From IMG/VR virus record IMGVR_UViG_3300042553_000685: DNA of 64,000 nt; one strand, given 5' to 3'. Positions 1 through 64,000 of the stretch are shown here, in pieces (positions within the stretch are counted from its first letter, which is position 1; every line of letters starts with the position of its first letter). This stretch comes from a virus. A model generated the notes under the pieces. That model was not told the origin of the DNA, made no database searches, and saw only the letters and a program-made list of their open reading frames with translations. Made by a program: the position numbers and the translations under genes.

Positions 1-19
1 AGTCTGTAGTCTGATAGTG

Positions 20-283
20 TTACCATGCTAATTGAGTAGGACTTATGTGAACATTAAATTCTACTACGCCGTGCTCTATTAGCATGGCGCATATATATCC
101 TATATTATCCGCTATATCATCTTCTATAGCTAGTACTGCCTCGTATGGTTCTAACTTCTCTACTATAATATTGTCCTCCCCCGCTGTCTGTAGCCAACCA
201 AAGGCATCCTCTCCTACTGTATGTGACCAATCAGACCAATCAAGGGACTGATGCTGTGAGAATGTAATTGATATATAAATCAA
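20..283 (-). CDS. hypothetical protein (87 aa)
   Basis: ORF track; 4-nt overlap with upstream same-strand ORF 280..552; no motif recognised. Confidence 0.4.
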   Translation of the reverse strand: MIYISITFSQHQSLDWSDWSHTVGEDAFGWLQTAGEDNIIVEKLEPYEAVLAIEDDIADNIGYICAMLIEHGVVEFNVHISPTQLAW

Positions 284-552
284 CGTATAACTCCTGATTT
301 CTTAAGGTAGTGTCCTAAGTAAACATATAGTAGCTTAAGGTGCTGAAGATAGGTACGGTTAACTCCGCGTAGTAATCTCTTACTTATTCTAATCCTAAGG
401 ATATCTATATCAGCTGGTGTATCTAAGTAATATAAGCGTAGGAGCTGGTGTATGTCCTCTGGCTCCAGCTCCTCTAACTTCACCTTATCTAGTGGCGCTA
501 GCTTATCTAGTAGTGTTAGCTTGTCCATGATCCATTTCCCTGGCGAGCCCAA
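280..552 (-). CDS. hypothetical protein (90 aa)
   Basis: ORF track; part of same-strand gene chain; start uncertain (alternative Met codon ending at 528). Confidence 0.4.
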   Translation of the reverse strand: MGSPGKWIMDKLTLLDKLAPLDKVKLEELEPEDIHQLLRLYYLDTPADIDILRIRISKRLLRGVNRTYLQHLKLLYVYLGHYLKKSGVIR

Positions 553-1418
553 TAATTATCTACTAATGGGGCTGTATCCCCACCGTTATTCCAGAAGTTC
601 TGCGGCATACCACTCCTATTGGGGGGTAATAATCTGGTCGCTAGACTAGAGCCTACAGGGTGCTGTAGTATATCGCTCTCTCCTGAGTGATTTATCTCGG
701 GACTGAAGCGAGAGAATAGATACTCTCCCCAAAACTCCACGGTTACGGTAGAGGGGGCCCCTAGTAATAATTCTAGTAGTTTAATACGTATAATAGGCCA
801 GTGCAATAAGAATATACCGCTGACTACCTGGGCCGGCCCATCAAGAGTCTGTAGTATCTCTACCGTGTGAGATACGGGGGGATCTACGACTACACGGGCG
901 GCCACCCTCTTACCTACATTGACTAGAGGTAGTACATAGGGTGTAGGAGGAAAGGTACCCTGCTCTTGTCCTAGTGATGGCCAATCAACGGGGCGCTGCC
1001 ATACCAGCGTATTCACACGCTTAGGTCTATAGTGCTTCTCCTGCCTATACGTATTAATACGCTTCTGCCACTGCAGGAAATCACTATCACTGGGCGGGCC
1101 CATATTATAGGGATTAGACACTGAGCCATAGTATACGTCCTCGTAGAAGGGGCGTATGAGTCTATAGTAGTGATCTGCTTCATATACACGAGAATATTGG
1201 CCCAGGCTGACCATATCTAATCGTACGAGATCTGTCTCGTTGAAGCGTATCTCGTGATATCGTCTACTATACACGCGGGCCCCCTGTGTGGTAACCTGCT
1301 GCTCTCCTACTACCCATTCCTCCTCCAATTCACTATTGAACTGCTGTATGACGGCATTAGTAGTAGTGGGGGGTGCGCTTATGGTGGCAGGCTGTGGATC
1401 TCTATTAAATGTAAGCAT
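516..1418 (-). CDS. hypothetical protein, probable baseplate/tail-tip module member (300 aa)
   Basis: Long ORF whose start abuts/overlaps the stop of the PAAR gene at 1418, suggesting co-translation; no motif recognised. Confidence 0.55.
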   Translation of the reverse strand: MLTFNRDPQPATISAPPTTTNAVIQQFNSELEEEWVVGEQQVTTQGARVYSRRYHEIRFNETDLVRLDMVSLGQYSRVYEADHYYRLIRPFYEDVYYGSVSNPYNMGPPSDSDFLQWQKRINTYRQEKHYRPKRVNTLVWQRPVDWPSLGQEQGTFPPTPYVLPLVNVGKRVAARVVVDPPVSHTVEILQTLDGPAQVVSGIFLLHWPIIRIKLLELLLGAPSTVTVEFWGEYLFSRFSPEINHSGESDILQHPVGSSLATRLLPPNRSGMPQNFWNNGGDTAPLVDNYWARQGNGSWTS

Positions 1419-1675
1419 TAGTTTATGAAGGTGTCCTCACTACCTGTTATTATAACGCCACAGAAGACCTGATCTATAATACTCACGGCGGGTATGCCAT
1501 TAATAAGTGTGCGCGGGCTACCAGTGATAGCAGGGCCCGGCACTGACATATCTCCTATTCGTATGGCGGGTCTACCATTAATCATAGTATCAGGACTACC
1601 TGTGTAGAAGGGCCCGTCGGGTATCCTGGGGCATATGCTCCTCACCATATCCCCTATCCTGCACGCTGGAAACAT
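1418..1675 (-). CDS. PAAR-repeat spike-tip protein (85 aa)
   Basis: Repeated segments GSPDTMINGRPAIRIGD and GSPRTLINGIPAV plus conserved Cys, typical of PAAR-domain proteins capping phage/T6SS spikes. Confidence 0.75.
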   Translation of the reverse strand: MFPACRIGDMVRSICPRIPDGPFYTGSPDTMINGRPAIRIGDMSVPGPAITGSPRTLINGIPAVSIIDQVFCGVIITGSEDTFIN

Positions 1676-1845
1676 CTGGTCTACTGTCCTCCTTGTGATT
1701 GCAATTAATCATCATATGATTACTGGTATCTATACTCAACTCCCCCTGACCTACACGGATTATCACTCCCTCGTAGTCTACTGTGAGATACGGGCCGGCC
1801 CATGTAAGATGGGCTCGACTCAGTAGGCGTACTAGAGCTATTAAA

Positions 1846-2208
1846 CTACTTAAGAATCGTATTAGTTTCACCATCATACTCCAATTTACCGTACGTGTGT
1901 TCTAGGGCCTGTTCTGTTACAAAGATACCCTCGTCTTCTAGTGCTTGCATTAAGACCTCCTGGTTAACCTCGGCTGAGGGGCAGTCTAGCAATTCTATCT
2001 GCTCCTGAAGCCAGTCACATCCACTCTCATCTAGGCTATTGTAAGCCATATGAGCTGCTTCTACCTGCTCGGCCTCGCTGAATAATAGGGCGATGACATC
2101 TAGAATAGCCTCAGTGGCCTCCTCATCTCTCTTGATTACTGCTGCTACTAGTAGTTGACTAGCACAGTCTTCGAGTTGTGTGTGCATATTTTTCAATGAT
2201 AATACCAT
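1846..2208 (-). CDS. hypothetical acidic protein (120 aa)
   Basis: ORF track; strongly acidic (many E/D); upstream of PAAR gene on same strand. Confidence 0.5.
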   Translation of the reverse strand: MVLSLKNMHTQLEDCASQLLVAAVIKRDEEATEAILDVIALLFSEAEQVEAAHMAYNSLDESGCDWLQEQIELLDCPSAEVNQEVLMQALEDEGIFVTEQALEHTYGKLEYDGETNTILK

Positions 2209-2235
2209 ACCTCAATCCATTCTAGACTATATTCT

Positions 2236-2949
2236 ATGTATAAAAGTAGTACCCTCGTGATATGGAGTGGCCTTTCTCTCTGGGACAGTCAACCTATAAT
2301 AGTTCTCGCCAGTGGATTCCAACGCCCCAGTATGAATCGTAAGACGGGCTTTATGATACAGACATATATTCTGCGTCAGGAGGGCTCACCTATATCTAAT
2401 ATACAGTCTGGTGCTGATAGTAGTATATGCGGTGATTGTCCCCTGCGGAAACGGGTGTGTTATGTGGATCCGCGGGCCTCTAATAACCTATGGCGTATGT
2501 GGGAACGTGGTGATCTCGATACCTGGAAGAACACTACGCTACCATTCCCCCTACGCCTGGGAGCCTATGGCGATCCAGCTATGGTGCCCCTCTCTGCCTG
2601 GCTACCTCTGATTAATAAGGCACCGGGATGGACTGGTTATACCCATCGATGGCGTGATTGTGACCCTGAGTGGCGCAACTATCTCCATGCTAGTGTAGAG
2701 TCACGTGAGGATTTAAAGCTGGCCCACTCTATGGGCTGGGCTACCTATCGGGTTGCTATAGATGGTGAGCTACCTATTAGGGGAGAGCAGGCCTGTCTCT
2801 ATTCAGTTAACGAGACTCAGTGTAGCGCGTGCCTTAAATGTAATGGTAATACAGGTAAGAACATAGTCATACCGGTACACGGCGTGGTCCATAAGATACA
2901 AGCATTTAACAAGCTTAAGCCACCTATGCCAGACCTAACTCAAGGCTAA
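2236..2949 (+). CDS. hypothetical Cys-rich protein (237 aa)
   Basis: ORF track; Cys clusters CGDCPLRKRVC and CSACLKC; strings YGDPAMVP and GYTHRW look conserved-domain-like but family not recognised. Confidence 0.55.
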   Translation: MYKSSTLVIWSGLSLWDSQPIIVLASGFQRPSMNRKTGFMIQTYILRQEGSPISNIQSGADSSICGDCPLRKRVCYVDPRASNNLWRMWERGDLDTWKNTTLPFPLRLGAYGDPAMVPLSAWLPLINKAPGWTGYTHRWRDCDPEWRNYLHASVESREDLKLAHSMGWATYRVAIDGELPIRGEQACLYSVNETQCSACLKCNGNTGKNIVIPVHGVVHKIQAFNKLKPPMPDLTQG

Positions 2950-3006
2950 TTAGTATTGATTGACAGTTAAGTGTTGCGCCCTCAATCAATCTGGTGTTTA
3001 CTACTT

Positions 3007-3948
3007 TTATGGCAAAGAGTAATTTTCAGTAATAATTGGCATCAACAGGCTGCCGCCACCAGAACCATTACTAACTACTATGTGAAAGTGATCTTCTGGT
3101 GTCGGTGAGTCTGAATTTATAATTCTTACTACACTATTCACTGCTAGATTTTGGTTACTAAATACTAAAAAGGGTCTGGCTCTTCCTAGGGGATAATTAA
3201 TGCCGTAATCGGTAGCGCCGTCATCTCTAAACATAAGATCACTAATATTGGCACCAGGAGTAGGGGTAGTACAGTTTATAGAAGTAATCGGTAATACAGA
3301 TTGAGGAGCTACAGTGCCTGGTGGTGATAGTCCAGGTAACGTCATTTCTTTCATCCTTCCGAACCCTAATCCGCTACCCAATCCACGATAAGCAGCAATG
3401 TAATCCAGTGGATAGGAATTATTGTTCCCAAAATAAGCAACTGATGCCGGATTATCGCAGTATCCGAAATAATGGAATGAAGAATTATTGCCAAAAGTAT
3501 TCAATCCAGTATTATTAATCGCAAACATAGCGATCCCTTTGCTATCCCCACAAGCGTAAAAATATCCTGACTCCGCACCATAGTTACCAAGAATTGAAGC
3601 TCTATTATCGTTAAGTTGAGTTTTTGTTTGGTAAGTGTGGCCTAAGCAGCCCCAAAAAAAGGGGTTTTGTCCAATAGTATTGCTAAAGAAGATTTGCGCC
3701 CGATATCGTCCATCATTAAAACTGTCATTGACGTTTCCTAGCTGTATTAAATCACTATCAACTGCTGGAAACCGAATATTAATCTGATTATCTGGGCTAG
3801 TCTTGACAAACCGATGAGTCGAGGTGATGCCAATGGCATCCAAAAATAAAAGAAAATCAGCCAAATTGAAGTGAACTCCGCCAGCGTCAGCGGTACGCCA
3901 GCCATAAGTTGCGAATCCGTATCTCGAGCCGACAATAGGTAACGTCAT
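3007..3948 (-). CDS. hypothetical Gly/Asn/Ser-rich protein, possibly fibre/receptor-binding-like (313 aa)
   Basis: Long ORF; AT-richer than flanks and without GGGCCC; composition resembles fibre proteins; no specific motif. Confidence 0.5.
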   Translation of the reverse strand: MTLPIVGSRYGFATYGWRTADAGGVHFNLADFLLFLDAIGITSTHRFVKTSPDNQINIRFPAVDSDLIQLGNVNDSFNDGRYRAQIFFSNTIGQNPFFWGCLGHTYQTKTQLNDNRASILGNYGAESGYFYACGDSKGIAMFAINNTGLNTFGNNSSFHYFGYCDNPASVAYFGNNNSYPLDYIAAYRGLGSGLGFGRMKEMTLPGLSPPGTVAPQSVLPITSINCTTPTPGANISDLMFRDDGATDYGINYPLGRARPFLVFSNQNLAVNSVVRIINSDSPTPEDHFHIVVSNGSGGGSLLMPIITENYSLP

Positions 3949-4031
3949 GAATTACTCCTAATTAAATTTTGTGGACAATAATTAAATTGCAGAGGAACTA
4001 CAATAAATTTGCGGGGCCGCCTCTGCCAATA

Positions 4032-4442
4032 CTATCTGTATCTCTTGTGTATATACGCCCCTATCTGGCTCATTACCGTACCTAGCGTATATGCTAGTGT
4101 CTCTTCATCATCATCTATATCTTCTCCTAGTTTAAGTAGACCCTTCAGTCTCAGATATGATGTGGCTATGTGTAGAGCCTCGTGCGCTATTATACCGGCA
4201 TCTAAGTAGGGGAGACATAACCCTACCCATCCCACTCTACTATGTATATAGCCATCTTCATTTACATTATAGTCTGGTATTACTATGGCCTTATAGTCTA
4301 CTGTATGGCCCCCTCTCTTCTGGTGCCCCCATAATAGTAGAGATCCCACGGTGTCGTGAATGCGGGCCTCATAGTAGTGACCATCTTCCTCTAACATAGA
4401 GTTGTCTCTACTCGGATATATACGGAACCTTCCTGTTATCAT
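4032..4442 (-). CDS. hypothetical protein with HExxH motif (136 aa)
   Basis: ORF track; IIAHEALHIA contains a zincin-type HExxH; 4-nt overlap with upstream endolysin gene. Confidence 0.45.
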   Translation of the reverse strand: MITGRFRIYPSRDNSMLEEDGHYYEARIHDTVGSLLLWGHQKRGGHTVDYKAIVIPDYNVNEDGYIHSRVGWVGLCLPYLDAGIIAHEALHIATSYLRLKGLLKLGEDIDDDEETLAYTLGTVMSQIGAYIHKRYR

Positions 4443-5194
4443 GTCAGCACCGCCTGTATTCTCTTCCAGTGCTCTAGTCTATCTGATAACCCTATCAGCC
4501 CGCCATTGATACGTCGTGTTACCTGCCTGAATGCGTTTATATCATTCTTGTCTGCTATTTCATTTAGCCCCCGTGTTCTCCAGTAGTGCGCTGCTATGCG
4601 TGCTGAGTTGATGGGCTCCCTTGCTAGTTCTGGGTTATCTACTAGCGGTAGCCCTAGCATATTCCCCATGTTTTGGTAATTGGCCCGGCCCGTTAACTGA
4701 AATAAACCTCTACCTCTGAATCTTCGCCCATCTCCTACCTTTATATTACCGAGGTCTCTCCTGCCCTCGTATCCCCTCTGTATTGGTGTGGGCCCCCATA
4801 TCTCCTCATCGTAGCGTAGGTTCCCTGACTCGTGCATCAGCTGAGCTAAGAACATCGCCATACGCGCGGGCCCTTTTATATTACACTCCTCCATCGCTGC
4901 CATTAGAGGCCTGTAGTATCGGTCCCTATCTTTCTTAGAGGCGGGAGCTAACGCTAGATCGTACTCTCCTCTCGTCATTACTTCCTCATCTGATAGTAAT
5001 AGACGCACAGAGCCTGGTCCTATTAGGTCGGGCTCCGCTTGATTATTTGCCTTCTTCCACTCCTTCCACCTAGTCTCTGTCCTCGGCCCCATTACTCCAT
5101 CTACTACTAAACCACCTAGCTCTTGTTGTAGCTCCCGCACCTGCTGACTATTTAACTCTTGCAACCGCATTGCTCTATCAATGTTTCTTAGCAT
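4439..5194 (-). CDS. endolysin: PG-binding domain + glycoside hydrolase family 19 (chitinase-like) domain
   Basis: N-terminal LQQELGGLVVDGVMGPRTETRW (PG_binding_1-like); C-terminal FLAQLMHESGNLRY, YEGRRDLGN, GDGRRFRGRGLFQLTGRANY are GH19 signatures. Confidence 0.85.
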   Translation of the reverse strand: MLRNIDRAMRLQELNSQQVRELQQELGGLVVDGVMGPRTETRWKEWKKANNQAEPDLIGPGSVRLLLSDEEVMTRGEYDLALAPASKKDRDRYYRPLMAAMEECNIKGPARMAMFLAQLMHESGNLRYDEEIWGPTPIQRGYEGRRDLGNIKVGDGRRFRGRGLFQLTGRANYQNMGNMLGLPLVDNPELAREPINSARIAAHYWRTRGLNEIADKNDINAFRQVTRRINGGLIGLSDRLEHWKRIQAVLT

Positions 5195-5251
5195 ACTTCT
5201 ATTCGTATCAATGTGCTAATGCTCCTTGTCTTGTATGGGGAGGGGTAGGCA

Positions 5252-5878
5252 TTAGTATCTCCAGCGGGGCCCCTTCTTTCCTCCTGCTCTCCACCCCTTC
5301 GTTAACCCTAGGTGCGTGAAGCCTCTCCCACTCTGGGCCCCCCACCCCAGCGGCCCGTACCAATGCTCGTCTAACCACCTCTCGAACTCGATTAGCTCGG
5401 CGGGGTCTATGGACGCTATGTCTACCGCTAGCCCCTCTATATGCTGACTATTATCCACTCCTCCTACTGCCCTGTTAATCGCGAGGGGCCTATACCAACT
5501 CGTTACTATAATGAGCTTACCCCACTCCTCCCTTATCTTATCTAACTCCTTAGCTAGTCTCACTATATTGTCCTGGATGACCTTACTCGTTGGTATGCGC
5601 GCCGCCTGCCGCTTCGTTACCTCCCTCACAGTAAAGTACTTGCTTACCTTACTCGTCATATTTGTCCAGTCTATCTCCTCTAGTAATAGACCTATAGAAC
5701 CCGGCCCTATTAACCCCGGTTCCCCCATACCCTTACTCCTCTTCCAGTCCTCCCAGGCCTTCCTCGTCATTGGCCCCATTATTCCTGTCTGCTGTATCCC
5801 TAGCCTCCTCTGTAATTCTATTACCTGTATCTCACTCAACTTCTCTATACTAACCGCTCCCTTGATGTCCTTTAACAT
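5252..5878 (-). CDS. endolysin: PG-binding domain + peptidase M15 (D-Ala-D-Ala/L-Ala-D-Glu peptidase-like) domain
   Basis: LQRRLGIQQTGIMGPMTRKAW (PG-binding) and TSWYRPLAINRAVGGVDNSQHIEGLAVDI (M15 H..G.A.D). Start moved to the ATG at 5878, which has GGAGG 7-8 nt upstream. The longer track ORF runs into a non-coding repeat. Confidence 0.8.
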   Translation of the reverse strand: MLKDIKGAVSIEKLSEIQVIELQRRLGIQQTGIMGPMTRKAWEDWKRSKGMGEPGLIGPGSIGLLLEEIDWTNMTSKVSKYFTVREVTKRQAARIPTSKVIQDNIVRLAKELDKIREEWGKLIIVTSWYRPLAINRAVGGVDNSQHIEGLAVDIASIDPAELIEFERWLDEHWYGPLGWGAQSGRGFTHLGLTKGWRAGGKKGPRWRY

Positions 5879-5943
5879 ACCATTACCTCCTATATAACTG
5901 CTCCATACTGCCACACCTCTACAGCTTATTACTGAGCTCTTAG

Positions 5944-6113
5944 ATTCTTGATATTTGCTGGCGGTATTTTGGTCTATTATAAGGTATACCCCCTCCCCCA
6001 CCCTCCTGCTGGCGGTATTAAACTATATACGTATTAATACCTAGAGCTCCTAGATTCTGGATATTTGCTGGCGGTATTTTGGTGTATTATAGGGTATACC
6101 CCCTCCCCCACCC
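5944..6113. repeat. two ~70-bp direct repeats with 100-bp period in divergent intergenic region
   Basis: 5944-6003 and 6044-6113 are near-identical (gagctc[t/c]tagattct[t/g]gatatttgctggcggtattttggt[c/g]tattata[a/g]ggtataccccctcccccaccc); third partial copy tgctggcggtatt at 6007-6019. Confidence 0.85.
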
Positions 6114-6208
6114 AGGGGCTATCCATTTCAACTAATATAGGGATGCTCGATCCTCTTGGGTATTGGTATCACCTGCTTCAAGTAGATGGTGGTATGGCAT
6201 TAATAATA

Positions 6209-6260
6209 GGGCCTGCGGGCCCCTTTTTCCTTCTGGTGAATTTTAATCCTAGGAGGATAC
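6209..6260 (+). promoter_or_regulatory. terminator-promoter-RBS cassette copy 1
   Basis: GGGCCtgcgGGCCC hairpin, CTTTTTCCTTCTGGTGA, ATTTTAAT, CCTAGGAGG, ATG at 6261. Confidence 0.55.
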
Positions 6261-6599
6261 ATGATCTACAAACATTTGCCACGAGAATTTGACTACGCCT
6301 ACCGTGGTCATACTCACACCGACCTCGATTGGGGTCGGTGTGGCGAAGTTCTTTACGCCAGCCGCAGTCTGGCAGTGGCCAAGGACTTCGCTCGTGGAGG
6401 GCATGGGGCTGTGCTCATTCTCGCCTTCGACGGCGACGTCGAAGGCGACCGACCTTGGTGGTACGTAGAGGATGACCCCTCCTACTACGACGAAGTAGTC
6501 CTTCCGACCAGACTATGCGTCTGGTCTAAGTTAGTAATATTCGGCGGTGAGATCATCGCCGAACCAGTGATTAACTGGAACCCAGGTTATACCAAGTAA
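6261..6599 (+). CDS. early-block protein, possible small ADP-ribosyltransferase (112 aa)
   Basis: Own cassette and RBS; ordered YRG (6300-6308), LYASRSL (approx 6351-6371), YDEVVLP (approx 6486-6506) resemble R / S-x-S / E-V-V-L-P motifs of R-S-E ARTs. Confidence 0.6.
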   Translation: MIYKHLPREFDYAYRGHTHTDLDWGRCGEVLYASRSLAVAKDFARGGHGAVLILAFDGDVEGDRPWWYVEDDPSYYDEVVLPTRLCVWSKLVIFGGEIIAEPVINWNPGYTK

Positions 6600-6613
6600 C
6601 CTGGGGTAATTTA

Positions 6614-6669
6614 GGGAGTGTAATGCTCCCTTTTTCCTCGTAGTGAACCTTATCTCTAAGGAGGAGATT
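6614..6669 (+). promoter_or_regulatory. terminator-promoter-RBS cassette copy 2
   Basis: GGGAGtgtaatgCTCCC hairpin, TTTTTCCTCGTAGTGA, CTAAGGAGG, ATG at 6670. Confidence 0.5.
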
Positions 6670-6993
6670 ATGCTTTACGTTTTGAACTCTTTTCCCAATT
6701 CTTTGTACCCCACCACGCCGGGTGGGGTTATAACCAGCACTTGTATTTCAGAGGAAGAGGCCCGCGCTCTCCTCTCCATTACTGACTGGACAAGTGCTAT
6801 AGGGCACCTCTCTACGGCGGAGCTACTCTCCGCCCGTCTCGGAGTAACCGTACCCGATTCACGGGTACAGGTGCCCCCAGGGGCCGAGTATATTGTATGT
6901 TTATTTGTCAGCCCTCGGCGGCTGGCAGAAGGAGAACGATGGACGGAGGAGGATATACTCCAGTTCGACATCAACTACATCCTTGTTAAATAG
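6670..6993 (+). CDS. acrIII-1: DUF1874 / AcrIII-1-family viral ring nuclease homologue (107 aa)
   Basis: MLYVLNSFPNSL, TSAIGHLSTAELLSARLG, SRVQV..EYIVCLF..RRLAEGERWTEEDI and INYILV align along the whole length with my recollection of SIRV1 gp29/STIV B116 (YLANAFSINML, SIGHDSTIQLINSL, NRVEI, RLEEGK). Start set at the ATG at 6670 with AAGGAGG. Confidence 0.8.
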   Translation: MLYVLNSFPNSLYPTTPGGVITSTCISEEEARALLSITDWTSAIGHLSTAELLSARLGVTVPDSRVQVPPGAEYIVCLFVSPRRLAEGERWTEEDILQFDINYILVK

Positions 6994-7002
6994 TTGATAG
7001 AA

Positions 7003-7055
7003 GGGGCACAGTGCCCCCTTTTCTTCTAGTGATCTTTATACCCAAGGAGGGTATT
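7003..7055 (+). promoter_or_regulatory. terminator-promoter-RBS cassette copy 3
   Basis: GGGGCACaGTGCCCC hairpin, CTTTTCTTCTAGTGA, TCTTTATAC, CCAAGGAGG, ATG at 7056. Confidence 0.55.
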
Positions 7056-7190
7056 ATGAATACTAAACTATCAATTGTTATTGCTGTCAGTGCCGTTTTA
7101 CTAACATGCTCTGCCATCATTGGTGGAGTATACGTAGGCATTTGTCACAGTAACTACCCCGTGACGGCGTGCGAGGTAGACAAAGAGTAG
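7056..7190 (+). CDS. 44-aa single-pass membrane peptide (paralogue A)
   Basis: Below ORF-track cutoff; translated by hand MNTKLSIVIAVSAVLLTCSAIIGGVYVGICHSNYPVTACEVDKE; strong RBS; own terminator. Confidence 0.6.
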   Translation: MNTKLSIVIAVSAVLLTCSAIIGGVYVGICHSNYPVTACEVDKE

Positions 7191-7197
7191 TAGTTAA

Positions 7198-7253
7198 GGG
7201 GCCTGGGTGAGGCCCCTTTTTCCTTCTAGTGATCTATAACCCTAGGAGGGATT
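7198..7253 (+). promoter_or_regulatory. terminator-promoter-RBS cassette copy 4
   Basis: GGGGCCtgggtgaGGCCCC hairpin, TTTTTCCTTCTAGTGA, TCTATAAC, CCTAGGAGG, ATG at 7254. Confidence 0.55.
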
Positions 7254-7388
7254 ATGAAATACACATTATCTTACATAGCAGCTATTGCGGTAATTCTTGG
7301 CACATGCGGTGCCATCATTGGTGGAGTATACCATGAGGCCTGTTATGGGCCTCTACCTACCTCACTATGTAAGGTAGACAAAGAGTAG
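7254..7388 (+). CDS. 44-aa single-pass membrane peptide (paralogue B)
   Basis: Hand translation MKYTLSYIAAIAVILGTCGAIIGGVYHEACYGPLPTSLCKVDKE; shares TC.AIIGGVY and C.VDKE with paralogue A. Confidence 0.6.
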   Translation: MKYTLSYIAAIAVILGTCGAIIGGVYHEACYGPLPTSLCKVDKE

Positions 7389-7395
7389 TAGTTAA

Positions 7396-7451
7396 GGGGC
7401 CTGGGCAGGCCCCTTTTTCCTTCTAGTAGTTTATAATCCTAGGAGTACATC
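7396..7451 (+). promoter_or_regulatory. terminator-promoter-RBS cassette copy 5
   Basis: GGGGCCtgggcaGGCCCC hairpin, TTTTTCCTTCTAGTAG, TTTATAAT, CCTAGGAG, ATG at 7452. Confidence 0.55.
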
Positions 7452-7967
7452 ATGAATGGTCTACAAATGGAGAAAGTAGTGTTGCGTGTGATTGAAGAAT
7501 TAGGTTTTAAATGTCCCAAGCCCCGTGAGGTATGGGGGGAGGGTTACTTGTATAACGCCGCCCATGAGCTCGCGAATAAGCATCTAGAGCTCAACTCCCG
7601 AGGCGGTGTCCTTCGTCGTCTCGTCCCCACTGATGATTGGGGAGTCCTAGACCGGGTATACAAGGTGGACGTAATAGTCCGCCAGTATACTGGGGAATTA
7701 TGGGCTCTTCAGCTTACTACCGATGCCGAGGCGGTATATAAGAAGCTGGGCCAGCTTTATAGTACCGATAGTCTTCGTCTGGCTGTTGGCATCGCCAAGA
7801 CCTGCTTGGTGGAGATTAAACCCCCTCAGCCTACCTGGGAGGGGCTCGGCCTGACTAGCCGGGTGGACCGGGATCAAGTAGAGGAGTGCCTCTATGAAAT
7901 GTTCGAGACAGTAGAAAAGAGTGACAAGCTCTTTCACTACCAGCTAGACCTAAGCTGGTTAAAGTAA
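7452..7967 (+). CDS. hypothetical early-block protein (171 aa)
   Basis: ORF track; preceded by cassette copy 5; no motif recognised. Confidence 0.6.
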   Translation: MNGLQMEKVVLRVIEELGFKCPKPREVWGEGYLYNAAHELANKHLELNSRGGVLRRLVPTDDWGVLDRVYKVDVIVRQYTGELWALQLTTDAEAVYKKLGQLYSTDSLRLAVGIAKTCLVEIKPPQPTWEGLGLTSRVDRDQVEECLYEMFETVEKSDKLFHYQLDLSWLK

Positions 7968-8017
7968 TTTAAGAGTATAGGCAAATCCTCAGAGTAAATG
8001 GGATGCCTACGCTACCT

Positions 8018-8082
8018 GAGTGGAGTCACGGCTGTGGTTCCACTCGCTTGATTACATAGACGCTAAGTGCATCTATGTAATC
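8018..8082 (+). ncRNA. two strong hairpins in a 127-nt untranslated gap (sRNA or terminator candidate)
   Basis: GAGTGGA(8018-8024)/TCCACTC(8039-8045) and GATTACATAGA(8050-8060)/TCTATGTAATC(8072-8082), both perfect stems. Confidence 0.25.
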
Positions 8083-8094
8083 AATTAATACTCA

Positions 8095-8149
8095 GGAGGG
8101 CCCACTCCCCTTTTCTTTCTAGTGAATATTTACTCTAGGAGGTAAATCC
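8095..8149 (+). promoter_or_regulatory. terminator-promoter-RBS cassette copy 6
   Basis: GGAGggcccaCTCC, CCTTTTCTTTCTAGTGA, ATATTTACT, CTAGGAGG, ATG at 8150. Confidence 0.5.
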
Positions 8150-8299
8150 ATGTCCCCTTATCACACTTATCTTCAATTAAATCATCAAACGATTCAACTC
8201 CGGTCCGTAGATGGGCCAGCATGTCATCTAGACCTGGATGGTCACCGCTGGTATGTTCTACCAGATGGTGACTTCGAGATCATCACTCTAATAGACTAA
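8150..8299 (+). CDS. 49-aa hypothetical protein
   Basis: Hand translation MSPYHTYLQLNHQTIQLRSVDGPACHLDLDGHRWYVLPDGDFEIITLID; strong RBS; a truncated copy lies at 9133-9252. Confidence 0.55.
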   Translation: MSPYHTYLQLNHQTIQLRSVDGPACHLDLDGHRWYVLPDGDFEIITLID

Positions 8300-8306
8300 C
8301 ACTATA

Positions 8307-8361
8307 GGGGGCTATATGCTCCCCTTTTTCCTTCTGGTGAATTTTAGTCCCAGGAGGACAC
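8307..8361 (+). promoter_or_regulatory. terminator-promoter-RBS cassette copy 7
   Basis: GGGGGCtatatGCTCCCC, TTTTTCCTTCTGGTGA, ATTTTAGT, CCCAGGAGG, ATG at 8362. Confidence 0.55.
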
Positions 8362-9120
8362 ATGTACAAAATCCTAGCAACGTCAATCTACGCCGCACTA
8401 CAGGCAGCAGGCATCTACGTCCACCCAACGACGTGGGCGTTCATCTCGTACTATTTCATGGGCGGTTCCCAACCCCCAACCCTCTCTGAGGCCGACATCG
8501 CTGAGACACGCGACGCGGTAATACGAAACCTCAAGGCTCGTCTTAAGGACGAAGAAATGAGCCGCCGCTCTCTAGTTACTTTCGTGGACATAAATATAGA
8601 AAACGGTTGGTGGTCTTCTTTAAAGGGGGCCATCGGTAACTTCAACTACCGCATTTTGGCGGTAGGTCCCGACACGATTAAGGTGGAGTGTCGTGACACG
8701 TGGGACTTCAATCCCAACTCCCATTACATAGAGCTACCCTGTTCGCCTCGTTTAGCGAGTGCAATATCTTCTCTGGCTAAGAAGGTAGGTATAGAGGTCT
8801 TCTACAATAAAAATAAAAGAGAGCTAATTTTCTGTGAAAAGGATCTGGTCAAGCTCAATCCTGGTCGCGCCTTCACGACCGTGTGGAAAGTAGAGGTCCC
8901 CACAGCGGAGGTAATTCCTGAGTGGGCTACTTACTGGGAGGTGGCTACCTGGAATGAAGGTAACTATGCCTTCATTCGGCCTCTCAAGTACGTACCCTTA
9001 CCCCTCTGCCGCTACCAGCGGGGTAATGGAGTTTATGTTGGACGGGACTACCATCCCGACATCGATTACGTGTCGATGTTAGAAGCAGGTTGGGCTCCCG
9101 CTGTAGATTTACCTGAATAA
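8362..9120 (+). CDS. hypothetical early-block protein (252 aa)
   Basis: ORF track; cassette copy 7 upstream; flanked by the 49-aa gene and its truncated duplicate. Confidence 0.6.
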   Translation: MYKILATSIYAALQAAGIYVHPTTWAFISYYFMGGSQPPTLSEADIAETRDAVIRNLKARLKDEEMSRRSLVTFVDINIENGWWSSLKGAIGNFNYRILAVGPDTIKVECRDTWDFNPNSHYIELPCSPRLASAISSLAKKVGIEVFYNKNKRELIFCEKDLVKLNPGRAFTTVWKVEVPTAEVIPEWATYWEVATWNEGNYAFIRPLKYVPLPLCRYQRGNGVYVGRDYHPDIDYVSMLEAGWAPAVDLPE

Positions 9121-9132
9121 TTAAACATTTAT

Positions 9133-9252
9133 TCTAGGAGGTAAATTCAGCATCGGTCTGTAAATGGGCCGGCATGTCATCTAGACCTCAATGGTCATCG
9201 CTGGTATGTTGCACCAGATGGTGATTTGGAGATTATTACTCTAATAGGGTAA
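9133..9252 (+). pseudogene. 5'-truncated duplicate of the 8150..8299 gene
   Basis: Keeps CTAGGAGGTAAAT, then lacks ~55 nt including the ATG. 9152-9252 is ~85% identical to 8201-8299 and encodes ..VNGPACHLDLNGHRWYVAPDGDLEIITLIG. Confidence 0.6.
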
Positions 9253-9366
9253 TGCTATGGGCCCGTCTCTACTTCTTATTCAAGATAGAGGCGGGCCCCT
9301 CGTCTCTAAATGATAGCGCCTTAAAAAGAAGAGGAATGAAGTTCAGCACCTGAGTTCGTTAAGTAC

Positions 9367-9419
9367 GCCAGCAATTGGCCCCTTTTCTTTTAGTAGTCCT
9401 ATACACCCAAGTATACACA
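9367..9419 (+). promoter_or_regulatory. cassette copy 8 (degenerate, no SD)
   Basis: GCCAgcaaTTGGC, CCCTTTTCTTTTAGTAG, then 25 nt to ATG at 9420. Confidence 0.4.
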
Positions 9420-10157
9420 ATGAGAAACAACAACAACAACGACAACCAGGCCTCTAATCAAGCCTCTAACCAAGCCTCTAACTCCAAAAGCTACGTATTT
9501 ACCCTTAACGTAAGTCGCACTGCCAGCACTAAGTCTGGCGTTCTTGCTTACGTGCACAATGGTGCTATCAAGCGCCGCCTGGATGGGTCTAGCTACTGGC
9601 TGGAGTTCCGGCTGATATCCATTAAGAACGGGGAGGTACCTCTCACTACCTCCGATGGTCGTAGTTTATGTACGTCCGAGTTTGTAAAGCTTCTCTCTGG
9701 AGACGCTAGCGATGACGTGATAATGTCTGTAGAGTTATCTACAGATTTCGAAGACGGGTGGGATAGCTCGTGGGGATGTGTAAAAGTTAGCTTCAACGCA
9801 GAAGACCTCCGCGTTGGGCGCGAAACAGAGTACAAGGGCACAATAACCCAGTACCTTCACCTTGAAGGTGCGGAAATCCAACTTCATCGGGAAGTTGTCC
9901 GTCCGAAAATAGACCCGTCTATACTAGATGGGTTTGAAAGTATCGCAAAGCCTAACGTAGTAACTGCGGAACAGTTACATAGTAAAGCGGCCGCCCGCAA
10001 ACGCAAACGGGAGGCTGCTAAGGCTGCACGAGATGCTGCAGCAATAGTATCTAAGCCAGGTACTGTTGTTGAGTCAGTAGTAGCGTCTAATGATACTGAT
10101 ACTGATTGGGAAGTGCCGGCTGCCCTATCCGTCGACATCGACTATATACTTGACTAA
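9420..10157 (+). CDS. hypothetical protein with N-terminal Asn/Gln-Ala-Ser repeats and basic-then-acidic C-terminus (245 aa)
   Basis: Start set at ATG 9420 just after cassette; MRNNNNNDNQASNQASNQASN; C-terminal ARKRKREAAKAARDAAA then acidic tail. Confidence 0.6.
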   Translation: MRNNNNNDNQASNQASNQASNSKSYVFTLNVSRTASTKSGVLAYVHNGAIKRRLDGSSYWLEFRLISIKNGEVPLTTSDGRSLCTSEFVKLLSGDASDDVIMSVELSTDFEDGWDSSWGCVKVSFNAEDLRVGRETEYKGTITQYLHLEGAEIQLHREVVRPKIDPSILDGFESIAKPNVVTAEQLHSKAAARKRKREAAKAARDAAAIVSKPGTVVESVVASNDTDTDWEVPAALSVDIDYILD

Positions 10158-10162
10158 TAAAA

Positions 10163-10215
10163 GGGGCCCTGCTTGGGCCCCTTTTTCCTTTAGTGGCTAT
10201 ATATTACCACTAACC
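10163..10215 (+). promoter_or_regulatory. cassette copy 9
   Basis: GGGGCCCtgcttGGGCCCC hairpin, TTTTTCCTTTAGTGG, CTATATATT, ATG at 10216. Confidence 0.5.
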
Positions 10216-13200
10216 ATGAATACCATCAACTCTATCGTCTTCCAATCCAATGTTCTCGTAGCCTCTATCGGCGCCGTTATCGCAAACACTCGTGTTACTA
10301 CACGACGTGTAGGCCCTGGTCGCCGTGCTCAGCAGATAGCAAGCCGCCGCGCTAATCGCGTAGTACGCCGTCGCTCTCGTCGTATTGCGTCGGCTGGTCG
10401 TCCTATCCGCTCCTTACCTCAAAGCCAACGCCCCTGCGTTGTAAAATCGGCACGACGTACGCTACGTCGTGCCGCAGCTGCCACAGTCTTAGCCGCTCGC
10501 AAACCCGTGTTACGTAACCGTAACGTCGTAGACAAACTTATCTTACGACAACGTAAGGCCAAACCTATAATGCGCGCTGTCAGCGCAGTATTTGCGCGTC
10601 CCTCGCGTCCTACTAACACCGGCACCGGCACTAAAGCCGTTGCTACCGTAGTTAATAATGCTGCTGGTAGTATTATCGCTGCCCTCGACCAAGGGCGCCT
10701 AAACTATCGTGGCAACGGCCGCACATGTGTGGGCAAGAAGTACAAAACTAAAAACGCTAAAGCCGTTTTAGCGATAGCTAAAGCTGCTAAAGCTACTGAT
10801 AAAGCAGCACGCGTTAAACGCTGTATGAGCGTTGTAGTACCAGAATTACCAAGTGATGTACTGGCTTGCCGCATGAGAGTCGTAGGCAAACTATGCGGTG
10901 TGACCTTTGTACAAGGGGACATAGCGTCTTATTGTGACAATGTCGTTACTATACCTTCATTCGAAGATATATACGCGATAACTCACGAGCTTGTCCACCA
11001 CTGCCAAGCTCTAGGTCTTACTGAAGACCTAGATATAGCTCTGGTGTCTGAGGCCGCTATTGGCGCGGGCTCGGCTCAATGGCATGACACTAAATCGTTC
11101 TACGAAGGTACTGAGCATGAGAATGATGAATACGAAGCAGCTCTGCTTATGTACGACCCGGCGTTAGTGGCCCGCCTCTTATGCACTCACTACCTCATGA
11201 CCGCGTTTGTAGAAAGCGGGGCACCTGGTCCTGATGATACATGGATGGATGTGGTAGATAGTTTAGATCCTGCGATTTGTCGTGAAGTCGTAGGTCTCGA
11301 TGATCGCGTACTCGATTATAAAACCTATGGCGAATATGCTGAAGCCGTTGGATATGATGACACTAATACGTTATTAGACTGGGAATTTGTCTTTAACAAT
11401 AGTGTCAACAACGATAATGCTGTTGCGCTAACCATTCAAGCAATTGATGGTCTTATTGGTGCGGCGCCCGCAGCAGTAACTCCTACCCACCCGCTCTCTA
11501 ACATAGGAGCCCCTACTAAGGGGTTAGAGAGTGATAGCTCCTCTAACAATACCACCAACACTAGCACTACCATGAAGAGCATTATCGAGATGTTAATTCC
11601 TGACCCTAGTACTCTCGGTGGAGCCGTGTCTCCTAAGCAGGAGGCGCGCATTACGGGAGCTCGTAAAGAGTTAACCCGCTTGTTTGGGGCTAATAACTTC
11701 GACCTTCTGCCTGAAGGTCCGATTCTCTATGTCGTATCTGGTTACAACCGTATGTGTAAGAAGTTCCTTGCGCTTCTAGACCATCGGGTTGTTTACACCA
11801 CGGATTCTAAAATGAATCCTAAGGTCATTAACTTAGGTGTAACTAAGTCTATTCCCTATGAAGACGACAAGCATACCTATACTACTAAGACCGAATGCTT
11901 AGTTAGCATGTATAGTGAGCACTTCCTCACTAAATTAGCCACGTGGTCTGGTGATGACCTGGCCGCTCTTGTAGGCTGCCTGTGTATTAAACAACACCGT
12001 ATTGTTAGTGTTGAGGGCCCCTGTGTTGTCATCAAGGGTAATAACCGTAACACTACTTTCAACTTTAGTACAGGTACCGTCAATGACGGCCGTCAGAGTC
12101 GCATCGCTAATGAGCTAGTTAAAGTAGGAGGCAAAGACTACAGTGGTCGTGTAGCCCTTGTAGCGCTCTGTATGAAGGTAGTGTATAACGCTACTGGTGC
12201 GCGTGCTATCCTCAATGAGGTAACTAACCTATGGCGCGAGGACATCAACTACGGCGCTCAGCCTAAAGAGGGTCAATCTCTATTTGAGATTAATCGCTGT
12301 ATGTCCCGTCCTGTTGTTTTCAAGCCTTGGGATAAGGCCTTCCCGTTCCTGCAAGTGGAGAACGTTGGCCTCGCACCCAGCGATCTTGAATTGTCGCTCA
12401 AAGCCGGTGTCATAGCAGCACCTGATAAATACAATTCAAAATGGATCGCTGTAGGTAAGGGTGCCAAGGCCATGTTCCTCGGACTTAAGGATAGTAAGAT
12501 ATACTCCATCCATGACTTCAGCAAGCCCACTAAGGTATACAACCGTCCACCTAGCTCGGGTAAATACACCCGTGCTGAGGTGGTAGGTCGTCATGATAGC
12601 CTACTTCGCGTTGATTTAGGTGATGGTAGCTATAGTTGTGGTGGTGGCCTCTATCTACGCACCGCATTCACCAATAGCCGCTTTGGCTTTGGCAGTGGTG
12701 TTGCTGCTATACGCCGCGACCTTGAGTTCGAATACACCGTACCGAAGACCATTACTAAGGAGTTTCACGTACTCCGTATTCCTAGCGAAGTCCGCGCTCT
12801 TATGGCTGCTGATCTAGATGACCCTATGAGTAAACTCATGGAAGTCATCGAAGGCAAAATAGAGAAGGCAAAGGGGCAGGTCTATGCTCCTGGTAACCCT
12901 ATCATTAGCATTATGCGGGGCAAGTACTGCATAGTGAAGAACGAGACATTCGCGCAGGACATCCGCGTAATAGGCGGGACTGTCACGCGTAATGGCGTCG
13001 AGGGCCGCGCTGATAGCGTCACTATTCGACTTGAGACTGAGATGGTAGGGCGCGACCAAGCCCTCAAACTCCGCGGTCTAGGTAAGAAGCTTACCACTCT
13101 TCCCTATGACGTTGAGGGACTATCTCAACCCTGGGATATCATCCTAAATAACGAGACCACCAAGGGATGGCCCGCGCTCATAGAGATGTTCGCCATTGAG

Positions 13201-15297
13201 AAGAGAGGCTGCACCTATACTCCTGAGGGTGCGCTTCTCACCATCGATGCTACTGGTGAAGTTATTGATCTTATGACTAAGAGTAATACCTTTACTGAGT
13301 GGGCTCGAGCCAACAGTGTTAAAGAGGTCATCTCTTTTAATATGGCCCGCGACCTGTGGGATTCCATCTCCTCCGTAGTAACTAACGATGACATCAAGGT
13401 AATCGACATCGACGATACCAGCGTCCGTATCGAAGAAACAGTAGAGGTTATATACGGCTATCTGCCGTATGATATCGAGATAGCCACTCCTCGTGAGTCC
13501 GTAGCATTCTCCAAAATGACTATGGAACAGGTGGGTATTGTGGCTCTACAGAACCGCTCTTGGGGCGAAGCACTCATGGAGGAGGTTAAGTACGATAACG
13601 TCATGTCCATAGTTAGTATGATCACGTCTAAAAACTGTGCTGCTCACATTAACATCAGCACTACTGAGGGGCGTGACCATCTACGGAACATTATCGGCGT
13701 AGTTAACAACTACGTTTCTGATAGCACCCCCGGCAGTGACCGCAAACTGCTAGAGCGTTTTGCTACCATCTATCCAGATGGAGTGGATATCGTTGCCCAG
13801 AATAACGGTAATGAGGTCTCTCTTCATATCAATGGTAAGGCCCTAAGCGCGTTCGGTACCTTCTCTGGCGCCTCCGCTACTGGTATTATGCTAGACCTCT
13901 TGACACTGTTGGCCTACGTTACTGATGTAGGAATTGAAGACCAAAGCGGTTTGGATAGTAAAATCTACTCCATGACCGCTAAGGTCAGCCGCGGTTTACG
14001 CACATGGTGTAACACCATGGTTAAATCCAAAAGCATTCTGAAAAGTATGGCCCGCGCTGGCGATGTGGTCGTTGGTAAGGTCAAGACCAGCTATAGCCCC
14101 TTGCTCCATAGCTCTGATGGCGTGCCTGTAATTCTCATGCACCCCGATTGCCCTATGGTGCGTATGCTTGGCATCGAAGAAGGTCAGGTTATTGGGATAC
14201 AACGGACTCCTATGGGCTTCGTCCTATGCGGCCGCGTTAAGTTCTCTGCTACTGATGCCTTTATCGCACACTACACAATCAACCCTCTCCTATGGCACGC
14301 CGTTAACGAAGGCGATGCTGATGGTGACCAGTGCGGCGGCATTAATGCTCACAAGTATAGCATCGATGCTGAGAGTGCCCTCACTATCAATGCTAGTCTC
14401 ATGGGCATGGGCGGCTACTTCTACTGCTACGAAGCAGATGACCTGCCGTTCTTCGCCTTCATGAGTTATGAAGATAAGATGGGCAAGAAATCCCTCACTA
14501 AGTGGGATAAGCCTGTAGCTACTGCTATCGCTGTTGATAAGTATGTAAGCGATGCTGCTGAAGTGCACACGCATTATAAAGTAGCCGTAGGTGTCGGCTA
14601 CGGCATCTGCTCCGCACTTGCCTTCCAGACCTGGGATAGTATGTACCGCGCTAGCGGCGTCGATACCGACGCACTTAAAGCATGTGTTATCGCTTGGCGT
14701 TTCGTTTATGAAAGCATGGGTCTCGGGGGCTATACCCCTGAGGCTAAGATCTTCATGGCTACCTTAGTGCAAGCAGCTCGCGCCTGGGCTGCTGGCGTAT
14801 CTATGTATAAGTCGTTGCAAGACGGGTTATACTACTCTGCCAACTCCACTAAGCTTGCGGATACGGATCGCCAGGGAGGTAGTGTACCTCCTGCTCGGGT
14901 TATGGCTAACCTTATGCCTGCTAAACTAGCTAAGGAGCCCGCGGTAATCTACCATCTTATAAAGGCCCGCGCCCGTACTCTCACATACGGCGCTCTCGAA
15001 CGGGGCAACTTCGCTCGCAAGAGCCTTATCATGTCATCTGCCATATACGGAGCCTTCCGTCGTACTGGCCAGGGTCATGATCCTGTGGTTCCTATGACTC
15101 AGGATGACGCGGCCAGTTATGGCGCTGATGATATCGTCCCCGTTAGTGTGTTCGACATGGTAAGTGAGTTCCAACTCTCTAACTATGTCAAGAACCCTCA
15201 ACTCAAGCAGCTGTTGGAAATCGCAACTGCTGTACATCTCGATCTCGGTGACTACAAACTAGAACTCGCTGAAGCTGAAGATCATCCTGATTTCTAA
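10216..15297 (+). CDS. giant protein (1,693 aa): candidate single-polypeptide two-barrel (beta/beta-prime-like) RNA polymerase with Arg-rich N-terminus
   Basis: Uninterrupted 5-kb ORF. LKLRGLGKKLTTLPYDVEGLSQPWDIILNNE (13064-13155) resembles the beta motif K..GRHGNKG..MPYDENGTPVDIVLNP. QRTPMGF...INPLLWHAVNEGDADGDQCGGINAH (14200-14350) resembles beta-prime NRAPTLH...[20 protein letters not shown]. HELVH lies at 10984-10998. The first ~130 aa are extremely R/A-rich. Start moved to the ATG at 10216 after the cassette. Confidence 0.6.
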   Translation: MNTINSIVFQSNVLVASIGAVIANTRVTTRRVGPGRRAQQIASRRANRVVRRRSRRIASAGRPIRSLPQSQRPCVVKSARRTLRRAAAATVLAARKPVLRNRNVVDKLILRQRKAKPIMRAVSAVFARPSRPTNTGTGTKAVATVVNNAAGSIIAALDQGRLNYRGNGRTCVGKKYKTKNAKAVLAIAKAAKATDKAARVKRCMSVVVPELPSDVLACRMRVVGKLCGVTFVQGDIASYCDNVVTIPSFEDIYAITHELVHHCQALGLTEDLDIALVSEAAIGAGSAQWHDTKSFYEGTEHENDEYEAALLMYDPALVARLLCTHYLMTAFVESGAPGPDDTWMDVVDSLDPAICREVVGLDDRVLDYKTYGEYAEAVGYDDTNTLLDWEFVFNNSVNNDNAVALTIQAIDGLIGAAPAAVTPTHPLSNIGAPTKGLESDSSSNNTTNTSTTMKSIIEMLIPDPSTLGGAVSPKQEARITGARKELTRLFGANNFDLLPEGPILYVVSGYNRMCKKFLALLDHRVVYTTDSKMNPKVINLGVTKSIPYEDDKHTYTTKTECLVSMYSEHFLTKLATWSGDDLAALVGCLCIKQHRIVSVEGPCVVIKGNNRNTTFNFSTGTVNDGRQSRIANELVKVGGKDYSGRVALVALCMKVVYNATGARAILNEVTNLWREDINYGAQPKEGQSLFEINRCMSRPVVFKPWDKAFPFLQVENVGLAPSDLELSLKAGVIAAPDKYNSKWIAVGKGAKAMFLGLKDSKIYSIHDFSKPTKVYNRPPSSGKYTRAEVVGRHDSLLRVDLGDGSYSCGGGLYLRTAFTNSRFGFGSGVAAIRRDLEFEYTVPKTITKEFHVLRIPSEVRALMAADLDDPMSKLMEVIEGKIEKAKGQVYAPGNPIISIMRGKYCIVKNETFAQDIRVIGGTVTRNGVEGRADSVTIRLETEMVGRDQALKLRGLGKKLTTLPYDVEGLSQPWDIILNNETTKGWPALIEMFAIEKRGCTYTPEGALLTIDATGEVIDLMTKSNTFTEWARANSVKEVISFNMARDLWDSISSVVTNDDIKVIDIDDTSVRIEETVEVIYGYLPYDIEIATPRESVAFSKMTMEQVGIVALQNRSWGEALMEEVKYDNVMSIVSMITSKNCAAHINISTTEGRDHLRNIIGVVNNYVSDSTPGSDRKLLERFATIYPDGVDIVAQNNGNEVSLHINGKALSAFGTFSGASATGIMLDLLTLLAYVTDVGIEDQSGLDSKIYSMTAKVSRGLRTWCNTMVKSKSILKSMARAGDVVVGKVKTSYSPLLHSSDGVPVILMHPDCPMVRMLGIEEGQVIGIQRTPMGFVLCGRVKFSATDAFIAHYTINPLLWHAVNEGDADGDQCGGINAHKYSIDAESALTINASLMGMGGYFYCYEADDLPFFAFMSYEDKMGKKSLTKWDKPVATAIAVDKYVSDAAEVHTHYKVAVGVGYGICSALAFQTWDSMYRASGVDTDALKACVIAWRFVYESMGLGGYTPEAKIFMATLVQAARAWAAGVSMYKSLQDGLYYSANSTKLADTDRQGGSVPPARVMANLMPAKLAKEPAVIYHLIKARARTLTYGALERGNFARKSLIMSSAIYGAFRRTGQGHDPVVPMTQDDAASYGADDIVPVSVFDMVSEFQLSNYVKNPQLKQLLEIATAVHLDLGDYKLELAEAEDHPDF

Positions 15298-15304
15298 TTA
15301 CAAT

Positions 15305-15370
15305 GGGGTCATATGACCCCTGGGGCCACCTGGCCCCTTTTTCTTTTAGTGGAGCTCTTTACTCCATATG
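15305..15370 (+). promoter_or_regulatory. cassette copy 10, not followed by a protein gene
   Basis: Tandem hairpins GGGGTCatatGACCCC and GGGGCCacctGGCCCC, then TTTTTCTTTTAGTGG; only a 9-codon ORF follows. Confidence 0.5.
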
Positions 15371-15798
15371 ATAGGTAGTATCTGGTATTGCCCATGACAG
15401 CGAATGTTACTAGCGGCGGCTTATGCTCGTGACGGCGAATTCTATTAGCGGTGGCAATAAACTATCTGTTGGGTACTCCCTAAGCACCCAGCAAGAGCTG
15501 CGTTAGTTTCATTAGCCACTCCCTTTCAGAAGAGCTATTGTCGCGATAGCTACCATAGCTATATTAGCCACTCCCCAACGGAGGAGCTTATGGTACTCGA
15601 GCTGCGAAAGTAGCCAGTGCCACTCCCCAACAGAGGGGCTTGTGTCGCACTAGTCGTGATAACTACTATAGCTGCACTAGCTGCTCTAGCCACTCCGTTG
15701 GGGAGGGCCTATGGTACTCGAGCTGCGAAAGTAGTCGATACCACTCCCCAACGGAGGGATATAACCTCTAATTACTCATTATTACCTATTAGCTAGCC
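15371..15798 (+). repeat. non-coding hairpin-repeat region (candidate structured RNA or iteron origin)
   Basis: Five CCACTCC-N5-GGAGG-type modules start at 15516, 15568, 15620, 15690 and 15741. A 25-nt repeat tatggtactcgagctgcgaaagtag occurs at 15589 and 15710, each holding a GCUGC-GAAA-GUAGC hairpin. A 26-nt repeat occurs at 15395 and 15430. No ORF. Confidence 0.7.
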
Positions 15799-16485
15799 AT
15801 GAGAACACAACGCGCCGCCAAAACCACCGCAGGAACCACCGCCAAAACCACTACTACTCTATCCCCTATAGAAGCATTCAAAGCAGCGGTAGCAGAACCT
15901 AAACCACAGGAATCCAAAGCGCAACTGCTTTTCTCAATAGCGTTTACAACTAAGTTCCTTCCAGAACGCATGTGGAGCAAAATGTGTGCCGATGGAACCG
16001 TCCGGCTAATCGGCACAGTCGCGCGGACTAATAACATTACCCATCAGGGCAACCCAGTCAACAACGACCAGTTAGCTGGTCTCACAGTTGAAGTCCGGGT
16101 AACACCGGACCAATTTGAGATTATCACTGATGGCGCTGAAGACATGGTAGGAGGGGGCGTCTCTATCCTGTTTGAAGTAGGGGAGCCCAGCTTATCTGAA
16201 CTCACCGCAGCAAACGGTGAGGAAGTCAATAGCATTGTCTTCTACGCTAAGTCCTTATTAGGCATAGAAGTCAATCAGACTGCTATCGGCAGCCTAGGCT
16301 TTGAGACAAAGGAAAAGATGGATGACTGGTTCTTAGCAGCGCGGTCTCAGAATAATAATCGGCAGAAGCGCCGGCAGGAGGAACGTACTTCCCGACTGCA
16401 AGCTGCTCGTGCAGCAGCAGATGCAGCAAATAATAATAATACGGAGTGGGCGGCCCCTGCCGCAAGCACCAATCCTATGGAATAA
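15799..16485 (+). CDS. hypothetical protein (228 aa), Thr/Ala-rich N-terminus, basic C-terminal segment
   Basis: ORF track; RQKRRQEERTSRLQAARAAADAANNNN near C-terminus; no domain recognised. Confidence 0.55.
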   Translation: MRTQRAAKTTAGTTAKTTTTLSPIEAFKAAVAEPKPQESKAQLLFSIAFTTKFLPERMWSKMCADGTVRLIGTVARTNNITHQGNPVNNDQLAGLTVEVRVTPDQFEIITDGAEDMVGGGVSILFEVGEPSLSELTAANGEEVNSIVFYAKSLLGIEVNQTAIGSLGFETKEKMDDWFLAARSQNNNRQKRRQEERTSRLQAARAAADAANNNNTEWAAPAASTNPME

Positions 16486-16574
16486 GAATCAGCTGACCTT
16501 ATCGGAGGTCGGCTGATATACGCCTCTCTACCAGTAGAGAGGCGTATAAACCGTTCTACTACAGAGAGAAGGAA

Positions 16575-17585
16575 ATGAACGCTACACCACACACAATAAT
16601 ATCTAGACAGGGCGTCGAACAAAATAGAAGACAGTTTAAAGAACAACCCTTCGGGGAAGATTTGGGCAACGACATAACCTTAGAAATGGTTGCTATCCCA
16701 GGGGGAACTTTCCTGATGGGTTCATCGCCAAATGAGAAATATAGTTTTGATGATGAACACCCTCAACATCAAGTAAGTGTCCCACCCTTTTTCATGGGTA
16801 AATACCCCATCACTCAGGCTCAGTGGAAAGAGGTTGCCTCTCGCACAGATTTAAAAGTTGAAAGAGACCTTGATCTCAACCCAGCCTATTTTAAAGACCG
16901 TCCCGATAGTGATCGCCGCCCCGTAGAACAAGTCAACTGGTACGATGCCGTTGAATTTTGTGCGAGATTATCGATACTGACGGGAAGGGAATACCGACTA
17001 CCGAGTGAAGCGGAATGGGAATACGCTTGTCGTGCTGGAACTACTACCCCATTCTACTTTGGGGAAACCATTACAGGGGAATTGGCTAACTATGACGCCA
17101 GCGAAACAACTCCCGTGGGACAATTTACACCCAATGCCTTCGGACTGTACGATATGCACGGCAATGTCTGGGAATGGTGTGCTGATACTTGGCATGATAA
17201 CTATGACGGTGCGCCTAGTGACGGTAGTGTTTGGCTTGATAATAATCAAGAGGAAAATATTGATGGAAAGAGCAGATTCGGCACATATTCTGTCATGCGG
17301 GGCGGTTCTTGGTGCATACATCCGTCTTACTGCCGTTCCGCTTCCCGCAGCAGCCGCGATCGCCGCGACTACTTCAACCTCTACGGTTTTCGGGTAGTCT
17401 GCGTCGACCTTGATCGCGAGGGTGCTGATTCCCCTCGATTTTGGGATAAAGCTGATCGCTTGATGGTGGTGACGGTAGGAGGTGCAGCCCTAGGTGGATC
17501 GATTGCGGGAGTTTACGGTGCGGTTATTGGTGCGATATTAGCGGCGGGCTGCGGATGGTATATTACCTTTAGGAAAGCAAAATGA
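16575..17585 (+). CDS. FGE/SUMF1 (formylglycine-generating-enzyme, C-type-lectin-fold) domain protein with C-terminal Gly-zipper TM segment (336 aa)
   Basis: GGTFLMGS, HQVSVPPFFMGKYPITQAQW, PVEQVNWYDAVEFC, YRLPSEAEWEYACRAGT, FGLYDMHGNVWEWC, RGGSW, CRSA, GFRVV; tail GGAALGGSIAGVYGAVIGAILAAGCGW. Confidence 0.9.
   Translation: MNATPHTIISRQGVEQNRRQFKEQPFGEDLGNDITLEMVAIPGGTFLMGSSPNEKYSFDDEHPQHQVSVPPFFMGKYPITQAQWKEVASRTDLKVERDLDLNPAYFKDRPDSDRRPVEQVNWYDAVEFCARLSILTGREYRLPSEAEWEYACRAGTTTPFYFGETITGELANYDASETTPVGQFTPNAFGLYDMHGNVWEWCADTWHDNYDGAPSDGSVWLDNNQEENIDGKSRFGTYSVMRGGSWCIHPSYCRSASRSSRDRRDYFNLYGFRVVCVDLDREGADSPRFWDKADRLMVVTVGGAALGGSIAGVYGAVIGAILAAGCGWYITFRKAK
17295..17402 (+). other. DGR-variable-region-like 3' segment of FGE gene 1
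   Basis: RGGSW-CIHPSY-CRSA-S-R-SSRD-RR-DYFNLY-GFRVVC: conserved scaffold codons alternate with codons that differ among the three paralogues. Confidence 0.5.
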
Positions 17586-17624
17586 AAACTTTGTTATCAG
17601 CAATCAAATAATAGAGGTTATGTC

Positions 17625-17990
17625 ATGTTGTCATTTGAAGAGCTTCAGAGTAAAGCATTAGCAGAGAAACAATTGCTGTCATATGAAGAGTTTCAGAATC
17701 GGGTCTTAGAGGTATTTAATGCCTCTGAAGAAGAGTGCGATTTTTATGATTTCTCGCGTAGTTTCGTTGCAGAAATTAGTTACACTAATCGCCAGTGGTT
17801 ACAGTTTGTGATCAAGTATATCACAGACCCTGAAAACTGTTACTGTGGCCACTGGATTACCGTAAAAAGGTACGACAAGGCCTGTAAGAGTATTACTGAG
17901 TTATTGCCTCAAGCAATAGAAGTTCTTGCACAAAGAACAGAGGAAAGTATAAAAGAAGAAATTGCTGTTTTTAACCAATTAAAGAAGTAA
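17625..17990 (+). CDS. hypothetical protein (121 aa)
   Basis: ORF track; AT-rich host-like composition, follows FGE gene. Confidence 0.5.
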   Translation: MLSFEELQSKALAEKQLLSYEEFQNRVLEVFNASEEECDFYDFSRSFVAEISYTNRQWLQFVIKYITDPENCYCGHWITVKRYDKACKSITELLPQAIEVLAQRTEESIKEEIAVFNQLKK

Positions 17991-18004
17991 TTAGGGAGTA
18001 AAAA

Positions 18005-18190
18005 ATGAGCCTCTGCCTATCATGCGCCCGTCCTAAAGATAAAGACCCGTGTATGGGTCAATTCTCTGACGGGCATTACTATTGGGGAACTCCAGTAGTT
18101 CGGTCCGAATTGGAGAAGGTACCTTCTTGGGTACGGGATAAAGAAGTATATTCTGTTAAGGAGTGCAGCAGATGGGAAGAAAACCCTTAA
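18005..18190 (+). CDS. hypothetical protein (61 aa)
   Basis: ORF track; AGGGAG RBS 7 nt upstream. Confidence 0.45.
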   Translation: MSLCLSCARPKDKDPCMGQFSDGHYYWGTPVVRSELEKVPSWVRDKEVYSVKECSRWEENP

Positions 18191-18801
18191 GTGCCTTAAT
18201 AATATGTGCAATAACGGCACTCGGCGTAGCTGCATTCGCTGGCGTAGGATCTAACCTATCGAAGGCCTCGCCTTCCATATGTAGCGCTAATAATGACAAG
18301 GTAGTAGATAGAGTTAAGGTAATCACATCCACCGATCCCCTACTTGCCTCTAATAGGAGAGGCTGTTATGTATATATACCCTTAGATGGGCCCCCGCCTG
18401 AGATAGGCGAGCGGTTAACTATACGAGGGAGAATGGTGAATGGTGAGTTTAAGGGCACCTATAACCGTACTTATCTAGACTATGATAGTGATAGCAACCC
18501 TAGGCTTAAGAAGCGGTTCCTCAGAATAGAGGAGCCCTTACAAGAGACCGAACCTGGTTCTGGTTACTATCTGTTAGGTAACCTCAGCCTACGCGTCGAT
18601 GCGCTCGACGTGCGGGCCATCAATTATGCGTTACGACACGGCGGTGTCGTATACGCCATCATCGAATGGGACCAAGGTGTAGTTTATACTATGACCTTCG
18701 TTAACGAGACCGAGTTCTATGAGGCCATAAAACGTGCTAGATACACTACTCGCTCTTATACTAGGGAGGAGGCCCCCGCCCATACCAGTAGAGCTATGTG
18801 A
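18172..18801 (+). CDS. hypothetical secreted/membrane-anchored protein (209 aa)
   Basis: ATG at 18172 with AAGGAG upstream; N-terminal hydrophobic segment LSALIICAITALGVAAFAGV. Confidence 0.55.
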   Translation: MGRKPLSALIICAITALGVAAFAGVGSNLSKASPSICSANNDKVVDRVKVITSTDPLLASNRRGCYVYIPLDGPPPEIGERLTIRGRMVNGEFKGTYNRTYLDYDSDSNPRLKKRFLRIEEPLQETEPGSGYYLLGNLSLRVDALDVRAINYALRHGGVVYAIIEWDQGVVYTMTFVNETEFYEAIKRARYTTRSYTREEAPAHTSRAM

Positions 18802-19039
18802 TATAAAGCGCCATAATGGCGCCCACGTGACAATTAGGAAGGCCTGGGTTAAGAGCACTACATACTCTAACCCTCTACTACCCGACCATGCCTACGCCCT
18901 CCTATACGAGGACGTAGGCACTAGTAGGTGCAGTGTACTTATCCTGGCTAAAAGAATACGCAGCGGTAGGTTTATAGAAGTAACGGGTAACGTTAGTAAC
19001 GGCACGTTAATTAACGTTACCTTTAAAACATTACCTTAG
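18734..19039 (+). CDS. hypothetical protein (start uncertain)
   Basis: ORF track; 5' part overlaps previous gene, true start probably downstream of 18801. Confidence 0.35.
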   Translation: MLDTLLALILGRRPPPIPVELCDIKRHNGAHVTIRKAWVKSTTYSNPLLPDHAYALLYEDVGTSRCSVLILAKRIRSGRFIEVTGNVSNGTLINVTFKTLP

Positions 19040-19049
19040 GGTAAGTCAC

Positions 19050-20093
19050 ATGACAATCGTATTGGGGGCACTGGCCCTCATAGTATCTCTGATACCATAT
19101 CTCAGTATCGAGATTCTGTTGATGGCGCTTATGCCGCTTATTAGCGGCGATAACGCGATGGGCGTATTAGCTATAGTGATAATTGGCACTATCACCAGTG
19201 AGGCCCGCATGAGTAACCCGGCCTTCACTGGTATGAGGGTAGTTACCGCCACTAGCGGGTACGACGCATCGGCTTCGCTGTTAATACGCATCACCAGCCT
19301 AATTGGTGGCATAGTAGCCAGTCTAGGCATAGTAGTCATGGACCAATACCTCGGTGTATCTCATATGTGGATAACGCCATTAATGATGGTCATCTTCATA
19401 TTGGTGCAGTGTTGGGGCCGCGCCGAGATGGTAGGTCTAGCCGTGATAACGGCTATCTTCCTATGGTTCCTGCATAGTCAGCCCCACGCTACTACCATCC
19501 TGGGTATGGGGGGCTACGTTATGGCCAGCCTAATACGCCCCGCTAGGCGTAAGACTGAGGACTGTGAGACCAGCAATGCGCTGGGCATCGCTATATCACT
19601 AGGACCATTCCTGGCTATTGGGTTACCTGTAGCCGCAGCCGCCCCTGATGGTAAGACTGAATCCTATCTCGAAGCGGTAGTGCGGGGCATATCATTGGGA
19701 CTAGTCATGTTAGGTAATAGTAGTGGGCGAGATGCCATGAGTTCCTATCTGGCCCTAACGGATGTAGATCAGTTGAATTGGCCCGCCTTCGTCGGCGTAG
19801 TAGTGTTACTGACGCCCCTATTCTTATCAGCCTATTGGCTGACCATCTGGATGATAAGGAGTCCTATGTGGCAACGCTGGTTACACGCCGGCCCCACTCG
19901 CCTTATCAATCTAGGTGTAACGGCGGCCGCGCTGGTCGTGTTGATGGCATCGGCTCACGTTAGTATTCTATTCCTACCGGGGGCCGTATGTCTAGGACTG
20001 ATGTATATGGTAGGGGAGTTATCAGGAATAGATAAGATGCTACCCTTCCCCATACTAATAGTCGTCAGTTATATAAGCCAATGGGTCTCCTAG
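19050..20093 (+). CDS. polytopic integral membrane protein (347 aa)
   Basis: ORF track; about 8-10 hydrophobic segments along the sequence; family not recognised. Confidence 0.6.
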   Translation: MTIVLGALALIVSLIPYLSIEILLMALMPLISGDNAMGVLAIVIIGTITSEARMSNPAFTGMRVVTATSGYDASASLLIRITSLIGGIVASLGIVVMDQYLGVSHMWITPLMMVIFILVQCWGRAEMVGLAVITAIFLWFLHSQPHATTILGMGGYVMASLIRPARRKTEDCETSNALGIAISLGPFLAIGLPVAAAAPDGKTESYLEAVVRGISLGLVMLGNSSGRDAMSSYLALTDVDQLNWPAFVGVVVLLTPLFLSAYWLTIWMIRSPMWQRWLHAGPTRLINLGVTAAALVVLMASAHVSILFLPGAVCLGLMYMVGELSGIDKMLPFPILIVVSYISQWVS

Positions 20094-20194
20094 TGTAATA
20101 CTAGGCCCCAGTGGGGCACTAGGGGACATCGACTGCGGCCTAATCGGCGGCACTGGGTGTACCCATCCATTAACTACATACGCCGGAGAGCTAT

Positions 20195-20434
20195 ATGCCT
20201 ATAGAATTAGATGCGCGTCACGTAGCGTATCTATCACTGTTCATGTTCGCGGTGATCGTGCTGGTCATCACGCATAGTGTAGCGGTATTGCTAATCGTAG
20301 CATTCCTGGCCCGCGCGCTCTATCTATCGAGCTCCAAGCGGAGCAATGCGCGTATCATACTATCACCTAATGGTGTAGAGAGTCGAGTAGGCGGGAAGAG
20401 CTACTGGAAGATAGGGGAGGTAGGAAATGTCTAG
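20195..20434 (+). CDS. small membrane protein (79 aa)
   Basis: ORF track; hydrophobic stretch YLSLFMFAVIVLVITHSVAVLLIVAFLA. Confidence 0.5.
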   Translation: MPIELDARHVAYLSLFMFAVIVLVITHSVAVLLIVAFLARALYLSSSKRSNARIILSPNGVESRVGGKSYWKIGEVGNV

Positions 20435-20603
20435 CTACCCCATTCATCTATATAGTCTAGCCATTAAGCCGCGATATAAAGAACTAGTAGTTCTTGTATC
20501 CAAGGCATGTCTGGAGATGAAGAAGGCCCCCGCAGGGGGGACCAGCCGTCAAGTATGGCCATACTACGGAGCCCGCCGCGGAGAAGAGTGGCCGCACCAC
20601 TAA
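20427..20603 (+). CDS. hypothetical 58-aa protein
   Basis: Hand-found; ATG at 20427 with GGAGG 8 nt upstream, overlapping previous stop; MSSYPIHLYSLAIKPRYKELVVL... Confidence 0.35.
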   Translation: MSSYPIHLYSLAIKPRYKELVVLVSKACLEMKKAPAGGTSRQVWPYYGARRGEEWPHH

Positions 20604-20649
20604 GGGGCACCAGGTCCCGCCTTATCAATTAACCAACTAACGAGGTAAT

Positions 20650-21159
20650 ATGAAGCTCAGAATCAAATTGACACGTAGCAACAAGACCCAGCAAGTAACA
20701 TTTACTACTAGTCCTAAGAATGGCAACACGGTGCTAACTGGCACCGTGGTGGGGGCCAGTGATTATCAATTGAACGTGAATGGTAACCTCGTTGATGTCA
20801 GTGAGTTAGCCATTGGGCTGACTGTTAATCTAGTATTCAGACCACAAGATACTGATACTATAGCCAAGCACGTAGCTAATGGTTACCGTATCCATGGAAA
20901 TGGCAGTCCATTCATCACGATGGTGATTGAATGTCAAACTAAGAAGCCCGCAGCCGGGGGCAACATAATCATCATGGGGGACGACATTGAGTCAATTGAC
21001 TATGAAGCATGGAATGACGATACCTTCGTGAATGAGGACGAGTTAGATATGCTCTTCAATAAGAAGGCAGAAACTAAGGGAGCAAGTGGAGCAGCGCGTG
21101 AAGCAAGTGCTCCTACTTCAGGTGCTCCCAACTGTTTCAACCGTAAGGTAACTCTCTAA
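20650..21159 (+). CDS. hypothetical protein (169 aa)
   Basis: ORF track; GAGG RBS; no motif recognised. Confidence 0.55.
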   Translation: MKLRIKLTRSNKTQQVTFTTSPKNGNTVLTGTVVGASDYQLNVNGNLVDVSELAIGLTVNLVFRPQDTDTIAKHVANGYRIHGNGSPFITMVIECQTKKPAAGGNIIIMGDDIESIDYEAWNDDTFVNEDELDMLFNKKAETKGASGAAREASAPTSGAPNCFNRKVTL

Positions 21160-21259
21160 GAGAGACACTAATAGAGAGCTAGAGTAGCCTAGCTATAAAT
21201 TACACGGCCCGCGGCTACTAGCGGGCCAACCCCGCTCATACCAGAGGGCGCGTAATACA

Positions 21260-21670
21260 TTGAGTAAACTAAACACAGCACTAGAGGTAATAGCAGAATG
21301 GTTAGAGGAGTATGGCCCCGCCCATCTCCCCATTCTAATGCGATACGCCTTACTAGAGAGATACACATTAACGAAGGCCCGAGAGATGGGCCACGATATT
21401 AATATATGTACAACAGCGTTCAAGAGCCTATGGATAGAGGCCAATGATGAGGAGGTGCAGATCGCGATATTACTGGGGAGGTATCTAGAGGGAAGAGGAA
21501 GAGTAGAATACTTCCGAGAGAGGCCCGAGTTAATAGAGGCGATGGGCTACTTCATGGCCCTAGGAGACCACGAGTTTTACAGAGGACTAGACAATAAGAC
21601 AATAAATGCGGCTAGAGAGAGAGCCGCGCGGGCAAGCAGTACTAGACTAAACAAATCATATGCAAACTAA
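21260..21670 (+). CDS. hypothetical protein (136 aa, TTG start)
   Basis: ORF track; first codon is TTG; antisense ORF 21193..21444 judged spurious. Confidence 0.45.
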   Translation: MSKLNTALEVIAEWLEEYGPAHLPILMRYALLERYTLTKAREMGHDINICTTAFKSLWIEANDEEVQIAILLGRYLEGRGRVEYFRERPELIEAMGYFMALGDHEFYRGLDNKTINAARERAARASSTRLNKSYAN

Positions 21671-21905
21671 ATACACAATACGAGCAAAGGATGGTAGGTA
21701 CCTCTCTCCCATTACTAGAGAGGAAGCAGAGGAGTTACTGAAGAGCGGTCTAATTAAGAAGGATAGCGAGGACGGGTACATAATGGTAGCAGACAGCGCG
21801 TTTGCCGTCAGTCAATACGTGATATATGATTGCCAGCACTTATGTGATGATTTAATAAATAATAATAAGACAACAGCTACCGCCGAACAGCCCCGCTCCT
21901 TATAA
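21660..21905 (+). CDS. hypothetical protein (81 aa)
   Basis: ORF track; 11-nt overlap with previous gene. Confidence 0.45.
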   Translation: MQTKYTIRAKDGRYLSPITREEAEELLKSGLIKKDSEDGYIMVADSAFAVSQYVIYDCQHLCDDLINNNKTTATAEQPRSL

Positions 21906-21985
21906 GTAAACAGCCCCTATAAGGGATAGAGCCGAGAGGTAGAGGGGCCCGTCGTAATTGTGAGTACAGCCTCATAGCAACAGCG

Positions 21986-22312
21986 TCACACGTAGGCGGC
22001 CTGCTCACTCCTGAAGATATCAAGTAGGGGATCGATAGTAGATCTAAGGCCAGCCATGAGATGGCGAGCTGCATCAGTAGGTAGGCCCCGCCACCAGCGT
22101 TGCACCTTCTCCTGAGCCCAATCGAGGCCCAATCGCGTCATAGTGCACTGTAGTGTGCGCTCAAGCAGGCGGGTGAACTGAGCGAGGGGGCGTATATCAC
22201 CACTATCGGTACCGTAGTGTGCTACCCACTGAGAGGGGTCAGCGATAACCTCAGGATTCTGAGTAGCGTAGGCCAGGAGTTTATTCTCGATGGGGTTAAA
22301 TACAGAAGCCAA
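21986..22312 (-). CDS. hypothetical protein, possibly 5'-truncated by the adjacent IS (108 aa)
   Basis: ORF begins with TTG directly at the compositional break to the IS607-type element. Confidence 0.4.
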   Translation of the reverse strand: MASVFNPIENKLLAYATQNPEVIADPSQWVAHYGTDSGDIRPLAQFTRLLERTLQCTMTRLGLDWAQEKVQRWWRGLPTDAARHLMAGLRSTIDPLLDIFRSEQAAYV

Positions 22313-22365
22313 AAACCTAACTAATATTATCCAAAATTACTCATGACTTGTGCTATAATAGTTCT

Positions 22366-22974
22366 ATGAGTAAGTTAACCATATCGGAAGCCGCTAAATT
22401 GAAAGGTGTAAGCGTATCGACGTTAAGGCGTTGGGAGTCTGAAGGTAAACTAATTCCAGAACGGACTGCTAATGGGCATCGTCGTTATACAATTTCTCAG
22501 TTGCTTGGTTTAAAAGAGAATCTCTCTTATACTGTTGGCTATTGCCGTGTTTCTAGTCATGACCAAAAGAAGGATTTAGAACGTCAAAAAGAAGTTGTCG
22601 AACTGTTTTGCGCTCAAAACGGTTGGCAAGTTGAAATTATAGACGACCTAGGTTCAGGACTTAACTACAACAAAAAAGGATTAAAGCGATTAATTCGGTT
22701 GATTGTTGATAGTAAAGTAGAGAGATTAGTCTTAACTCATAAGGATAGATTACTTAGATTTGGTAGTGAATTAATCTTTAGTCTGTGTGAGCAATTCGGG
22801 ACTGAAGTTGTCATTATTAATCGAACTGAAGACAGTACATTTGAGGAGGATTTAGCACAAGATGTCTTAGAGATTATTACGGTATTTTCCGCTAGATTGT
22901 ATGGCTCTAGAAGCCATAAAAATAGAAAAATCGTAGAGGAGTTAAGAGACGTTGCTACTAGGATTCAAGACTGA
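22366..22974 (+). CDS. tnpA: IS607-type transposase TnpA (MerR-like HTH + serine recombinase)
   Basis: LTISEAAKLKGVSVSTLRRWESEGKL (HTH) and YCRVSSHDQKKDLERQ (catalytic Ser motif); start at ATG 22366. Confidence 0.9.
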   Translation: MSKLTISEAAKLKGVSVSTLRRWESEGKLIPERTANGHRRYTISQLLGLKENLSYTVGYCRVSSHDQKKDLERQKEVVELFCAQNGWQVEIIDDLGSGLNYNKKGLKRLIRLIVDSKVERLVLTHKDRLLRFGSELIFSLCEQFGTEVVIINRTEDSTFEEDLAQDVLEIITVFSARLYGSRSHKNRKIVEELRDVATRIQD

Positions 22975-24124
22975 GTTAAAACTAAATAATCAACAACGCT
23001 CATTATTAGCCCAACACGCAGGAACCGCACGTCATGCTTGGAATTGGGGTTTGGCTTTAACCAAGCAAATTTTAGACCATAATCAAGCTAACCCTGATGA
23101 AAAAATCAAGTTTCCTACGGCTATTGACCTTCACAAATGGTTGGTAGCATTGGTAAAATCAGAGCATGATTGGTATTATCAAGTGTCTAAATGCGCCCCC
23201 CAATGGGCGTTAAGAGCTTTATCCGATGCTTGGAAAAGATGCTTCAAGAAGATAGCCAAACCACCAAATTTCAAGAAGAAAGGTAAACAGGATAGTTTCA
23301 CTTTAGATGGGAGCATTAAAGTTGCTCATCAAAAGATAAAAGTTCCTGTAATTGGTTGGTTAAAAACTTACGAGCGGCTACCCTATGGATACCAGCCAAA
23401 ATCTGTCACTATTAGTAAAAAAGCTAATAGGTGGTTTATTAGTTTTAAGATGGAAGTTGAACAGCAAACAACCAATAAAACTCATGATGTAGTTGGTTGT
23501 GATCTGGGAATTAAATCTTTAGCTACTTTATCGACAGGGGAGACGTTTGAAGGCTCTAAAAGTTATCGTAAATACGAAAAACAATTAGCCAGACTTCAAT
23601 ACTTGAACCGACATAAGGTAAAAGGTTCAAATAATTGGAACAAAGCCCAACGGCAAATAGCTAAACTTCATTTTAAAATAGCTAATATCCGTAAAGATAC
23701 GTTACATAAACTCACCACTTATTTAGCCAAGAACCACGGCCAGATAGTAATTGAGGATTTAAATGTGTCTGGGATGATGGCTAATCACAAATTAGCTAAA
23801 GCCGTTCAGGATATGGGGTTTTACGAGTTCCGAAGACAACTTGATTATAAAACTCAGTTGTATGGTTCGGAATTAATCATAGCCGATAGGTGGTTTCCTA
23901 GTAGTAAAACCTGTTTTAATTGTGGGTACAAGAAAGAGTCTCTATCTTTAACTGAAAGAGTTTTTGAGTGTGAACAATGCCATGCAGTTTGCGGTCGAGA
24001 CTTGAACGCTAGTCTAAATCTAGCTTCTTTGGCGGTGAGTTCCACCGTGTCAGCTTGTGGAGTAGATAGTGCCGACACTACTACAGTGAAGCAGGAAGTT
24101 AACGTCAAATTTGCTCATGAGTAG
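22952..24124 (+). CDS. tnpB: TnpB (OrfB_IS605, RuvC-like + zinc ribbon) RNA-guided nuclease family
   Basis: GCDLGIKSLATLS, IVIEDLNVSGM, CFNCGYKKESLSLTERVFECEQCHAVCGRDLNASLNL; TTG start overlapping tnpA end. Confidence 0.9.
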   Translation: MLLGFKTELKLNNQQRSLLAQHAGTARHAWNWGLALTKQILDHNQANPDEKIKFPTAIDLHKWLVALVKSEHDWYYQVSKCAPQWALRALSDAWKRCFKKIAKPPNFKKKGKQDSFTLDGSIKVAHQKIKVPVIGWLKTYERLPYGYQPKSVTISKKANRWFISFKMEVEQQTTNKTHDVVGCDLGIKSLATLSTGETFEGSKSYRKYEKQLARLQYLNRHKVKGSNNWNKAQRQIAKLHFKIANIRKDTLHKLTTYLAKNHGQIVIEDLNVSGMMANHKLAKAVQDMGFYEFRRQLDYKTQLYGSELIIADRWFPSSKTCFNCGYKKESLSLTERVFECEQCHAVCGRDLNASLNLASLAVSSTVSACGVDSADTTTVKQEVNVKFAHE

Positions 24125-24285
24125 ATTTGAGTAGGTTTAATAGAACGGTCTTGAAACAGTGGGTCATTTGCTGTATAATTGGTTTATTGCGGGTGCGGCG
24201 CAAATGAACCTTGAAAACTCCATAGCGTATGGCCTTTACCACTGGGCGGTTCGAATTAATCTTAAACCCTACTAGGGATTGAAAC
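24125..24285 (+). ncRNA. putative omega-RNA scaffold / right-end region of the IS607-type element
   Basis: Position immediately 3' of tnpB, where TnpB guide-RNA scaffolds are encoded; ends in the repeat-like hairpin at 24249-24285. Confidence 0.35.
24249..24285 (+). CRISPR. solitary 37-nt CRISPR-repeat-like sequence
   Basis: GTTCGAATTAATCTTAAACCCTACTAGGGATTGAAAC has a GTT start, a CCCTA/TAGGG palindrome and an ATTGAAAC 3' handle. It closely resembles 37-nt repeats of cyanobacterial type I-D/III arrays as I recall them. Single copy in the window. Confidence 0.6.
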
Positions 24286-24333
24286 CTCATAAGACGGCTC
24301 AAAGTGATTCGATTCCGCTATTCTGCATACAGC
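24286..24333 (+). pseudogene. tRNA-Met 3'-half copy (anticodon loop to 3' end plus flank)
   Basis: ctcataagacggctcaaagtgattcgattccgctattctgca matches positions 32-73 of the tRNA at 25448-25520, with differences clustered in the variable loop and T-stem. No 5' half is present. Confidence 0.8.
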
Positions 24334-24724
24334 GTTAGAGCAAAACCCACAACGTCATATAAGTTAAACCTATGAGTCACTATCAAAGTACCATTCCACC
24401 CTCTGGGGCAAACCTATTAACTATTGATTGCACTCTATGCTGGCGTTACTTAGTATAGAGTATAATATTGTATATCGATAAGTTATACTTATCAATTAAC
24501 CACAGCTTCTCTCACCTCAGATAGATATGCCCATAACATACAGTTATAATATATAACAATTCAAACATAAATAATTGGGGTTTTTAATACAGCGTTGTAA
24601 ATACGGCAAATATCGCCATATTTAGCTATATTTAAACAAATATTAAGCTATCAAATGCGAGCGAAACCTAGGCAGAGAGATAGACAAGAGTGAGTAGCCA
24701 CTCAATTATTAAGGAGATATAGGC

Positions 24725-24886
24725 ATGTCAAAAACAGTATTAGCTTTATATGTGACCCTTACCGTGTTCATAGTGATTCTAATGTATATAATGATATCAA
24801 TCATATCTGCTGGAGGGCCCGCCAGCGATACATGTAGTAGAGTGTGTAGCCACTCAATTATTAAGGATATACAAGCATGTCAATAA
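24725..24886 (+). CDS. 53-aa membrane peptide (tandem paralogue 1)
   Basis: Hand translation MSKTVLALYVTLTVFIVILMYIMISIISAGGPASDTCSRV...; AAGGAG RBS; upstream leader gtagccactcaattattaagga duplicated at 24845. Confidence 0.45.
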   Translation: MSKTVLALYVTLTVFIVILMYIMISIISAGGPASDTCSRVCSHSIIKDIQACQ

Positions 24887-25089
24887 CAGTAATAGCGTTA
24901 AATGTAGTCTTTATCGTATACATAGTGTTCCTGATGTATCTAATTCCTAGAGTAGGGCCCCGCGCTAGGTGGGGCCTTGTCGCGTTAATATGCGTCATAG
25001 CGTTGGTATGGATATCGATCATGTCTAATGGAGGGCCCGCCAGTGATACATGTAGTAGAGTGTTCCACTTCTCTATATCTAGGCTATAA
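24877..25089 (+). CDS. 70-aa membrane protein (tandem paralogue 2)
   Basis: ORF track; shares leader, N-terminus MS.T.. and GGPASDTCSRV with paralogue 1. Confidence 0.5.
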   Translation: MSITVIALNVVFIVYIVFLMYLIPRVGPRARWGLVALICVIALVWISIMSNGGPASDTCSRVFHFSISRL

Positions 25090-25150
25090 CACTACTTAAT
25101 ACTTGTAGCGCGGTAGTAGTAGTAGTAGTGGTAGTGGTAGTATATAGAAC

Positions 25151-25190
25151 GAGGCCCGCGTCATAATAAGGAGGCCCGCGCCATAATAAG
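25151..25190. repeat. 2 x 20-bp tandem repeat
   Basis: gaggcccgcgtcataataag / gaggcccgcgccataataag; preceded by a (gta/gtg)n run at about 25113-25142. Confidence 0.8.
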
Positions 25191-25210
25191 GATAAGTGGA
25201 ATAGTGTAAC

Positions 25211-25233
25211 CGACTCCGCTGTCCTGCATACAG
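25211..25233 (+). pseudogene. short tRNA-Met 3'-end fragment
   Basis: cgactccgctgtcctgcatacag matches T-arm/acceptor 3' strand and the tacag flank seen at 24328-24332. Confidence 0.6.
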
Positions 25234-25266
25234 TAAACCTTATCAAGAATTAAACTCAGGAGGAAG

Positions 25267-25398
25267 ATGTTGATTTTATTGCTTTCGCGGATTGGTGGAT
25301 TAATCTTCTCTATGATTTTGCTTCACAGGCTGTTACATCACTTCTATGTAGCGGCGTGGGACAAGAATACAGATAGATTGATAAGAAAGGGTAAGTAA
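25267..25398 (+). CDS. 43-aa membrane peptide
   Basis: Hand translation MLILLLSRIGGLIFSMILLHRLLHHFYVAAWDKNTDRLIRKGK; CAGGAGGAAG RBS. Confidence 0.45.
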   Translation: MLILLLSRIGGLIFSMILLHRLLHHFYVAAWDKNTDRLIRKGK

Positions 25399-25447
25399 CA
25401 ACATACTAGATATAACGCGGCCCCCCCCAATTAGGGCCGCACCACAA

Positions 25448-25520
25448 GCAGGATTGGCCGATAGGTGGAGGCACCGTCCTCATAAGACGGCTTAGAGCGG
25501 TTCGATTCCGCTATCCTGCA
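25448..25520 (+). tRNA. tRNA-Met (anticodon CAT; could alternatively be a lysidine-type tRNA-Ile2)
   Basis: Hand-folded cloverleaf. Acceptor GCAGGAT/ATCCTGC is perfect; D arm is GCCG..AGGC; anticodon stem is CCGTC/GACGG with loop CTCATAA; T arm is AGCGG-TTCGATT-CCGCT; discriminator A; no encoded CCA. Confidence 0.85.
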
Positions 25521-25574
25521 TTCAGTAATATAAGGGGCCCCCCTATTAGAAATACCATAATACTAAGGAGAGCT

Positions 25575-25865
25575 ATGAAAGTATTAACCTCTTACGTCTT
25601 ATATCCATCACCAGACGAGCAGATCAACATTAAGAGGTATGCGTGCTTTGTGAAGCATATCATCAGTGTAGAGATTGATATGGTAATGTGGCCCAATAAT
25701 AGGGCCCGCAGTGTCCAGCTGATGAGATACCTGTTCGACACACTGAAGCTACAGTATACAGAACACGAGGATGGGTTTATGATCAGATTGCATAAGTTAG
25801 TATATACTGATGGCTCTACAGCACTAATAGTGCCAACGGCATATACAGACAAACTACTACGTTAA
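25575..25865 (+). CDS. hypothetical protein (96 aa)
   Basis: ORF track; AAGGAG RBS. Confidence 0.5.
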   Translation: MKVLTSYVLYPSPDEQINIKRYACFVKHIISVEIDMVMWPNNRARSVQLMRYLFDTLKLQYTEHEDGFMIRLHKLVYTDGSTALIVPTAYTDKLLR

Positions 25866-25998
25866 TCAGACACGTGTATACAGCGCAGCGTAATGTATCA
25901 CTAGGGGCCCGCCTCACTCTCAACTACATACAGCTCTAATAGACATAGTCTATTATTGATATACCTCTCTGTCAGCAGAGAAGTATATCAATAGCTAA

Positions 25999-26937
25999 TC
26001 AGCTCCATAAGCGAGGTAGCATCTCCTTGCACTTATGTATATACCAGTGGCCTTCAGGAGGAGTGTTATCTAATGCTTCCTGGAATAACATATCGCGTAA
26101 CCCTTGTACAGACATAAATGAAACAGGCTCGTGCAATAAACGTTGTGCTTGAGGGGTAATGCTGGGCCCCACAAATATAAACTCAACTGGTGTATCAAAG
26201 TGGTTATTGGCTAGTTCTATATAACCCTTATCAGCTATAGTAGATACTACGTCCTCTACGCCAATAGGGTTAATCTTAATCTCAATGACCTGTGTCTTAC
26301 CATTGCTAGAACGGCATAGGTCAAAGCGACGAGTGCGGGCCCGACTCTCTAGTGTGTTGATTACTGTTAACTCCCTAGTGAAGGGGTTAGTAGTATAACT
26401 AGCTAATAATACTAGATCCATCTGTAACTCAAGCTCAGAGTTATAGGTGGGGCCCGTCTCTACGTTACGTATAGATGTAGCTCGTGGTGCAGGTGCTGTC
26501 TTAGTTCCCTCTACACGAGAGAGAGCGGGGCCCAGCCTAATATTATTATGGAGGGCTATACGTCCATAAGCCGCTGTCCAATTACATACCCATAAGTGAT
26601 TATTATAGTAATTGACATCGTAATAAGTACATAGTGCTCTTTGAAATGGTTTAATAGCTAAGGCATCTAGTTTAATCAAACGCGGTTTAGGTAGGCCAGG
26701 TCTATCTGCCCAGGTGCGTACAATAGGGTTAAATAAGTTCCTGACATTGCTAGTCGACATCTTGAGTCTTTGCGCTATTTCAGGCATTAAGAAGTAAGCA
26801 TCTTTACCGTCTCTATCAGGTACCCAGGTGAGTTGGTATTCATCAACCCAATGAACTAATTGATCTAGTATGGGGCCCGCGCAATTAGGGTATTCTTTAA
26901 GTATGGCCGTAGATAAATCTGGCAGTGCAGCTGGCAT
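25999..26937 (-). CDS. hypothetical protein (312 aa), possible PD-(D/E)xK-like nuclease C-terminal half
   Basis: ORF track; FDLCRSSNGKTQVIEIK resembles a D...E.K nuclease core; weak. Confidence 0.5.
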   Translation of the reverse strand: MPAALPDLSTAILKEYPNCAGPILDQLVHWVDEYQLTWVPDRDGKDAYFLMPEIAQRLKMSTSNVRNLFNPIVRTWADRPGLPKPRLIKLDALAIKPFQRALCTYYDVNYYNNHLWVCNWTAAYGRIALHNNIRLGPALSRVEGTKTAPAPRATSIRNVETGPTYNSELELQMDLVLLASYTTNPFTRELTVINTLESRARTRRFDLCRSSNGKTQVIEIKINPIGVEDVVSTIADKGYIELANNHFDTPVEFIFVGPSITPQAQRLLHEPVSFMSVQGLRDMLFQEALDNTPPEGHWYIHKCKEMLPRLWS

Positions 26938-26980
26938 ATTTGAATCCTAAAGTAATTATTCTAATAATAACACACAACTA

Positions 26981-27014
26981 TTAATAGCACACAAGTCAAT
27001 TTGTGTGCTATTAA
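26981..27014 (-). terminator. hairpin terminator downstream of 27043..27285
   Basis: Perfect 14-bp arms TTAATAGCACACAA / TTGTGTGCTATTAA with 6-nt loop. Confidence 0.55.
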
Positions 27015-27042
27015 TTAAACAAATAGTTACTATACAATCTTT

Positions 27043-27285
27043 CTATGCGGCTGTATGATTGGCATTCATTATACTAAGCATTTTATCTGCTTCTAGAATA
27101 TCACTCTGCTGCTCGCTGTTTAGAAGCATGAGGTAATCAGTATTCATCTGTCTAGCCCACCTCTTTACCAGTGATGCGGGTATCGTTACAGAGCCGTCAC
27201 TATTTACTATAGATTTTGAAAAGAGATAGCGCATCCACCTTGACCAAGCTTCGTGGGCATATTCTGCAAGTTTTTCTCTGAGCAC
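27043..27285 (-). CDS. hypothetical protein (80 aa, GTG start)
   Basis: ORF track; GGAG RBS upstream of GTG. Confidence 0.5.
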   Translation of the reverse strand: MLREKLAEYAHEAWSRWMRYLFSKSIVNSDGSVTIPASLVKRWARQMNTDYLMLLNSEQQSDILEADKMLSIMNANHTAA

Positions 27286-27331
27286 AGATAATCTCCGAAG
27301 ATTAAATCAATTAATAATCCACAAATAATTA

Positions 27332-27363
27332 TAATAGCATACAAGCTAGCTTGTATGCTATTA
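27332..27363 (-). terminator. hairpin terminator downstream of 27392..27574, sequence-related to 26981-27014
   Basis: Palindrome TAATAGCATACAAGC-TA-GCTTGTATGCTATTA; shares TAATAGCAYACAAG with the other terminator. Confidence 0.55.
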
Positions 27364-27391
27364 ATATATTGCCGTTAATATCAATGTGTCA

Positions 27392-27574
27392 CTAGTCTCC
27401 TAATCCAGTATACGCTTTTCTTTCTGCTTTATCAAGCTCGTCAGTTAATAATTTAATATGAGACTTTAACTCATACACTTCATCTTCTAAAGCTTTAATT
27501 CTCTCCACTTCAGTCATATTGGTGATTACGACACTGTCATTAGAGTCAGAAACAACATAAGCTTTTAGCGACAT
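27392..27574 (-). CDS. hypothetical coiled-coil protein (60 aa)
   Basis: ORF track; AGAGG RBS; heptad-like EVERIKALEDEVYELKSHIKLLTDELDKAE. Confidence 0.5.
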   Translation of the reverse strand: MSLKAYVVSDSNDSVVITNMTEVERIKALEDEVYELKSHIKLLTDELDKAERKAYTGLGD

Positions 27575-27754
27575 AATTACCTCTTGGCTTTACTATATTC
27601 TATCAATAATAAATTAGTTTTAACTACAATAGTGAGCATCTATTATTTTCTTTACTACAAACTAAAAAAAATCAAGACAGCGCCATACAAATGTACTGTT
27701 CTTTTAAAAAAAGGACAACTTTAAAAATAACCACCCTAGTTGCGCTGATTAATT

Positions 27755-27904
27755 ATGAACATCATTCTTAATGTTATTTTATCTATTGTAGTATTCACAA
27801 TACTTGTACTAATTGTTGCTTTTATTATGGTTTATACAATTAGTTTTTTTGATGGGTTTATTAAAGCTCTTAAAGATTTTGTCAATACTCGAAAAAATAA
27901 ATAA
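27755..27904 (+). CDS. 49-aa membrane peptide
   Basis: Hand translation MNIILNVILSIVVFTILVLIVAFIMVYTISFFDGFIKALKDFVNTRKNK. Confidence 0.35.
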   Translation: MNIILNVILSIVVFTILVLIVAFIMVYTISFFDGFIKALKDFVNTRKNK

Positions 27905-27993
27905 TATAATCCCTCTCTAGAATAATTTGCTGATACTCAAGAGAGGAACTATACGCTAAGTCAATTAATCAGTGGCAAGATTTTGCCACTCTC

Positions 27994-28482
27994 TCAAGAG
28001 ATTAGAATATCAATAAAGTGACTAGGTAGGTTACAGATCTGAGCATACCCAGCCCATTGACTTTTATGCTCCGGCGCGATGTTAGGAGTAGCCAGGCTCC
28101 AAACCATTGCAAAAGATTCTGCCCGCCCCAGACTTGCTTGAGATAGAGCTACTTGTAGACTCCCTGCAAGTAATGGATTTAAAGGAAGCAATTGCTGATA
28201 GAATTGGTTGAACTCGGCATCTACTAATATTAGCCGGGCAAATTCTACCCAATCAGGAGTAGGAATAGAAGGGGGAATTAATTCTAAACTAAATTCCAAT
28301 CCGTTCCAGTTTAATTGATGAGTAGTTGGGTCATAATCCGGTTCTTCGACTGCAAAATAGCCAGCATCGGCTATCTCTTCAGCGGTGTAATTTCCCCCAG
28401 TACGGGAGAACCCATCACTGAGAAAAATTCTATCGGGTAGTTGTTGAGGGTATTGCCCTCTTAAGGAATACAGAGTAGTCAT
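27994..28482 (-). CDS. hypothetical protein of tail-fibre module (162 aa)
   Basis: ORF track; last gene of minus-strand fibre operon (possible fibre chaperone by position only). Confidence 0.5.
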   Translation of the reverse strand: MTTLYSLRGQYPQQLPDRIFLSDGFSRTGGNYTAEEIADAGYFAVEEPDYDPTTHQLNWNGLEFSLELIPPSIPTPDWVEFARLILVDAEFNQFYQQLLPLNPLLAGSLQVALSQASLGRAESFAMVWSLATPNIAPEHKSQWAGYAQICNLPSHFIDILIS

Positions 28483-28490
28483 AGTTGCAA

Positions 28491-29243
28491 TTAGCTCATA
28501 TAAGTGTCGGTTTCAGGATTAAAGTTTGTTAGATACCGAGCAGCTTTAGTGACTCGGAAATTGTCGATATTGGCACCCCAGCAATAACCTGTAGAGAAAT
28601 AAATTCCAATATTATAAAAAGTTTGAGTATAATTAATGGCATTAGTGGCTTGATTGATTAAGGCTCCATTTAAATATAATCTTGATTGGTTAGCTCCCGT
28701 GCCCTGACGAACATAAGCAAGGTGAAACCAACTACCGAGAGGAATTGTCGCTATATTACTAGCATTAGATAATTGTAACAAATTACTAGAAACAAACAAA
28801 ATAGAAGTAAAAGTGCTATTACTTGTACCAAATGATAGAAGTCCGTGACTAGAGCGAGAGGTGGCGGCAAATAGCCACATCTCAATAGTAAAATTCCCAG
28901 TTCCCAATGCTAAATTAGGGTGATTGACACTTAAATACCCGTTTGTATCAGGAAACAAGCCAGAAGCAGCTCCGTATTTAGATCGAGTGGTACTCGTTGT
29001 TACCCCCGTGGTTCCCAGTCGCGAAACTGGTAGTAACAGTGGACCACTGTCAGCAAACACGATCCCATTGTTTGCGCCATCAAATCGAAGATCGCAAACA
29101 ACACTATTAATGAAAGGATCATTAGATCGAATCCAAAGATTTCGCCTTTGCCGATTATAAACATCAAGAACACTCCAATTCCCTGGTCTATTGGCTCCAT
29201 CCCAAGGGGGTTGAGAGCCCATGAAGCCACCTTCACGTGTCAT
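28491..29243 (-). CDS. LamG / concanavalin-A-like lectin domain protein (tail-fibre/receptor-binding candidate)
   Basis: DLRFDGANNGIVFADSG, GNFTIEMWLF, WFHLAYVRQG, SRLYLNGALI, IDNFRVT match Laminin_G_3-type domains; start set at ATGA overlap with upstream gene. Confidence 0.7.
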   Translation of the reverse strand: MTREGGFMGSQPPWDGANRPGNWSVLDVYNRQRRNLWIRSNDPFINSVVCDLRFDGANNGIVFADSGPLLLPVSRLGTTGVTTSTTRSKYGAASGLFPDTNGYLSVNHPNLALGTGNFTIEMWLFAATSRSSHGLLSFGTSNSTFTSILFVSSNLLQLSNASNIATIPLGSWFHLAYVRQGTGANQSRLYLNGALINQATNAINYTQTFYNIGIYFSTGYCWGANIDNFRVTKAARYLTNFNPETDTYMS

Positions 29244-29563
29244 AAAAACTCCGTACAACCTATTAACATATCCATTACATTAGGGGCAGAAGCTGAAGCC
29301 CTTAACTTCTGATTCGGCTTGACGATAATAGGGCTAGAAATAGGAACAAAACTAGACCCAACTGGGATAGGTATCGTAAAGCTAATGAAACACAAAATCG
29401 TGTTTTCGCTATTAGTTAAAACCAGATTTAAGTCGGTTGCCGTCGACGCCCTATTACAACAAAGAATTGAGAAGACAGATACGACTGATACGCCGCTAGG
29501 AGGGACGTACACATCCTGAAAGGATGTCGTCAGTCCTGAAAAAGTAGCGTTATTTAGTGCCAT
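29240..29563 (-). CDS. hypothetical tail-fibre-module protein (107 aa)
   Basis: ORF track; tightly packed in operon. Confidence 0.5.
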   Translation of the reverse strand: MALNNATFSGLTTSFQDVYVPPSGVSVVSVFSILCCNRASTATDLNLVLTNSENTILCFISFTIPIPVGSSFVPISSPIIVKPNQKLRASASAPNVMDMLIGCTEFL

Positions 29564-29566
29564 TTA

Positions 29567-29794
29567 TTATCCTAATCCTATAGCTAGGAGGTACTCGTAA
29601 GTAGCCAGAGAGGTAATTTCAGAGCCGCCGCCGCCGCCGCCCCCATTCTCTTGATTTATAGGATAAGCTACGCTTCCCGTGGCATCTGACGCGTAAATCG
29701 TAAACCCAGCTCCTACCCGTACGAAGTATATGGCATTAGGTGTGAGAGTAGCAGGCAGGCCTCCTGTTACTTTTTGAGGGTGAAAAACTACCAT
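29567..29794 (-). CDS. hypothetical protein with poly-Gly tract (75 aa)
   Basis: ORF track; ENGGGGGGSE encoded by (GCC)n run at about 29626-29643. Confidence 0.45.
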   Translation of the reverse strand: MVVFHPQKVTGGLPATLTPNAIYFVRVGAGFTIYASDATGSVAYPINQENGGGGGGGSEITSLATYEYLLAIGLG

Positions 29795-30366
29795 GCGATG
29801 GGCCCCTCCCAGCCAATTTTGGGCAAGGCATTATTATAGGTAAAAAGTCCGTCAGCATTTTCTCCTATTTTATTAAGTTGGCTCAAATTCCCATTGTGAA
29901 CGTGGCTATTAGATACTGCCGTATCGATAGCACTAGGAGAGCTAATAGGCCTTCCCTGAATATTAGCCCACTGGAGAATTAGATCGAGTGATTCCGCTTC
30001 ACTTATTTTAATCCAAGAAGTTGTAGAAAATCGATAGATATAAGTGGCTGCGCCGCTTGCCACAGTGGCATCGCCAGTTGCGTCTAGTACCAGAACCTGA
30101 GTATTCTCAGTTGGAGATAGGGCATTTCTAGCTGCTATATTAGCTACAATCGGCATTTCACCAGCTAATCCAGAAATTGAAGCATCGATTAATGCCTGAA
30201 TATCTACATCTGTCAATAGTCGCTTTAGAGCAGTCCCAGAAGTATTGCTTACATATATTTCAATATAGTTCGGTTTGCCCTGAGGCGCAACAAAAAATAC
30301 AGCGTTACCCTCGCAGGGTAGCGATGGGACTGCAGTTAATTTAGAGGGCTTAAAAGTTGTACTCAT
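29788..30366 (-). CDS. hypothetical tail-fibre-module protein (192 aa)
   Basis: ORF track; start set at ATG 30366 just after upstream stop. Confidence 0.5.
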   Translation of the reverse strand: MSTTFKPSKLTAVPSLPCEGNAVFFVAPQGKPNYIEIYVSNTSGTALKRLLTDVDIQALIDASISGLAGEMPIVANIAARNALSPTENTQVLVLDATGDATVASGAATYIYRFSTTSWIKISEAESLDLILQWANIQGRPISSPSAIDTAVSNSHVHNGNLSQLNKIGENADGLFTYNNALPKIGWEGPIAW

Positions 30367-30370
30367 ATTT

Positions 30371-30847
30371 TTACCAGTCTGTAACAATCCATTGTTGTTT
30401 TAGGCTATCGAGCCATTCTTGCTCCGTGCCAATAAAACTATTGTTCAAGGCTACTTGATAAGCGGATAGCCCAATAGGGCCCTGTAGTTGTCCACCATTA
30501 ATCCACGCTATACCCGACCAAGTGTAAAGAATACCTTGAATTAGGTAACCATGTCCTATAGAGGGGTTAGTAGGCAGATCGCCTATAGAATTAAGATTAC
30601 CTTTAATTAATAGAGGCGGGCCAGGCGGGCCAGGAAATCCAGGAGGAACATCTTTAAGCACTAATGCACTTAGGCGCTGTTCTCCTTGAAGACTACCTAT
30701 CTTGTCGCGTATACCAATAGCACTGGCAGCCTCTGATAGATTACCTCCACCTATGGCGATGAGGTCGCTGGGCGTATCCGTTATTATTAAACTGGTCTGA
30801 CCCGAATCCGGGATTACTAGAGTAATTGGTGGGCTCATGAGAGACAT
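30371..30847 (-). CDS. tail-fibre-like protein with short collagen-like motif (158 aa)
   Basis: ORF track; PPGFPGPPGPP; first gene of the minus-strand fibre operon. Confidence 0.5.
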   Translation of the reverse strand: MSLMSPPITLVIPDSGQTSLIITDTPSDLIAIGGGNLSEAASAIGIRDKIGSLQGEQRLSALVLKDVPPGFPGPPGPPLLIKGNLNSIGDLPTNPSIGHGYLIQGILYTWSGIAWINGGQLQGPIGLSAYQVALNNSFIGTEQEWLDSLKQQWIVTDW

Positions 30848-31209
30848 CGTTGATTATAATTTACACATACAGGATTAGGCAGGCACTAGGCAGGCATGCA
30901 CTAACTAAAACTATGCGTGGCTAGTTTTATAGCAAAGGCTATTCACACAAAACACAGTCATATTATGACTGACGTTCTAGATTACATCACTATCTATGTT
31001 TCATAGCTAGTTATAATTCCTGCGGAAGGTTTATCTTGTGGCATCCACGACACACTCTACAGCGTGACGGCTTTAGTTGATTTGTCTCTAGAGTTGCCGA
31101 CGGCGAAAGAGATATACAATGTTTACAAAAACAATAACGCCCATTTCAGCGTAGAGGTTATAAAAAGTGGCTATCACTTTTACAGCATTTGGTAACAAGC
31201 AATTAAGTC

Positions 31210-31233
31210 AAAACGGGAATAATTTCCCGTTTT
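31210..31233. terminator. bidirectional intrinsic terminator-like hairpin
   Basis: AAAACGGGAA-taat-TTCCCGTTTT, perfect 10-bp arms with A-tract and T-tract. Confidence 0.55.
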
Positions 31234-31260
31234 ATGTTAACACTAGCATTAACAAAGATT

Positions 31261-31752
31261 ATGAACATATACAAAAGATTGGGCGCAAAAACGGTATCTT
31301 TGGCTAATATGTGGAACGCAAAACCTCCGTTTATCGGGGAAGACGGTAATCCCTGTGAAGAAACTGTAAAATGGGCATTAAACAAACAAGGTTTTGTCGA
31401 TACAGATAATATTAAGTTTGATTCTTGCTGTTATTTAAAAGATGCCTGGACGGATTCTGTTGTCGCTGTCGTTCCTGCTACAGCTACTAGAAATGAAGAA
31501 ACGATCTACTTGCATCCTAGTCTTAGCGGTATCTTAGGGGAGTTTTACGCTGAATGTTGCCGGGTCGATAGTCAAGAAATTATTATCGGACCATATCAAC
31601 CACATCAAATAGAAAAAGCTTTTGATGACTGCATAAAAAAGCGCAAGATGTACTTGAGTACATCAAAAGTAAGTGTATTTATACCAAAGGTGCTAATCTT
31701 GATAAAAGATTTACTTTTTTACATGATGATGGCTGGTATTGCGATGGTATAA
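31261..31752 (+). CDS. hypothetical protein (163 aa)
   Basis: ORF track; start moved to Met at 31261 because 31234 abuts the terminator hairpin. Confidence 0.5.
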   Translation: MNIYKRLGAKTVSLANMWNAKPPFIGEDGNPCEETVKWALNKQGFVDTDNIKFDSCCYLKDAWTDSVVAVVPATATRNEETIYLHPSLSGILGEFYAECCRVDSQEIIIGPYQPHQIEKAFDDCIKKRKMYLSTSKVSVFIPKVLILIKDLLFYMMMAGIAMV

Positions 31753-32089
31753 AAGTTGTTTTTTTGCCTGTTAGTTTTAATTGTCTTCCAGCAATTAAAG
31801 GATTTTTCTATTTACCTCAAGAGTGATTTGCAACTTTATAATCTTAATTATGTTTCTTAGATAAGAAGATTTTGAAGTTTTAAAATCTTCTGTCTTAAAT
31901 ATTGTTAAGTTACAAGATCACTCTCTATCAGGCGTACCGCTGACAAGAATAGCTTTAATCTGTGATAAGCATCCTGAGATAATCAAAAAGCAAGGGATTA
32001 ACAGAAATAATTCTCTCAAATAGTTGATATTTCTGGGAGAATATTGTAAGACAGGATCAAGTAAACAAACACACAAGAGGTAACAAGAC

Positions 32090-33136
32090 ATGACTTCTAT
32101 TAATTTTTACGAAAGAACGGCGCTTATCAAGCGTATCGAAAACAATCTCAATAAAATTAACCAAAGATATTTTGACAAAAGCCACGTGATATTATCAGTG
32201 ACTGATAACGGTGATTACCTCACTGTTAAAAAACAAGGTGTTTACTTAGCAGATTATGACACTCAAAAGCTTTTTGACGCTCTAGAAAATTTTATTGAAG
32301 AAGTTCGGGAGCTTCTTAGTTTTCCTTACGACCTATGGGACTATTTAGATTATTGCAGGTACACGCCAGAAGATCAAAACTCTGACAACTTAAGCAAATT
32401 AGTTGAGGAACTAGAAACAAAAAATGAAATTCTGGAGAAAAAAAATCAAGAATTAGAACAGAGCAAAGAATACAACGAAGCATGGATTGACAACTTAAAA
32501 CAAAAGGTTCACGATTTAGAATCCTCAGTTTGGCTACTGCAACAGGAAAATAAGCGACTAAAAAATCAATCAGAGTTAGGAGTAAAAATGACAATTACAA
32601 TGGTAAAGATACCAGCAAGTCAAGAAATTAAAAGTTTTAGAATTGGCAAATATCCAGTGACTCAGGAACAGTATCAGGCGGTAATGGGAGTTAATCCTTC
32701 CCATTTTCAAGGCAATCCTCAGAATCCAGTGGAAAGTGTTAGTTATGATGATGCTCAAGCTTTTTGTGAAAAACTAAGTCAGATAACAGGGAAAAATTAT
32801 CGCTTACCCACAGTATCAGAATGGGAGTATGCCTGTCGAGCAGGTACAGTTACTGGGTATTATTTCGGAGATGATTATCATCAGTTAAGAGATTACGCTT
32901 GGTATTTTGATAATTCTCAGGGAACAACCCATCCTGTAGGATTAAAGCTACCCAATGCCTGGGGACTGTACGATATGCACGGTAACGTCTGGGAATGGTG
33001 TCAAAAGGATTTTCATCTGCGGGGCGGTTCCTGGGGCAGCCTTTCTACTTTCTGCCGTTCCGCGTTTCGCTACAGCAGCCTTCGCCGCGACGACCGCACC
33101 GTCGTTAGCGGTTTTCGGGTAGTCTGTGACAATTAG
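32090..33136 (+). CDS. coiled-coil + FGE/SUMF1-domain protein (348 aa)
   Basis: N-terminal heptad-rich region (ELETKNEILEKKNQELEQSKE); C-terminal GKYPVTQEQYQAVMG, PVESVSYDDAQAFC, YRLPTVSEWEYACRAGT, WGLYDMHGNVWEWC, RGGSW, CRSA, GFRVVC. Confidence 0.9.
   Translation: MTSINFYERTALIKRIENNLNKINQRYFDKSHVILSVTDNGDYLTVKKQGVYLADYDTQKLFDALENFIEEVRELLSFPYDLWDYLDYCRYTPEDQNSDNLSKLVEELETKNEILEKKNQELEQSKEYNEAWIDNLKQKVHDLESSVWLLQQENKRLKNQSELGVKMTITMVKIPASQEIKSFRIGKYPVTQEQYQAVMGVNPSHFQGNPQNPVESVSYDDAQAFCEKLSQITGKNYRLPTVSEWEYACRAGTVTGYYFGDDYHQLRDYAWYFDNSQGTTHPVGLKLPNAWGLYDMHGNVWEWCQKDFHLRGGSWGSLSTFCRSAFRYSSLRRDDRTVVSGFRVVCDN
33017..33128 (+). other. DGR-variable-region-like 3' segment of FGE gene 2
   Basis: RGGSW-GSLSTF-CRSA-F-R-YSSL-RR-DDRTVVS-GFRVVC; I count only about 10 adenines in ~110 nt in an otherwise A/T-rich gene. 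Confidence 0.55.
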
Positions 33137-33153
33137 TTACTAATCATTTAATT

Positions 33154-33180
33154 ATCAGTTATCAGTTATCAGTTATTAGT
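33154..33180. repeat. STRR-like heptamer tandem repeat (ATCAGTT)3+
   Basis: atcagtt x3 perfect at 33154-33174, then a degenerate unit; intergenic. Confidence 0.8.
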
Positions 33181-33205
33181 GTTCACTCATTATTTAGGAG
33201 TAAAA

Positions 33206-33427
33206 ATGAAGATTCGTATTGAAGGTATTTGTGAGTGCAGTAAAGTCGGTATAATTATCGACTCAAAATATATACTGTACGTGGCTTATATTTACGAAGA
33301 TGTATTGCCTTCGCGACAGTTGGATACGGAAAATCAGTACTATGTAGTTTTTGATCCTATTATTCAACTGCAGCCAATTACAACTACGCTTCAGTTATCA
33401 CCTGAATTGCGTCAATGGAACAGTTGA
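33206..33427 (+). CDS. hypothetical protein (73 aa)
   Basis: Start set at ATG 33206 after TTAGGAGTAAAA RBS. Confidence 0.5.
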   Translation: MKIRIEGICECSKVGIIIDSKYILYVAYIYEDVLPSRQLDTENQYYVVFDPIIQLQPITTTLQLSPELRQWNS

Positions 33428-33430
33428 TTT

Positions 33431-33451
33431 ATCAGTTATCAGCTATCAGTA
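33431..33451. repeat. STRR-like heptamer repeat
   Basis: atcagtt atcagct atcagta; intergenic. Confidence 0.75.
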
Positions 33452-33476
33452 AACAAAATAACTTAGGAGTAAAGCA

Positions 33477-33716
33477 ATGACAATGATAGACATAGGACAA
33501 TTTGCTAAGATTGAGATAAACTGGTACGAAACAAAGTCATATCCGTTTCGATATTCAGAAGGCATTCACTATTTTATCCAAAAGGATCAGGGATGGATAG
33601 TAGATGAAATCGCTAAATGGGTAAGAGAAACTCATTTTAAAAAAGACTTTCCCTCGGTTATCGATTGGAAGTTAAAAGTAACTTATCAAAACTCTAAAGA
33701 TAGGATTCCGTGGTAG
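33477..33716 (+). CDS. hypothetical protein (79 aa)
   Basis: ORF track; TTAGGAGTAAAG RBS. Confidence 0.5.
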   Translation: MTMIDIGQFAKIEINWYETKSYPFRYSEGIHYFIQKDQGWIVDEIAKWVRETHFKKDFPSVIDWKLKVTYQNSKDRIPW

Positions 33717-33782
33717 AATCCAAGTCATTCAACTACACTAACCTGCGAGAATCGCCAAAATGCCGCGTTTAAATTTAGCTTT

Positions 33783-33950
33783 ATGACAGTATTTCCAAAT
33801 ACTGATATTGAGTTATATTACGATGGTGGCCGTATAGATGAAGTTGACTTTTGTTTATTTGATATAGCCGACCCTTCTAAAACGGAATTAATGCTTGAAG
33901 AAGAATGGGTGTATTTACTTGGCGCCGCATCTTTCTTATTTGGTAGGTAA
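33783..33950 (+). CDS. hypothetical 55-aa protein
   Basis: Hand translation MTVFPNTDIELYYDGGRIDEVDFCLFDIADPSKTELMLEEEWVYLLGAASFLFGR. Confidence 0.35.
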   Translation: MTVFPNTDIELYYDGGRIDEVDFCLFDIADPSKTELMLEEEWVYLLGAASFLFGR

Positions 33951-33956
33951 TCAATT

Positions 33957-33970
33957 ACCAGTTATCAGTT
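33957..33970. repeat. STRR-like heptamer repeat (2 units)
   Basis: accagtt atcagtt; intergenic. Confidence 0.6.
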
Positions 33971-33994
33971 AGTAATCCTTAATCAAACAAAAAA

Positions 33995-34534
33995 ATGAAA
34001 CCTTTGCATAAACTGGGTAAATATCACAATCTAGAGAAGCTAAACAAAATAGCAACCGATTCTTGTTTTACTGATAAGTTTCCTACAAAACATAATTATG
34101 TAAACCCTCTCTATAATGAGTACGATTACTCTTATACTTTATGGGCTACTCTGGGAGTAGAATGGCACGTCGACGACATTTATAAAGATAAAAAATACTC
34201 AATTATTTTAGTCGTCGAAAGTGCCAATTATGAACTTTACGCATCATCAGTAAATAATAAAAAAATAGAAAAACTTTTAAAAACAGATTGCGACACCACT
34301 TTTAGGAGTATGGATGAGCGAATAGATAATCTGTTAGTTCGCAGAAAAAACACTCAAAGGCTAATATTAAAAGCAGGGGATATTTTGCTGTTAGATATTT
34401 CATTCTACCATAAACTAGAAAATACAAGGAAAACAGAAAACCCTTTTATCTTTATTAGCTTAGACATTGATTTTATCCCAAAGATCAAAGAAGCGGTCAA
34501 GGTTGTCAATTATTTTGTTTACGATTTTTTGTAA
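33995..34534 (+). CDS. hypothetical protein, possible 2OG-Fe(II) oxygenase/cupin-like (179 aa)
   Basis: WHVDD (HxD) and later GDILLLDISFYHKLEN (distal His) in typical order; weak. Confidence 0.5.
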   Translation: MKPLHKLGKYHNLEKLNKIATDSCFTDKFPTKHNYVNPLYNEYDYSYTLWATLGVEWHVDDIYKDKKYSIILVVESANYELYASSVNNKKIEKLLKTDCDTTFRSMDERIDNLLVRRKNTQRLILKAGDILLLDISFYHKLENTRKTENPFIFISLDIDFIPKIKEAVKVVNYFVYDFL

Positions 34535-34542
34535 TCACCCTA

Positions 34543-34794
34543 ATGAGTTGGAAAAAATCAATGAGCCAAAAAATTCACTATTACGCACGCACAGAACATC
34601 AGATTCCACTGATGTCAAATAAGTTAACAGATACAGTCGGTAATTTAGTTTTTCCTTTTTCTGATAAAGAAGAGCAATTAGAATTTTTTGGTCAGATGCT
34701 TGAAGAGCTATTAACCATATCATCTGTAGCAAGATATACACCAGAAGGTACTGCATTAGAAACAATTAAAGCCTTGCTGTCTGAGTTAGGTTAG
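34543..34794 (+). CDS. hypothetical protein (83 aa)
   Basis: ORF track; antisense ORF 34535..34765 judged spurious. Confidence 0.45.
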   Translation: MSWKKSMSQKIHYYARTEHQIPLMSNKLTDTVGNLVFPFSDKEEQLEFFGQMLEELLTISSVARYTPEGTALETIKALLSELG

Positions 34795-34839
34795 TGCGAA
34801 ATAAGCAATCAGTTCTTGTAATTAATCAGGAGTAAACCA

Positions 34840-35491
34840 ATGAACATTAAACCGCAACTTAAAAGCAGTATTCGGCTATTTTTAGAAGGTTCAGAAGATG
34901 GGCTCCAGCGCCTAGTATATTTACGTCAATCGGGGGAATTGCAGGACCTTCTCAATGAACTTAAACCAGACGATATACCCGAAATTGTTGTCACAAAAGC
35001 AGAGTTCACTACAGATGCAAAAGTTAAAGTCGAGTTCACTACAGATGCAAAAGATTGAAAAAGCTGAATTAATTAAGGCAATTCGAGAAGGAACAATCGA
35101 TAAGACAACTCTACAACAAGTTGATTTAAGTGGGGCTGACCTGATTAAGGTTGACCTGATTAAGGCTGATCTGAGTGGGGCGGACCTGAGAGAAGCTAAA
35201 CTGAGTGAAGCTATCCTGAGTGAAGCTGACTTGAGTGAAGCTGACCTGATTAAGGCTATCCTGAGTGATGCTATCCTGAATGATGCTATCTTGAGTTGGG
35301 CTGATCTGAGTTGGGCTATCCTAAGTGGGGCTGACTTGAATGCAGCTATTCTGATTGAGGCTAACCTAAAAGGGGCTGACCTGAGTAAAGCTAACCTGAG
35401 AGGGGCTGACATTGAAGACGCTATCTTTATCAATGCAACGGGGATCACCCCTGAACAAGAACAGGATTTAATTCGACAAGGAGTAGATTAA
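34840..35491 (+). pseudogene. frameshifted paralogue of the pentapeptide-repeat gene at 56991..57947
   Basis: 34840..35058 encodes the shared N-domain (SIRLFLEGSEDG.Q.L..L.QSGELQ.LLNELK). 34955..35491, in another frame, encodes IEKAELIKAIREGTIDKTTLQQV plus A(D/N)LxG repeats. Relative to the paralogue there is a 30-bp tandem duplication (35002-35061) and a 2-nt deficit before the TGA at 35056. Confidence 0.65.
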
Positions 35492-35551
35492 TGACTAATG
35501 GCATTAAGACAAAGTAACCAAGATGCTTTTGACCTTTTTGCATCAATAATG

Positions 35552-35975
35552 ATGGATCAAGCAGATGAAATAAAAAAAGGACACTCAAATCTATCAAATA
35601 CTAATTGATTCAAGCTATGATGAGTTGCCAAGAGAAGTCAAACACTACGTCAACCGATTAGTAACTAAAATATCGAAAAAACCTTTTGTACTTTCAATAC
35701 TAAAAGGATTCCATAGTAGCGCAATCAAATCAAACGACGTAGATGTACTTTTAAGCGGTGCGTTTATTGACTATGATCCATTTAAAAGAGCAGGATGTTT
35801 TTGGTACTTAAAAATCAAGATATTTCTGTTTGTCTTTTCGCTACTAACAGGTGTGACAATACCTAAGCTTCTCAAAGAAAACTTTTGTCTTTTTCTGCGA
35901 TCTGTTGTTATAGTTAGTTACCTTGTAAAGGAGGGTTATGTCAATGAATCTCCCTATTATTGGGACTACGAATAA
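35552..35975 (+). pseudogene. membrane protein paralogue of 36015..36416, disrupted by 1-nt indel in an A7 run
   Basis: The ATG at 35552 opens MDQADEIKK, then stops. Shifting one base in aaaaaaa (35572-35578) joins it to DTQIYQILIDSSYDELPREVKHYVNRLV, which is collinear with the neighbour's N-terminus. Confidence 0.55.
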
Positions 35976-36014
35976 AGTAAGAAGCTAAAAATAACCTAAA
36001 ACAGGAGTAAACCA

Positions 36015-36416
36015 ATGGATATTCGACGCGCAATATTAGTTAGAGAACAATACAATAGTTTACCTATCGAAGCTAAACAATACGTTGATGCTTTAGTATT
36101 AGAAGCAAAACAGAATCCTAAGTCAAAATACTTAGAACACTTCTATAAAGCCGCAATTAAAGACAATGTAATGGATACATACATACAATTAAAATACAAT
36201 GATGTTAATGATGATAATGATGTCAAAATAGATTGGATTTCGTTTGTAGCTTTTAAAGCTTGGTTACTTATTGTCACATTTTTAACAGGCGTTTCTACCC
36301 CTAAAGAGTTGAAAAAAGATGCTAACTTATTTATGCTTTCTATAGCTATAGCCTCTAATTTCGTAGTAGAGGGAGACTATAAAGAAAGATACCATGCACT
36401 AACTTACAATTTCTAA
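36015..36416 (+). CDS. hypothetical membrane protein (133 aa)
   Basis: ORF track; CAGGAGTAAACC RBS; C-terminal TM WLLIVTFLTGVSTP. Confidence 0.55.
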   Translation: MDIRRAILVREQYNSLPIEAKQYVDALVLEAKQNPKSKYLEHFYKAAIKDNVMDTYIQLKYNDVNDDNDVKIDWISFVAFKAWLLIVTFLTGVSTPKELKKDANLFMLSIAIASNFVVEGDYKERYHALTYNF

Positions 36417-37099
36417 TGTACCTAGCTAAAACATTGCAGATCTCCAATATTATATGGGGAGCTACAGACTACCAGTTCTTATCATTATACAAACCTACCC
36501 CTGAGGAGGGAGGACGCTTTATCCAACTCTGGTTCGAGGATATGGAGCCCCACATTAACTATACGCGGTTACATGCTAGAATGAGTGGTGGTCAGGATAA
36601 CTCTAATAAATACTACCTAACTAATGTGCTCGAGTTAGGTATAACCGCATGGGGGGCCGACTTCTATAACGATAAGAATTCAGTGGACCAATGGCGTATT
36701 CACTACTATAGCCCTACTATACGCCGCCTTGTTGAGAGCACCCCTCTACGTATGCCGGGGGGTAATCTACGCTATTATTGCCAGCTGGCTATGATAGCTA
36801 ACTCTGAATCCGTTAAAGGAGTATGGGCCCGTCGCACTCAGCATTATCGGCGCGATAGTTACCAGCGCCATAACCATGGTGAGTTCGGTATGACTAAGGA
36901 GGAGATGCAATTAGTAGTAGAGAATATAGAACCTATACTCGAGACGGGCCTGTTGATAAAGTGGGGCGATTACTACTATTGGCCCGGCGCACGAACACGA
37001 CACTTATTACTTAATAGCAATAAGGAGCTCCACATCATGGGCAGTGATGCTCTCGAGATAGGCAGACTTAAACAAGGGAGGAGACAAAATGCAGGATAA
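36416..37099 (+). CDS. hypothetical protein (227 aa)
   Basis: ORF track; TAATG overlap with previous gene; composition switches back to backbone type here. Confidence 0.55.
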   Translation: MYLAKTLQISNIIWGATDYQFLSLYKPTPEEGGRFIQLWFEDMEPHINYTRLHARMSGGQDNSNKYYLTNVLELGITAWGADFYNDKNSVDQWRIHYYSPTIRRLVESTPLRMPGGNLRYYCQLAMIANSESVKGVWARRTQHYRRDSYQRHNHGEFGMTKEEMQLVVENIEPILETGLLIKWGDYYYWPGARTRHLLLNSNKELHIMGSDALEIGRLKQGRRQNAG

Positions 37100-37496
37100 C
37101 GCGATTGATATCGTGAAGACGTGGGCCTATCAGAATCTAGGTCTAGATTCCAATAATAAATTTATTGAAGTTCATGTCAATCGATCTAGTTACGTAGTAA
37201 TCAACAATACTAGAGAAGACCGTCCTGATGATAATGATGGTGATATGTACTTCCTATCATATATCTATTATAATGTAGATGTCTCTATCTTCCTAGCCAC
37301 TAATGGAGATGTAATTGTCGCTCGTGATAGAGTCGATGAAGAAGGTGACCCCTCTATATTAATCGGCAGTATAAACGATATTGTAGATGGTAAGTCTCTC
37401 TCCCCTGCAAGCCATATTCTCAAAGATCACCATGACCTCATAACAGATAAAGATTACCATGACCCCAGAACAGATTCAGAGATTACGCGACAATAA
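37089..37496 (+). CDS. hypothetical acidic protein (135 aa)
   Basis: ORF track; overlaps previous gene by 11 nt. Confidence 0.5.
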   Translation: MQDNAIDIVKTWAYQNLGLDSNNKFIEVHVNRSSYVVINNTREDRPDDNDGDMYFLSYIYYNVDVSIFLATNGDVIVARDRVDEEGDPSILIGSINDIVDGKSLSPASHILKDHHDLITDKDYHDPRTDSEITRQ

Positions 37497-37707
37497 TTGG
37501 ATCCTAGATGACCTCCAGGGCGTATCAGATAAAGAACTCGATTGGATACAGAGCGTATTAGCCCTTCGAGAATACTACGAGGAGACTGGTAGAGAGTTAA
37601 CCCAGAGCAATATAGACTGGATTAACACCTTCCTCCTCTCTAACTACGACGAGGGCGTCGTTGATCCGCCTCCCGAGCAGCCCGAGCTGCCTCAGGAACA
37701 AACTTAG
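37459..37707 (+). CDS. hypothetical protein (82 aa)
   Basis: ORF track; 3' end overlaps convergent ORF 37640..37876 by 68 nt. Confidence 0.45.
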   Translation: MTPEQIQRLRDNNWILDDLQGVSDKELDWIQSVLALREYYEETGRELTQSNIDWINTFLLSNYDEGVVDPPPEQPELPQEQT

Positions 37708-37876
37708 CGGCCTTGTTAATAACACGGGCCCTCTCCTGCTTAGATAGATTCCCATGGCCCCGCAGTTTAAGAGCACTCAATGCACTGCGCTTATCGAATA
37801 TAGGGAATCTATCCCCTACTGTACCATACTCGGCCCGCGCTTCTGCCGTTACATTGCCCTTCTTAGTTCTCTTCAT
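37640..37876 (-). CDS. hypothetical basic protein (78 aa)
   Basis: ORF track; lone minus-strand ORF, Lys/Arg-rich. Confidence 0.4.
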   Translation of the reverse strand: MKRTKKGNVTAEARAEYGTVGDRFPIFDKRSALSALKLRGHGNLSKQERARVINKAAKFVPEAARAAREADQRRPRRS

Positions 37877-38031
37877 ATATGTTGTTGACTAGATATGGTT
37901 ATGCTGACAGATGGGCGGGCCCTAATAGTAAACCTTCAACTAATAAATTTATACGATATCATCCAGCGTCTAGTAGAATTATCTTGTTTAAATTGCTAGA
38001 TCGTGCTAAAATTAAAGTAAGTGGAGAATTT

Positions 38032-39504
38032 ATGCCGTACATCCAAACTAATCTAAAACTCACTATTAGTCAGTATCACTATCTGCGCGAGCTAACAGCT
38101 GGTATGGATAGTGATAGTCGGCGTTTATTCATCCACACGTTTTTGTGTCAGCGCCAGATACGTGCTAAGTCTGATTACCATGCGTGGAAGGGAGTACCGT
38201 TGCCTCGTAAGAGCTTCATTCACGTCTACTGTAGAAACTATAGCTGGGAGAGCGTAGAGGCGTTTATGACGCGGGCCCCCTACTACGCTAAGGAGGGAAT
38301 CTGCTTCCGCTACCGTATTCACGAGCACATCATCGATACCTTCATCGAGAAGGGAGAGGATTTACTATTGAGCCCCTCTCGACTACAGGATCAGTGGTTC
38401 GTTGATGTAGATGGCCGCCCGCTTCCTAAGCTCAATAGGCCGCTTAGTAGTGCTCCGCCAACACAGGTTGACTTGGGCTATGGCATCGCGTGGCTTATTC
38501 GACAACGAGATAGGATAGAGCGTACTCGCGATAGCCTGAGTGATGCTGAGCTGGCTAGTAAACGGGCCCGCTACCTTCACAACCTGAACTGCTATCAGGG
38601 TATACTCGAGCGCGTGACTAGTATCGACTACACGAAACGTCAGGCAGAGTATTCGCAGGAGCTGACCCAGCCTCACGAGGGGCTTCGCGTGTATGAGAAG
38701 GGGGGCGGCCTCCAGGGTGCTAGTCGGAACTTCAGAGAGGTGCTGCTAATATCCAGCCCTGTCATCAACTACGATGTCGTCAAGTGCCACGCGACGATTG
38801 CCCATCATGAGATGGAGAAGCTAGGTATTAGTTCCCATCTGGATGAGATGCTATCGGGCCGTGTGAGTTCCCCTGACCCCCTACTATCCGTAGGCACTGT
38901 GAAAACAGCTGTGTTAGCAGTAATCAATGGGGCCCGACTCGTTAAGCGTCTCAGTAACCGCTTCACTATACCGCGCTTAGTACTAGAAGAACCGCTCCTA
39001 GCTGATAAGGATGTACCCACTAAGGCGCAGGCCCTCGCTAGCTTAGTAAGATACCTTAAAGGCATAGCTACCAGCATAGCGAAGTGGTCTAAACTGATTC
39101 CCAAGCATGAGAAGATAGCGGCAATATCAGCACTGTTACAACGCATAGAGGTAGACAGCCTACGAGATATCCACGACCTCGCATCTAATAACCAACACGA
39201 CGGAGCCCTAATTCACAACTCCATCGACATCAACGAGGTAGAATCGGGCTACCTACTAGTGCAACCCAAACCCATCTCCACACCAGACCCAGAGGTGTCG
39301 GTTACCGTGTGCGGACACCAGATCGAGATGATACCATTCAACGCAGAGTGTGCCAACATCGCGGACATCATCATGGGCGCGGGTACCCGGCTCCAGGCCA
39401 CAACAGGATACGGAAACTGGGCCCCCACCCCCCATAAGAATACCATTAGTAGATCAGATAGCAGCGCTGATACATCGAATCTCAGCGCTGATGATAGTAA
39501 TTAA
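38032..39504 (+). CDS. hypothetical protein with family-A-polymerase-like palm motif candidates (490 aa)
   Basis: Start at ATG 38032 (GGAGAA RBS). VINYDVVKCHATIAHH (38764-38810), VKTAVLAVINGA (38891-38940) and NQHDGALIH (39187-39220) resemble PolA motifs A, B and C in order and spacing; motif-level only. Confidence 0.55.
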   Translation: MPYIQTNLKLTISQYHYLRELTAGMDSDSRRLFIHTFLCQRQIRAKSDYHAWKGVPLPRKSFIHVYCRNYSWESVEAFMTRAPYYAKEGICFRYRIHEHIIDTFIEKGEDLLLSPSRLQDQWFVDVDGRPLPKLNRPLSSAPPTQVDLGYGIAWLIRQRDRIERTRDSLSDAELASKRARYLHNLNCYQGILERVTSIDYTKRQAEYSQELTQPHEGLRVYEKGGGLQGASRNFREVLLISSPVINYDVVKCHATIAHHEMEKLGISSHLDEMLSGRVSSPDPLLSVGTVKTAVLAVINGARLVKRLSNRFTIPRLVLEEPLLADKDVPTKAQALASLVRYLKGIATSIAKWSKLIPKHEKIAAISALLQRIEVDSLRDIHDLASNNQHDGALIHNSIDINEVESGYLLVQPKPISTPDPEVSVTVCGHQIEMIPFNAECANIADIIMGAGTRLQATTGYGNWAPTPHKNTISRSDSSADTSNLSADDSN

Positions 39505-40093
39505 TACCCGTACAAGGGAGACGTGTGCCTTGATTCAACAATACAATAACTTGCCCATAGAATTCATAGAAAGCTATGTTAGCGCTAGGGATGTTCTCAG
39601 AGCTCTCAATCTCTCTGACGATGCTCTAGAACAGGTCACTAGTCATAACAAGCTTATGAAGAACTCAACAATGGTGCTAGAACCAGCTGGTGTATATCAG
39701 CTGGTTCTTATCAATGATGAGATAGACTTCTGGGACTGGTACAGTGACGAAGCGCTAGCTGTTGCTAAGGAGTCGATGTTGCGTATGAGTAATTACATGA
39801 AGGCTCGGCGTATCCTCAAGGATATTATGGATGCCCCCGATGCTGTCGATAAGCTGCCCCGCATAGTTAATCAACTAATCGCAGCACGAGAGTATAAGAG
39901 TGATATATCTAAATATGATGCCGAACTGTCTGTATGGCAGCAGATAATAGATAAGTTAAAGGAGCGCGGCCATCCTCATCCTCGACTCTTTCTATCTACG
40001 TTCCCTGATATACACGTCAATATAAAGTCTGAGGTTATGTACGAGGACGCGTTAACAGTATGCTACGAGATAGCAGGAGAATACATTGCTTGA
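39491..40093 (+). CDS. hypothetical protein (200 aa)
   Basis: ORF track trimmed to ATG 39491; N-terminal QQYNNLPIEFIESYV motif shared with 36015 and 35552 genes. Confidence 0.5.
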   Translation: MIVINTRTRETCALIQQYNNLPIEFIESYVSARDVLRALNLSDDALEQVTSHNKLMKNSTMVLEPAGVYQLVLINDEIDFWDWYSDEALAVAKESMLRMSNYMKARRILKDIMDAPDAVDKLPRIVNQLIAAREYKSDISKYDAELSVWQQIIDKLKERGHPHPRLFLSTFPDIHVNIKSEVMYEDALTVCYEIAGEYIA

Positions 40094-40577
40094 GACTGTA
40101 TTGGCGCTGCCCGCCATTAGACAAGATAGAACAGCGTTACCCTTTGTCTTCCCAGAGTTATCCCTCTATACTCTCCTGAGTATAGAAGATGTCATTCCTG
40201 ACATCACTATTAACGTAGTGGCTACTAGTCCGTGGGCCCAGGGCACACACTATGGCACTATGTATTGGACTGTTCTAGTAGTGCGTTATCAGAACAGTCC
40301 CTTCTTAGTAGTGGGCCGTCGTTACGTGACAGATGGGCTTAACCCTAACGAAACGGCCCTCCGCTACGTAATAGACCAGGACCTCTATCGTACGGCTATC
40401 AACTACGCACTACAGCAGGAGACAGAGGAGGTAGTCTTTACTAATAAGGAGCGGCCCCTCGATAAAGAGAAGGCCCAGGCCTTTCATCGCATCGGGAGTG
40501 AGATACGCTTTATAGAGGCTGATGCCCTCAGCTGCACTATTGGGGACATCAATACATTACTTGATATATTATTATGA
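40086..40577 (+). CDS. hypothetical protein (163 aa, TTG start)
   Basis: ORF track; overlaps both neighbours by a few nt. Confidence 0.5.
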   Translation: MLETVLALPAIRQDRTALPFVFPELSLYTLLSIEDVIPDITINVVATSPWAQGTHYGTMYWTVLVVRYQNSPFLVVGRRYVTDGLNPNETALRYVIDQDLYRTAINYALQQETEEVVFTNKERPLDKEKAQAFHRIGSEIRFIEADALSCTIGDINTLLDILL

Positions 40578-41461
40578 AACATTTAGTTAATCCAGATTCA
40601 GTTAAACCGTTGCAAAAGTTAGAATTGTTATCATTTAACTTTGAGGTGGTGCAAGTAAATGAGAAGGGTGAGCAAATTAACAAAGAGTCAAAGCAGTCCC
40701 AATATTTCAGCCAAGATTTAGACAACGACATCACCTTAGAAATGGTTGCCATCCCAGAGGGAACTTTCCTGATGGGTTCACCACAAGACGAAAAAGATAG
40801 TTACGATGATGAACGTCCTCAACATGAGGTTAACGTCCCCACCTTTTTCATGGGCAAGTATCCCATCACCCAAACACAGTGGAGAGCGATTGCCGCAACC
40901 GCTAAAATAGACATCGACCTAGAGACAAACCCTTCTGAATTCAAAGGGGATGAGCTACCCGTAGAAAGTGTCAACTGGTATCAAGCAACGGAATTTTGTA
41001 AACGACTATCAAGAGAAACAAAACGGGAGTATCGACTACCGAGTGAGGCGGAATGGGAGTACGCTTGTCGTGCTGGAACCACCACCCCATTTTACTTTGG
41101 GGAAACCATTACGGGGGAATTGGCTAACTACAATACTAACAAAACCTACGTCGAGGAATATCGAAACGAAACAACTCCCGTGGGACAATTTCCCCCAAAC
41201 GCTTTTGGACTGTACGATATGTACGGCAATGTCTGGGAATGGTGCGCCGATACTTGGCACGATAACTATGACGGGGCGCCGACGGATGGCAGTGCTTGGA
41301 TAGAAAATGGGGATGATAATCGTTCTCCTCTGCGGGGCGGGGCTTGGTACACCTTTCCGTATCGCTGCCGTTCTGCTCACCGCAACATCGACGCCCGCCG
41401 CTACAGCCGCAGCTTCCTTTACGGTTTTCGGGTGGTGTGCAGTGCTGAAAGGACTCTGTAG
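40574..41461 (+). CDS. FGE/SUMF1-domain protein (295 aa), close paralogue of 16575..17585
   Basis: DNDITLEMVAIPEGTFLMGS, HEVNVPTFFMGKYPITQTQW, YRLPSEAEWEYACRAGTTTPFYFGETITGELANY, FGLYDMYGNVWEWCADTWHDNYDGAP, RGGAW, CRSA, GFRVVC; ATGA overlap with upstream backbone gene. Confidence 0.9.
   Translation: MKHLVNPDSVKPLQKLELLSFNFEVVQVNEKGEQINKESKQSQYFSQDLDNDITLEMVAIPEGTFLMGSPQDEKDSYDDERPQHEVNVPTFFMGKYPITQTQWRAIAATAKIDIDLETNPSEFKGDELPVESVNWYQATEFCKRLSRETKREYRLPSEAEWEYACRAGTTTPFYFGETITGELANYNTNKTYVEEYRNETTPVGQFPPNAFGLYDMYGNVWEWCADTWHDNYDGAPTDGSAWIENGDDNRSPLRGGAWYTFPYRCRSAHRNIDARRYSRSFLYGFRVVCSAERTL
41329..41440 (+). other. DGR-variable-region-like 3' segment of FGE gene 3
   Basis: RGGAW-YTFPYR-CRSA-H-R-NIDA-RR-YSRSFLY-GFRVVC; diverges from gene 1 only at the interleaved codons while flanking DNA is roughly 90% identical by eye. 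Confidence 0.5.
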
Positions 41462-41512
41462 CAAAAAGGAATTCAACTTAGTGCTAGCAGACTTGCAAAA
41501 ATTAGGTGGCCG

Positions 41513-41734
41513 ATGCCCTCAGCTGCGCCACTGATACTTGATTTGTTAGATATGCAAACTGTGATTAAAGCCATGCAAGAAATATACCATAGGTATCCAG
41601 ATATAGAGCCTCGTATTAAGAAGAGCGACTATGCTATGTTATCTTATATATTGTGTGTAATTATGTACAATGTAGATGATGTTCCTAGACATATTGGTAA
41701 CTATCTAAGGAGTTTACGTTATACAGCAGATTGA
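41513..41734 (+). CDS. hypothetical protein (73 aa)
   Basis: ORF track. Confidence 0.4.
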   Translation: MPSAAPLILDLLDMQTVIKAMQEIYHRYPDIEPRIKKSDYAMLSYILCVIMYNVDDVPRHIGNYLRSLRYTAD

Positions 41735-41831
41735 CCAATTATTTACTTTGAATGTAGGGGTTATATATACGTTTAATATTGCAAGTGAACTATTCGCTTT
41801 GCGTTCTTATATATGCCTGTCTATATCATAT

Positions 41832-41898
41832 AACCTCTAGCAATCAATGATTAAGTCGACCTTCAATCCGTTAGCTTAATCATTGATTGCTAGAGGTT
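41832..41898. repeat. perfect 24-bp inverted repeat with 19-nt loop
   Basis: AACCTCTAGCAATCAATGATTAAG (41832-41855) / CTTAATCATTGATTGCTAGAGGTT (41875-41898), intergenic. Confidence 0.9.
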
Positions 41899-42001
41899 AA
41901 CTGTGCAGTCAGCCGGGGGGCGTTAGTCAAATTAATATTAACCTCACTATCAAACAACTTTCTAGGGTACACAAGATTAATCACACAATTGGAGTATAGC
42001 C

Positions 42002-43153
42002 ATGATTAACATGAAGGCTCACACCGTATATATGGTCGTGAGGCCATATTCACAAAAGAAGAAGATATTAATGAGGGCCGCTCAGGAAGTAGGGGCCCTT
42101 TATGTAGAGAGCCCTCATCTACTAGAGAATACGATATCGTATCCTAGCTCTCTCTCAGCGCACCACGTGCTAGTAGAAATTAAGAATCAAGAAGAGGCCG
42201 ATCAGGTTATAATGATGGCGGGCTGCCATCACTACGGCGTAGGAGAAATACTATTCAATGCCGAGAGCAGCGTAGGAGCTGAGCTCAGTCATCTTATAGA
42301 ACGGCAGGAAGATATAGCGCTTAGTGTAGAGCAAGTGCCTCACTACACTATGAATGATGAGGCCCTAGTAGTAGGGGATATTCATGGTTGTTACGGCCAT
42401 CTGCGTGCGCTACTTAGAAAGGCGGGCTTCTTATTTGCAGGGGATGAGATTACTCATTACCCCATGCAATTAGTGCTCAATGGAGACCTAGTGAATAAGG
42501 GCCCCAGCTCTGCTGACGTTATTAGATTCGTGTACTCTAACCTAGGTCACCCTGACTTCAAGGTCGTACTAGGTAATCACGAGCTCTATATTATGCAGCA
42601 CATAGATGATGAGAAGCCTATTAGTCGCTACTTCGATTATCTCACTACAGTTAATAGTAATCGCATGCAGCGTAATATGTTCACTGAGATATATAGGAAG
42701 AGTGTGCCCTACCTCGTATCCCATAGTCGTACCTCTGCTGTTCACCACTCTCCTTGCGACTATAAGTATGTAGGTAAGTCTGACCCTATCTCTATACAGA
42801 AGCAGATTCACCTACCCAGTATTCGAGGTCAGGCCAATAAGCAGAATACCAGCGTAGATGAAATACTATATCCGTACTTCAATGGCCAGCCGAACTGGCC
42901 ATTAGTTGTTAATGGTCATGTCACTACTAAGCACCCGCTACTAATTAATAACCGCGCTATGATTGATACAGGCGCCTTCCTAGGCTGTTATCTAACAGCA
43001 GCTCATGTCATGGGCTCTACCTGTCAATTCATATCCACAGAGAATGTGAACTCCGCGCGTAATACTATGCGCCTTAATCCCATTGCGTCTGCAATACAGG
43101 ATGCAAGTAGCGTTAGAAGAAACGTGCCTCATTTGGTTAAGGCTTCAGCCTAG
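42002..43153 (+). CDS. PPP-family (calcineurin-like, lambda-phosphatase/ApaH-like) metallophosphatase with extra N-terminal domain (383 aa)
   Basis: VVGDIHGCYGHL (GDxHG), LNGDLVNKGP (GDxVxRG-like), VLGNHELY (GNHE). Confidence 0.8.
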   Translation: MINMKAHTVYMVVRPYSQKKKILMRAAQEVGALYVESPHLLENTISYPSSLSAHHVLVEIKNQEEADQVIMMAGCHHYGVGEILFNAESSVGAELSHLIERQEDIALSVEQVPHYTMNDEALVVGDIHGCYGHLRALLRKAGFLFAGDEITHYPMQLVLNGDLVNKGPSSADVIRFVYSNLGHPDFKVVLGNHELYIMQHIDDEKPISRYFDYLTTVNSNRMQRNMFTEIYRKSVPYLVSHSRTSAVHHSPCDYKYVGKSDPISIQKQIHLPSIRGQANKQNTSVDEILYPYFNGQPNWPLVVNGHVTTKHPLLINNRAMIDTGAFLGCYLTAAHVMGSTCQFISTENVNSARNTMRLNPIASAIQDASSVRRNVPHLVKASA

Positions 43154-43171
43154 TCGCGTACGTTGTTACCG

Positions 43172-43198
43172 ATAACCCCGCACGGAACGCGGGGTTAT
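43172..43198 (+). terminator. hairpin terminator after phosphatase gene
   Basis: ATAACCCCGC / GCGGGGTTAT 10-bp stem, 7-nt loop. Confidence 0.55.
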
Positions 43199-43312
43199 TA
43201 ACTTATTGTGCAACATTTAACCTTCTTAAACTTATCCATTACCGAGTAAATATATATTAGGTATGGCATCACCAGTAATGGTGAAGGCCATTGCCTGCAA
43301 AGCACAAAGCAT

Positions 43313-43498
43313 ATGAATAATCAAACACCTATCGAGAGTTTCTCTTTAGCGAATATTAAATTTGACTATAATGCAGAACCAATCTGGGAATTAGCGGCTC
43401 GACTTTCTGCTAAAATTCCCAATGAAGAATGGGCAAAACTACCAAAAGATTTAGCCCAAAACTTTGATCATTATCAACAACAACAGGATCAAAAATGA
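43313..43498 (+). CDS. hypothetical protein (61 aa)
   Basis: ORF track; ATGA overlap with downstream antirepressor gene. Confidence 0.5.
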   Translation: MNNQTPIESFSLANIKFDYNAEPIWELAARLSAKIPNEEWAKLPKDLAQNFDHYQQQQDQK

Positions 43499-44307
43499 GA
43501 TGCACCCAGACTCAATTATCTACCTTTAACTTTAACAACCAAGAAATCCGCGTTATAATCATTGATAATGAGCCTTGGTTTATAGCAGCCGACGTTTGCG
43601 CTGTTCTCGAACACACTAATACGTCAGTAGCTCTACTTCGGTTAAAGGTGTATGAAAAACAATTAGTTGACCCTAAACAATACTTAGGGTCAGTCTCAAA
43701 TCAATATATATCAGCCATTTCAGAATCTGGCTTATATAGATTAGTACTCAGCAGCCGCAAACCACAGGCAGAGTTATTTCAAGACTGGGTAGTACAAGAA
43801 GTACTACCTACCATTCGCAAGACTGGCCGCTATTCTGTTAGTGATTTCAAGATACCTACTACTTATGGTGAGGCCTTACTCGAAGCGGGGCGCCTGGCCT
43901 TAGAATTAGAACAAACTAATGCCACCTTAGAACAAGTTAATGCTACCTTAGAAGAACAAGCCCCACTAATTAAATTAGCAGAGACGTTGACAGTCAAAGA
44001 CGTTGATGCTGTCCTAATAGGAGATTTGGCTAAAGCTTATGGTGTAGGTCGTACAACGTTCTTCGATATGTTGCGTGACATTCGCTTTATTATGATGATG
44101 CCAAGTCGGCTACCCTATCAGCGACATGTATTAGCTGCCAGAGCAGAGGTGTTCCGCAAAGAGCGCCTCCATCAACCTGGTATCTTTGATAGCGTTACTG
44201 TTATAACGGCTAAAGGTCAGTTATACATAGCGAAGAAGTTAAAGCAACTAGAATGTGCTAAGTTAGTAGAATCGCAACTAGAAGCCGCGTACGAGCTTGT
44301 AGAATAA
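43495..44307 (+). CDS. phage antirepressor (Bro-N domain + KilAC-like C-terminal domain)
   Basis: FNFNNQEIRVIIIDNEPWFIAADVCAVLEH, SESGLYRLVLSSRKPQAELFQDWVVQEVLPTIRKTGRY (Bro-N); C-terminal LAKAYGVGRTTFFDMLRD. Confidence 0.8.
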   Translation: MRCTQTQLSTFNFNNQEIRVIIIDNEPWFIAADVCAVLEHTNTSVALLRLKVYEKQLVDPKQYLGSVSNQYISAISESGLYRLVLSSRKPQAELFQDWVVQEVLPTIRKTGRYSVSDFKIPTTYGEALLEAGRLALELEQTNATLEQVNATLEEQAPLIKLAETLTVKDVDAVLIGDLAKAYGVGRTTFFDMLRDIRFIMMMPSRLPYQRHVLAARAEVFRKERLHQPGIFDSVTVITAKGQLYIAKKLKQLECAKLVESQLEAAYELVE

Positions 44308-44338
44308 TACTGTTCTCGTAAACCACAATTACAACTTA

Positions 44339-44641
44339 TTGACTATGACTATTATGAAACTCATTAATTATCTATTGGAAAAACTCGGCAAGGTACAGTT
44401 CCGTACACTGCTTGTAGCTATCGGCTTATTATTGGCCTATAGTCTGGCGGTTATTATTGGTCGTCTTGTTTACGCAGCGGGGGTGTTGGGCCTCGGCGAT
44501 GTGCTCTGTATGTTGGGCCTCTATCACGCGTGGCGGGCTATCGCAGACCTCGTACCATCAGTTACTCAATTATTAGTTAGTCCACCGACTAATCCACCGA
44601 CTTCTATTAATCTCGAAACTGAAGGACTAGGCAATAAGTAA
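44339..44641 (+). CDS. small membrane protein (about 95-100 aa; start among TTG 44339, ATG 44345, ATG 44354)
   Basis: ORF track; two hydrophobic segments. Confidence 0.5.
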   Translation: MTMTIMKLINYLLEKLGKVQFRTLLVAIGLLLAYSLAVIIGRLVYAAGVLGLGDVLCMLGLYHAWRAIADLVPSVTQLLVSPPTNPPTSINLETEGLGNK

Positions 44642-44754
44642 CAACTGGTCCAGCACCTAATTAAGAGCACCGTAAGCCTAGTTAGGAAATCGCCCACATA
44701 ATGCCATGCTCACGGCCATAGTAATTTACTTAGGTAGGAGAGCATAATTATTTG

Positions 44755-44854
44755 TAGGATAGGTTAGCGGTAGCGTAACCCACACGAGTGTTGGGCTTCA
44801 TGCCTCAACCGTTCGGCTGAGGTCACGGTTGAAGCCCAACCTATGTTTATCCTA
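44755..44854 (+). ncRNA. ~100-nt extended imperfect hairpin (ncRNA or regulatory element candidate)
   Basis: Nested stems: TAGGAT/ATCCTA, ATAGGTT/AACCTAT, GTTGGGCTTCA (44790-44800)/TGAAGCCCAAC (44830-44840), GCCTCA/TGAGGT. Confidence 0.3.
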
Positions 44855-44898
44855 TATTTAATTCTGGCTACCTAATTAATCACATTAAGTAAATAAGT

Positions 44899-45060
44899 AT
44901 GGCTAAGTTCAATTCAGATACAGCGTCTAGTATGGGGCGCCGCGGTGGTGAGAAGACAGCTCAGAATAAAGAGCACATGAGAGAGATAGGTCGTCGGGGC
45001 GGACTGAAGGCCCAACAGCGGCTCGCTGAGAAGAAACAGCAGCGTCCATTAGATGACTAG
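44899..45060 (+). CDS. 53-aa KGG-repeat-like small protein (general-stress-protein-like)
   Basis: Hand translation MAKFNSDTASSMGRRGGEKTAQNKEHMREIGRRGGLKAQQRLAEKKQQRPLDD; two RRGG(E/L)K units resemble KGG stress-protein repeats. Confidence 0.45.
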   Translation: MAKFNSDTASSMGRRGGEKTAQNKEHMREIGRRGGLKAQQRLAEKKQQRPLDD

Positions 45061-45732
45061 TAGATTATAGGTCACTATATTAACTATATCATTCACCTGC
45101 GTGGTATCCATAGCTGTACCCCCCTCCCCTATGAAGTGGACGCTAATGAGAGCTATAGGGCTATCATCATCCAATAATAGTTGCTGATATAAATGTCGCA
45201 CTCCTATTATATCTAGATGAGCCCGCTGCTTAAAGCTAAGTAGTATAGAGTTAGCATCAGTCTTCATAAAGGATCGGGTACTAGCGTGTTGCACTAAAGT
45301 AGGTAGGTCATAGCAATGGTCGCTAATTAATACCTGTCTATAGAGATTAGCTATACTGCTAATCCCGGGGGCCAGACTCTCATGAGTACACGTCATCTTG
45401 AGGAACTTAAGACCAGATATACTGCGACCAGGATTATGGAACTGGTGGAGTAAGACTCTATCGGCCGCCGTTGTAATCCGTATCTGGTTGAGTAGATCAA
45501 GGATATAAATGTCTTTATCTATAGTGCTAACATGGCGTATCAGATCTTGTATAGCGTACCTGCGCTCTATCTGATTGCGGAATATCCATCGCCCAATAAA
45601 GATTATAATAAATAGAGTCAGACTAAACGTGTTCTGCCATAGGAAATCAGTGACCTGCGGTAGAGCTTCCTTAACCAGAGTGTGCGGAGCTAAATGAATA
45701 GTGTAGGCCTTATCATTCTGTGGTACATTCAT
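45049..45732 (-). CDS. membrane-anchored hypothetical protein (227 aa), possibly GAF-like
   Basis: ORF track; one TM (FSLTLFIIIFIGRWIF); cytoplasmic part with DRVLLHQF; weak. Confidence 0.5.
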   Translation of the reverse strand: MNVPQNDKAYTIHLAPHTLVKEALPQVTDFLWQNTFSLTLFIIIFIGRWIFRNQIERRYAIQDLIRHVSTIDKDIYILDLLNQIRITTAADRVLLHQFHNPGRSISGLKFLKMTCTHESLAPGISSIANLYRQVLISDHCYDLPTLVQHASTRSFMKTDANSILLSFKQRAHLDIIGVRHLYQQLLLDDDSPIALISVHFIGEGGTAMDTTQVNDIVNIVTYNLLVI

Positions 45733-45824
45733 GTTTGATGGGGCATTCCTCAGGCCTTTAAGTACATCCTTAAGTTAGTGTTTAGGTGCTTCTAGTTTTA
45801 TATTTATTCACGAGGACTTTGTAG

Positions 45825-47300
45825 GTGAATTATAATTATGATAGTCAATTAGGGCTTGCCTGTATTACTGATACTGAGCGCAATATTAAGGTATTCTGTC
45901 CTGTGGCCCGCCCAGGGCAGAGGTATGAGGCCACTATAGCCTATACTATGGCACGATATTCTCGCAGTGCTGAGTCAGTAGAGAATCTACTCAATGAGGC
46001 GCGGGGAGTAGATGCAGATAAACGTCTTCATAATATATTCTATAATTATGGTCACGGTAGTGTACAGGGCCTGGCCATGTTATCAGTGTGCTTTGAAGGT
46101 ATTCCCCTATGGTTTGCCTTCTATCTGTTCAATACTATGCCTCTAGGAGCAGGGCAGGAACGCAGTACTCGTTATCAGAAGATGGGCGATTACTATAGAG
46201 TCGGTAATGAGTCCTATGACGAGTCAATGGAATATCTATTCAGTGCATATGAGGAACTCTATGAGCCCACTCGAGAGGTATTGGCCCGCGCTTACGACGT
46301 AGACATGAGCGATAAACGCCAGGTACAGGCGCTGGATGCCCGTACGCTGGACTGTACGCGTTATCTATTACCTATGGGAGCCCGCACTAGTCTGGGTATC
46401 ACATCGGATGCCGAGACGTGGAGTCGATTCATCAGTGACCTACTGAGTAATCAAATTAACTCGGGGCCCGATGAGTTATACAGTGCCATTGGGCACATGC
46501 TGAAGCAACTACTGGGTGGTTGTCCTGAGCTAGAGGCCCAGGGCTACGTAGCAGGTGCCCCTGGGCTCATACGTCATGCAGAGGCACGGCATGACCTAAG
46601 CGTTAGTCTAGGTAACATGGCGCGGGCAGCTCAGTCATCTCTCACTGTTAATATGAGAGATGAATATTATCGCTCAAAGCTAGTAATTGTACAGGAGCAA
46701 GACCGCGATATCGTTGGTAACCTCGCCCTATTACTTCAGAATGATGTGTACCGGCCAGCCCTAGTCCTATCTACTGGTAGAAGACTATTAGCTACGCTGC
46801 AAGAGGAGTTGACTACGTGGCGGCATTACGATAGACTACCTACTCAGTTCAATGCCCCGCATATGTACATGAGTGGTTATATGGATGTAGGTGCGGCCCG
46901 CGACTTCAATCGCCATCGCAGTATATGGCGGTACTTTCCTGCTCTAACTAATGTAGAGCTATTACGGGGAGATACTGGTTATACTCTACCACTCTATGTA
47001 GAGCACCTCCCTATAGCTGAGCGTTATAGAGAGGTGCTGGATAAGTATTACGAGACACTAGGCGGCCCTGCTATACAGTACCGTATACCACTAGCCCATA
47101 ATATACGATACTGTATAGGTGGCACACATAAGCATATGGCCTATGTGTGCCAGCTTCGCTCTCGAGTAGGGGGGCATATTAACTATCGTGTGATAGCTAA
47201 TGAGTGGGCCAATAGTATAGCTGAGGTTAATCCACTATTCGACCTTACTCACATCATACGTGTAGTCGAGAATGGCCGAGATGAGTTCCTGAGTCGTTAG
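45825..47300 (+). CDS. thyX: ThyX-like (flavin-dependent thymidylate synthase family) protein, unusually long and degenerate (491 aa, GTG start)
   Basis: TMARYSRS, YGHGSVQGLAML..FEGIP, GQERSTRYQK (S.RY) in the N-terminal half and NRHRSIWRY (RHR) in the C-terminal half. Confidence 0.55.
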   Translation: MNYNYDSQLGLACITDTERNIKVFCPVARPGQRYEATIAYTMARYSRSAESVENLLNEARGVDADKRLHNIFYNYGHGSVQGLAMLSVCFEGIPLWFAFYLFNTMPLGAGQERSTRYQKMGDYYRVGNESYDESMEYLFSAYEELYEPTREVLARAYDVDMSDKRQVQALDARTLDCTRYLLPMGARTSLGITSDAETWSRFISDLLSNQINSGPDELYSAIGHMLKQLLGGCPELEAQGYVAGAPGLIRHAEARHDLSVSLGNMARAAQSSLTVNMRDEYYRSKLVIVQEQDRDIVGNLALLLQNDVYRPALVLSTGRRLLATLQEELTTWRHYDRLPTQFNAPHMYMSGYMDVGAARDFNRHRSIWRYFPALTNVELLRGDTGYTLPLYVEHLPIAERYREVLDKYYETLGGPAIQYRIPLAHNIRYCIGGTHKHMAYVCQLRSRVGGHINYRVIANEWANSIAEVNPLFDLTHIIRVVENGRDEFLSR

Positions 47301-48208
47301 GCCGCGCGTATTATGAATGAGTAGTTGATGCCGATATTAGGCCATATCCAGGATGTTAAATCAGGGACGCTGAAGAGAGTAGTATCAGGACAAAAATCCC
47401 CCCTAGTACCTGTCAACGAGAATAGCAATGGGTATTGCGTCTTGCTGATACACCGCCCATCGCATGGTATCCAATTAGTAGGGTAGCTAGGGACGGGTGA
47501 TTGCATAACAGGCCATATGATTATAGAACCTATTGCAAGGCCCGCCTGGCTGAAGCTATCCGCTATTTTCTGATTAACCCAGTCTACTCGAGCTATACTG
47601 TCATTAGTAGTGGGCGATACAGTACGGGGGTTACCCGTTAGGAAAGGACTATCTATATTAGCCTTAGTGTTCGATAGATTAGTTACTTGTGTCTGTAGAC
47701 TACCTACAGTATTCTGTAATGCTACTATCTTGGGTATCTCTAGATTGAGCTTGTCATTTAAAGCGCTGACTGTGGCATTGATGGTGGCTATCTGAGCAGT
47801 TAGTTGATTACTCAATGTAGTAAATTGAGACTGTAGACCACTGATGGCAGTTGTGTTAGTATCGCAGCATGTCTGTAGGTTCTTAATTATAGTTAGCTCA
47901 CCTACGACAGCAGCTAGGTTATTAATTAGATCATTGACTAACTGCTGTATGTTCTCAATGATCCGCCGTAGCTCACCGTCACCGAATAGATCGTCGCGTA
48001 ATTCCTCTAGTTCATTCTCTAGAGTGGCTATATCAGCCAGCATGTCGGCAATAAACGCAAACGCCCGCACTGTGTCAGATAGATCGTATATAGTATTGGC
48101 GGCCTGTGTTCCCGTATGATTGGCGCGATTAGCAGCCTCTAGAAAGTTATTGTCGAGTTCAGCACAAGTAAGAGGACTTCCCTTACTCACCGATAGTATA
48201 ATTGGCAT
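47297..48208 (-). CDS. tail-fibre protein with coiled-coil shaft and C-terminal phage tail-collar domain (303 aa)
   Basis: Long heptad-rich middle; C-terminal IIWPVMQSPVPSYPTNWIPCDGRCISKTQYPLLFSLTG...FSVPDL matches Phage_Tail_Collar. Confidence 0.75.
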   Translation of the reverse strand: MPIILSVSKGSPLTCAELDNNFLEAANRANHTGTQAANTIYDLSDTVRAFAFIADMLADIATLENELEELRDDLFGDGELRRIIENIQQLVNDLINNLAAVVGELTIIKNLQTCCDTNTTAISGLQSQFTTLSNQLTAQIATINATVSALNDKLNLEIPKIVALQNTVGSLQTQVTNLSNTKANIDSPFLTGNPRTVSPTTNDSIARVDWVNQKIADSFSQAGLAIGSIIIWPVMQSPVPSYPTNWIPCDGRCISKTQYPLLFSLTGTRGDFCPDTTLFSVPDLTSWIWPNIGINYSFIIRAA

Positions 48209-48283
48209 AGAATTGTAGCTAGTGGTTAATTTGGTTATACTATCGGTGTATGGCGTTCTGTAAGCATTAGAAAGGAGATATCA

Positions 48284-48508
48284 GTGAGTAGCGAAATGTG
48301 GCATATGGATATAGCAAATCCCTATCAGGTGCCAATTACTATATATAGTGATTGGCACCACCTAAATGATATAGTCCTTAGGCCTAATAGTGGTCTAAGG
48401 ACTAGCTACGAGATAGAGGATGGATACGAGTTATATATTAGTCGGCTCTATCGAGTTAAGCCTAATGAGGCGCCTAGATTGTACGTTGGATACCGCATAA
48501 AGGATTAA
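48284..48508 (+). CDS. hypothetical protein (74 aa, GTG start)
   Basis: ORF track; AAGGAG RBS. Confidence 0.45.
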   Translation: MSSEMWHMDIANPYQVPITIYSDWHHLNDIVLRPNSGLRTSYEIEDGYELYISRLYRVKPNEAPRLYVGYRIKD

Positions 48509-48512
48509 ATTA

Positions 48513-48872
48513 ATGCATTATACAGTTGAATTTAGTGGTACACGTGGTAGATTGTATACACAGCTCTCTGCTAGTTACACATTTGCAGATACCACGCTGC
48601 CCCGCACCATTACTCTAACCCTAAGCCCCGGCGCAGAAGTATCGATTGATCTAATCGATATTACTGCGCTACAGGTAATAGGTCTCTCGTGTGAGACAGG
48701 TTCTGTTAACCTCAGTGTTATCAATAATGGTAGCTCTATTATTAATCTACCAAAAGTAGTAGCTGGCTCCTATCACTTTAATAATGTAAACATAGTCGAT
48801 GCTAAGATAGAATTAGAAGCCGTAGGCACTGCGCCCGTACCGCTACAGTTAGTATACGCCGGCGTGGCATGA
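48513..48872 (+). CDS. hypothetical protein (119 aa)
   Basis: ORF track. Confidence 0.5.
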   Translation: MHYTVEFSGTRGRLYTQLSASYTFADTTLPRTITLTLSPGAEVSIDLIDITALQVIGLSCETGSVNLSVINNGSSIINLPKVVAGSYHFNNVNIVDAKIELEAVGTAPVPLQLVYAGVA

Positions 48873-49447
48873 CCTGTCCACTAAAGTGGCAGCAGGCCTG
48901 CCGTAATCTGGATATAGCATGTCATAAATGTAGAGCTGAGATAGGAGAGGGTGAGCTGGCCTATTTACCACTGGCTGGTAGCCCCTCTATTAAGAGTCAC
49001 CCCGCATATGAGAAGCCCCCTCCGCCCCCTCGCAAGCAGACTAACACTGCATCGCAGCAGACTAACACTGCATCGAAGATAGGACGCGCTACTGAAAGAC
49101 GCGTATTACGGAATCTAGGTGCAAGAACAACAGTGGCCAGTGGAGCCATCTTCGGAGACGGGGATGGCTCTATTGTTATAGATGGGGAGACCTGGCGTAT
49201 AGAACATAAGACACGGGTGGCCCGGCGTAATACACTAGGCCCTACTGAAGATGAGTGGGCTACTGCTCAGGCGCAGGGGTGCCGCCTATTCATCACTACT
49301 CATAATAATCGAAGTGTCGTTACCATGGATATAGCTGATCTCAAGAGCCTAGTCGTATTGCCACCCGAGTTTACGGAGGGCGTTAACGAAGAAGCGGGGG
49401 GCCCAGCTCACTCGAGCGATGCCGAAGTCGCGGGGCAGCTCGAGTAG
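48869..49447 (+). CDS. zinc-finger + Hjc/PD-(D/E)xK-like nuclease (Holliday-junction-resolvase-like) candidate (192 aa)
   Basis: N-terminal CRNLDIACHKC; C-terminal GRATERRVLRNLGARTTVASGAIFGDGDG...WRIEHK resembles archaeal Hjc-type G..ER.....G......SG...D....E.K. Confidence 0.5.
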   Translation: MTCPLKWQQACRNLDIACHKCRAEIGEGELAYLPLAGSPSIKSHPAYEKPPPPPRKQTNTASQQTNTASKIGRATERRVLRNLGARTTVASGAIFGDGDGSIVIDGETWRIEHKTRVARRNTLGPTEDEWATAQAQGCRLFITTHNNRSVVTMDIADLKSLVVLPPEFTEGVNEEAGGPAHSSDAEVAGQLE

Positions 49448-49639
49448 CACATTCACTGCCTCCACCTGTAGACCGAGTGTAGCGAAGGTGCGTTCGATGC
49501 TCAACTTAACAATACTTACAAAGTACGCGATGGGGTTCTTAACGAGGCGCCCTTGCCGGTTGAATGGAATAGTCTTACCATGGAGAACACGGCTACCGCA
49601 CTCACTACGGATTGCCTGAGCCACAAGGCAATTCTCCAT
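49349..49639 (-). pseudogene. possible decayed tyrosine-recombinase C-terminal fragment (very tentative)
   Basis: HGKTIPFNRQ and SIERTFATLGLQVEAVNVLLELPRDFGIARV loosely parallel K..R.vPl and hxLRHTFAT.L...G......LLGH....T..Y, but the catalytic positions are substituted. Overlaps the 3' end of the plus-strand gene. Confidence 0.2.
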
Positions 49640-49737
49640 CGGCGAGACTCATTCCTAGTAGTCTTTTTTCTACTTAAACATCCCCAAAAGTCGCTAAGTG
49701 TGTTACACTATAGTCAGATACAAACTTTTAACCACAA

Positions 49738-50364
49738 ATGAAGTATGTCACGCCGAAAGAGGCCGCCCAAAACCTCGGGGTCAGCGTCTCCTCCCTCAGA
49801 AGGTGGGAAGCTGAAGGAAAAGTCAAAAGCATCCGAACACCCGGAGGGCAACGCCGTTACTGCATTGAAGAGTACGAGTCGGAAGGTAAGTCCATTGTCT
49901 GTTACGCAAGGGTTTCCACCCACGGACAAAAAGACGACCTCGAAAGACAAGCTGAATTTCTACGCTCAAAGTATCCTCGGGCTGAAATTATCACAGAAAT
50001 TGGAAGCGGACTCAATTTTAAACGGAAGCGGTTCCTCTCTATTTTGGAGCGAATATATCAAAGAGATGTCGGCTTGCTTGCCGTTGCCTACCCTGACAGA
50101 CTCGCTCGATTTGGGTTCCCACTTATTGAGTGGATTTGTCAGCAGAGTGAGTGCAAACTCGTGGTTCTCAATGAATCTAAACTCTCTCCCCACGAAGAAC
50201 TCGTTCAAGATATTCTGTCCATCCTCCACTGTTTCTCTACTAGGCTTTACGGATTGCGAAAATACCAAAAGCAAACCGAAAAAGCCCTTCAAGAAGAATC
50301 CCCGCAACAAGTCGAAGAAGGAAAAACCCAACAGTGTCTTGAAGATCAGGGTCTTTCCATCTAG
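49738..50364 (+). CDS. tnpA: IS607-type TnpA (HTH + serine recombinase)
   Basis: VTPKEAAQNLGVSVSSLRRWEAEGKV and CYARVSTHGQKDDLERQ. Confidence 0.9.
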   Translation: MKYVTPKEAAQNLGVSVSSLRRWEAEGKVKSIRTPGGQRRYCIEEYESEGKSIVCYARVSTHGQKDDLERQAEFLRSKYPRAEIITEIGSGLNFKRKRFLSILERIYQRDVGLLAVAYPDRLARFGFPLIEWICQQSECKLVVLNESKLSPHEELVQDILSILHCFSTRLYGLRKYQKQTEKALQEESPQQVEEGKTQQCLEDQGLSI

Positions 50365-51472
50365 GGAGTTGCATCAAGTCTGGAAACAATGGTTGGCAGC
50401 TTATCGATGGATCTACAACCAAACGATTAATTTACTTTGCCAAGGTGCCAAACCTAATATCTATGATATGCAAGCCGAGCTTCGGGATTTAGCCAAGCCC
50501 GAATGGGTTAAAACCTTACCCGGACACCAGTTACAAGAAGCCGTTGCGGATGCTTGTGACGCGCATCGACAGGCTATTGCTAACAAGGGTTCCGCTCACT
50601 TAAAGTCATGCCGAGCAACGTCGCAAGTCATCAAATTCAAGGCGGGAAATTTCAAAAAGGGGACGTGGTATCCTTTACTTACCAAAGGATTATTTTTTAC
50701 GTCCCCCCAAGAAATTCCTTCTCATTGCGATTATGGCACTCAGTTGGTTTACACTCGGCGGCAATGGTTTGCCTGCTTTCCTGTGTTAAAACCAATTGAG
50801 TTGACCAGTGAAAATCGAGTTATTGCTCTAGACCCAGGAGTAAGAACCTTTTTAACTGGTTATGACGGAGAAACTGTTTTAGAAGTTGGCGGGAAAGACA
50901 TCGGAGCAATACATCGTCTTTGCCTGCATCTCGACCAACTCTGCTCTCGGATTAGCACGTCTAAATCAAAACGTCAGCGTTACAAAATGCGTCGGGCCGC
51001 TAGTCAGCTTCGGGGTCGGATTAAAAACTTAATCAAAGACCTTCACGCTAAAACTGCGTCGTTTTTGGTTCAGCATTACAAGCTTATCTTTTTGCCCACT
51101 TTTGAGACGGGCCAAATGGTCTCAAAATCCACCCGGAAGCTCAACAAGAAGTCGGCACGGAATCTCCTAACATGGAGTCACTACCGATTCGCTCAACACT
51201 TACAGCAAACAGCAGATAGGCATGGTGTTTTAGTGATTCGTTGCAACGAGTCCTATACATCCAAAACCTGTCCCGAGTGCGGGCATATTCACGAAAAACT
51301 GGGTGGTTCCAAGGTCTTTAAGTGTCCTCATTGTGGATATCAAGCGCCACGAGATTGGCACGGCGCACGAAATATTATGTTTCGTGCTTTGCAGGCAACA
51401 GCCGTTATCTTTCGAGATGATGCCGTACTTTTTCAAGGTTTGAGTAGCGATACTCAACTTTGTTTAGGTTAA
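50339..51472 (+). CDS. tnpB: TnpB (start uncertain, proposed TTG at 50339)
   Basis: LKIRVFPSRELHQVWKQWLAAYRWIYNQ, ALDPGVRTFLTG, IFLPTFETGQM, CPECGHIHEKLGGSKVFKCPHCGYQAPRDWHGARNI; the track ORF from 49745 is an out-of-frame read-through of tnpA. Confidence 0.8.
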   Translation: MKIRVFPSRELHQVWKQWLAAYRWIYNQTINLLCQGAKPNIYDMQAELRDLAKPEWVKTLPGHQLQEAVADACDAHRQAIANKGSAHLKSCRATSQVIKFKAGNFKKGTWYPLLTKGLFFTSPQEIPSHCDYGTQLVYTRRQWFACFPVLKPIELTSENRVIALDPGVRTFLTGYDGETVLEVGGKDIGAIHRLCLHLDQLCSRISTSKSKRQRYKMRRAASQLRGRIKNLIKDLHAKTASFLVQHYKLIFLPTFETGQMVSKSTRKLNKKSARNLLTWSHYRFAQHLQQTADRHGVLVIRCNESYTSKTCPECGHIHEKLGGSKVFKCPHCGYQAPRDWHGARNIMFRALQATAVIFRDDAVLFQGLSSDTQLCLG

Positions 51473-51690
51473 ATGTTGCACACAATAGGTCTAGCGCACC
51501 AACGTAACGGAGGATGTTTCCCTCCGTCCTACTCGCTGGCGGCGTCCACTAGAGTCAGAATTAACCTACCGCGCTTGACGTAACCGATGTCAAGTCTTGT
51601 ACATTTAGCCCTATCTTGTTTACTTGAAATGTCGGTTTGAAGGCTCTCGGTTTTACCGATGAGATGAAAAGCCGACCAGTATAGAACGGC
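51473..51690 (+). ncRNA. putative omega-RNA/right-end region of IS607 element B, and/or left end of the neighbouring IS605-type element
   Basis: Structured: ACGGAGG/CCTCCGT hairpin (about 51518-51540) and nested hairpin GTCGGTTT...AAAGCCGAC (about 51632-51677). Confidence 0.3.
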
Positions 51691-51699
51691 GAAGCACGA

Positions 51700-52119
51700 T
51701 TAATATTCTGGGGAGTCTTGGCTCTCCACATATTTTTTAAGTTGATCTATCGTAACGCCACCACAACTAGCCACAAAGTAAGCTCCTGTCCATAATACTC
51801 TCTTGTCTTTCCAGTAAATCTTCTTTAAATGGTCACTGTAGTTATCCCACAAAAGCTTGCTTGAAGTAGATTTCAAATTAGCAATTAACCCGCTTAGTAA
51901 TTTATGGGGGGGATAAGTTAAAAGAATGTGGACATGGTCAGACTCACCGCTAAACTCTACGATACTGGCATCCCATTTATCAGCAATAGACTTAAAAGCC
52001 TCATTTAAGAACTCTAAATGTTCTTTCTTGAATACTTTTCTCCGATATTTAGTCACCAACACTATATGAACAGTAAGATTAAACGTAGCCCTGCGGGTCT
52101 TAAAGTAATTGGGTTCCAT
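51700..52119 (-). CDS. tnpA: IS200/IS605 Y1 (HUH) transposase TnpA
   Basis: LTVHIVLVTKYRRKVF, SDHVHILL (HUH), TGAYFVASCGGVT (catalytic Tyr region); start set at MEPNYFK (52119). Confidence 0.9.
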   Translation of the reverse strand: MEPNYFKTRRATFNLTVHIVLVTKYRRKVFKKEHLEFLNEAFKSIADKWDASIVEFSGESDHVHILLTYPPHKLLSGLIANLKSTSSKLLWDNYSDHLKKIYWKDKRVLWTGAYFVASCGGVTIDQLKKYVESQDSPEY

Positions 52120-52184
52120 GCCTATTGACAACTTGTACGGTGAGATGATATAGTGATAACATAACACATTGAGAGGTCGGGTCA

Positions 52185-53366
52185 ATGCGAGTCATAGAGT
52201 TTAAGGTTAAAGTTACACAACAACAACAAATAGCTATCTTAGAAGCTATTAGAATAGGACAGTTCATTCGGAATAAGTGCATTAGACTCTGGATGGATTC
52301 TCACAGAGAAGATAAGGTAAATTATGCTTCTTTTTGCAAATTTGTAACAACGTTGAGTAATGATTCAGACACTCCGTTTGTAGGTAATCTTAACTCTATG
52401 GCTCGTCAAGCTAGTGCCGAAAGAGCTTGGTTTGCTATATCTCGTTTCTATGACAATTGTAAGAAAGGTTTAGCTCAAAAAGGCTACCCTAAATTCAAGA
52501 AGTTCTCAAGGTCTGTGGAGTACAAAACTTCTGGCTGGAAACTGTTAGAAGATAAAAAGTCTATCCACATAACAGATAAAACTGGAATTGGTAAGTTAAA
52601 GCTAGTTGGCTCTTATAATCGTGAAATTCTAGATAAGCCCCTAATCAAAAGAGTTAGGCTTATTAAAAGGGCTGACGGATTCTATTGTCAATTTGTCTTA
52701 GACCTTGAACGAGTAGAACTGCTTAATTCTACAGGAAAGGAAGTAGGGATTGATTTAGGTTTAAACCATTTCTTGACCGACTCTAATGGGGATAAAATTG
52801 ATAACCCTCGTTTCCTCCGTAAAGCCGAAAAACGACTGAAAAAGGCACAGCGTAAACTCTCCAAAAAGAAAAAGGGAAGCCAAAAAAGGTTAAAGCAGAA
52901 ATCTAAAGTAGCCCGCCTTCATTTAAAAGTTTCTAGACAACGTAAAGATTTTGCCGTTAAGACAGCAAAAGCGTTAATCCAATCTAACGATTTGGTAGTC
53001 TATGAGGATTTGAAGGTTTCTAATATGGTGAAAAACAGAAAACTTGCGAAATCAATTTCTGATGCAAGTTGGTCAATGTTCACCGATTGGTTAGACTACT
53101 TTGGAAAAATACACGGGAAGTTTGTGGTAGCGGTAAATCCACAATATACAAGTCAAGAGTGTTCTAATTGTGGTTCGATTGTCAAGAAAACATTGTCTGT
53201 AAGAACTCATATATGTTCTTGTGGTTGTGTTCTGGACAGAGATGAAAATGCCGCTATCAACATACTTCAAAAAGCAAGTACTGTCGGGCGGACAGAAATT
53301 CAAGCCCTCGGACAGACTACCCACTGTCTATTAGGTGAAAGCTTAATAGATAAGGTAACTGGATGA
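52185..53366 (+). CDS. tnpB: TnpB (IS605 OrfB family)
   Basis: GIDLGLNHFLTDS, VVYEDLKVSNM, NPQYTSQECSNCGSIVKKTLSVRTHICSCGCVLDRDENAAINI. Confidence 0.9.
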   Translation: MRVIEFKVKVTQQQQIAILEAIRIGQFIRNKCIRLWMDSHREDKVNYASFCKFVTTLSNDSDTPFVGNLNSMARQASAERAWFAISRFYDNCKKGLAQKGYPKFKKFSRSVEYKTSGWKLLEDKKSIHITDKTGIGKLKLVGSYNREILDKPLIKRVRLIKRADGFYCQFVLDLERVELLNSTGKEVGIDLGLNHFLTDSNGDKIDNPRFLRKAEKRLKKAQRKLSKKKKGSQKRLKQKSKVARLHLKVSRQRKDFAVKTAKALIQSNDLVVYEDLKVSNMVKNRKLAKSISDASWSMFTDWLDYFGKIHGKFVVAVNPQYTSQECSNCGSIVKKTLSVRTHICSCGCVLDRDENAAINILQKASTVGRTEIQALGQTTHCLLGESLIDKVTG

Positions 53367-53640
53367 ACAGGGAATCCCTCGCTTTTAGCGATGGGAGCGT
53401 CAATCAGTATTACTACTTAGCGGGGCACGGCGTGCGGAGGTGAAGCGTATGGGTTTACCCTGTTCCGCTCGAACTTCACGGCTCACTGTGTCTTTTAGTT
53501 TATAGATACCGGTCCCTCTCTGATGCCTACATCAATCAACTGATTAAGGCAAATGAGAGGGCGGTAAATAGGAGGTCATCGGTACCGCCGATAGGCGGTT
53601 TAAGGAACCTTAGCCATTCCTTCTACTATTATAGCACAGG
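53367..53640 (+). ncRNA. putative omega-RNA scaffold / right end of the IS605-type element
   Basis: Begins GGGAATCCCTCGCTTTTAGCGATGGGAGCGTCAAT (53370-53404), a hairpin directly after the tnpB stop; further stems downstream. Confidence 0.45.
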
Positions 53641-53728
53641 TTTTTAATTCTGGTGTAAAATATTTATCAGGCGGGGCCCCCTCTCAAATAAAGGGGGCTT
53701 CTCTACCACAAATACACAGGAGATAGCT

Positions 53729-53890
53729 ATGGAAGAGATTACCATAATTGAATTTTTAATTAATTCAATTAAAGAAGAAAAACCTTTGTATAGTAATGAA
53801 CAATGCTTAAATGTAGCTCTAGAGATAATCACAGCTAACTTTCCCATTTGTGCATCAAAATATTTCAAAGAAGAACCGTGGAAACTATAA
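53729..53890 (+). CDS. hypothetical 53-aa protein
   Basis: Hand translation MEEITIIEFLINSIKEEKPLYSNEQCLNVALEIITANFPICASKYFKEEPWKL; CAGGAG RBS; preferred over antisense ORF 53644..53973. Confidence 0.4.
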   Translation: MEEITIIEFLINSIKEEKPLYSNEQCLNVALEIITANFPICASKYFKEEPWKL

Positions 53891-53914
53891 CAACGGGGGT
53901 GGCCCCGTATTTTT

Positions 53915-55951
53915 ATGATTACTACAATTGATTTCCGTGATATCCAGGCTGCATGTATTAGGCAGTTAGACAATATGTGTAAGGATAAGCAGCCTTTATT
54001 TGTTGTCGACGTACCAGGAGATGTGCTCTGGCAGACCTACCTCGATGCCTTTCCCGCACACGAGCGACAGGCACATAACTGTATGGCCTGCCGACAATTC
54101 ATTAAGAAGGCGGGGGGCCTCGTTAAACCAGATGAGAATTATAATCTCATCAGTATGTGGAATGTAACTGTACCAGGTTACTTACAGGGAGTAGTTGATA
54201 AGCTCAATGCTCTAGTGACAGGAGCCAGCATTCGAGACACGTTCTTATTAAATCGTAGTGAATTGACCGTAGGGCACGCAAGTGACTTGCAGCGTCTAGA
54301 GGATGGCAGCACTATTAAGTGGCACCATCTATACTATAAGTTTCCTACGACCTATGCCTCCAATGATGCACATAGTGATCAGAGCGTTGCTCGTAATAAG
54401 AAGGCGGGCCTCAAGAGAGATCTAGAAGTTATCTCTATTGACTCAGTGAAAACTGTTCTCGAACTTATCAATCAAGGCATCTTATATCGCGGTAATGAGT
54501 TTAAGCTGCAGTTAACTAACTTTCTTGCCCTACAAGAGGCCAATCGCCAGAATCGCCTGCGTAATCCTAATTTTACTAAGGAGCAGCATGAAACCTTCTG
54601 CTGGGTCATGTCTGCTAAATTTAGCCATATCCGCAATACAGCCATCGGTACTCTGCTGACTGATATTAGTGAGGGACGCGATCTAGATAAGGCTGTTATA
54701 TCTTATGAGAGTAAGGTGGCTCCCGAGAACTATCGTCGTCCTACTGCCATCGTTACTGAAAATATGAAGGCTAGAGCCCGGGCTGACTTTCTCGCTATGG
54801 GCTTCAGTCAATCTAGTCTAGAACGTCGTCAGGCCACTATCGATGATGTCCCTATTGATCAGTGGTTATATGTTGATAGACTACCAAAAAGAATATACGA
54901 GACTGACTTCTTCGACAATATGCTTGTAGTCTCTCGCCCGCCTACGACTCCGCAGAATATTAGCTTCAGCGAGTTCCTTAGCAGCGTAGTGCCCCATATC
55001 ACATCTATGGAGATCCTATTTGAAGATGAGCTGATAAATAATTTAGTTACTATGACAGCTCCTGTAGATACGGATACCCCTAGCTTCTTCCAGTGGCCTA
55101 ATGGTATGGGCTGGAGCTACAATAATCAGTTAGCTGATAGTAGTCGTCAGCGTGTCAAGGCTGCTGGCGGTAAGATAGACGGGGCCCTGTGCTGCCGATT
55201 GATGTGGTATAATACTGATGACTTAGACCTTCATCTCGAGTGGAACGGCAATAGAATCTACTATGGAAGTAAGAAGGCCTGTGGCGGTGAGCTTGATGTA
55301 GATGCTAACGCCAGTACTTCTTCTCTAACTAATACCCCCGTTGAGAATATAGCATTTGCCAATAAGGCACCTAATGCTGAGTATCTATTGTCTGTTAATC
55401 AGTTTAATAGACGTAGTAGCGTTGATATCGGCTTCCAGGTGGACATCGAGACAGAGGGGGGCCAGTTCTACACCTTCACGTATAAAACCCTGATGCCTAC
55501 TGGAAAAACTGTAAACGTAGCTCGCTTCAGTATGGTTAATGGCGTGCTAAAATTAGATACAGATAGTGACTTACTTAAACCATCTAGTGCTACAGGCCGC
55601 TCTCTTACTACGTGGGGTATGGGCACTAATCAGTGGCAGAAGGTCCGTCTCATTACTACCAGTCCTAATCACTGGGGGGATACACAGCGCGGTAACCTAC
55701 ACTTCTTTATCTTCTTAGATAAGGCTGTACCCGAGGGGCCCATCCGTCCCTTCTTTAATGAATTTATTCGTGCTGATCTACTACTAGATCACAAGCGCGT
55801 GTTCGAGTTACTAGGTAGCATGGTACCAGTCAACAGTACGCCTAATGGACTTGCTGGCCTAGGCTTCTCTAGCACCACTCGCGCTAGTTTTACATGCCGC
55901 GTGGGGGGGGATAGCCCCACACGTAAACGTATTTTCAAAGTCACATTCTAG
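53915..55951 (+). CDS. large hypothetical protein (678 aa)
   Basis: ORF track; HNCMACRQFIKKAGGL near N-terminus; C-terminal beta-rich domain (RLMWYNTDDLDLHLEW); family not recognised. Confidence 0.65.
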   Translation: MITTIDFRDIQAACIRQLDNMCKDKQPLFVVDVPGDVLWQTYLDAFPAHERQAHNCMACRQFIKKAGGLVKPDENYNLISMWNVTVPGYLQGVVDKLNALVTGASIRDTFLLNRSELTVGHASDLQRLEDGSTIKWHHLYYKFPTTYASNDAHSDQSVARNKKAGLKRDLEVISIDSVKTVLELINQGILYRGNEFKLQLTNFLALQEANRQNRLRNPNFTKEQHETFCWVMSAKFSHIRNTAIGTLLTDISEGRDLDKAVISYESKVAPENYRRPTAIVTENMKARARADFLAMGFSQSSLERRQATIDDVPIDQWLYVDRLPKRIYETDFFDNMLVVSRPPTTPQNISFSEFLSSVVPHITSMEILFEDELINNLVTMTAPVDTDTPSFFQWPNGMGWSYNNQLADSSRQRVKAAGGKIDGALCCRLMWYNTDDLDLHLEWNGNRIYYGSKKACGGELDVDANASTSSLTNTPVENIAFANKAPNAEYLLSVNQFNRRSSVDIGFQVDIETEGGQFYTFTYKTLMPTGKTVNVARFSMVNGVLKLDTDSDLLKPSSATGRSLTTWGMGTNQWQKVRLITTSPNHWGDTQRGNLHFFIFLDKAVPEGPIRPFFNEFIRADLLLDHKRVFELLGSMVPVNSTPNGLAGLGFSSTTRASFTCRVGGDSPTRKRIFKVTF

Positions 55952-55958
55952 AGGAACT

Positions 55959-56372
55959 ATGGAACTCAATATCATTATTGGTGCTCTCGTTGGTCGGTAC
56001 CGCTTTCCCTCTGTTAGCGGTGACCTCACGCTTGAAGATTTATTCTGCCTTAACCTCAGGTCTAGATCAGCCAATACACCCTCTCTTAATAATGTTGCTA
56101 TTGAGCTTAACAAGCGTATCATAGCCTGCGGTGGCGTAGACTTCGTCGATGATAGCAACGAGATTATTATCTTACAAAGAAAGCTCGACATAGTCAAATT
56201 TGTCATTGCTCATGTTAAGAATCGTGCTGAGGCCACTAAGCAGGCTCTCGCTAGAGAAGAGAATCGGCAGAACTTACTGGCCCTCATTGAGCGTAAGAAG
56301 AATGATCTCCTCGCTGAAGAGAGTATCGAAGAATTAGAGCAGCGCCTCGCTGCCCTACAGAAGCCAAAGTAA
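55959..56372 (+). CDS. hypothetical coiled-coil protein (137 aa)
   Basis: ORF track; GAGGA RBS. Confidence 0.55.
   Translation: MELNIIIGALVGRYRFPSVSGDLTLEDLFCLNLRSRSANTPSLNNVAIELNKRIIACGGVDFVDDSNEIIILQRKLDIVKFVIAHVKNRAEATKQALAREENRQNLLALIERKKNDLLAEESIEELEQRLAALQKPK
56335..56372 (+). repeat. 38-nt direct repeat, copy 1 (3' end of 55959..56372)
   Basis: tagagcagcgcctcgctgccctacagaagccaaagtaa; 35/38 identical to 56807-56844. Confidence 0.85.
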
Positions 56373-56382
56373 TAGCTAAAGG

Positions 56383-56406
56383 ATGGGGTTTCAGCCCCAT
56401 TTTTCT
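56383..56406 (+). terminator. intrinsic terminator
   Basis: ATGGGG-tttcag-CCCCAT followed by TTTTCT. Confidence 0.6.
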
Positions 56407-56407
56407 G

Positions 56408-56809
56408 ATGATTAACGACAAACCACACTGGTACACAACAGAGTACCTCAACAGATTTAATATTCAACTACTAACAGAGTCCGATAAGTCCGAGGCAGAA
56501 GAAGATACGGTCATCTTCCACGGACCCTTTAAGACAGTAGAAGAAGCTATAGAGTTTGAGAAAGAAGTGCCTTATTGTACTTGGACTTGGGAGGAAGAGG
56601 GGACGACTTGGGAGGAAGAAGGGGCTTGGAATACCTCATGTGCCAACCAGTTTGTCGTTAACAACGGCACCCCTTCAGAGAACGGTATGGTTTACTGTTG
56701 TTACTGCGGTCGAAAGCTAAAGGAGGCCCGCCAGACGTCTGGAGGAGAGTGGTCTGAAGAAGATGACAATAACATTCACCTAGCTTTAAAGTTACTAACC
56801 AACACCTAG
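56408..56809 (+). CDS. hypothetical protein with C-terminal zinc-ribbon-like Cys pairs (133 aa)
   Basis: ORF track; SCANQF...YCCYCGRKL; bracketed by the 38-nt direct repeats. Confidence 0.5.
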   Translation: MINDKPHWYTTEYLNRFNIQLLTESDKSEAEEDTVIFHGPFKTVEEAIEFEKEVPYCTWTWEEEGTTWEEEGAWNTSCANQFVVNNGTPSENGMVYCCYCGRKLKEARQTSGGEWSEEDDNNIHLALKLLTNT

Positions 56810-56844
56810 AGTAGCGCCTCGCTGCCCTATAGAAGCCAAGGTAA
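56807..56844 (+). repeat. 38-nt direct repeat, copy 2
   Basis: tagagtagcgcctcgctgccctatagaagccaaggtaa. Confidence 0.85.
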
Positions 56845-56857
56845 GGTTAATTAATTG

Positions 56858-56877
56858 AGCCCAGCTCGAGCTGGGCT
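56858..56877. terminator. perfect 20-bp palindrome / hairpin
   Basis: AGCCCAGCTCGAGCTGGGCT. Confidence 0.5.
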
Positions 56878-56990
56878 AGAAACAGGAGCAGCACCGTCTA
56901 GATATTCCTCCCCTAGATGATGAATTTTTCAAGAATGCTAAACTGGTCAAACCAAATATACAAACAGAAGGCGATACAATCAAACCTATT

Positions 56991-57947
56991 ATGAAACTTA
57001 AAGGCAGTATTCGGTTATTTTTAGAAGGTTCAGAAGATGGATTCCAGCACCTAACAGATTTACATCAATCAGGGGAATTGCAGGCCCTCCTCAATGAACT
57101 TAAATCAGGAGTCGAGTTCACTACAGATGCAAAAGTTATTGAAAAAGTCGAATTAATTAAGGCAATTCGAGAAGGAACAATAGATAAAACAACTCTACAA
57201 CAAGTTAATTTGAGTGGGGCTGATCTGAGTGGGGCTGACCTGAGTGAGGCTGACCTGAGTGGAGCTTTCCTGAGAGAGGCTAACCTAAGTGGGGTTAACC
57301 TGAGTGGGGCTTACCTGAGTAGGGCTACTCTAAGTGGGGCTAACCTGAGTGGGGTTAACCTGAGTGGGGCTAACCTGAGTGGGGCTTACCTGAGTAAAGC
57401 TGACCTGAGTGGGGCTTACCTGAGTAAAGCTGACCTGAGGGGGGCTTTCCTAAGGGGGACTAACTTGAGAGAGGCTACTTTGAGTGAGGCTGACCTGAGT
57501 GGGGCTTGCCTGAGTGGGGCTGATCTGAGTGAGGCTTGCCTGAGTGGGGCTGATCTGAGTGAGGCTGACCTGAAGGGGGCTTTCCTAAGGGGGACTTACC
57601 TGAGAGAGGCTAACCTGAGTGGGGCTAACCTGAGTGGGGCTTGCCTGAGTGGGGCTGATCTGAGTGAGGCTTGCCTGAGTGGGGCTGATCTGAGTGAGGC
57701 TGACCTGAAGGGGGCTTTCCTAAGGGGGACTTACCTGAGAGAGGCTAACCTGAGTGGGGCTAACCTGAGTGGGGCTATTCTGAGTGGGGCTATTCTGAGA
57801 GGGGCTATCCTGAGAGAGGCTAACCTGAGAAGGGCTAACCTGAGAAGGGCTAACGTTAAAAACGCTATTTTTCCCGATGCAACGGGTATCACCCCTGAAC
57901 AAAAACAGGATTTAATTCGACGAGGGGCAATTTTTGCAGAGATTTAA
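56991..57947 (+). CDS. pentapeptide-repeat protein (318 aa)
   Basis: About 40 consecutive A(D/N)L(S/R)xA-type pentapeptides; N-domain shared with 34840 gene. Confidence 0.9.
   Translation: MKLKGSIRLFLEGSEDGFQHLTDLHQSGELQALLNELKSGVEFTTDAKVIEKVELIKAIREGTIDKTTLQQVNLSGADLSGADLSEADLSGAFLREANLSGVNLSGAYLSRATLSGANLSGVNLSGANLSGAYLSKADLSGAYLSKADLRGAFLRGTNLREATLSEADLSGACLSGADLSEACLSGADLSEADLKGAFLRGTYLREANLSGANLSGACLSGADLSEACLSGADLSEADLKGAFLRGTYLREANLSGANLSGAILSGAILRGAILREANLRRANLRRANVKNAIFPDATGITPEQKQDLIRRGAIFAEI
57501..57770 (+). repeat. perfect 135-bp tandem duplication inside the pentapeptide gene
   Basis: 57501-57635 and 57636-57770 read identically (45 codons each). Confidence 0.85.
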
Positions 57948-58057
57948 GTAGGGTTGGCTGAATAAATGTGTATAGACAAGGTAAGGGGTTTAGCGGCCTG
58001 TTTGACCAAGCAGCTGCAGGATTTTCAAGCTGGTGGCTCAAAAATCTTGTATCTTAA

Positions 58058-58186
58058 CCAACGGTCGCCCCCATACTTAATGTCTCTCTAAGTTTTATTG
58101 GTAAATGGAAAACTCAGTTTGAAGACCGAGGTATCCCTAGATTAAAATTATCATATCAAGGAACATCATGGAAAATTTGGGTCTGA
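58058..58186 (+). pseudogene. remnant of an IS630/Tc1-like transposase N-terminal HTH (about 42 codons)
   Basis: Frame translation PTVAPILNVSLSFIGKWKTQFEDRGIPRLKLSYQGTSWKIWV resembles the ..VS.s.v.kW...f...G...Lk....G N-termini of IS630-family transposases; bounded by stops. Confidence 0.35.
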
Positions 58187-58746
58187 AACCCCGTCCGTTT
58201 TACGGCGGTGAGGATGTCAAGGAAGAATTAAAGGCAATTTATAATGACAGGGTTGTATACGGACTAACTGATAACAGTAATGTGTATATCGACGCTGTGT
58301 CCTTAAAGGAGGTGCTTGATTGTAGTATTTACTCAGAGCTCATGAAGTCAAATAGACTATGGGTATCAGCAGATGATCTAGCTGTAATTCTAGAGGATAA
58401 TAATTGCCCTACGAATGATTTCGAGAAGTGGTTGATATCTATCCGCAACATGGACTTTGAAACCTACACATTAACTTACATCAATGATAAAAAGGTATAC
58501 TACAGATACGAGGGGCAGGAGCCAGTATTCTCCTTAAATAGTATCGTAGCCACTCATTATAATAGTAATGTTCGTTTTACTGACTGGCGAAATGGGGATA
58601 CGTATGAGTATAAGCCTGATGATAGTCGTGTGAGGTGGGTCTCTGCAGATGTAGCTCTTGAGTTGGCCCGCATGGTCGATTCTACGTTAGGCATCTGGCT
58701 GGAAGGATGTATCGGCGTTATGAGGAAAACCCCGTTTGATCTGTAG
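58168..58746 (+). CDS. hypothetical protein with two WVSAD-type (antirepressor/KilA-like) segments (192 aa; start uncertain)
   Basis: ORF track; RLWVSADDLAVILE and VRWVSADVALELARMV; the 5' end overlaps an IS remnant and a hairpin module. Confidence 0.5.
   Translation: MENLGLKPRPFYGGEDVKEELKAIYNDRVVYGLTDNSNVYIDAVSLKEVLDCSIYSELMKSNRLWVSADDLAVILEDNNCPTNDFEKWLISIRNMDFETYTLTYINDKKVYYRYEGQEPVFSLNSIVATHYNSNVRFTDWRNGDTYEYKPDDSRVRWVSADVALELARMVDSTLGIWLEGCIGVMRKTPFDL
58185..58221 (+). repeat. omega-RNA-5'-hairpin-like module, copy 1
   Basis: GAAACCCCGTCCGTTTTACGGCGGTGAGGATGTCAAG; same architecture as 53370-53404. Confidence 0.6.
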
Positions 58747-58783
58747 GGAATCGCCGTCCGTTTACGGCAGCGATGATATCAAG
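58746..58783 (+). repeat. omega-RNA-5'-hairpin-like module, copy 2
   Basis: GGGAATCGCCGTCCGTTTACGGCAGCGATGATATCAAG, directly after the stop of 58168..58746. Confidence 0.6.
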
Positions 58784-58870
58784 TGGTTTAATAAAGTCTT
58801 GATTCTATCCACATAAAGAATAATGGTTAATGGTAGGCTCTTCACTCCATAACCTGTAATCTAATAAACC

Positions 58871-59365
58871 ATGCCTAACATAAGAACTTACATCTTTAAT
58901 AGTACCGTAATACGGGTAATCATCAAATGTAAGCAACCCTGGTTTGTAAAGGACGACATACTAAATGTATTAGGCCTCCGTAGCACAGAGGCGCTAAATC
59001 CTAAGGAGTGTGCTACCTTTACTATTACTGATACTAGTGGTGCAAGGGATATACCTGTTATATCTCTGCCTGCTGTATATAGGCTTATCCATATACATAA
59101 GATAGATAAGACGAATAACCTTGCTCTGTTCCTGCGCCGCATAGAAGACATGGTGGTAGGGGACATGGTATTATCTGACGTCGTGCCTATTTATAAGACC
59201 ATTAGCTTATCTAGGTATCGGCGTCGCCCTTGTATTTATCTTGAGACTATTTTAATCCTTCTGATTACTATAGTTATATCGAGTTTACTCACGCCGCATA
59301 AACATACAATGATACGTGTACTTGATGCTATGTTGTTTGGAGATACGGTAGAGGCCCACAATTAG
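58871..59365 (+). CDS. Bro-N-domain protein with C-terminal TM segment (164 aa)
   Basis: IFNSTVIRVIIKCKQPWFVKDDILNVLGL...ISLPAVYRLIH resembles Bro-N; TM ILILLITIVISSLL. Confidence 0.6.
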   Translation: MPNIRTYIFNSTVIRVIIKCKQPWFVKDDILNVLGLRSTEALNPKECATFTITDTSGARDIPVISLPAVYRLIHIHKIDKTNNLALFLRRIEDMVVGDMVLSDVVPIYKTISLSRYRRRPCIYLETILILLITIVISSLLTPHKHTMIRVLDAMLFGDTVEAHN

Positions 59366-59448
59366 ATATAGAGCCCCGCGCGTTCCCTGGCTATACGATT
59401 AGTCTTGCAGCGCGCGTGAGCGGAGTGTTAATTTATTGAGATATAAAT

Positions 59449-60507
59449 ATGGCTAAGAATGAGATATCAGAGCAACTTAAGCTTGCTCGAAAGCTAGATA
59501 CTGAGCTTAGAGCAAAGTGTTCTAATTACATGGGGGGCCTTGGCTCTACTAGTTCTATCGAGCCTACTACTTTTATACCCAGTGGTATATTCTCATTGGA
59601 CTATGTATTAGGAGGTGGGTGGCCCGTAGGTAAAATAGTAGAGATTGCAGGTGAGACTAGTGTGGGTAAGACCACACTTATGAAACAGTGCGTTAGTCTA
59701 TTACAGGCTAAGGGATACATGGCAGCGTGGTTAGATCACGAGAAGTCATTCGAGGTTGGTTATGCTCGGATGATGGGTATGAAGATGGACCAGATAGCCA
59801 TGTTCCGCCCCGATACAGGAGAGGAGGGTATGGATAGTCTTATTACTCTATTAGACAGTGGTCTAGTCAAGATAGTCGTTATTGATTCAGTAGCGAATAT
59901 GATAGGGGCTGTTGAGATGGAGAAGGGCTCTGCTGATGCTACTGTTGCTCAATTGGCCCGCCTGCTTAGTAAGAAACTACCTCAAGTAGTTAATGCTGCT
60001 AATAAGACTGGTGCTATCGTAGTGTTGATTAATCAGTATCGCACTAAGGTAGGTAGTTATGGGGCCCCCGTCGGCTCCACTGGTGGTAAGGCCCTGGCCT
60101 ATAATGCTGCCGTACAACTGCGGCTAGGACGAGGAGATCCCCTTAAACAGCGGGGCGTTATAACTGGTATGACTATTACAGTCAAGAACACTAAGAATAG
60201 AGTAGCTATTCCCTTTCGTGAGGCAGAGTTAGATTTACTATTACCCTATACAGGCCCCAATGGGGATCTACTGGCGGGCGTGGATCTAGTGGGCGACATT
60301 GTACGTCAGGCTGTTAAGACTGGTATAGTTACTCGTAGTGGGGCCTTCTATACCCTACCTGATGGTTCTAAGTTCCAGGGCCTAGCAGCAGTTCGTGCTG
60401 GTATTAACCAGAGTATGCTAGATTCTATTTACAGTCAGTTGTCGGAGTACCAAGACAACGCAGCAGGTGATGACACCAAAGAAACAATTAACGACGAGCA
60501 TGTATGA
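59449..60507 (+). CDS. recA: RecA-family recombinase
   Basis: IVEIAGETSVGKTTLMKQ (Walker A), VVIDSVANM (Walker B), LINQYRTKVGSYGAPVGSTGGKALAYNAAVQLRLGRG parallels E. coli RecA FINQIRMKIG...TTGGNALKFYASVRLDIRR. Confidence 0.9.
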   Translation: MAKNEISEQLKLARKLDTELRAKCSNYMGGLGSTSSIEPTTFIPSGIFSLDYVLGGGWPVGKIVEIAGETSVGKTTLMKQCVSLLQAKGYMAAWLDHEKSFEVGYARMMGMKMDQIAMFRPDTGEEGMDSLITLLDSGLVKIVVIDSVANMIGAVEMEKGSADATVAQLARLLSKKLPQVVNAANKTGAIVVLINQYRTKVGSYGAPVGSTGGKALAYNAAVQLRLGRGDPLKQRGVITGMTITVKNTKNRVAIPFREAELDLLLPYTGPNGDLLAGVDLVGDIVRQAVKTGIVTRSGAFYTLPDGSKFQGLAAVRAGINQSMLDSIYSQLSEYQDNAAGDDTKETINDEHV

Positions 60508-60935
60508 CAAACAAGACAACACAACCTCAGTATAAGGTGACACCACCGAATCAGAAACAATTAGCGAATATGACGTTATCGGAGTTGACAAGCAGTATAG
60601 CTAGTCTCAAGCAGGCTCTGCAAGTTATTAGTGAGTATATGAATAAGCATCTTAAGGATGCGGGCTATACGCCCCAGCAATCTAGGAATGACATTTTCTA
60701 TAGTGCCACGCGCCATACTGATGGGCATAGTGATATAGGCAGTGATGTTAGTATGGGGGTTAACAATAATTATACTCCTACTGGTGCTCCAGCTCTATTT
60801 GATGGACGACTAGCTATCGTAGATAGCACACTAGAGGACGAGTTCCGTAGAGAAGTAGATCTGTCTACTGAGGAGTTTGCAGAAGAGCAAGAACGGCTCG
60901 ATCTATTAAATAGCATAAGAAGCAGCCAGCAATAA
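60504..60935 (+). CDS. hypothetical protein (143 aa)
   Basis: ORF track; ATGA overlap with recA. Confidence 0.5.
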   Translation: MTNKTTQPQYKVTPPNQKQLANMTLSELTSSIASLKQALQVISEYMNKHLKDAGYTPQQSRNDIFYSATRHTDGHSDIGSDVSMGVNNNYTPTGAPALFDGRLAIVDSTLEDEFRREVDLSTEEFAEEQERLDLLNSIRSSQQ

Positions 60936-60939
60936 TAAT

Positions 60940-63900
60940 ATGCAAATCAACGTTATACACACAGATGGTACTCGTACCCCCTATGATGCCAATCGCGCTA
61001 TCGAGGTAATTAACTGGGCCTGCGAGGGCCTAGAGGTAGATCCCGATAAGTTATCTCGGCGACTTAGTCGTCGCTTTAATGATGATATCACTACAGAAGC
61101 GATACAGAATGGTCTGATTAGATCAGCAGCTGAATTAGCCGACTTGAATTACCCTGATTGGCTGAAGGTCAGTGGTCGTCTTCGTATGTGGGATTGGCGG
61201 CGTAAGGTTAAGGCCCGCCGCGGCTATCTCTATGGTAATTATCCAGTGGCCTTCGAGTACCTGAGGTCTGAGGGCCTCTATGAAGGAGACCTAATAAAGA
61301 ACTTCTTAGACTTGTATAGTACTGATGACATTGCTGAAGCCGGCACCTGGATAGACCCAGAGCGCGATATGCGCTTTGATATAAGCGGCGCTGATCTTCT
61401 CGTCTCGCGCTATCTACTAGAGGGTGAGTTACTACAGGAGATGTGGCTAACACAAGCATTACTCCTCAGTATGCTGGAGCCCGCCCACGAGCGTATGGCC
61501 TTTGCTCATAAGACCTATGACCTACTCAGCCTCGGTAAGATCAGCCTGGCCACTCCTCTTATGAGTAATCTACGTCAGGCCGATGGTAGCCTCAGTAGTT
61601 GTCATATAATCGATATCGATGATAGTCGCGAGAGTATCTTCGATAATATCAAGCAGCTAGCAGCAATGAGTGCTAATGGCGGTGGGGTGGGCATACGCAT
61701 TAGTAAGGTGCGGGCCCGCGGTAGTCGTATTCGTAAGAAGAAGGGCGCCAGTGGTGGCGTATGCCCTTGGATTAAGATTATCAATGCTACCATCGTCGCT
61801 ACTAATCAACGCGGTGTACGCGCAGGGGCCTGTACCGTAGGTATAGACGTATGGCATGCTGACCTCCTTGAGTACATGGATCTGCGGGGCGATGCTGGTA
61901 GTGAGCATACGAAGGCTCGTGATATCCTGCTGCAATTCATTATCTCTGATGAGTTCATGCGTCGAGTAATTCTCGATGAGGACTGGTACCTAGTGTGCCC
62001 TACTGAAATCAAGAATGTATTTGGATATCAATTAGCCGATATGTACGGTGATGAATTTACCAATGCCTATCACGCCATCGAAACATATATCAACTCCTCC
62101 GCTCCTCCGCTCGACGTAGTTAAGAGGGTCAGCGCTAAGGCTATATGGAAGAAGATGCTGATGCTCCTACTTGAGACAGGTACTCCTTATGTGGCCTTTA
62201 AAGACCGCATTAATGCGCTTAACCCTAACAAGCATGAAGGTATCATCGGTGGAGTAAATCTATGCGTAGCCCCTGAGACACTTCTTTTGACTGATCGGGG
62301 CCACCTACCTATCGCTACCCTAGCAGGGCAGGTAGTCAACGCTTGGAACGGTAGTGAGTGGAGTGAGGTAACGGTACGCCAGACAGGAGAGAATCAGCCC
62401 CTTCTACGAGTCCACTTCAGTAATGGAGAGACGCTCGACTGTACCTACTACCATAAGTTCCACGTACAGCGTCGTAATGGGGTAGATATTGTCGAGGCCC
62501 GCGATCTCGAGATAGGTGATAAGCTTATTAATTTCGATTTGCCAGTTCTATCCTCTGATAACGATGTTGATTTCCTTATATCAAAACTAGGTGACGATAA
62601 GGAAGAGTTACTATCTTACATCGCATATCTTCGTAATCCTAAGGTAGCGGTATACGATTACGTGAAGCAGACCTGTCAGAAGCCCTCATTATATTGCCCT
62701 GATGATTTAACTGTTCCCATTAATGGTTATACTATTCAGACCCGATTAGAGTGGTTGGCTAGGCTGCTTGATTCTAATGGTACTTATAATAGCTTCCAAA
62801 CCTTCAAAATAACGCATACCAGTAAGCCCTTCCTATTACAAGTGCGGCTCATGCTACAGACGCTTGGAGTGGACTCTAAGGTTTTCCCCCGGTATAAAGG
62901 GCTTCGGGCGTATCGTCAGGAGAAGTTCTGCCTATTAATTGATAGGTATGGAGTATATCAGTTATCCCAACTAGGCCTACGAACTAATCGCCTTCAGTGG
63001 ATGGCTAAAAAACCTAAGTATGACAATACTGATCACATTACTATCAAGAAGGTAGAACTCACTGGTCGTCGTGATAATACGTACTGCGCTCACGAACCTA
63101 AGCGTAACCTGCTCATGTTCAATGGAGTGCTTACAGGCAATTGCGTCGAGTCATATAGTTTATTCAATAGCAGCTACTCACATTGCTGTATGCTTCTGTC
63201 GTTAGTACTACCTCGTATTGCTGACGATGAGATGGCTGATGTTAGCCGTATGGCTGTTCGTCTATTAGATGCCGCGTGTGATCTTACTACTAGCCCTACT
63301 CCTGAGGCTCGCGCTCATGTGAGCCGCTATCGTACCATAGGCGTAGGTGTCATGGGGCTGGCTGACTGGTTAGCCATTAGGCACCTTAAGTATCAGGATC
63401 TCGATGTCATAGAAAGACTATTCGAAGACATCTGCTTCTATACTACTCAGGCTAGTGTAGAACTAGCAGAGGAGCGCGGGGCTTATCCTGCATTCCCTGG
63501 TAGTGAGTGGAGTAAGGGCCTTATCCTGGGTGGTCGTGATAAGGAGTGGGTGAGAGATAATAGCACCGACCCCGAGAGATGGTATGCCCTCATGGAGCGT
63601 TTAGTCGTATCGGGTATTCGTAATTCTCACATCCTGGCTACTGCTCCTAACTCCAGCACCTCGTTGGTACAGGGCACCACGGCTTCCTTCTTACCTGTCT
63701 TCTCTCGTCTTACCATTGATAAGAATGGGGCTGGTATTAATACCATTGTCCCACTCTATATCAAGGAGGCATTTCACTTTTATCAGGAGAGCCGCCATAC
63801 TCATCCCAGTGTCGTAGTCTCTGCTGCAGCAGTTATTCAGAAATGGATAGATACTGGTCTTAGCACTGAGTTGTTATTCAATTTCAATGAACACGCCTAT

Positions 63901-64000
63901 GGCCTCGACATCGTAGCCACTGCTAAGGATCTAAATGATGTCTATCTGCAGGCGTGGCGTGAGGGCCTCAAGACATTATATTACGTGCGGAGTATATGGC
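60940..64000 (+). CDS. nrdA: class I ribonucleotide reductase alpha subunit (NrdA-like), intein-containing, 3' end beyond window
   Basis: Hand translation. The N-terminus VIHTDGTRTPYDANRAIEVINWACEGL parallels E. coli NrdA. Also GGGVGIRISKVRARGS, RGVRAGACTV, TGTPYVAFKDRINALNPN, GGVNL|C, RTIGVGVMGLADWL, ATAPNSSTSL, KTLYYVRS. Absent from the ORF track because it is open at the window end. Confidence 0.9.
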   Translation, partial: MQINVIHTDGTRTPYDANRAIEVINWACEGLEVDPDKLSRRLSRRFNDDITTEAIQNGLIRSAAELADLNYPDWLKVSGRLRMWDWRRKVKARRGYLYGNYPVAFEYLRSEGLYEGDLIKNFLDLYSTDDIAEAGTWIDPERDMRFDISGADLLVSRYLLEGELLQEMWLTQALLLSMLEPAHERMAFAHKTYDLLSLGKISLATPLMSNLRQADGSLSSCHIIDIDDSRESIFDNIKQLAAMSANGGGVGIRISKVRARGSRIRKKKGASGGVCPWIKIINATIVATNQRGVRAGACTVGIDVWHADLLEYMDLRGDAGSEHTKARDILLQFIISDEFMRRVILDEDWYLVCPTEIKNVFGYQLADMYGDEFTNAYHAIETYINSSAPPLDVVKRVSAKAIWKKMLMLLLETGTPYVAFKDRINALNPNKHEGIIGGVNLCVAPETLLLTDRGHLPIATLAGQVVNAWNGSEWSEVTVRQTGENQPLLRVHFSNGETLDCTYYHKFHVQRRNGVDIVEARDLEIGDKLINFDLPVLSSDNDVDFLISKLGDDKEELLSYIAYLRNPKVAVYDYVKQTCQKPSLYCPDDLTVPINGYTIQTRLEWLARLLDSNGTYNSFQTFKITHTSKPFLLQVRLMLQTLGVDSKVFPRYKGLRAYRQEKFCLLIDRYGVYQLSQLGLRTNRLQWMAKKPKYDNTDHITIKKVELTGRRDNTYCAHEPKRNLLMFNGVLTGNCVESYSLFNSSYSHCCMLLSLVLPRIADDEMADVSRMAVRLLDAACDLTTSPTPEARAHVSRYRTIGVGVMGLADWLAIRHLKYQDLDVIERLFEDICFYTTQASVELAEERGAYPAFPGSEWSKGLILGGRDKEWVRDNSTDPERWYALMERLVVSGIRNSHILATAPNSSTSLVQGTTASFLPVFSRLTIDKNGAGINTIVPLYIKEAFHFYQESRHTHPSVVVSAAAVIQKWIDTGLSTELLFNFNEHAYGLDIVATAKDLNDVYLQAWREGLKTLYYVRSIW
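62263..63141 (+). mobile_element. intein (293 aa) with LAGLIDADG homing-endonuclease domain, inserted at the NLC active-site motif
   Basis: The extein reads GGVNL / CVESYS (NLCxE). The insert starts CVAPETLLLTD and ends VLTGN followed by Cys. LEWLARLLDSNGTY is a LAGLIDADG block. Confidence 0.8.

Follow-up and report, generated by a model that had tools for sequence, protein, structure and literature searches.

What function is served by a compound motif that recurs before one start codon after another in a block of small phage genes is the question raised by 6.2-15.4 kb of the DNA analysed here, a stretch of 64,000 nucleotides (the window) whose source phage is a Fukuivirus, a Ma-LMM01-like Microcystis myophage. 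The first-pass annotation had described ten copies of a cassette composed of a hairpin, a T-run, a conserved box, an AT element and a Shine-Dalgarno (SD) sequence, and had proposed it as a phage-specific promoter, perhaps the one recognised by an RNA polymerase encoded in the same block.

The ten cassettes are confirmed as a real feature. When both strands of the whole 64 kb were searched for the core with a single regular expression (C-run, T-run, Y-run and YTRGTRR), exactly ten sites were found in silico, all on the + strand and all in the 6.2-15.4 kb block (6220, 6628, 7014, 7213, 7410, 8107, 8321, 9379, 10178 and 15334), with none on the - strand and none in the remaining 55 kb; first-order Markov simulations of 64 kb gave a mean of 1.04 and a maximum of 4 by chance for both strands together. 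The bare 11-mer with two mismatches was not enriched across the window (19 found versus 20 expected), so the significance rests on the composite core and its clustering. The nine start codons named earlier were right and match annotated starts in relatives. About 186 cassette copies were collected from the equivalent block of about 20 related genomes and contigs, and the cassette is kept in every Fukuivirus genome and IMG/VR contig examined, with 73 distinct hairpin-1 sequences among the 186 copies. The Rfam 15 covariance models, run against 5800-16000, gave only one chance-level match, which lay outside every cassette.

The conserved box (the U-run plus CCUUCUAG) is the reverse complement of the SD region CUAGGAGG, and for this reason each cassette is read, from its predicted folding, as two tandem RNA hairpins. 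Hairpin 1 is a GC-rich, terminator-like stem with a U-tract (loop 3-8 nt), and hairpin 2 (loop 8-14 nt) joins the U-tract and box to the SD or, in SD-less copies, to the bases before the AUG, the distance from hairpin to ATG being about 37 nt. The box, formerly taken as a free-standing promoter element, accordingly supplies the 5' arm of a hairpin in which the SD forms the 3' arm, and the AT element, once described as a motif (TATAAT and variants), is its loop, which in 39 non-redundant leaders is only A/T-rich and G-free, with no position above 1.1 bit and no signature of a sigma-70 -10. The order of hairpin, T-run and box stands as described, but a CCTAGGAGG-type SD is present in only seven of the ten copies (absent from copies 8 (9379), 9 (10178) and 10 (15334)), and hairpin 1 is weak on folding in copies 6 and 8; an ATG follows nine of the ten. 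Hairpin 1 folds in all ten window copies, and the two tandem hairpins appear in eight of them in both minimum-free-energy and centroid folds, with whole-unit z-scores down to -4.5. Across the 73 distinct sequences hairpin 1 averages -11.5 kcal/mol (z -3.5), 90% of them folding at -6 kcal/mol or below, and folding of 81 distinct cassette sequences gave hairpin 2, with energies from -6 to -17.5 kcal/mol, in almost every copy that has an SD.

All copies lie on the + strand. In cassette 1 (6209-6263; -23.8 kcal/mol, z -3.4), two tandem hairpins precede the ATG at 6261: hairpin 1 at 6209-6222 is followed by the U-run and box from 6224, and hairpin 2 at 6228-6257 pairs the box CCUUCUGG with CUAGGAGG. 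Cassette 2 (6613-6672; -21.6 kcal/mol, z -3.4; ATG 6670) is composed of hairpin 1 at 6613-6631 and hairpin 2 at 6633-6667 (UUCCUC.../...GGAGGAG), and in cassette 3 (7003-7058; hairpin 1 7003-7017; ATG 7056) the SD is masked by a different, local hairpin at 7038-7054 (AUACCC/GGGUAU). The consensus copy, cassette 4 (7196-7256; -29.3 kcal/mol, z -2.9; ATG 7254), carries hairpin 1 at 7196-7218 and a hairpin 2 of 10 bp at 7220-7251 (UUCCUUCUAG/CUAGGAGGGA), followed by cassette 5 (7394-7454; ATG 7452) with hairpins at 7394-7415 and 7420-7445 and TATAAT in the loop. Cassette 6 (8094-8152; whole-unit z -0.1; ATG 8150) has its weak hairpin 1 at 8095-8108 and hairpin 2 at 8115-8142, and cassette 7 (8306-8364; -25.8 kcal/mol, z -3.5; ATG 8362) has hairpin 1 at 8306-8325 and a covarying version of hairpin 2 at 8329-8358 (CCUUCUGG/CCAGGAGG). 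The SD-less copies begin with the degenerate cassette 8 (9367-9422; z -0.55; ATG 9420), in which a short hairpin 1 (9367-9379) and the box UUUUAGUAG are followed by a weak local hairpin (9400-9415). In cassette 9, before the polymerase gene (10160-10218; -27.1 kcal/mol, z -4.5), hairpin 1 occupies 10160-10184 and hairpin 2 (10190-10213, UUAGUGG/CCACUAA) stops 2 nt short of the AUG. Cassette 10, which follows the polymerase gene and has no gene behind it (15305-15374; -32.9 kcal/mol, z -4.1), contains hairpin 1 at 15322-15337 and hairpin 2 at 15343-15374 (GUGGAG/CUCCAU); a copy had been placed at 15305, and one does exist there, but 15305-15320 forms an extra hairpin and the core lies at 15334.

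With intrinsic terminators hairpin 1 shares a GC-rich stem of 5-10 bp, a loop of 3-8 nt and 4-6 U directly after the stem; it is placed 5-15 nt past most stop codons, and nine of the ten copies were called by a consensus scan, which upholds the terminator-like character assigned to it before. The cassettes differ from such terminators in that the U-tract runs on into the conserved CCUUCUAGUGA, which pairs with downstream RNA, and in that ten follow one another within a single co-oriented block, with one standing ahead of the first gene.

Computed covariation argues for the second hairpin. UAG in the box is combined with CUAGG at the SD flank 24 times and UGG with CCAGG 13 times, UGG with CUAGG (a G.U pair) occurs twice, and the mismatching UAG with CCAGG never. 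On an unfitted MAFFT alignment 86% of cells pair, versus 46-70% in slid registers, an A-U to G-C swap being present in 12 sequences, and SD-less copies combine a different box variant with different partners, such as UUAGUGG with CCACUAA. Compared with 68 other genes of the window, the leaders of block genes fold at a mean of -8.9 versus -4.7 kcal/mol (p = 0.002), and their SD window is 70% versus 37% paired (p = 1e-4); in the ten other strong-SD genes the figure is 38%.

On the reading that we favour, and hold to be evenly poised between right and wrong, the cassette is a bipartite RNA-level intergenic module, made of a terminator hairpin and an SD-masking hairpin, and at the same time a crossover point for gene modules. 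The GC-rich stem-loop and U-tract would end or attenuate transcription of the upstream gene by the host polymerase, leaving its transcript with a stable 3' end. In any read-through transcript the distal U-tract and CCUUCUAG would fold onto the CUAGGAGG of the next gene, or in SD-less copies onto the bases adjoining the AUG, and the ribosome-binding site would be locked in a helix of 7-11 bp with the A/U-rich "AT box" as its loop. With such a design a series of accessory genes, and the polymerase gene that closes it, would be expressed at low levels, each throttled separately. Because the core of about 20 nt is near-identical in every copy, it could also provide the crossover point for the gain, loss and exchange of gene modules between phages.

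Several observations count against masking. Column shuffles of the alignment are still 84% paired, the composition of a pyrimidine tract facing a purine tract accounting for much of the pairing, and cognate arms gain just 1.5 kcal/mol over non-cognate ones when swapped. The UGA after the box is at least 90% conserved despite its loop position, for which hairpin 2 offers no explanation, and a helix so stable would nearly silence translation at 20-30 C unless opened.

Masking of this type is documented for T4 e, soc, 49 and I-TevI, where transcripts that enter from upstream fold the SD and/or AUG into a helix with a 5' strand just ahead of it, which blocks their translation (PMC3014915); in silico, the SD or AUG of the cassettes is likewise held in a helix with upstream RNA. 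The T4 hairpins, however, occur singly, and every one encloses a late promoter (TATAAATA), whereas the Fukuivirus cassettes are ten repeats, fused to a terminator U-tract and devoid of a recognisable promoter. SD-masking RNA thermometers (fourU, the cyanobacterial hsp17 leader) also pair a U- or pyrimidine-rich strand with AGGAGG, but their weak pairs or internal loops permit melting at physiological temperature, and the cassette helices, which have none of these, are far stabler (down to -17 kcal/mol at 37 C).

The second role attributed to the module is suggested by genome comparison: of 41 distinct breakpoints in the homology between phages, 31 are found at -30 to +50 nt relative to a core, versus 17% expected (p = 3e-16). 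Hairpin 1 moves with the upstream gene and the box and leader with the downstream gene, and the gene content of the block differs in every relative examined; related phages would appear to swap small genes at the cassettes, with recombination as the probable cause of the breakpoints. A decayed duplicate of the 8150 gene (9121-9252, + strand), in which HSPs from 9147-9251 match paralogues of that gene, looks like a scar of cassette recombination; its leader, an eleventh one at about 9121-9150, is kept (TTCTAGGAGGTAAATTC), but hairpin, box and start codon are absent. The PeSLs of T4-type phages (PMC2839356; PMC4122927) similarly repeat stem-loop, regulatory segment, SD and ATG before small ORFs, in a hyperplastic region whose indels and gene swaps, as seen between close relatives, coincide with the units. 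In the Fukuivirus block, too, the stem-loop lies directly upstream of the regulatory segment, the SD (7/10) and ATG (9/10) stand at the 3' end of the unit, and the units form a hyperplastic cluster with indels and swaps at them. PeSLs differ in carrying a sigma-70-like -35/N17/-10 between stem-loop and SD, which was found in no cassette; in the cassettes this interval is some 20 nt shorter and is taken up by an anti-SD arm and a loop instead of the promoter, the carrier is not a T4-like phage, and the cassette genes are not early.

Published FPKM values for Ma-LMM01 bear on both terminator and promoter. The orthologues gp067-gp064 are low-level middle genes (log2 FPKM 1.6-2.8 at 1 h; from gp067 to gp064, 7.9, 6.8, 6.6 and 7.5 at 3 h and 8.2, 8.4, 7.3 and 8.0 at 6 h), 8-30 times below typical middle genes, and their expression is flat, without polarity, across the five intervening cassettes. 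A steep gradient would be expected from a series of efficient terminators with no re-initiation, so that the terminators would be leaky or suppressed, or internal starts exist; the lack of polarity argues against high terminator efficiency. A single promoter prediction has been published for the block, TTGCTG-N17-TATARG (BPROM, upstream of Ma-LMM01 gp067); it occurs in each of two copies of a 70-nt repeat (5934-6003 and 6044-6113, + strand) and was not called there by the consensus promoter scan. As for the motif being the promoter of the block's own polymerase, the early genes, which would be the expected targets of an injected polymerase, are located downstream of the last cassette, and the whole-window scan, a check of the kind that had been suggested, places the core only in the 6.2-15.4 kb block and upstream of no other gene class; the promoter proposed in the first-pass annotation finds no support in the sequence.

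The last gene of the array, a 1,693-aa ORF (10216-15297, + strand) orthologous to Ma-LMM01 gp064, is by motif, profile and structure model very likely a single-chain two-barrel RNA polymerase, a candidacy already raised and now credible. Its R-x-P...D-x-D-G-D motif is invariant across a family of 155 proteins, NEGDADGD lying at aa 1364-1371; an alignment of 34 relatives shows no variation in the D, D, G, D or the upstream R-x-P, and the profile aligns the motif with RNP...DFDGD of P23-45 gp96 (E = 0.15). In the AlphaFold model (pLDDT 88), DxDGD is predicted to sit in a double-psi beta-barrel accompanied by a second barrel. All significant Foldseek PDB matches (E <= 0.001) are RNAP large subunits, namely bacterial beta' chains, and weaker ones are mainly other large subunits, beta-like ones and gp96 among them, E ranging from 1e-4 to about 3e-2 (gp96) with low TM-scores. 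Nothing connects this polymerase with the cassette as its promoter. N4 vRNAP, cited previously as a precedent, is a T7-like enzyme reading DNA hairpins with 3-nt loops; an N4-type hairpin promoter (5-7 bp, 3-nt loop) does not fit the cassettes, whose loops measure 3-8 nt in hairpin 1, often a stable stem of RNA type, and 8-14 nt in hairpin 2, nor does a T7-like enzyme match the two-barrel candidate. The N4 vRNAP and P23-45 gp96/gp64 systems share with the block a phage polymerase gene adjoining a repeated phage-specific motif, but in P23-45 mapped start sites served to define the motifs, which precede pre-early and early genes (PMC10770324), whereas the cassettes are known from sequence and their genes are not early.

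Distant phages with a homologous polymerase of just 23-32% identity likewise have, upstream of its gene, arrays of a GC hairpin, U-run and second hairpin. The arms are unrelated in sequence (CUUGUCCUA/UAGGACAAG, UCCCGU/ACGGGA, AGUGAGA/UCUCACU, UAGCAC/GUGCUA), and each lineage has its own uniform post-hairpin string, for example TTATTTTGTA or TTTTATTTA; the two-hairpin structure is kept and the sequence is not. AACTCAC(T) is found in 5/10 and 3/9 leaders of two distant lineages, mostly in the hairpin-2 loop; in L040 it occurs on the + strand only, and in L042 AACTCAC also stands 6-7 nt before start codons outside the array, a placement as compatible with a translation signal as with a promoter.

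The first annotation's idea survives in one form, which we consider somewhat unlikely: hairpin 2 would harbour, in its loop or 3' arm, a promoter of another kind than sigma-70, read by the phage two-barrel polymerase or by a host enzyme that the phage has modified. The masking 5' arm would keep read-through RNA silent, whereas RNA started in the loop would lack the arm and be translated, which is the documented logic of T4 e, soc, 49 and I-TevI (PMC3014915). Flat expression across the five Ma-LMM01 cassettes, with gp064 higher than gp065, would be accommodated, as would the credible polymerase gene at the block's end, its synteny with the array at 23-32% identity and the AACTCAC(T) loops, and the two-barrel polymerases known from phages use short motifs, AT-rich or GC-rich (PMC10770324). 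Fukuivirus itself, however, shows no TATAAATA, sigma-70 -10 or conserved loop position (<=1.1 bit), and the loop of one gene varies freely between phages (auuuuagu, uucacuagu, uuuaucagu). A start about 7 nt past the AT box would moreover land inside or after the SD, and the motif's absence from the other 55 kb, the non-early block of Ma-LMM01 and the AACTCAC placement in L042 also speak against it.

A module for RNA processing or stability, which we judge distinctly unlikely, would have RNase E or a RegB-kind phage nuclease cut the U-rich linker or the A/U-rich loop, the upstream mRNA keeping hairpin 1 as a 3' cap and the downstream one gaining a 5' hairpin or having its SD unmasked after decay of the 5' arm. 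The linker is single-stranded between two stable hairpins, and U-rich linkers and A/U-rich, G-free loops fit the preferences of RNase E. Flat RNA levels would be reconciled with strong structures, and T4 RegB cuts GGAG in intergenic SDs of early genes (PMC3014915), but no RegB-like gene was identified in the source phage, and a linker cut alone would leave the SD masked.

That the cassette is only a conserved terminator, its box an extended U-tract homogenised by gene conversion and its SD pairing a pyrimidine-purine accident, is quite improbable. The 84% pairing of column shuffles, the homogenisation of repeated cores expected from recombination and the uniform string of every distant lineage would suit it; against it stand the covariation of UAG/UGG with CUAGG/CCAGG without a mismatched pair (24, 13, 2, 0), the non-purine partners of SD-less copies, the unrelated arms of distant lineages, which cannot stem from composition alone, and the segregation of the box with the downstream leader, not with the hairpin. 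A true PeSL, with a host sigma-70 (SigA) promoter after the stem-loop and each gene an early-type transcription unit, is exceedingly improbable: the order of parts and hyperplastic setting match (PMC4122927) and TATAAC, TATAAT and TATATT occur in copies 4, 5 and 9, but about 37 nt from hairpin to ATG is too short for -35/N17/-10 plus an SD leader, no -35/-10 pair was called in any cassette, as the earlier annotation had itself held for box and AT element, the -11 A and -7 T equivalents are unconserved, and the genes are not early in Ma-LMM01.

The cassette array and polymerase gene may, as we suggest tentatively and regard as rather unlikely, form one functional unit kept across deeply divergent phages, with the cassettes as switches. 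Read-through RNA of the host polymerase would be terminated or translationally masked, and the phage two-barrel polymerase would start in the hairpin-2 loop, at an AACTCAC-type motif in some lineages and a WWACYC-like one in Fukuivirus, to produce unmasked, translatable mRNA. To our knowledge, Fukuiviruses have so far been described as possessing no polymerase and as wholly dependent on host SigA; if this reading is true, they would run part of their programme with an enzyme of their own and a new class of promoter.

The region from 6.0 to 16.0 kb shares 87-90% identity with the Microcystis myophages MaMV-CH01, DH01, DL01/02, CH02, DC and Ma-LMM01 (genus Fukuivirus), and its gene block corresponds to Ma-LMM01 gp067-gp064, which are on the reverse strand of that record. 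The first-pass annotation had described ten copies of an intergenic cassette at 6.2-15.4 kb, and this count was borne out with small corrections by a regular expression for the core and by simulation. From sequence reading and the expression, the ten cores were located on the + strand at 6220, 6628, 7014, 7213, 7410, 8107, 8321, 9379, 10178 and 15334, while Markov-simulated windows held a mean of 1.04 cores and a maximum of 4. In nine copies the unit runs up to the start codon that had been assigned to it, and the tenth comes after the large ORF (10216-15297, 1,693 aa, the gp064 orthologue). The hairpin and start codons of the described order were confirmed as well, but the Shine-Dalgarno sequence (SD), which had been placed in every copy, is found in just seven of the ten. 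Altogether, 186 cassette copies were collected from six GenBank relatives and 17 IMG/VR loci, in which the block and the orientation never differ. For several genes the cassettes also settle which start codon is the true one, which is useful for annotation: the gp065 orthologue starts at the ATG at 9420 and not at the upstream TTG (window 9375-9420; 7837-7882 in locus L001), and the annotated start of Ma-LMM01 gp065, about 45 nt upstream within the terminator hairpin, is probably wrong. Among the products of the block, that of the second cassette gene (6670-6993) is STIV B116-like (Pfam PF08960, E = 4.6e-11), and those of the genes at 7056 and 7254 are 44-aa paralogues that have a hydrophobic stretch at the N terminus.

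When each copy was folded, eight of the ten gave two hairpins side by side. Hairpin 1 is a GC-rich stem followed by a U-run, and hairpin 2 joins this U-run and the box to the SD of the next gene, with UGA and the "AT box" as its loop. The box 5'-CCUUCUAG-3' is complementary to 5'-CUAGGAGG-3' over eight pairs, one of them G.U. In copy 3 the SD is hidden in another local hairpin, and copy 8 is degenerate. When 81 distinct cassette sequences were folded, hairpin 2 was obtained at -6 to -17.5 kcal/mol in nearly all SD-bearing members; in SD-less copies, other box variants are paired with non-purine partners. On the 5' side of the large ORF UUAGUGG pairs with CCACUAA, and on its 3' side GUGGAG pairs with CUCCAU. 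Compared with 68 other genes of the window, ten of which likewise have strong SDs, the block genes have leaders with more structure and an SD window that is paired more often.

In an unfitted alignment, 86% of the cells were paired, compared with 46-70% in slid registers, and an A-U to G-C exchange was observed in 12 sequences; column shuffles were nevertheless still 84% paired, because one arm is a pyrimidine tract and the other a purine tract. Stronger evidence for a selected pairing comes from the combinations of box and SD-flank variants, namely UAG with CUAGG in 24 cases, UGG with CCAGG in 13, UGG with CUAGG (a G.U pair) in two, and the mismatching UAG with CCAGG in none. The CCAGG leaders precede at least four different downstream genes and stand behind at least three different upstream hairpins. 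An arm-swap test of hairpin 2 discriminated only weakly (-10.6 vs -9.1 kcal/mol). The cassettes matched no known RNA family, and CCTAGG is neither enriched nor avoided globally. With regard to a host origin of the core, a 19-mer gave five scattered single matches in 596 Gb of genomes, about the chance level, and none in Microcystis. Integron attC-like sites seem unlikely, as the hairpins are far too short and no attC-type core sites were seen in them. An unusually long spacer before cassette 6 (7968-8093) carries two extra hairpins, GAGTGGA/TCCACTC at 8018-8045 and TTGATTACATAGA/TCTATGTAATCAA, a perfect 13-bp stem, at 8048-8084. The loop of hairpin 1 occurs in both orientations among phages (GGGGCCCTGCTTGGGCCCC vs GGGGCCCAAGCAGGGCCCC, GGGAGCTATATGCTCCC vs GGGAGCATATAGCTCCC), as was seen on comparing window 10163-10181 with the orthologous hairpins in L003, L006, L018, L020, L022 and L023; these flipped loops are small inversions between the stem arms.

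The distant relatives extend this picture. Loci were fetched around relatives of the large ORF at 23-32% identity, and four of them (L038, L039, L040 and L042) harbor a small-gene array in the 8-10 kb upstream of the polymerase relative, on the same strand. Each array gene is preceded by a GC hairpin and a U-run, and about half also have a second hairpin, whose 5' arm begins in the U-run and whose 3' arm either spans the SD or AUG or lies directly beside it. The arms are unrelated between cassettes (CUUGUCCUA/UAGGACAAG, UCCCGU/ACGGGA, CCUAGG/CCUAGG, AGUGAGA/UCUCACU, UAGCAC/GUGCUA, CCUUAUU/AAUAAGG). What is conserved across these phages is a two-hairpin design and not a sequence motif, which fits the prediction of a structural element instead of that of a promoter box. 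In L039 (645-1830; polymerase only 25% identical) the leaders end in ...TTAGTCCTAGGAGGAC, which hardly differs from ...TTTTAGTCCCAGGAGGAC in Fukuivirus, so that conservation of the leader sequence goes far beyond that expected from the divergence of the protein.

Our preferred reading, held with about even confidence, is that the cassette combines a terminator with a leader hairpin that masks the SD, and that it serves also as a joint for gene shuffling. A single pyrimidine tract would double as the tail of the terminator and as the anti-SD of the next gene, and such a compact unit would insulate the genes at two levels simultaneously. As to shuffling, the gene content between cassettes is different in every relative, and of 41 distinct BLAST breakpoints 31 fall close to a core (-30 to +50 nt), where 17% would be expected, a clustering that is partly mechanical, since cassettes are alike and alignments run into whichever one flanks a shared gene. 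Left ends cluster at -2 to +1 of the C-run and right ends at +15 to +46; hairpin 1 moves with the upstream gene, and the box and leader with the downstream gene. This exchange behaviour matches that of the promoter-early stem-loops (PeSLs) of T4-type phages (PMC4122927), whose defining sigma-70 promoter is, however, absent from the cassette, which is accordingly PeSL-like in genome evolution but not a PeSL. The 49-aa gene 8150-8299 has a second, decayed copy at 9121-9252, which retains the leader TTCTAGGAGGTAAATTC without hairpin, box or start codon and looks like a recombination scar.

In the main competing explanation, which we consider rather unlikely, the two hairpins stand as described but the loop also contains a start site for the phage polymerase. 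In Ma-LMM01 RNA-seq (PMC5780444 Table S3), gp067-gp064 belong to the middle class, with log2 FPKM of 1.6-2.8 at 1 h and 6.6-8.4 later, at 8-30 times under typical middle genes, and early genes start only 3' of the last cassette. Over five cassettes no polarity is seen (log2 FPKM 7.9, 6.8, 6.6 and 7.5 at 3 h; PMC5780444 Table S3), which is hard to square with efficient serial terminators and gives the chief argument in favor of internal starts, leaky termination or processing. The timing and low level on the one hand, and the lack of polarity on the other, pull in opposite directions on the promoter question. AACTCAC(T) is enriched in the leaders of L040 (240, 2541, 4349, 7456, 8750; + strand only) and L042 (5656, 6404, 8758, 15021, 15725), 6-42 nt before start codons and mostly within the loop of hairpin 2, so a loop promoter of the T4 gene e type (PMC3014915) stays conceivable. 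One copy reads ACTCACTATA, resembling the T7 promoter core. A search for an ACTC-like loop motif shared across lineages found it clearly in L040 and L042 only, and not in Fukuivirus. In Fukuivirus no SD-anchored loop position exceeds 1.1 bit, the equivalents of -11 A and -7 T are not conserved, and the loop of a single gene varies freely from phage to phage. A scan of the remaining 55 kb on both strands returned no core, and this confinement to the block argues against the phage-specific promoter that had been proposed. The accompanying remark that the box and AT element form no sigma-70 pair was upheld: a consensus scan found no -35/-10 pair in any copy, the distance from hairpin 1 to the ATG is only about 37 nt, and a sigma-70 promoter within the cassette was rejected. 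No T4 late TATAAATA was seen in the cassettes.

That the block contains a candidate RNA polymerase gene was likewise supported. Pfam, PHROGs and phmmer against the PDB gave nothing informative on the large ORF, and a word-index search returned only relatives more than 86% identical, while 155 were retrieved when the C-terminal 994 residues served as query in an exhaustive HMMER search. R-x-P...D-x-D-G-D is invariant in the family alignment (NEGDADGD in the window protein), and the profile aligns this stretch with RNP...DFDGD of PDB 8H2N/8H2M (E = 0.15), the virion polymerase domain of Thermus phage P23-45 gp96 (PMC10770324). The AlphaFold model built from the MSA reached a pLDDT of 87.9 against 31 from the single sequence, which made the exhaustive search and MSA-based model necessary. 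All significant Foldseek matches in the PDB are beta' chains of bacterial RNA polymerase; weaker ones are mostly beta-like subunits (Pol I, Pol III, plastid and vaccinia polymerases) and gp96, and the BFVD matches are giant-virus polymerases, LEF-9 and crAss-type proteins. The modest E-values and low TM-scores are expected for so divergent a class. The large ORF is likely to be a single-chain two-barrel RNA polymerase. Its N-terminal third carries an Arg-rich start and an HExxH motif (ITHELVHH, around aa 257), and P23-45 gp96 has a metallopeptidase domain too. This assignment contradicts the statements that Fukuivirus phages encode no polymerase (PMC5780444, PMC9927357), and no literature report of one in these phages was found; the assignment does not show the cassette to be the promoter of that enzyme.

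Other repeated elements were noted in the window. Five copies of a 46-52-nt unit with (T)AGCCACTCCCCAACGGAGG, containing a CTCC-N5-GGAG mini-hairpin, are located at 15491-15758, after the last cassette and ahead of the first early gene; they are the Ma-LMM01 "42 bp repeats", followed there by early genes gp063-gp054. Early promoters or an origin may reside here, and for an injected polymerase these repeats would be a more natural target than the cassettes. The 70-nt element GATATTTGCTGGCGGTATTTTGGTNTATTATARGGTATACCCCCTCCCCCACCC is present twice (5934-6003 and 6044-6113) where the lysis genes (- strand) and the block diverge; it recurs several times in relatives and bears the published BPROM promoter for gp067. 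At 33160-34000 a different leader motif, ATCAGTTATCAG...TTAGGAGTAAA, is repeated ahead of three consecutive small genes (33206, 33477 and 33995).

Phages of the Ma-LMM01 type control toxic Microcystis blooms and time their gene expression without host takeover (PMC5780444). The cassette repeat would also explain the shuffling of accessory genes between strains, and the block, being directly upstream of a very likely polymerase gene, offers a concrete place to seek phage-driven transcription.

What the first reader, a model, noticed from the sequence alone, without database searches (positions are those of the whole stretch)
6670..6993. DUF1874 / AcrIII-1-type ring nuclease (anti-type-III-CRISPR) homologue in the early block
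The 107-aa product aligns end to end with my recollection of the archaeal-virus AcrIII-1 family (SIRV1 gp29, STIV B116). YVLNSFPNSL parallels YLANAFSINML. SAIGHLSTAELLSARLG parallels SIGHDSTIQLINSLCG and includes the catalytic His. SRVQV...YIVCLF..RRLAEGERWTEEDI parallels NRVEI...LYVVQ..RLEEGKILTLEEI. These proteins degrade cyclic tetra-adenylate and so disarm type III CRISPR signalling. Its presence implies that the host uses cA4-dependent type III immunity, which fits the type III/I-D-style CRISPR repeat found at 24249. It also marks 6.2-9.3 kb as a likely anti-defence island whose small neighbours are uncharacterised.
Basis: partly seen in the sequence, partly recalled or inferred. Interest (0 to 1): 0.7.

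Follow-up and report, generated by a model that had tools for sequence, protein, structure and literature searches.

The report
Ring-nuclease anti-CRISPR gene in Microcystis phage
[quoted passage not shown] It is a new host and phage setting for a known anti-defence tool, not a new kind of system.

Summary
Window 6670-6993 (+) encodes a 107-aa protein with a strong ribosome-binding site. It matches Pfam PF08960 (DUF1874) end to end (E 4.6e-11, 43 bits, cut-off 26). Its predicted fold (pLDDT 93) matches only solved DUF1874 structures: AFV3-109, SIRV1 gp29/AcrIII-1, STIV B116 and Csx1-Crn2.

The catalytic His (H46) and the cA4 contacts N6, S48, T49, R65, R84 and E87 are conserved. The gene is under purifying selection (median dN/dS 0.23).

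The window is an uncultured relative of Microcystis phages Ma-LMM01 and MaMV. The gene is an accessory cassette: 5 of 7 isolates have it, and Ma-LMM01 and MaMV-DC lack it. It lies in a hyperplastic block of single-gene units separated by conserved hairpin-leader elements.

A known host, M. aeruginosa FACHB-524, has three type III-B systems with Csx1/CARF effectors and spacers that match MaMV phages. The anti-type-III reading is therefore well motivated, but it is inferred.

- The orthologous neighbours in Ma-LMM01 are middle genes, not early genes.
- The repeat at 24249 is the host's type I-D repeat, not a type III repeat.

The "anti-defence island" is unproven, because all neighbours are orphans. 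Verdict: new member of a known kind, moderate to low surprise.

The parts
6613..6631 (+). GC-rich hairpin (AGGGAGTGTAATGCTCCCT) followed by a T-run. It is the upstream boundary of the gene cassette and a terminator-like element for the preceding gp067-like gene.
   Evidence: Terminator-like scan: 13 such sites in 5.9-10.3 kb against 3.2 +/- 1.8 expected. It is almost fully conserved in MaMV-CH01 and Ma-LMM01.
6632..6669 (+). Conserved leader: T-run, CCTCGTAGTGAA, an A/T-rich -10-like stretch, then the Shine-Dalgarno AAGGAGG (6658-6664).
   Evidence: Repeat families D1, D2 and D4. Upstream regions of nine successive genes, shown side by side, share this layout. The motif CCYTTTTYCYTYNTRGTR has 6 of its 7 window copies in 6.2-8.4 kb, with 0.01 expected by chance.
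6670..6993 (+). DUF1874 / AcrIII-1-type ring nuclease gene, 107 aa. Catalytic His46 is codon 6805-6807, Arg84 is 6919-6921 and Glu87 is 6928-6930.
7003..7023 (+). Downstream hairpin (GGGGCACAGTGCCCC) plus T-run. It ends the cassette and opens the next one.
6209..10209 (+). Hyperplastic block of nine single-gene cassettes: gp067-like, DUF1874, two 44-aa transmembrane peptides, gp066-like, a 49-aa ORF, a 252-aa ORF, gp065-like, and the start of the giant gp064-like gene. Each is preceded by the hairpin-leader element.

Best explanation
The gene encodes a phage-borne ring nuclease of the DUF1874 (AcrIII-1) family.

Proposed mechanism, by homology with SIRV1 gp29: two copies form a dimer whose interface binds one molecule of cyclic tetra-adenylate (cA4). 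A lid loop (here about residues 81-93, SPRRLAEGERWTE, with Arg84 as the 'lock') closes over the ligand. His46 from each subunit acts as general acid, so the ring is cut twice into linear A2>P.

Proposed role: during infection of Microcystis the enzyme removes the cA4 made by Cas10 of the host's type III-B complexes when they recognise phage transcripts. The cA4-dependent effectors (Csx1 and other CARF proteins) then stay off, and the infected cell is not driven into RNA degradation or dormancy.

The gene is an accessory cassette. It is gained and lost by recombination at conserved hairpin-leader elements in a variable block next to the endolysin genes.

What is shown: family membership, fold, conservation of the catalytic and main ligand-contact residues, purifying selection, phage location, patchy distribution, and the existence of matching type III-B immunity in a known host of the phage group. 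What is inferred: dimerisation, cA4 cleavage, the cOA species used by the host, the expression timing, and the anti-CRISPR effect in vivo.
For: Family and fold:
- Pfam PF08960, E 4.6e-11, full length.
- The PDB sequence search and the profile search hit only DUF1874 chains.
- AlphaFold2 model: pLDDT 93.4, pTM 0.83.
- Foldseek against the PDB: the 16 matches with E <= 0.001 are all DUF1874 (2j6b, 6scf, 2j85, 2x4i, 8y7f/g), TM 0.65-0.72. A 17th, also Csx1-Crn2, has E 0.08, and the first unrelated fold has E 0.64.

Active-site residues:
- The 71-sequence alignment has invariant columns N6, G45, H46, R65, R84 and E87.
- These map to gp29 N8, H47, R66, R85 and E88; S48/T49 map to S49/T50.
- The gp29 roles are from the bioRxiv version of Athukoralage et al. 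(10.1101/778746): H47A loses more than 2500-fold activity, and R85 locks the lid.

Activity of related proteins:
- A bacteriophage homologue (THSA-485A) abolishes cA4-dependent but not cA6-dependent type III immunity.
- AcrIII-1 is the commonest ring nuclease in phage genomes, 36 of 28,114 (PMC12409355).

Selection: median dN/dS is 0.23 over 43 pairs, and all key residues are invariant in 10 alleles.

Genomic setting:
- The window is a Ma-LMM01/MaMV-type Microcystis phage.
- Homologues of 81-84% identity occur in five MaMV isolates, annotated only as 'hypothetical protein'.
- No close relative exists in 185,579 species-representative genomes.
- The nearest outgroups sit in phage-like contexts without cas genes.

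Host: M. aeruginosa FACHB-524 has three III-B loci with Csx1/CARF. Their spacers match MaMVs, one of them identically, yet these phages infect the strain. Csx1 adds about 10-fold protection in a reconstituted system (PMC11855584). cA4 is the signal for 84% of known effector instances.
Against: - No biochemical or genetic test exists for this protein or any cyanophage homologue.
- The orthologues of the flanking genes in Ma-LMM01 are 'middle' genes. Their log2 read counts at 1 h are 1.6-2.8, against 5.4-7.9 for early genes.
- SIRV2 gp37, a close homologue of the founding AcrIII-1, fails as an anti-CRISPR in native infection precisely because it is expressed middle/late (bioRxiv 10.1101/2023.01.10.523387).
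- MaMV-DC lacks the gene but still infects FACHB-524, whose III-B spacers match it. The gene is therefore not required on that host.
- Three ligand-contact positions of gp29 are not conserved: S11 to P9, N13 to S11, Q81 to V80.
- This allele has Ser at position 64, where at least 90% of homologues have Asn.
- The cOA species made by the Microcystis III-B systems is unknown.
- The host of this particular uncultured phage is inferred, not known.
Confidence: 0.7

Rival explanations
1. It is a genuine DUF1874 protein, but in infection it does not act mainly against CRISPR. Like SIRV2 gp37, it may give a mild replicative advantage through another route, such as binding and inhibiting a host protein, with cA4 cleavage as a side activity that comes too late to matter.
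For: In native SIRV2 infection gp37 has no anti-CRISPR effect because of middle/late expression, and it acts on a host lysine methyltransferase. The Ma-LMM01 orthologues of the neighbouring genes are middle class. Phages without the gene still infect the same host.
Against: The methyltransferase partner is restricted to Crenarchaeota, and its binding residues are not conserved outside a few rudiviruses. Here the invariant residues are exactly the cA4 and catalytic ones. In Ma-LMM01 the 'middle' class covers 162 genes, so a middle-class ring nuclease would be made together with most possible type III targets, and type III immunity fires only once its target is transcribed (established property of type III systems).
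Confidence: 0.15
2. It binds cA4 or another cyclic oligonucleotide without efficient cleavage, acting as a sponge, or it has shifted specificity to another cyclic nucleotide signal.
For: Three of the gp29 ligand contacts differ (P9, S11, V80). This allele has S64 at a position that is Asn in at least 90% of homologues. Phage sponges for cyclic nucleotides are known, as cited in PMC12409355.
Against: The catalytic His is invariant, together with the R65, R84, E87 and S48/T49 set. All tested DUF1874 members, and the related Csx16, are cA4-specific nucleases.
Confidence: 0.07
3. It is a small DNA-binding or regulatory protein, as several lipothrixvirus and bicaudavirus homologues are still annotated in GenBank.
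For: RefSeq annotates the AFV and ATV homologues as 'DNA binding protein'.
Against: That annotation predates the discovery of ring-nuclease activity. The co-crystal 6scf shows cA4 in the dimer interface. Nothing in the sequence suggests a DNA-binding motif.
Confidence: 0.03

Closest known systems
AcrIII-1 (viral DUF1874 ring nuclease: SIRV1 gp29, PDB 2x4i/6scf; STIV B116, 2j85; AFV3-109, 2j6b; phage THSA-485A homologue)
   Same: Same Pfam family, length (107 against 109-122 aa) and predicted fold. The catalytic His and the Arg/Arg/Glu/Ser/Thr/Asn ligand-contact set are the same. It is virus-encoded and a stand-alone single-domain protein.
   Different: Only 20-37% identity to the solved structures. 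It belongs to a bacterial/phage sub-clade with the motifs N-[SA]-x-P-N and PRRLAEGE-x-W. Three gp29 contact positions differ. The carrier is a roughly 170-kb lytic cyanomyovirus of a mesophilic freshwater host, not an archaeal virus or a Firmicute phage. Activity is untested.
Crn2 (cellular DUF1874 ring nuclease, including the Marinitoga Csx1-Crn2 fusion, PDB 8y6z/8y7f/8y7g)
   Same: Same domain and catalytic residues. Foldseek TM 0.65-0.68; profile E 2e-12.
   Different: Crn2 is encoded in or fused to type III CRISPR loci and limits the cell's own response. This gene is in a lytic phage, no close copy was found in 185,579 species-representative genomes, and there are no cas neighbours.
Csx16 (CRISPR-associated cA4-specific ring nuclease)
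   Same: The PADLOC Csx16 model matches residues 15-98 at E 4.3e-9. Csx16 is structurally related to AFV3-109 and cleaves cA4 (PMC12409355).
   Different: Pfam returns only PF08960 even at E <= 10, and NCBIfam returns nothing. I treat this as a sister family, not the family of this protein.
PeSL (promoter-early stem-loop) cassettes of T4-type phages, which flank and shuffle small genes in hyperplastic regions (Arbiol et al. 2010; cited from my own knowledge, not read here)
   Same: Repeated stem-loop plus regulatory leader in front of each small gene. Recombination breakpoints fall inside the repeated element. Gene content varies between related phages.
   Different: The sequences are unrelated. 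It is not shown that the element contains a promoter, and the Ma-LMM01 orthologues are middle, not early. This is an analogy only.

Membership tests
DUF1874 / AcrIII-1 ring nucleases | Significant full-length match to the family profile (Pfam PF08960) | tested here: met
   E 4.6e-11, 43.2 bits against a cut-off of 26, profile positions 1-100 of 101. A profile of 71 homologues hits all DUF1874 PDB chains, and only those.
DUF1874 / AcrIII-1 ring nucleases | The family's own alpha/beta fold, unrelated to CARF | tested here: met
   Predicted model pLDDT 93.4. Foldseek top 17 matches are all DUF1874, TM 0.57-0.72; unrelated folds start at E 0.64. This is a prediction, not a solved structure.
DUF1874 / AcrIII-1 ring nucleases | Absolutely conserved catalytic histidine (H47 of SIRV1 gp29) | tested here: met
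   H46 aligns with H47. It is invariant in the 71 homologues and in 10 phage alleles.
DUF1874 / AcrIII-1 ring nucleases | cA4-contact residues (gp29 N8, S11, N13, S49, T50, R66, Q81, R85; conserved E88 in the lid) | tested here: inconclusive
   N6, S48, T49, R65, R84 and E87 are conserved. S11 to P9, N13 to S11 and Q81 to V80 are not. The paper itself calls these residues 'semi or fully conserved'.
DUF1874 / AcrIII-1 ring nucleases | Homodimer with one cA4 site at the interface and a closing lid loop | not testable with these tools
   Only monomer prediction was available. A coil segment at residues 81-92 corresponds to the gp29 lid loop 82-94.
DUF1874 / AcrIII-1 ring nucleases | Rapid, specific cleavage of cA4 to A2>P | not testable with these tools
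   Needs an enzyme assay.
AcrIII-1 as an anti-CRISPR (functional class) | Encoded by a virus or mobile element rather than a CRISPR locus | tested here: met
   Ma-LMM01/MaMV-type phage context. No close relative was found in the scan of species-representative cellular genomes.
AcrIII-1 as an anti-CRISPR (functional class) | Host has cA4-signalling type III immunity that targets the virus | tested here: inconclusive
   FACHB-524 has three III-B loci with Csx1/CARF and MaMV-matching spacers. The cOA species has not been determined, and the host of this uncultured phage is only inferred.
AcrIII-1 as an anti-CRISPR (functional class) | Expressed early enough to pre-empt signalling; relieves type III interference in vivo | tested here: inconclusive
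   The gene is absent from Ma-LMM01, the only phage of the group with a transcriptome. The orthologues of its neighbours are middle class B5. There are no in vivo data.
Crn2 (cellular) | Located in, next to or fused to a type III CRISPR-Cas locus | tested here: not met
   There are no cas genes in the neighbourhood here or in the related loci examined.

The most novel reading that the evidence does not exclude
The 4-kb block at 6.2-10.2 kb may be a cassette-exchange hotspot of Microcystis myoviruses. In this reading, conserved hairpin-leader elements shuffle counter-defence cargo between phages. The DUF1874 ring nuclease is then only the one recognisable item among several new anti-defence genes: the gp067-like, gp066-like, 252-aa and 44-aa transmembrane families, plus the 656-aa and 279-aa cargo seen in relatives. 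Together with the conserved solitary type I-D repeat at 24249 (a possible RNA anti-CRISPR), this phage lineage would carry separate weapons against both CRISPR classes of its host.
Probability: 0.25. Interest if true: 0.65.

Novelty: new member of a known kind. Interest (0 to 1): 0.33.

Why it matters
Microcystis aeruginosa is described as carrying the largest number of defence genes among studied bacteria and archaea (PMC5780444). It causes toxic blooms, and its phages are being considered for bloom control.

A ring nuclease in most, but not all, Ma-LMM01/MaMV-type phages offers one possible answer to a puzzle: how these phages infect a strain whose type III-B arrays already hold matching spacers (PMC11855584).

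The patchy distribution also provides a natural experiment: MaMV-CH01, CH02, DL01, DL02 and DH01 have the gene, while MaMV-DC and Ma-LMM01 do not. A reconstituted test system already exists (FACHB-524 Cmr + Csx1 in E. coli).

I found no paper linking DUF1874 or AcrIII-1 to Microcystis phages, and the GenBank records call the gene 'hypothetical protein'. For CRISPR biology in general this adds a lineage, not a principle.

Tried and rejected
1. Close relatives in cellular genomes. The single-protein scan of genome contigs found none. A hand-made degenerate pattern for PRRLAEGExW gave 11 matches. Only 3 of them are real, and they are remote DUF1874 genes at 30-38% identity, in Saccharibacteria, Thermoanaerobaculia and Cystobacter. 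There is no cyanobacterial or CRISPR-linked source.

2. Neighbour annotation. Pfam (including E <= 10), PADLOC and the PDB sequence search gave nothing for the block's other genes. PHROGs gave only Ma-LMM01-specific families of unknown function. The 656-aa, 279-aa and 64-aa cargo genes in relatives also had no Pfam match.

3. I suspected from an R...S-x-S...E-V-V-L-P pattern that the upstream 112-aa gp067-like protein might be a mini ADP-ribosyltransferase. Only near-identical homologues exist, and the AlphaFold model failed (pLDDT 32). This remains an untested lead and is not claimed.

4. Csx16 membership. This rests on the PADLOC model only. Pfam and NCBIfam do not support it, so I did not file the protein there.

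5. Whether the 2025 ring-nuclease survey already lists a MaMV phage among its 36 AcrIII-1-positive genomes. The supplementary table is not held, so I cannot tell.

6. Recent horizontal acquisition judged by composition. The gene's GC (52.5%) matches its neighbours (49-54%), so there is no signal.

7. The 99-aa antisense ORF at 6675-6974. I rejected it because the family match and the dN/dS pattern fit the + frame.

8. A sigma-70 promoter for the gene. The consensus scan found no more sites than expected by chance. It remains unresolved whether the leader element holds a promoter.

Full report
THE OBSERVATION

Window 6670-6993 (+) is an intact ORF of 107 codons ending in TAG at 6991-6993. AAGGAGG lies at 6658-6664, 5 nt before the ATG. 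Some pipelines start the gene at the GTG at 6643, giving 116 aa.

The protein matches Pfam PF08960 (STIV_B116-like, formerly DUF1874) at E 4.6e-11 and 43.2 bits, against a gathering score of 26. The match covers profile positions 1-100 of 101. It also matches PHROG 5063 at E 6.6e-14. A sequence search of the PDB finds AFV3-109 (2j6b, E 1.1e-11), SIRV1 ORF114/gp29 (2x4i, 6scf) and STIV B116 (2j85).

FAMILY, FOLD AND ACTIVE SITE

A full HMMER scan of 1.84 billion representative proteins found 382 relatives at E <= 0.001 but only one at E <= 1e-30. The Microcystis-phage clade is therefore an isolated twig whose nearest outgroups share 40-49% identity.

In a 71-sequence alignment the invariant columns are N6, G45, H46, R65, R84 and E87. 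F8, S42, T49, L57, N64, L85 and G88 are conserved in at least 90% of sequences.

Athukoralage et al. (bioRxiv 10.1101/778746, read) report the following for SIRV1 gp29:
- H47 is the general acid, and H47A loses more than 2500-fold activity.
- R85 on the 82-94 lid loop locks the closed dimer over cA4.
- The side chains of N8, S11, N13, S49, T50, R66 and Q81 contact the ligand.

By the HMMER alignments, H46 = H47, S48/T49 = S49/T50, R65 = R66, R84 = R85, E87 = E88 and N6 = N8. Three contacts are not kept: S11 to P9, N13 to S11, and Q81 to V80. The allele in this window also has Ser at position 64, where most homologues have Asn.

An AlphaFold2 model built on the 71-sequence alignment is confident (pLDDT 93.4, pTM 0.83). 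In Foldseek against the PDB, the 16 matches with E <= 0.001 are all DUF1874 structures:
- AFV3-109.
- The AcrIII-1:cA4 complex 6scf.
- STIV B116.
- SIRV1 ORF114.
- The Marinitoga Csx1-Crn2 fusion.

Their TM-scores are 0.65-0.72. A 17th match, also Csx1-Crn2, has E 0.08, and the first unrelated fold has E 0.64. A profile of the alignment hits only DUF1874 chains in the PDB (E 5e-30 to 3e-10).

Membership of the DUF1874 family is therefore established as far as sequence and predicted structure can establish it. Dimerisation and cA4 cleavage are inferred.

WHAT THE WINDOW IS

The region is 90% identical in DNA to Microcystis phage MaMV-CH01 and 85-88% identical to MaMV-CH02, DL01, DL02, DH01, DC and Ma-LMM01, all of genus Fukuivirus. 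IMG/VR holds uncultured contigs that encode an identical protein.

The gene occurs at 81-84% amino-acid identity in five isolates (CH01 gene 80L, CH02, DL01, DL02, DH01), always annotated 'hypothetical protein'. tblastn does not find it in Ma-LMM01 or MaMV-DC.

I also anchored a search on the neighbouring gp066-like gene, which removes the ascertainment bias of searching with the DUF1874 gene itself. Nine IMG/VR contigs have the gene, one with enough upstream sequence lacks it (L035), and one is truncated.

Ten alleles give a median dN/dS of 0.23, with every key residue invariant. The gene's GC content (52.5%) is like that of its neighbours. No close relative exists in 185,579 species-representative genomes. 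The nearest outgroups sit among small phage-type ORFs and an SSB gene, not next to cas genes. This is a viral (AcrIII-1-type) copy, not a cellular (Crn2-type) copy.

ANATOMY OF THE NEIGHBOURHOOD

From 6.2 to 10.2 kb, each of nine successive genes is preceded by the same element of about 50 nt:
- a GC-rich hairpin;
- a T-run;
- YYTCTAGTGA;
- an A/T-rich -10-like stretch;
- CCTAGGAGG and the start codon.

Terminator-like hairpins are four-fold over-represented in this region: 13 against 3.2 +/- 1.8 expected. The core motif has 6 of its 7 window copies here, against 0.01 expected by chance.

In a three-way alignment, the window, MaMV-CH01 and Ma-LMM01 are collinear through the gp067-like gene, the hairpin and TAGTGAA. 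Ma-LMM01 then diverges completely. It carries a different short ORF in the slot and rejoins at the hairpin in front of the gp066-like gene.

Other cassettes also vary between relatives:
- the number of copies of a 44-aa transmembrane peptide gene;
- a 252-aa ORF;
- a mobile 656-aa ORF that sits on either side of the DUF1874 gene in different contigs;
- a 279-aa ORF.

The DUF1874 gene is thus one exchangeable unit in a hyperplastic block. From my own knowledge, this resembles the PeSL-flanked modules of T4-type phages. That comparison is an analogy only.

(a) 'Early block' is not supported. In the Ma-LMM01 infection transcriptome the early class (B1) is gp054-gp063 only. That block corresponds to sequence downstream of the giant gp064-like gene in this window. 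The orthologues of the flanking genes (gp064-gp067) are class B5, 'middle'. Their log2 read counts at 1 h are 1.6-2.8 against 5.4-7.9 for early genes, and they are high by 3 h of a 6-12 h latent period (PMC5780444).

Timing matters because SIRV2 gp37, a close homologue of the founding AcrIII-1, does not work as an anti-CRISPR in native infection owing to middle/late expression (bioRxiv 10.1101/2023.01.10.523387).

Two points soften this. The gene is absent from Ma-LMM01, so its own timing is unknown. The 'middle' class also holds 162 genes, so the enzyme would be made together with most possible type III targets, and type III systems fire only when their target is transcribed.

(b) 'The host uses cA4-dependent type III immunity' is well motivated. 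M. aeruginosa FACHB-524, the isolation host of the five gene-positive MaMV phages, has type I-B and I-D systems and three III-B systems with Csx1 and CARF accessory proteins. Spacers of two III-B arrays match all six MaMV phages, one of them identically, yet the phages infect the strain. In a reconstituted system Csx1 adds about 10-fold protection (PMC11855584). cA4 is the signal for 84% of known effector instances (PMC12409355).

The cOA species in Microcystis has not been measured. MaMV-DC, which lacks the gene, also infects FACHB-524, so the gene is not indispensable there.

(c) 'The CRISPR repeat at 24249 fits' is the wrong type. That 37-mer differs by one base from the FACHB-524 type I-D repeat, and it resembles none of the strain's three III-B repeats. 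It is a single copy. It supports Microcystis as host. It says nothing about type III.

'Anti-defence island': the hypervariability is real, but no other gene in the block has any informative match. A structure prediction of the upstream gp067-like protein failed (pLDDT 32). The label remains a hypothesis.

MOST LIKELY MECHANISM

The protein is most likely a homodimeric ring nuclease. It would bind cA4 at the dimer interface, close the 81-93 lid with R84, and use H46 of each subunit as general acid to cut the ring into two A2>P. This would keep Csx1 and other CARF effectors of the host's type III-B systems switched off during infection.

I put about 0.85 on 'active cA4 ring nuclease' and about 0.6-0.65 on 'acts as an anti-type-III factor in natural infection'. 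The combined figure is 0.7.

The rivals are:
- a non-CRISPR role like that of SIRV2 gp37 (0.15);
- a sponge, or shifted ligand specificity (0.07);
- a DNA-binding protein, as the old annotations say (0.03).

COMPARISON WITH WHAT IS KNOWN, AND NOVELTY

The protein is a member of the DUF1874/AcrIII-1 family and works like one. It is not Crn2 in the sense of a CRISPR-locus gene. A PADLOC Csx16 model also matches (E 4.3e-9). This fits the reported structural kinship of Csx16 with AFV3-109, but Pfam and NCBIfam do not place the protein in Csx16.

AcrIII-1 is already known to be the commonest ring nuclease in phages, found in 36 of 28,114 genomes, and homologues in cyanobacterial genomes were noted in 2019. 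Full-text searches found no paper that links DUF1874 or AcrIII-1 with Microcystis or cyanophages. I could not check whether MaMV-DH01 is in the 2025 survey's supplementary list.

Verdict: a new member of a known kind. It is useful for Microcystis-phage ecology and directly testable with existing reagents, but it would not surprise a CRISPR specialist.

Noticed in passing
window 24249-24285 (+), with flanks 24150-24332: A solitary 37-nt CRISPR repeat, GTTCGAATTAATCTTAAACCCTACTAGGGATTGAAAC, is 36 of 37 identical to the type I-D repeat of M. aeruginosa FACHB-524. There is one copy only, and it gives a weak full-length Rfam CRISPR-DR5 match. A TGTATAAT extended -10-like box lies about 70 nt upstream. 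The repeat runs directly into an 88% copy of the 3' half of the phage tRNA-Met, from the anticodon loop to the acceptor end. The whole unit is 100% conserved in three IMG/VR Microcystis-phage contigs. The repeat and its upstream part are missing at this spot in the cultured MaMV and Ma-LMM01 genomes. It could be a solitary repeat unit, an RNA anti-CRISPR against type I-D, or a one-spacer mini-array.
   Followed up: partly
window 6209-10209 (+): Nine successive genes are each preceded by a conserved element of about 50 nt: GC hairpin, T-run, YYTCTAGTGA, an A/T-rich stretch and CCTAGGAGG. Recombination breakpoints between related phages fall inside this element. It resembles the PeSL cassettes of T4-type phages. 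Whether it holds a promoter is unknown.
   Followed up: partly
window 7056-7190 and 7254-7388 (+); also L014:7331-7525 and L002 about 3615-3730: A family of 38-64-aa peptides has one N-terminal transmembrane helix and a C-terminal C-x(n)-C...(V/E)DKE tail. It is present in 1-4 tandem copies that differ between related phages. Function is unknown. The genes lie next to, but divergent from, the two endolysin genes.
   Followed up: no
window 6261-6599 (+): The gp067-like 112-aa protein has invariant Y-R-G, A-S-R-S-L and Y-D-E-V-x-L-P motifs. These loosely recall the R-S-E signature of ADP-ribosyltransferases. It has no Pfam or PDB match, and the AlphaFold model failed (pLDDT 32).
   Followed up: partly
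L012:3849-5819 and L014:7592-9562; L014:9742-10581: In related uncultured phages a 656-aa orphan gene occupies different slots of the same variable block: upstream of the DUF1874 gene in L012 and downstream of the gp066-like gene in L014. A 279-aa orphan follows it in L014. Neither has a Pfam match.
   Followed up: partly
window 9124-9261 (+): A decayed second copy of the 49-aa ORF cassette is 83% identical to 8192-8308. The Shine-Dalgarno sequence is kept but the start codon is lost and there is an early stop. Relatives carry an intact or similar second copy.
   Followed up: no
window 24687-25063 (+): Tandemly duplicated small ORFs encode hydrophobic peptides. Each has its own AAGGAG site and ends in a conserved GGAGGGCCCGCCAG...GTAGTAGAGTGT segment (repeat families D1 and D2). 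They lie between the solitary repeat and the tRNA-Met gene at 25448-25520.
   Followed up: no
window 10210-15297 (+): A giant orphan gene of about 1,700 aa, the orthologue of Ma-LMM01 gp064, separates the variable cassette block from the orthologues of the Ma-LMM01 early genes gp063-gp054. It was not analysed.
   Followed up: no
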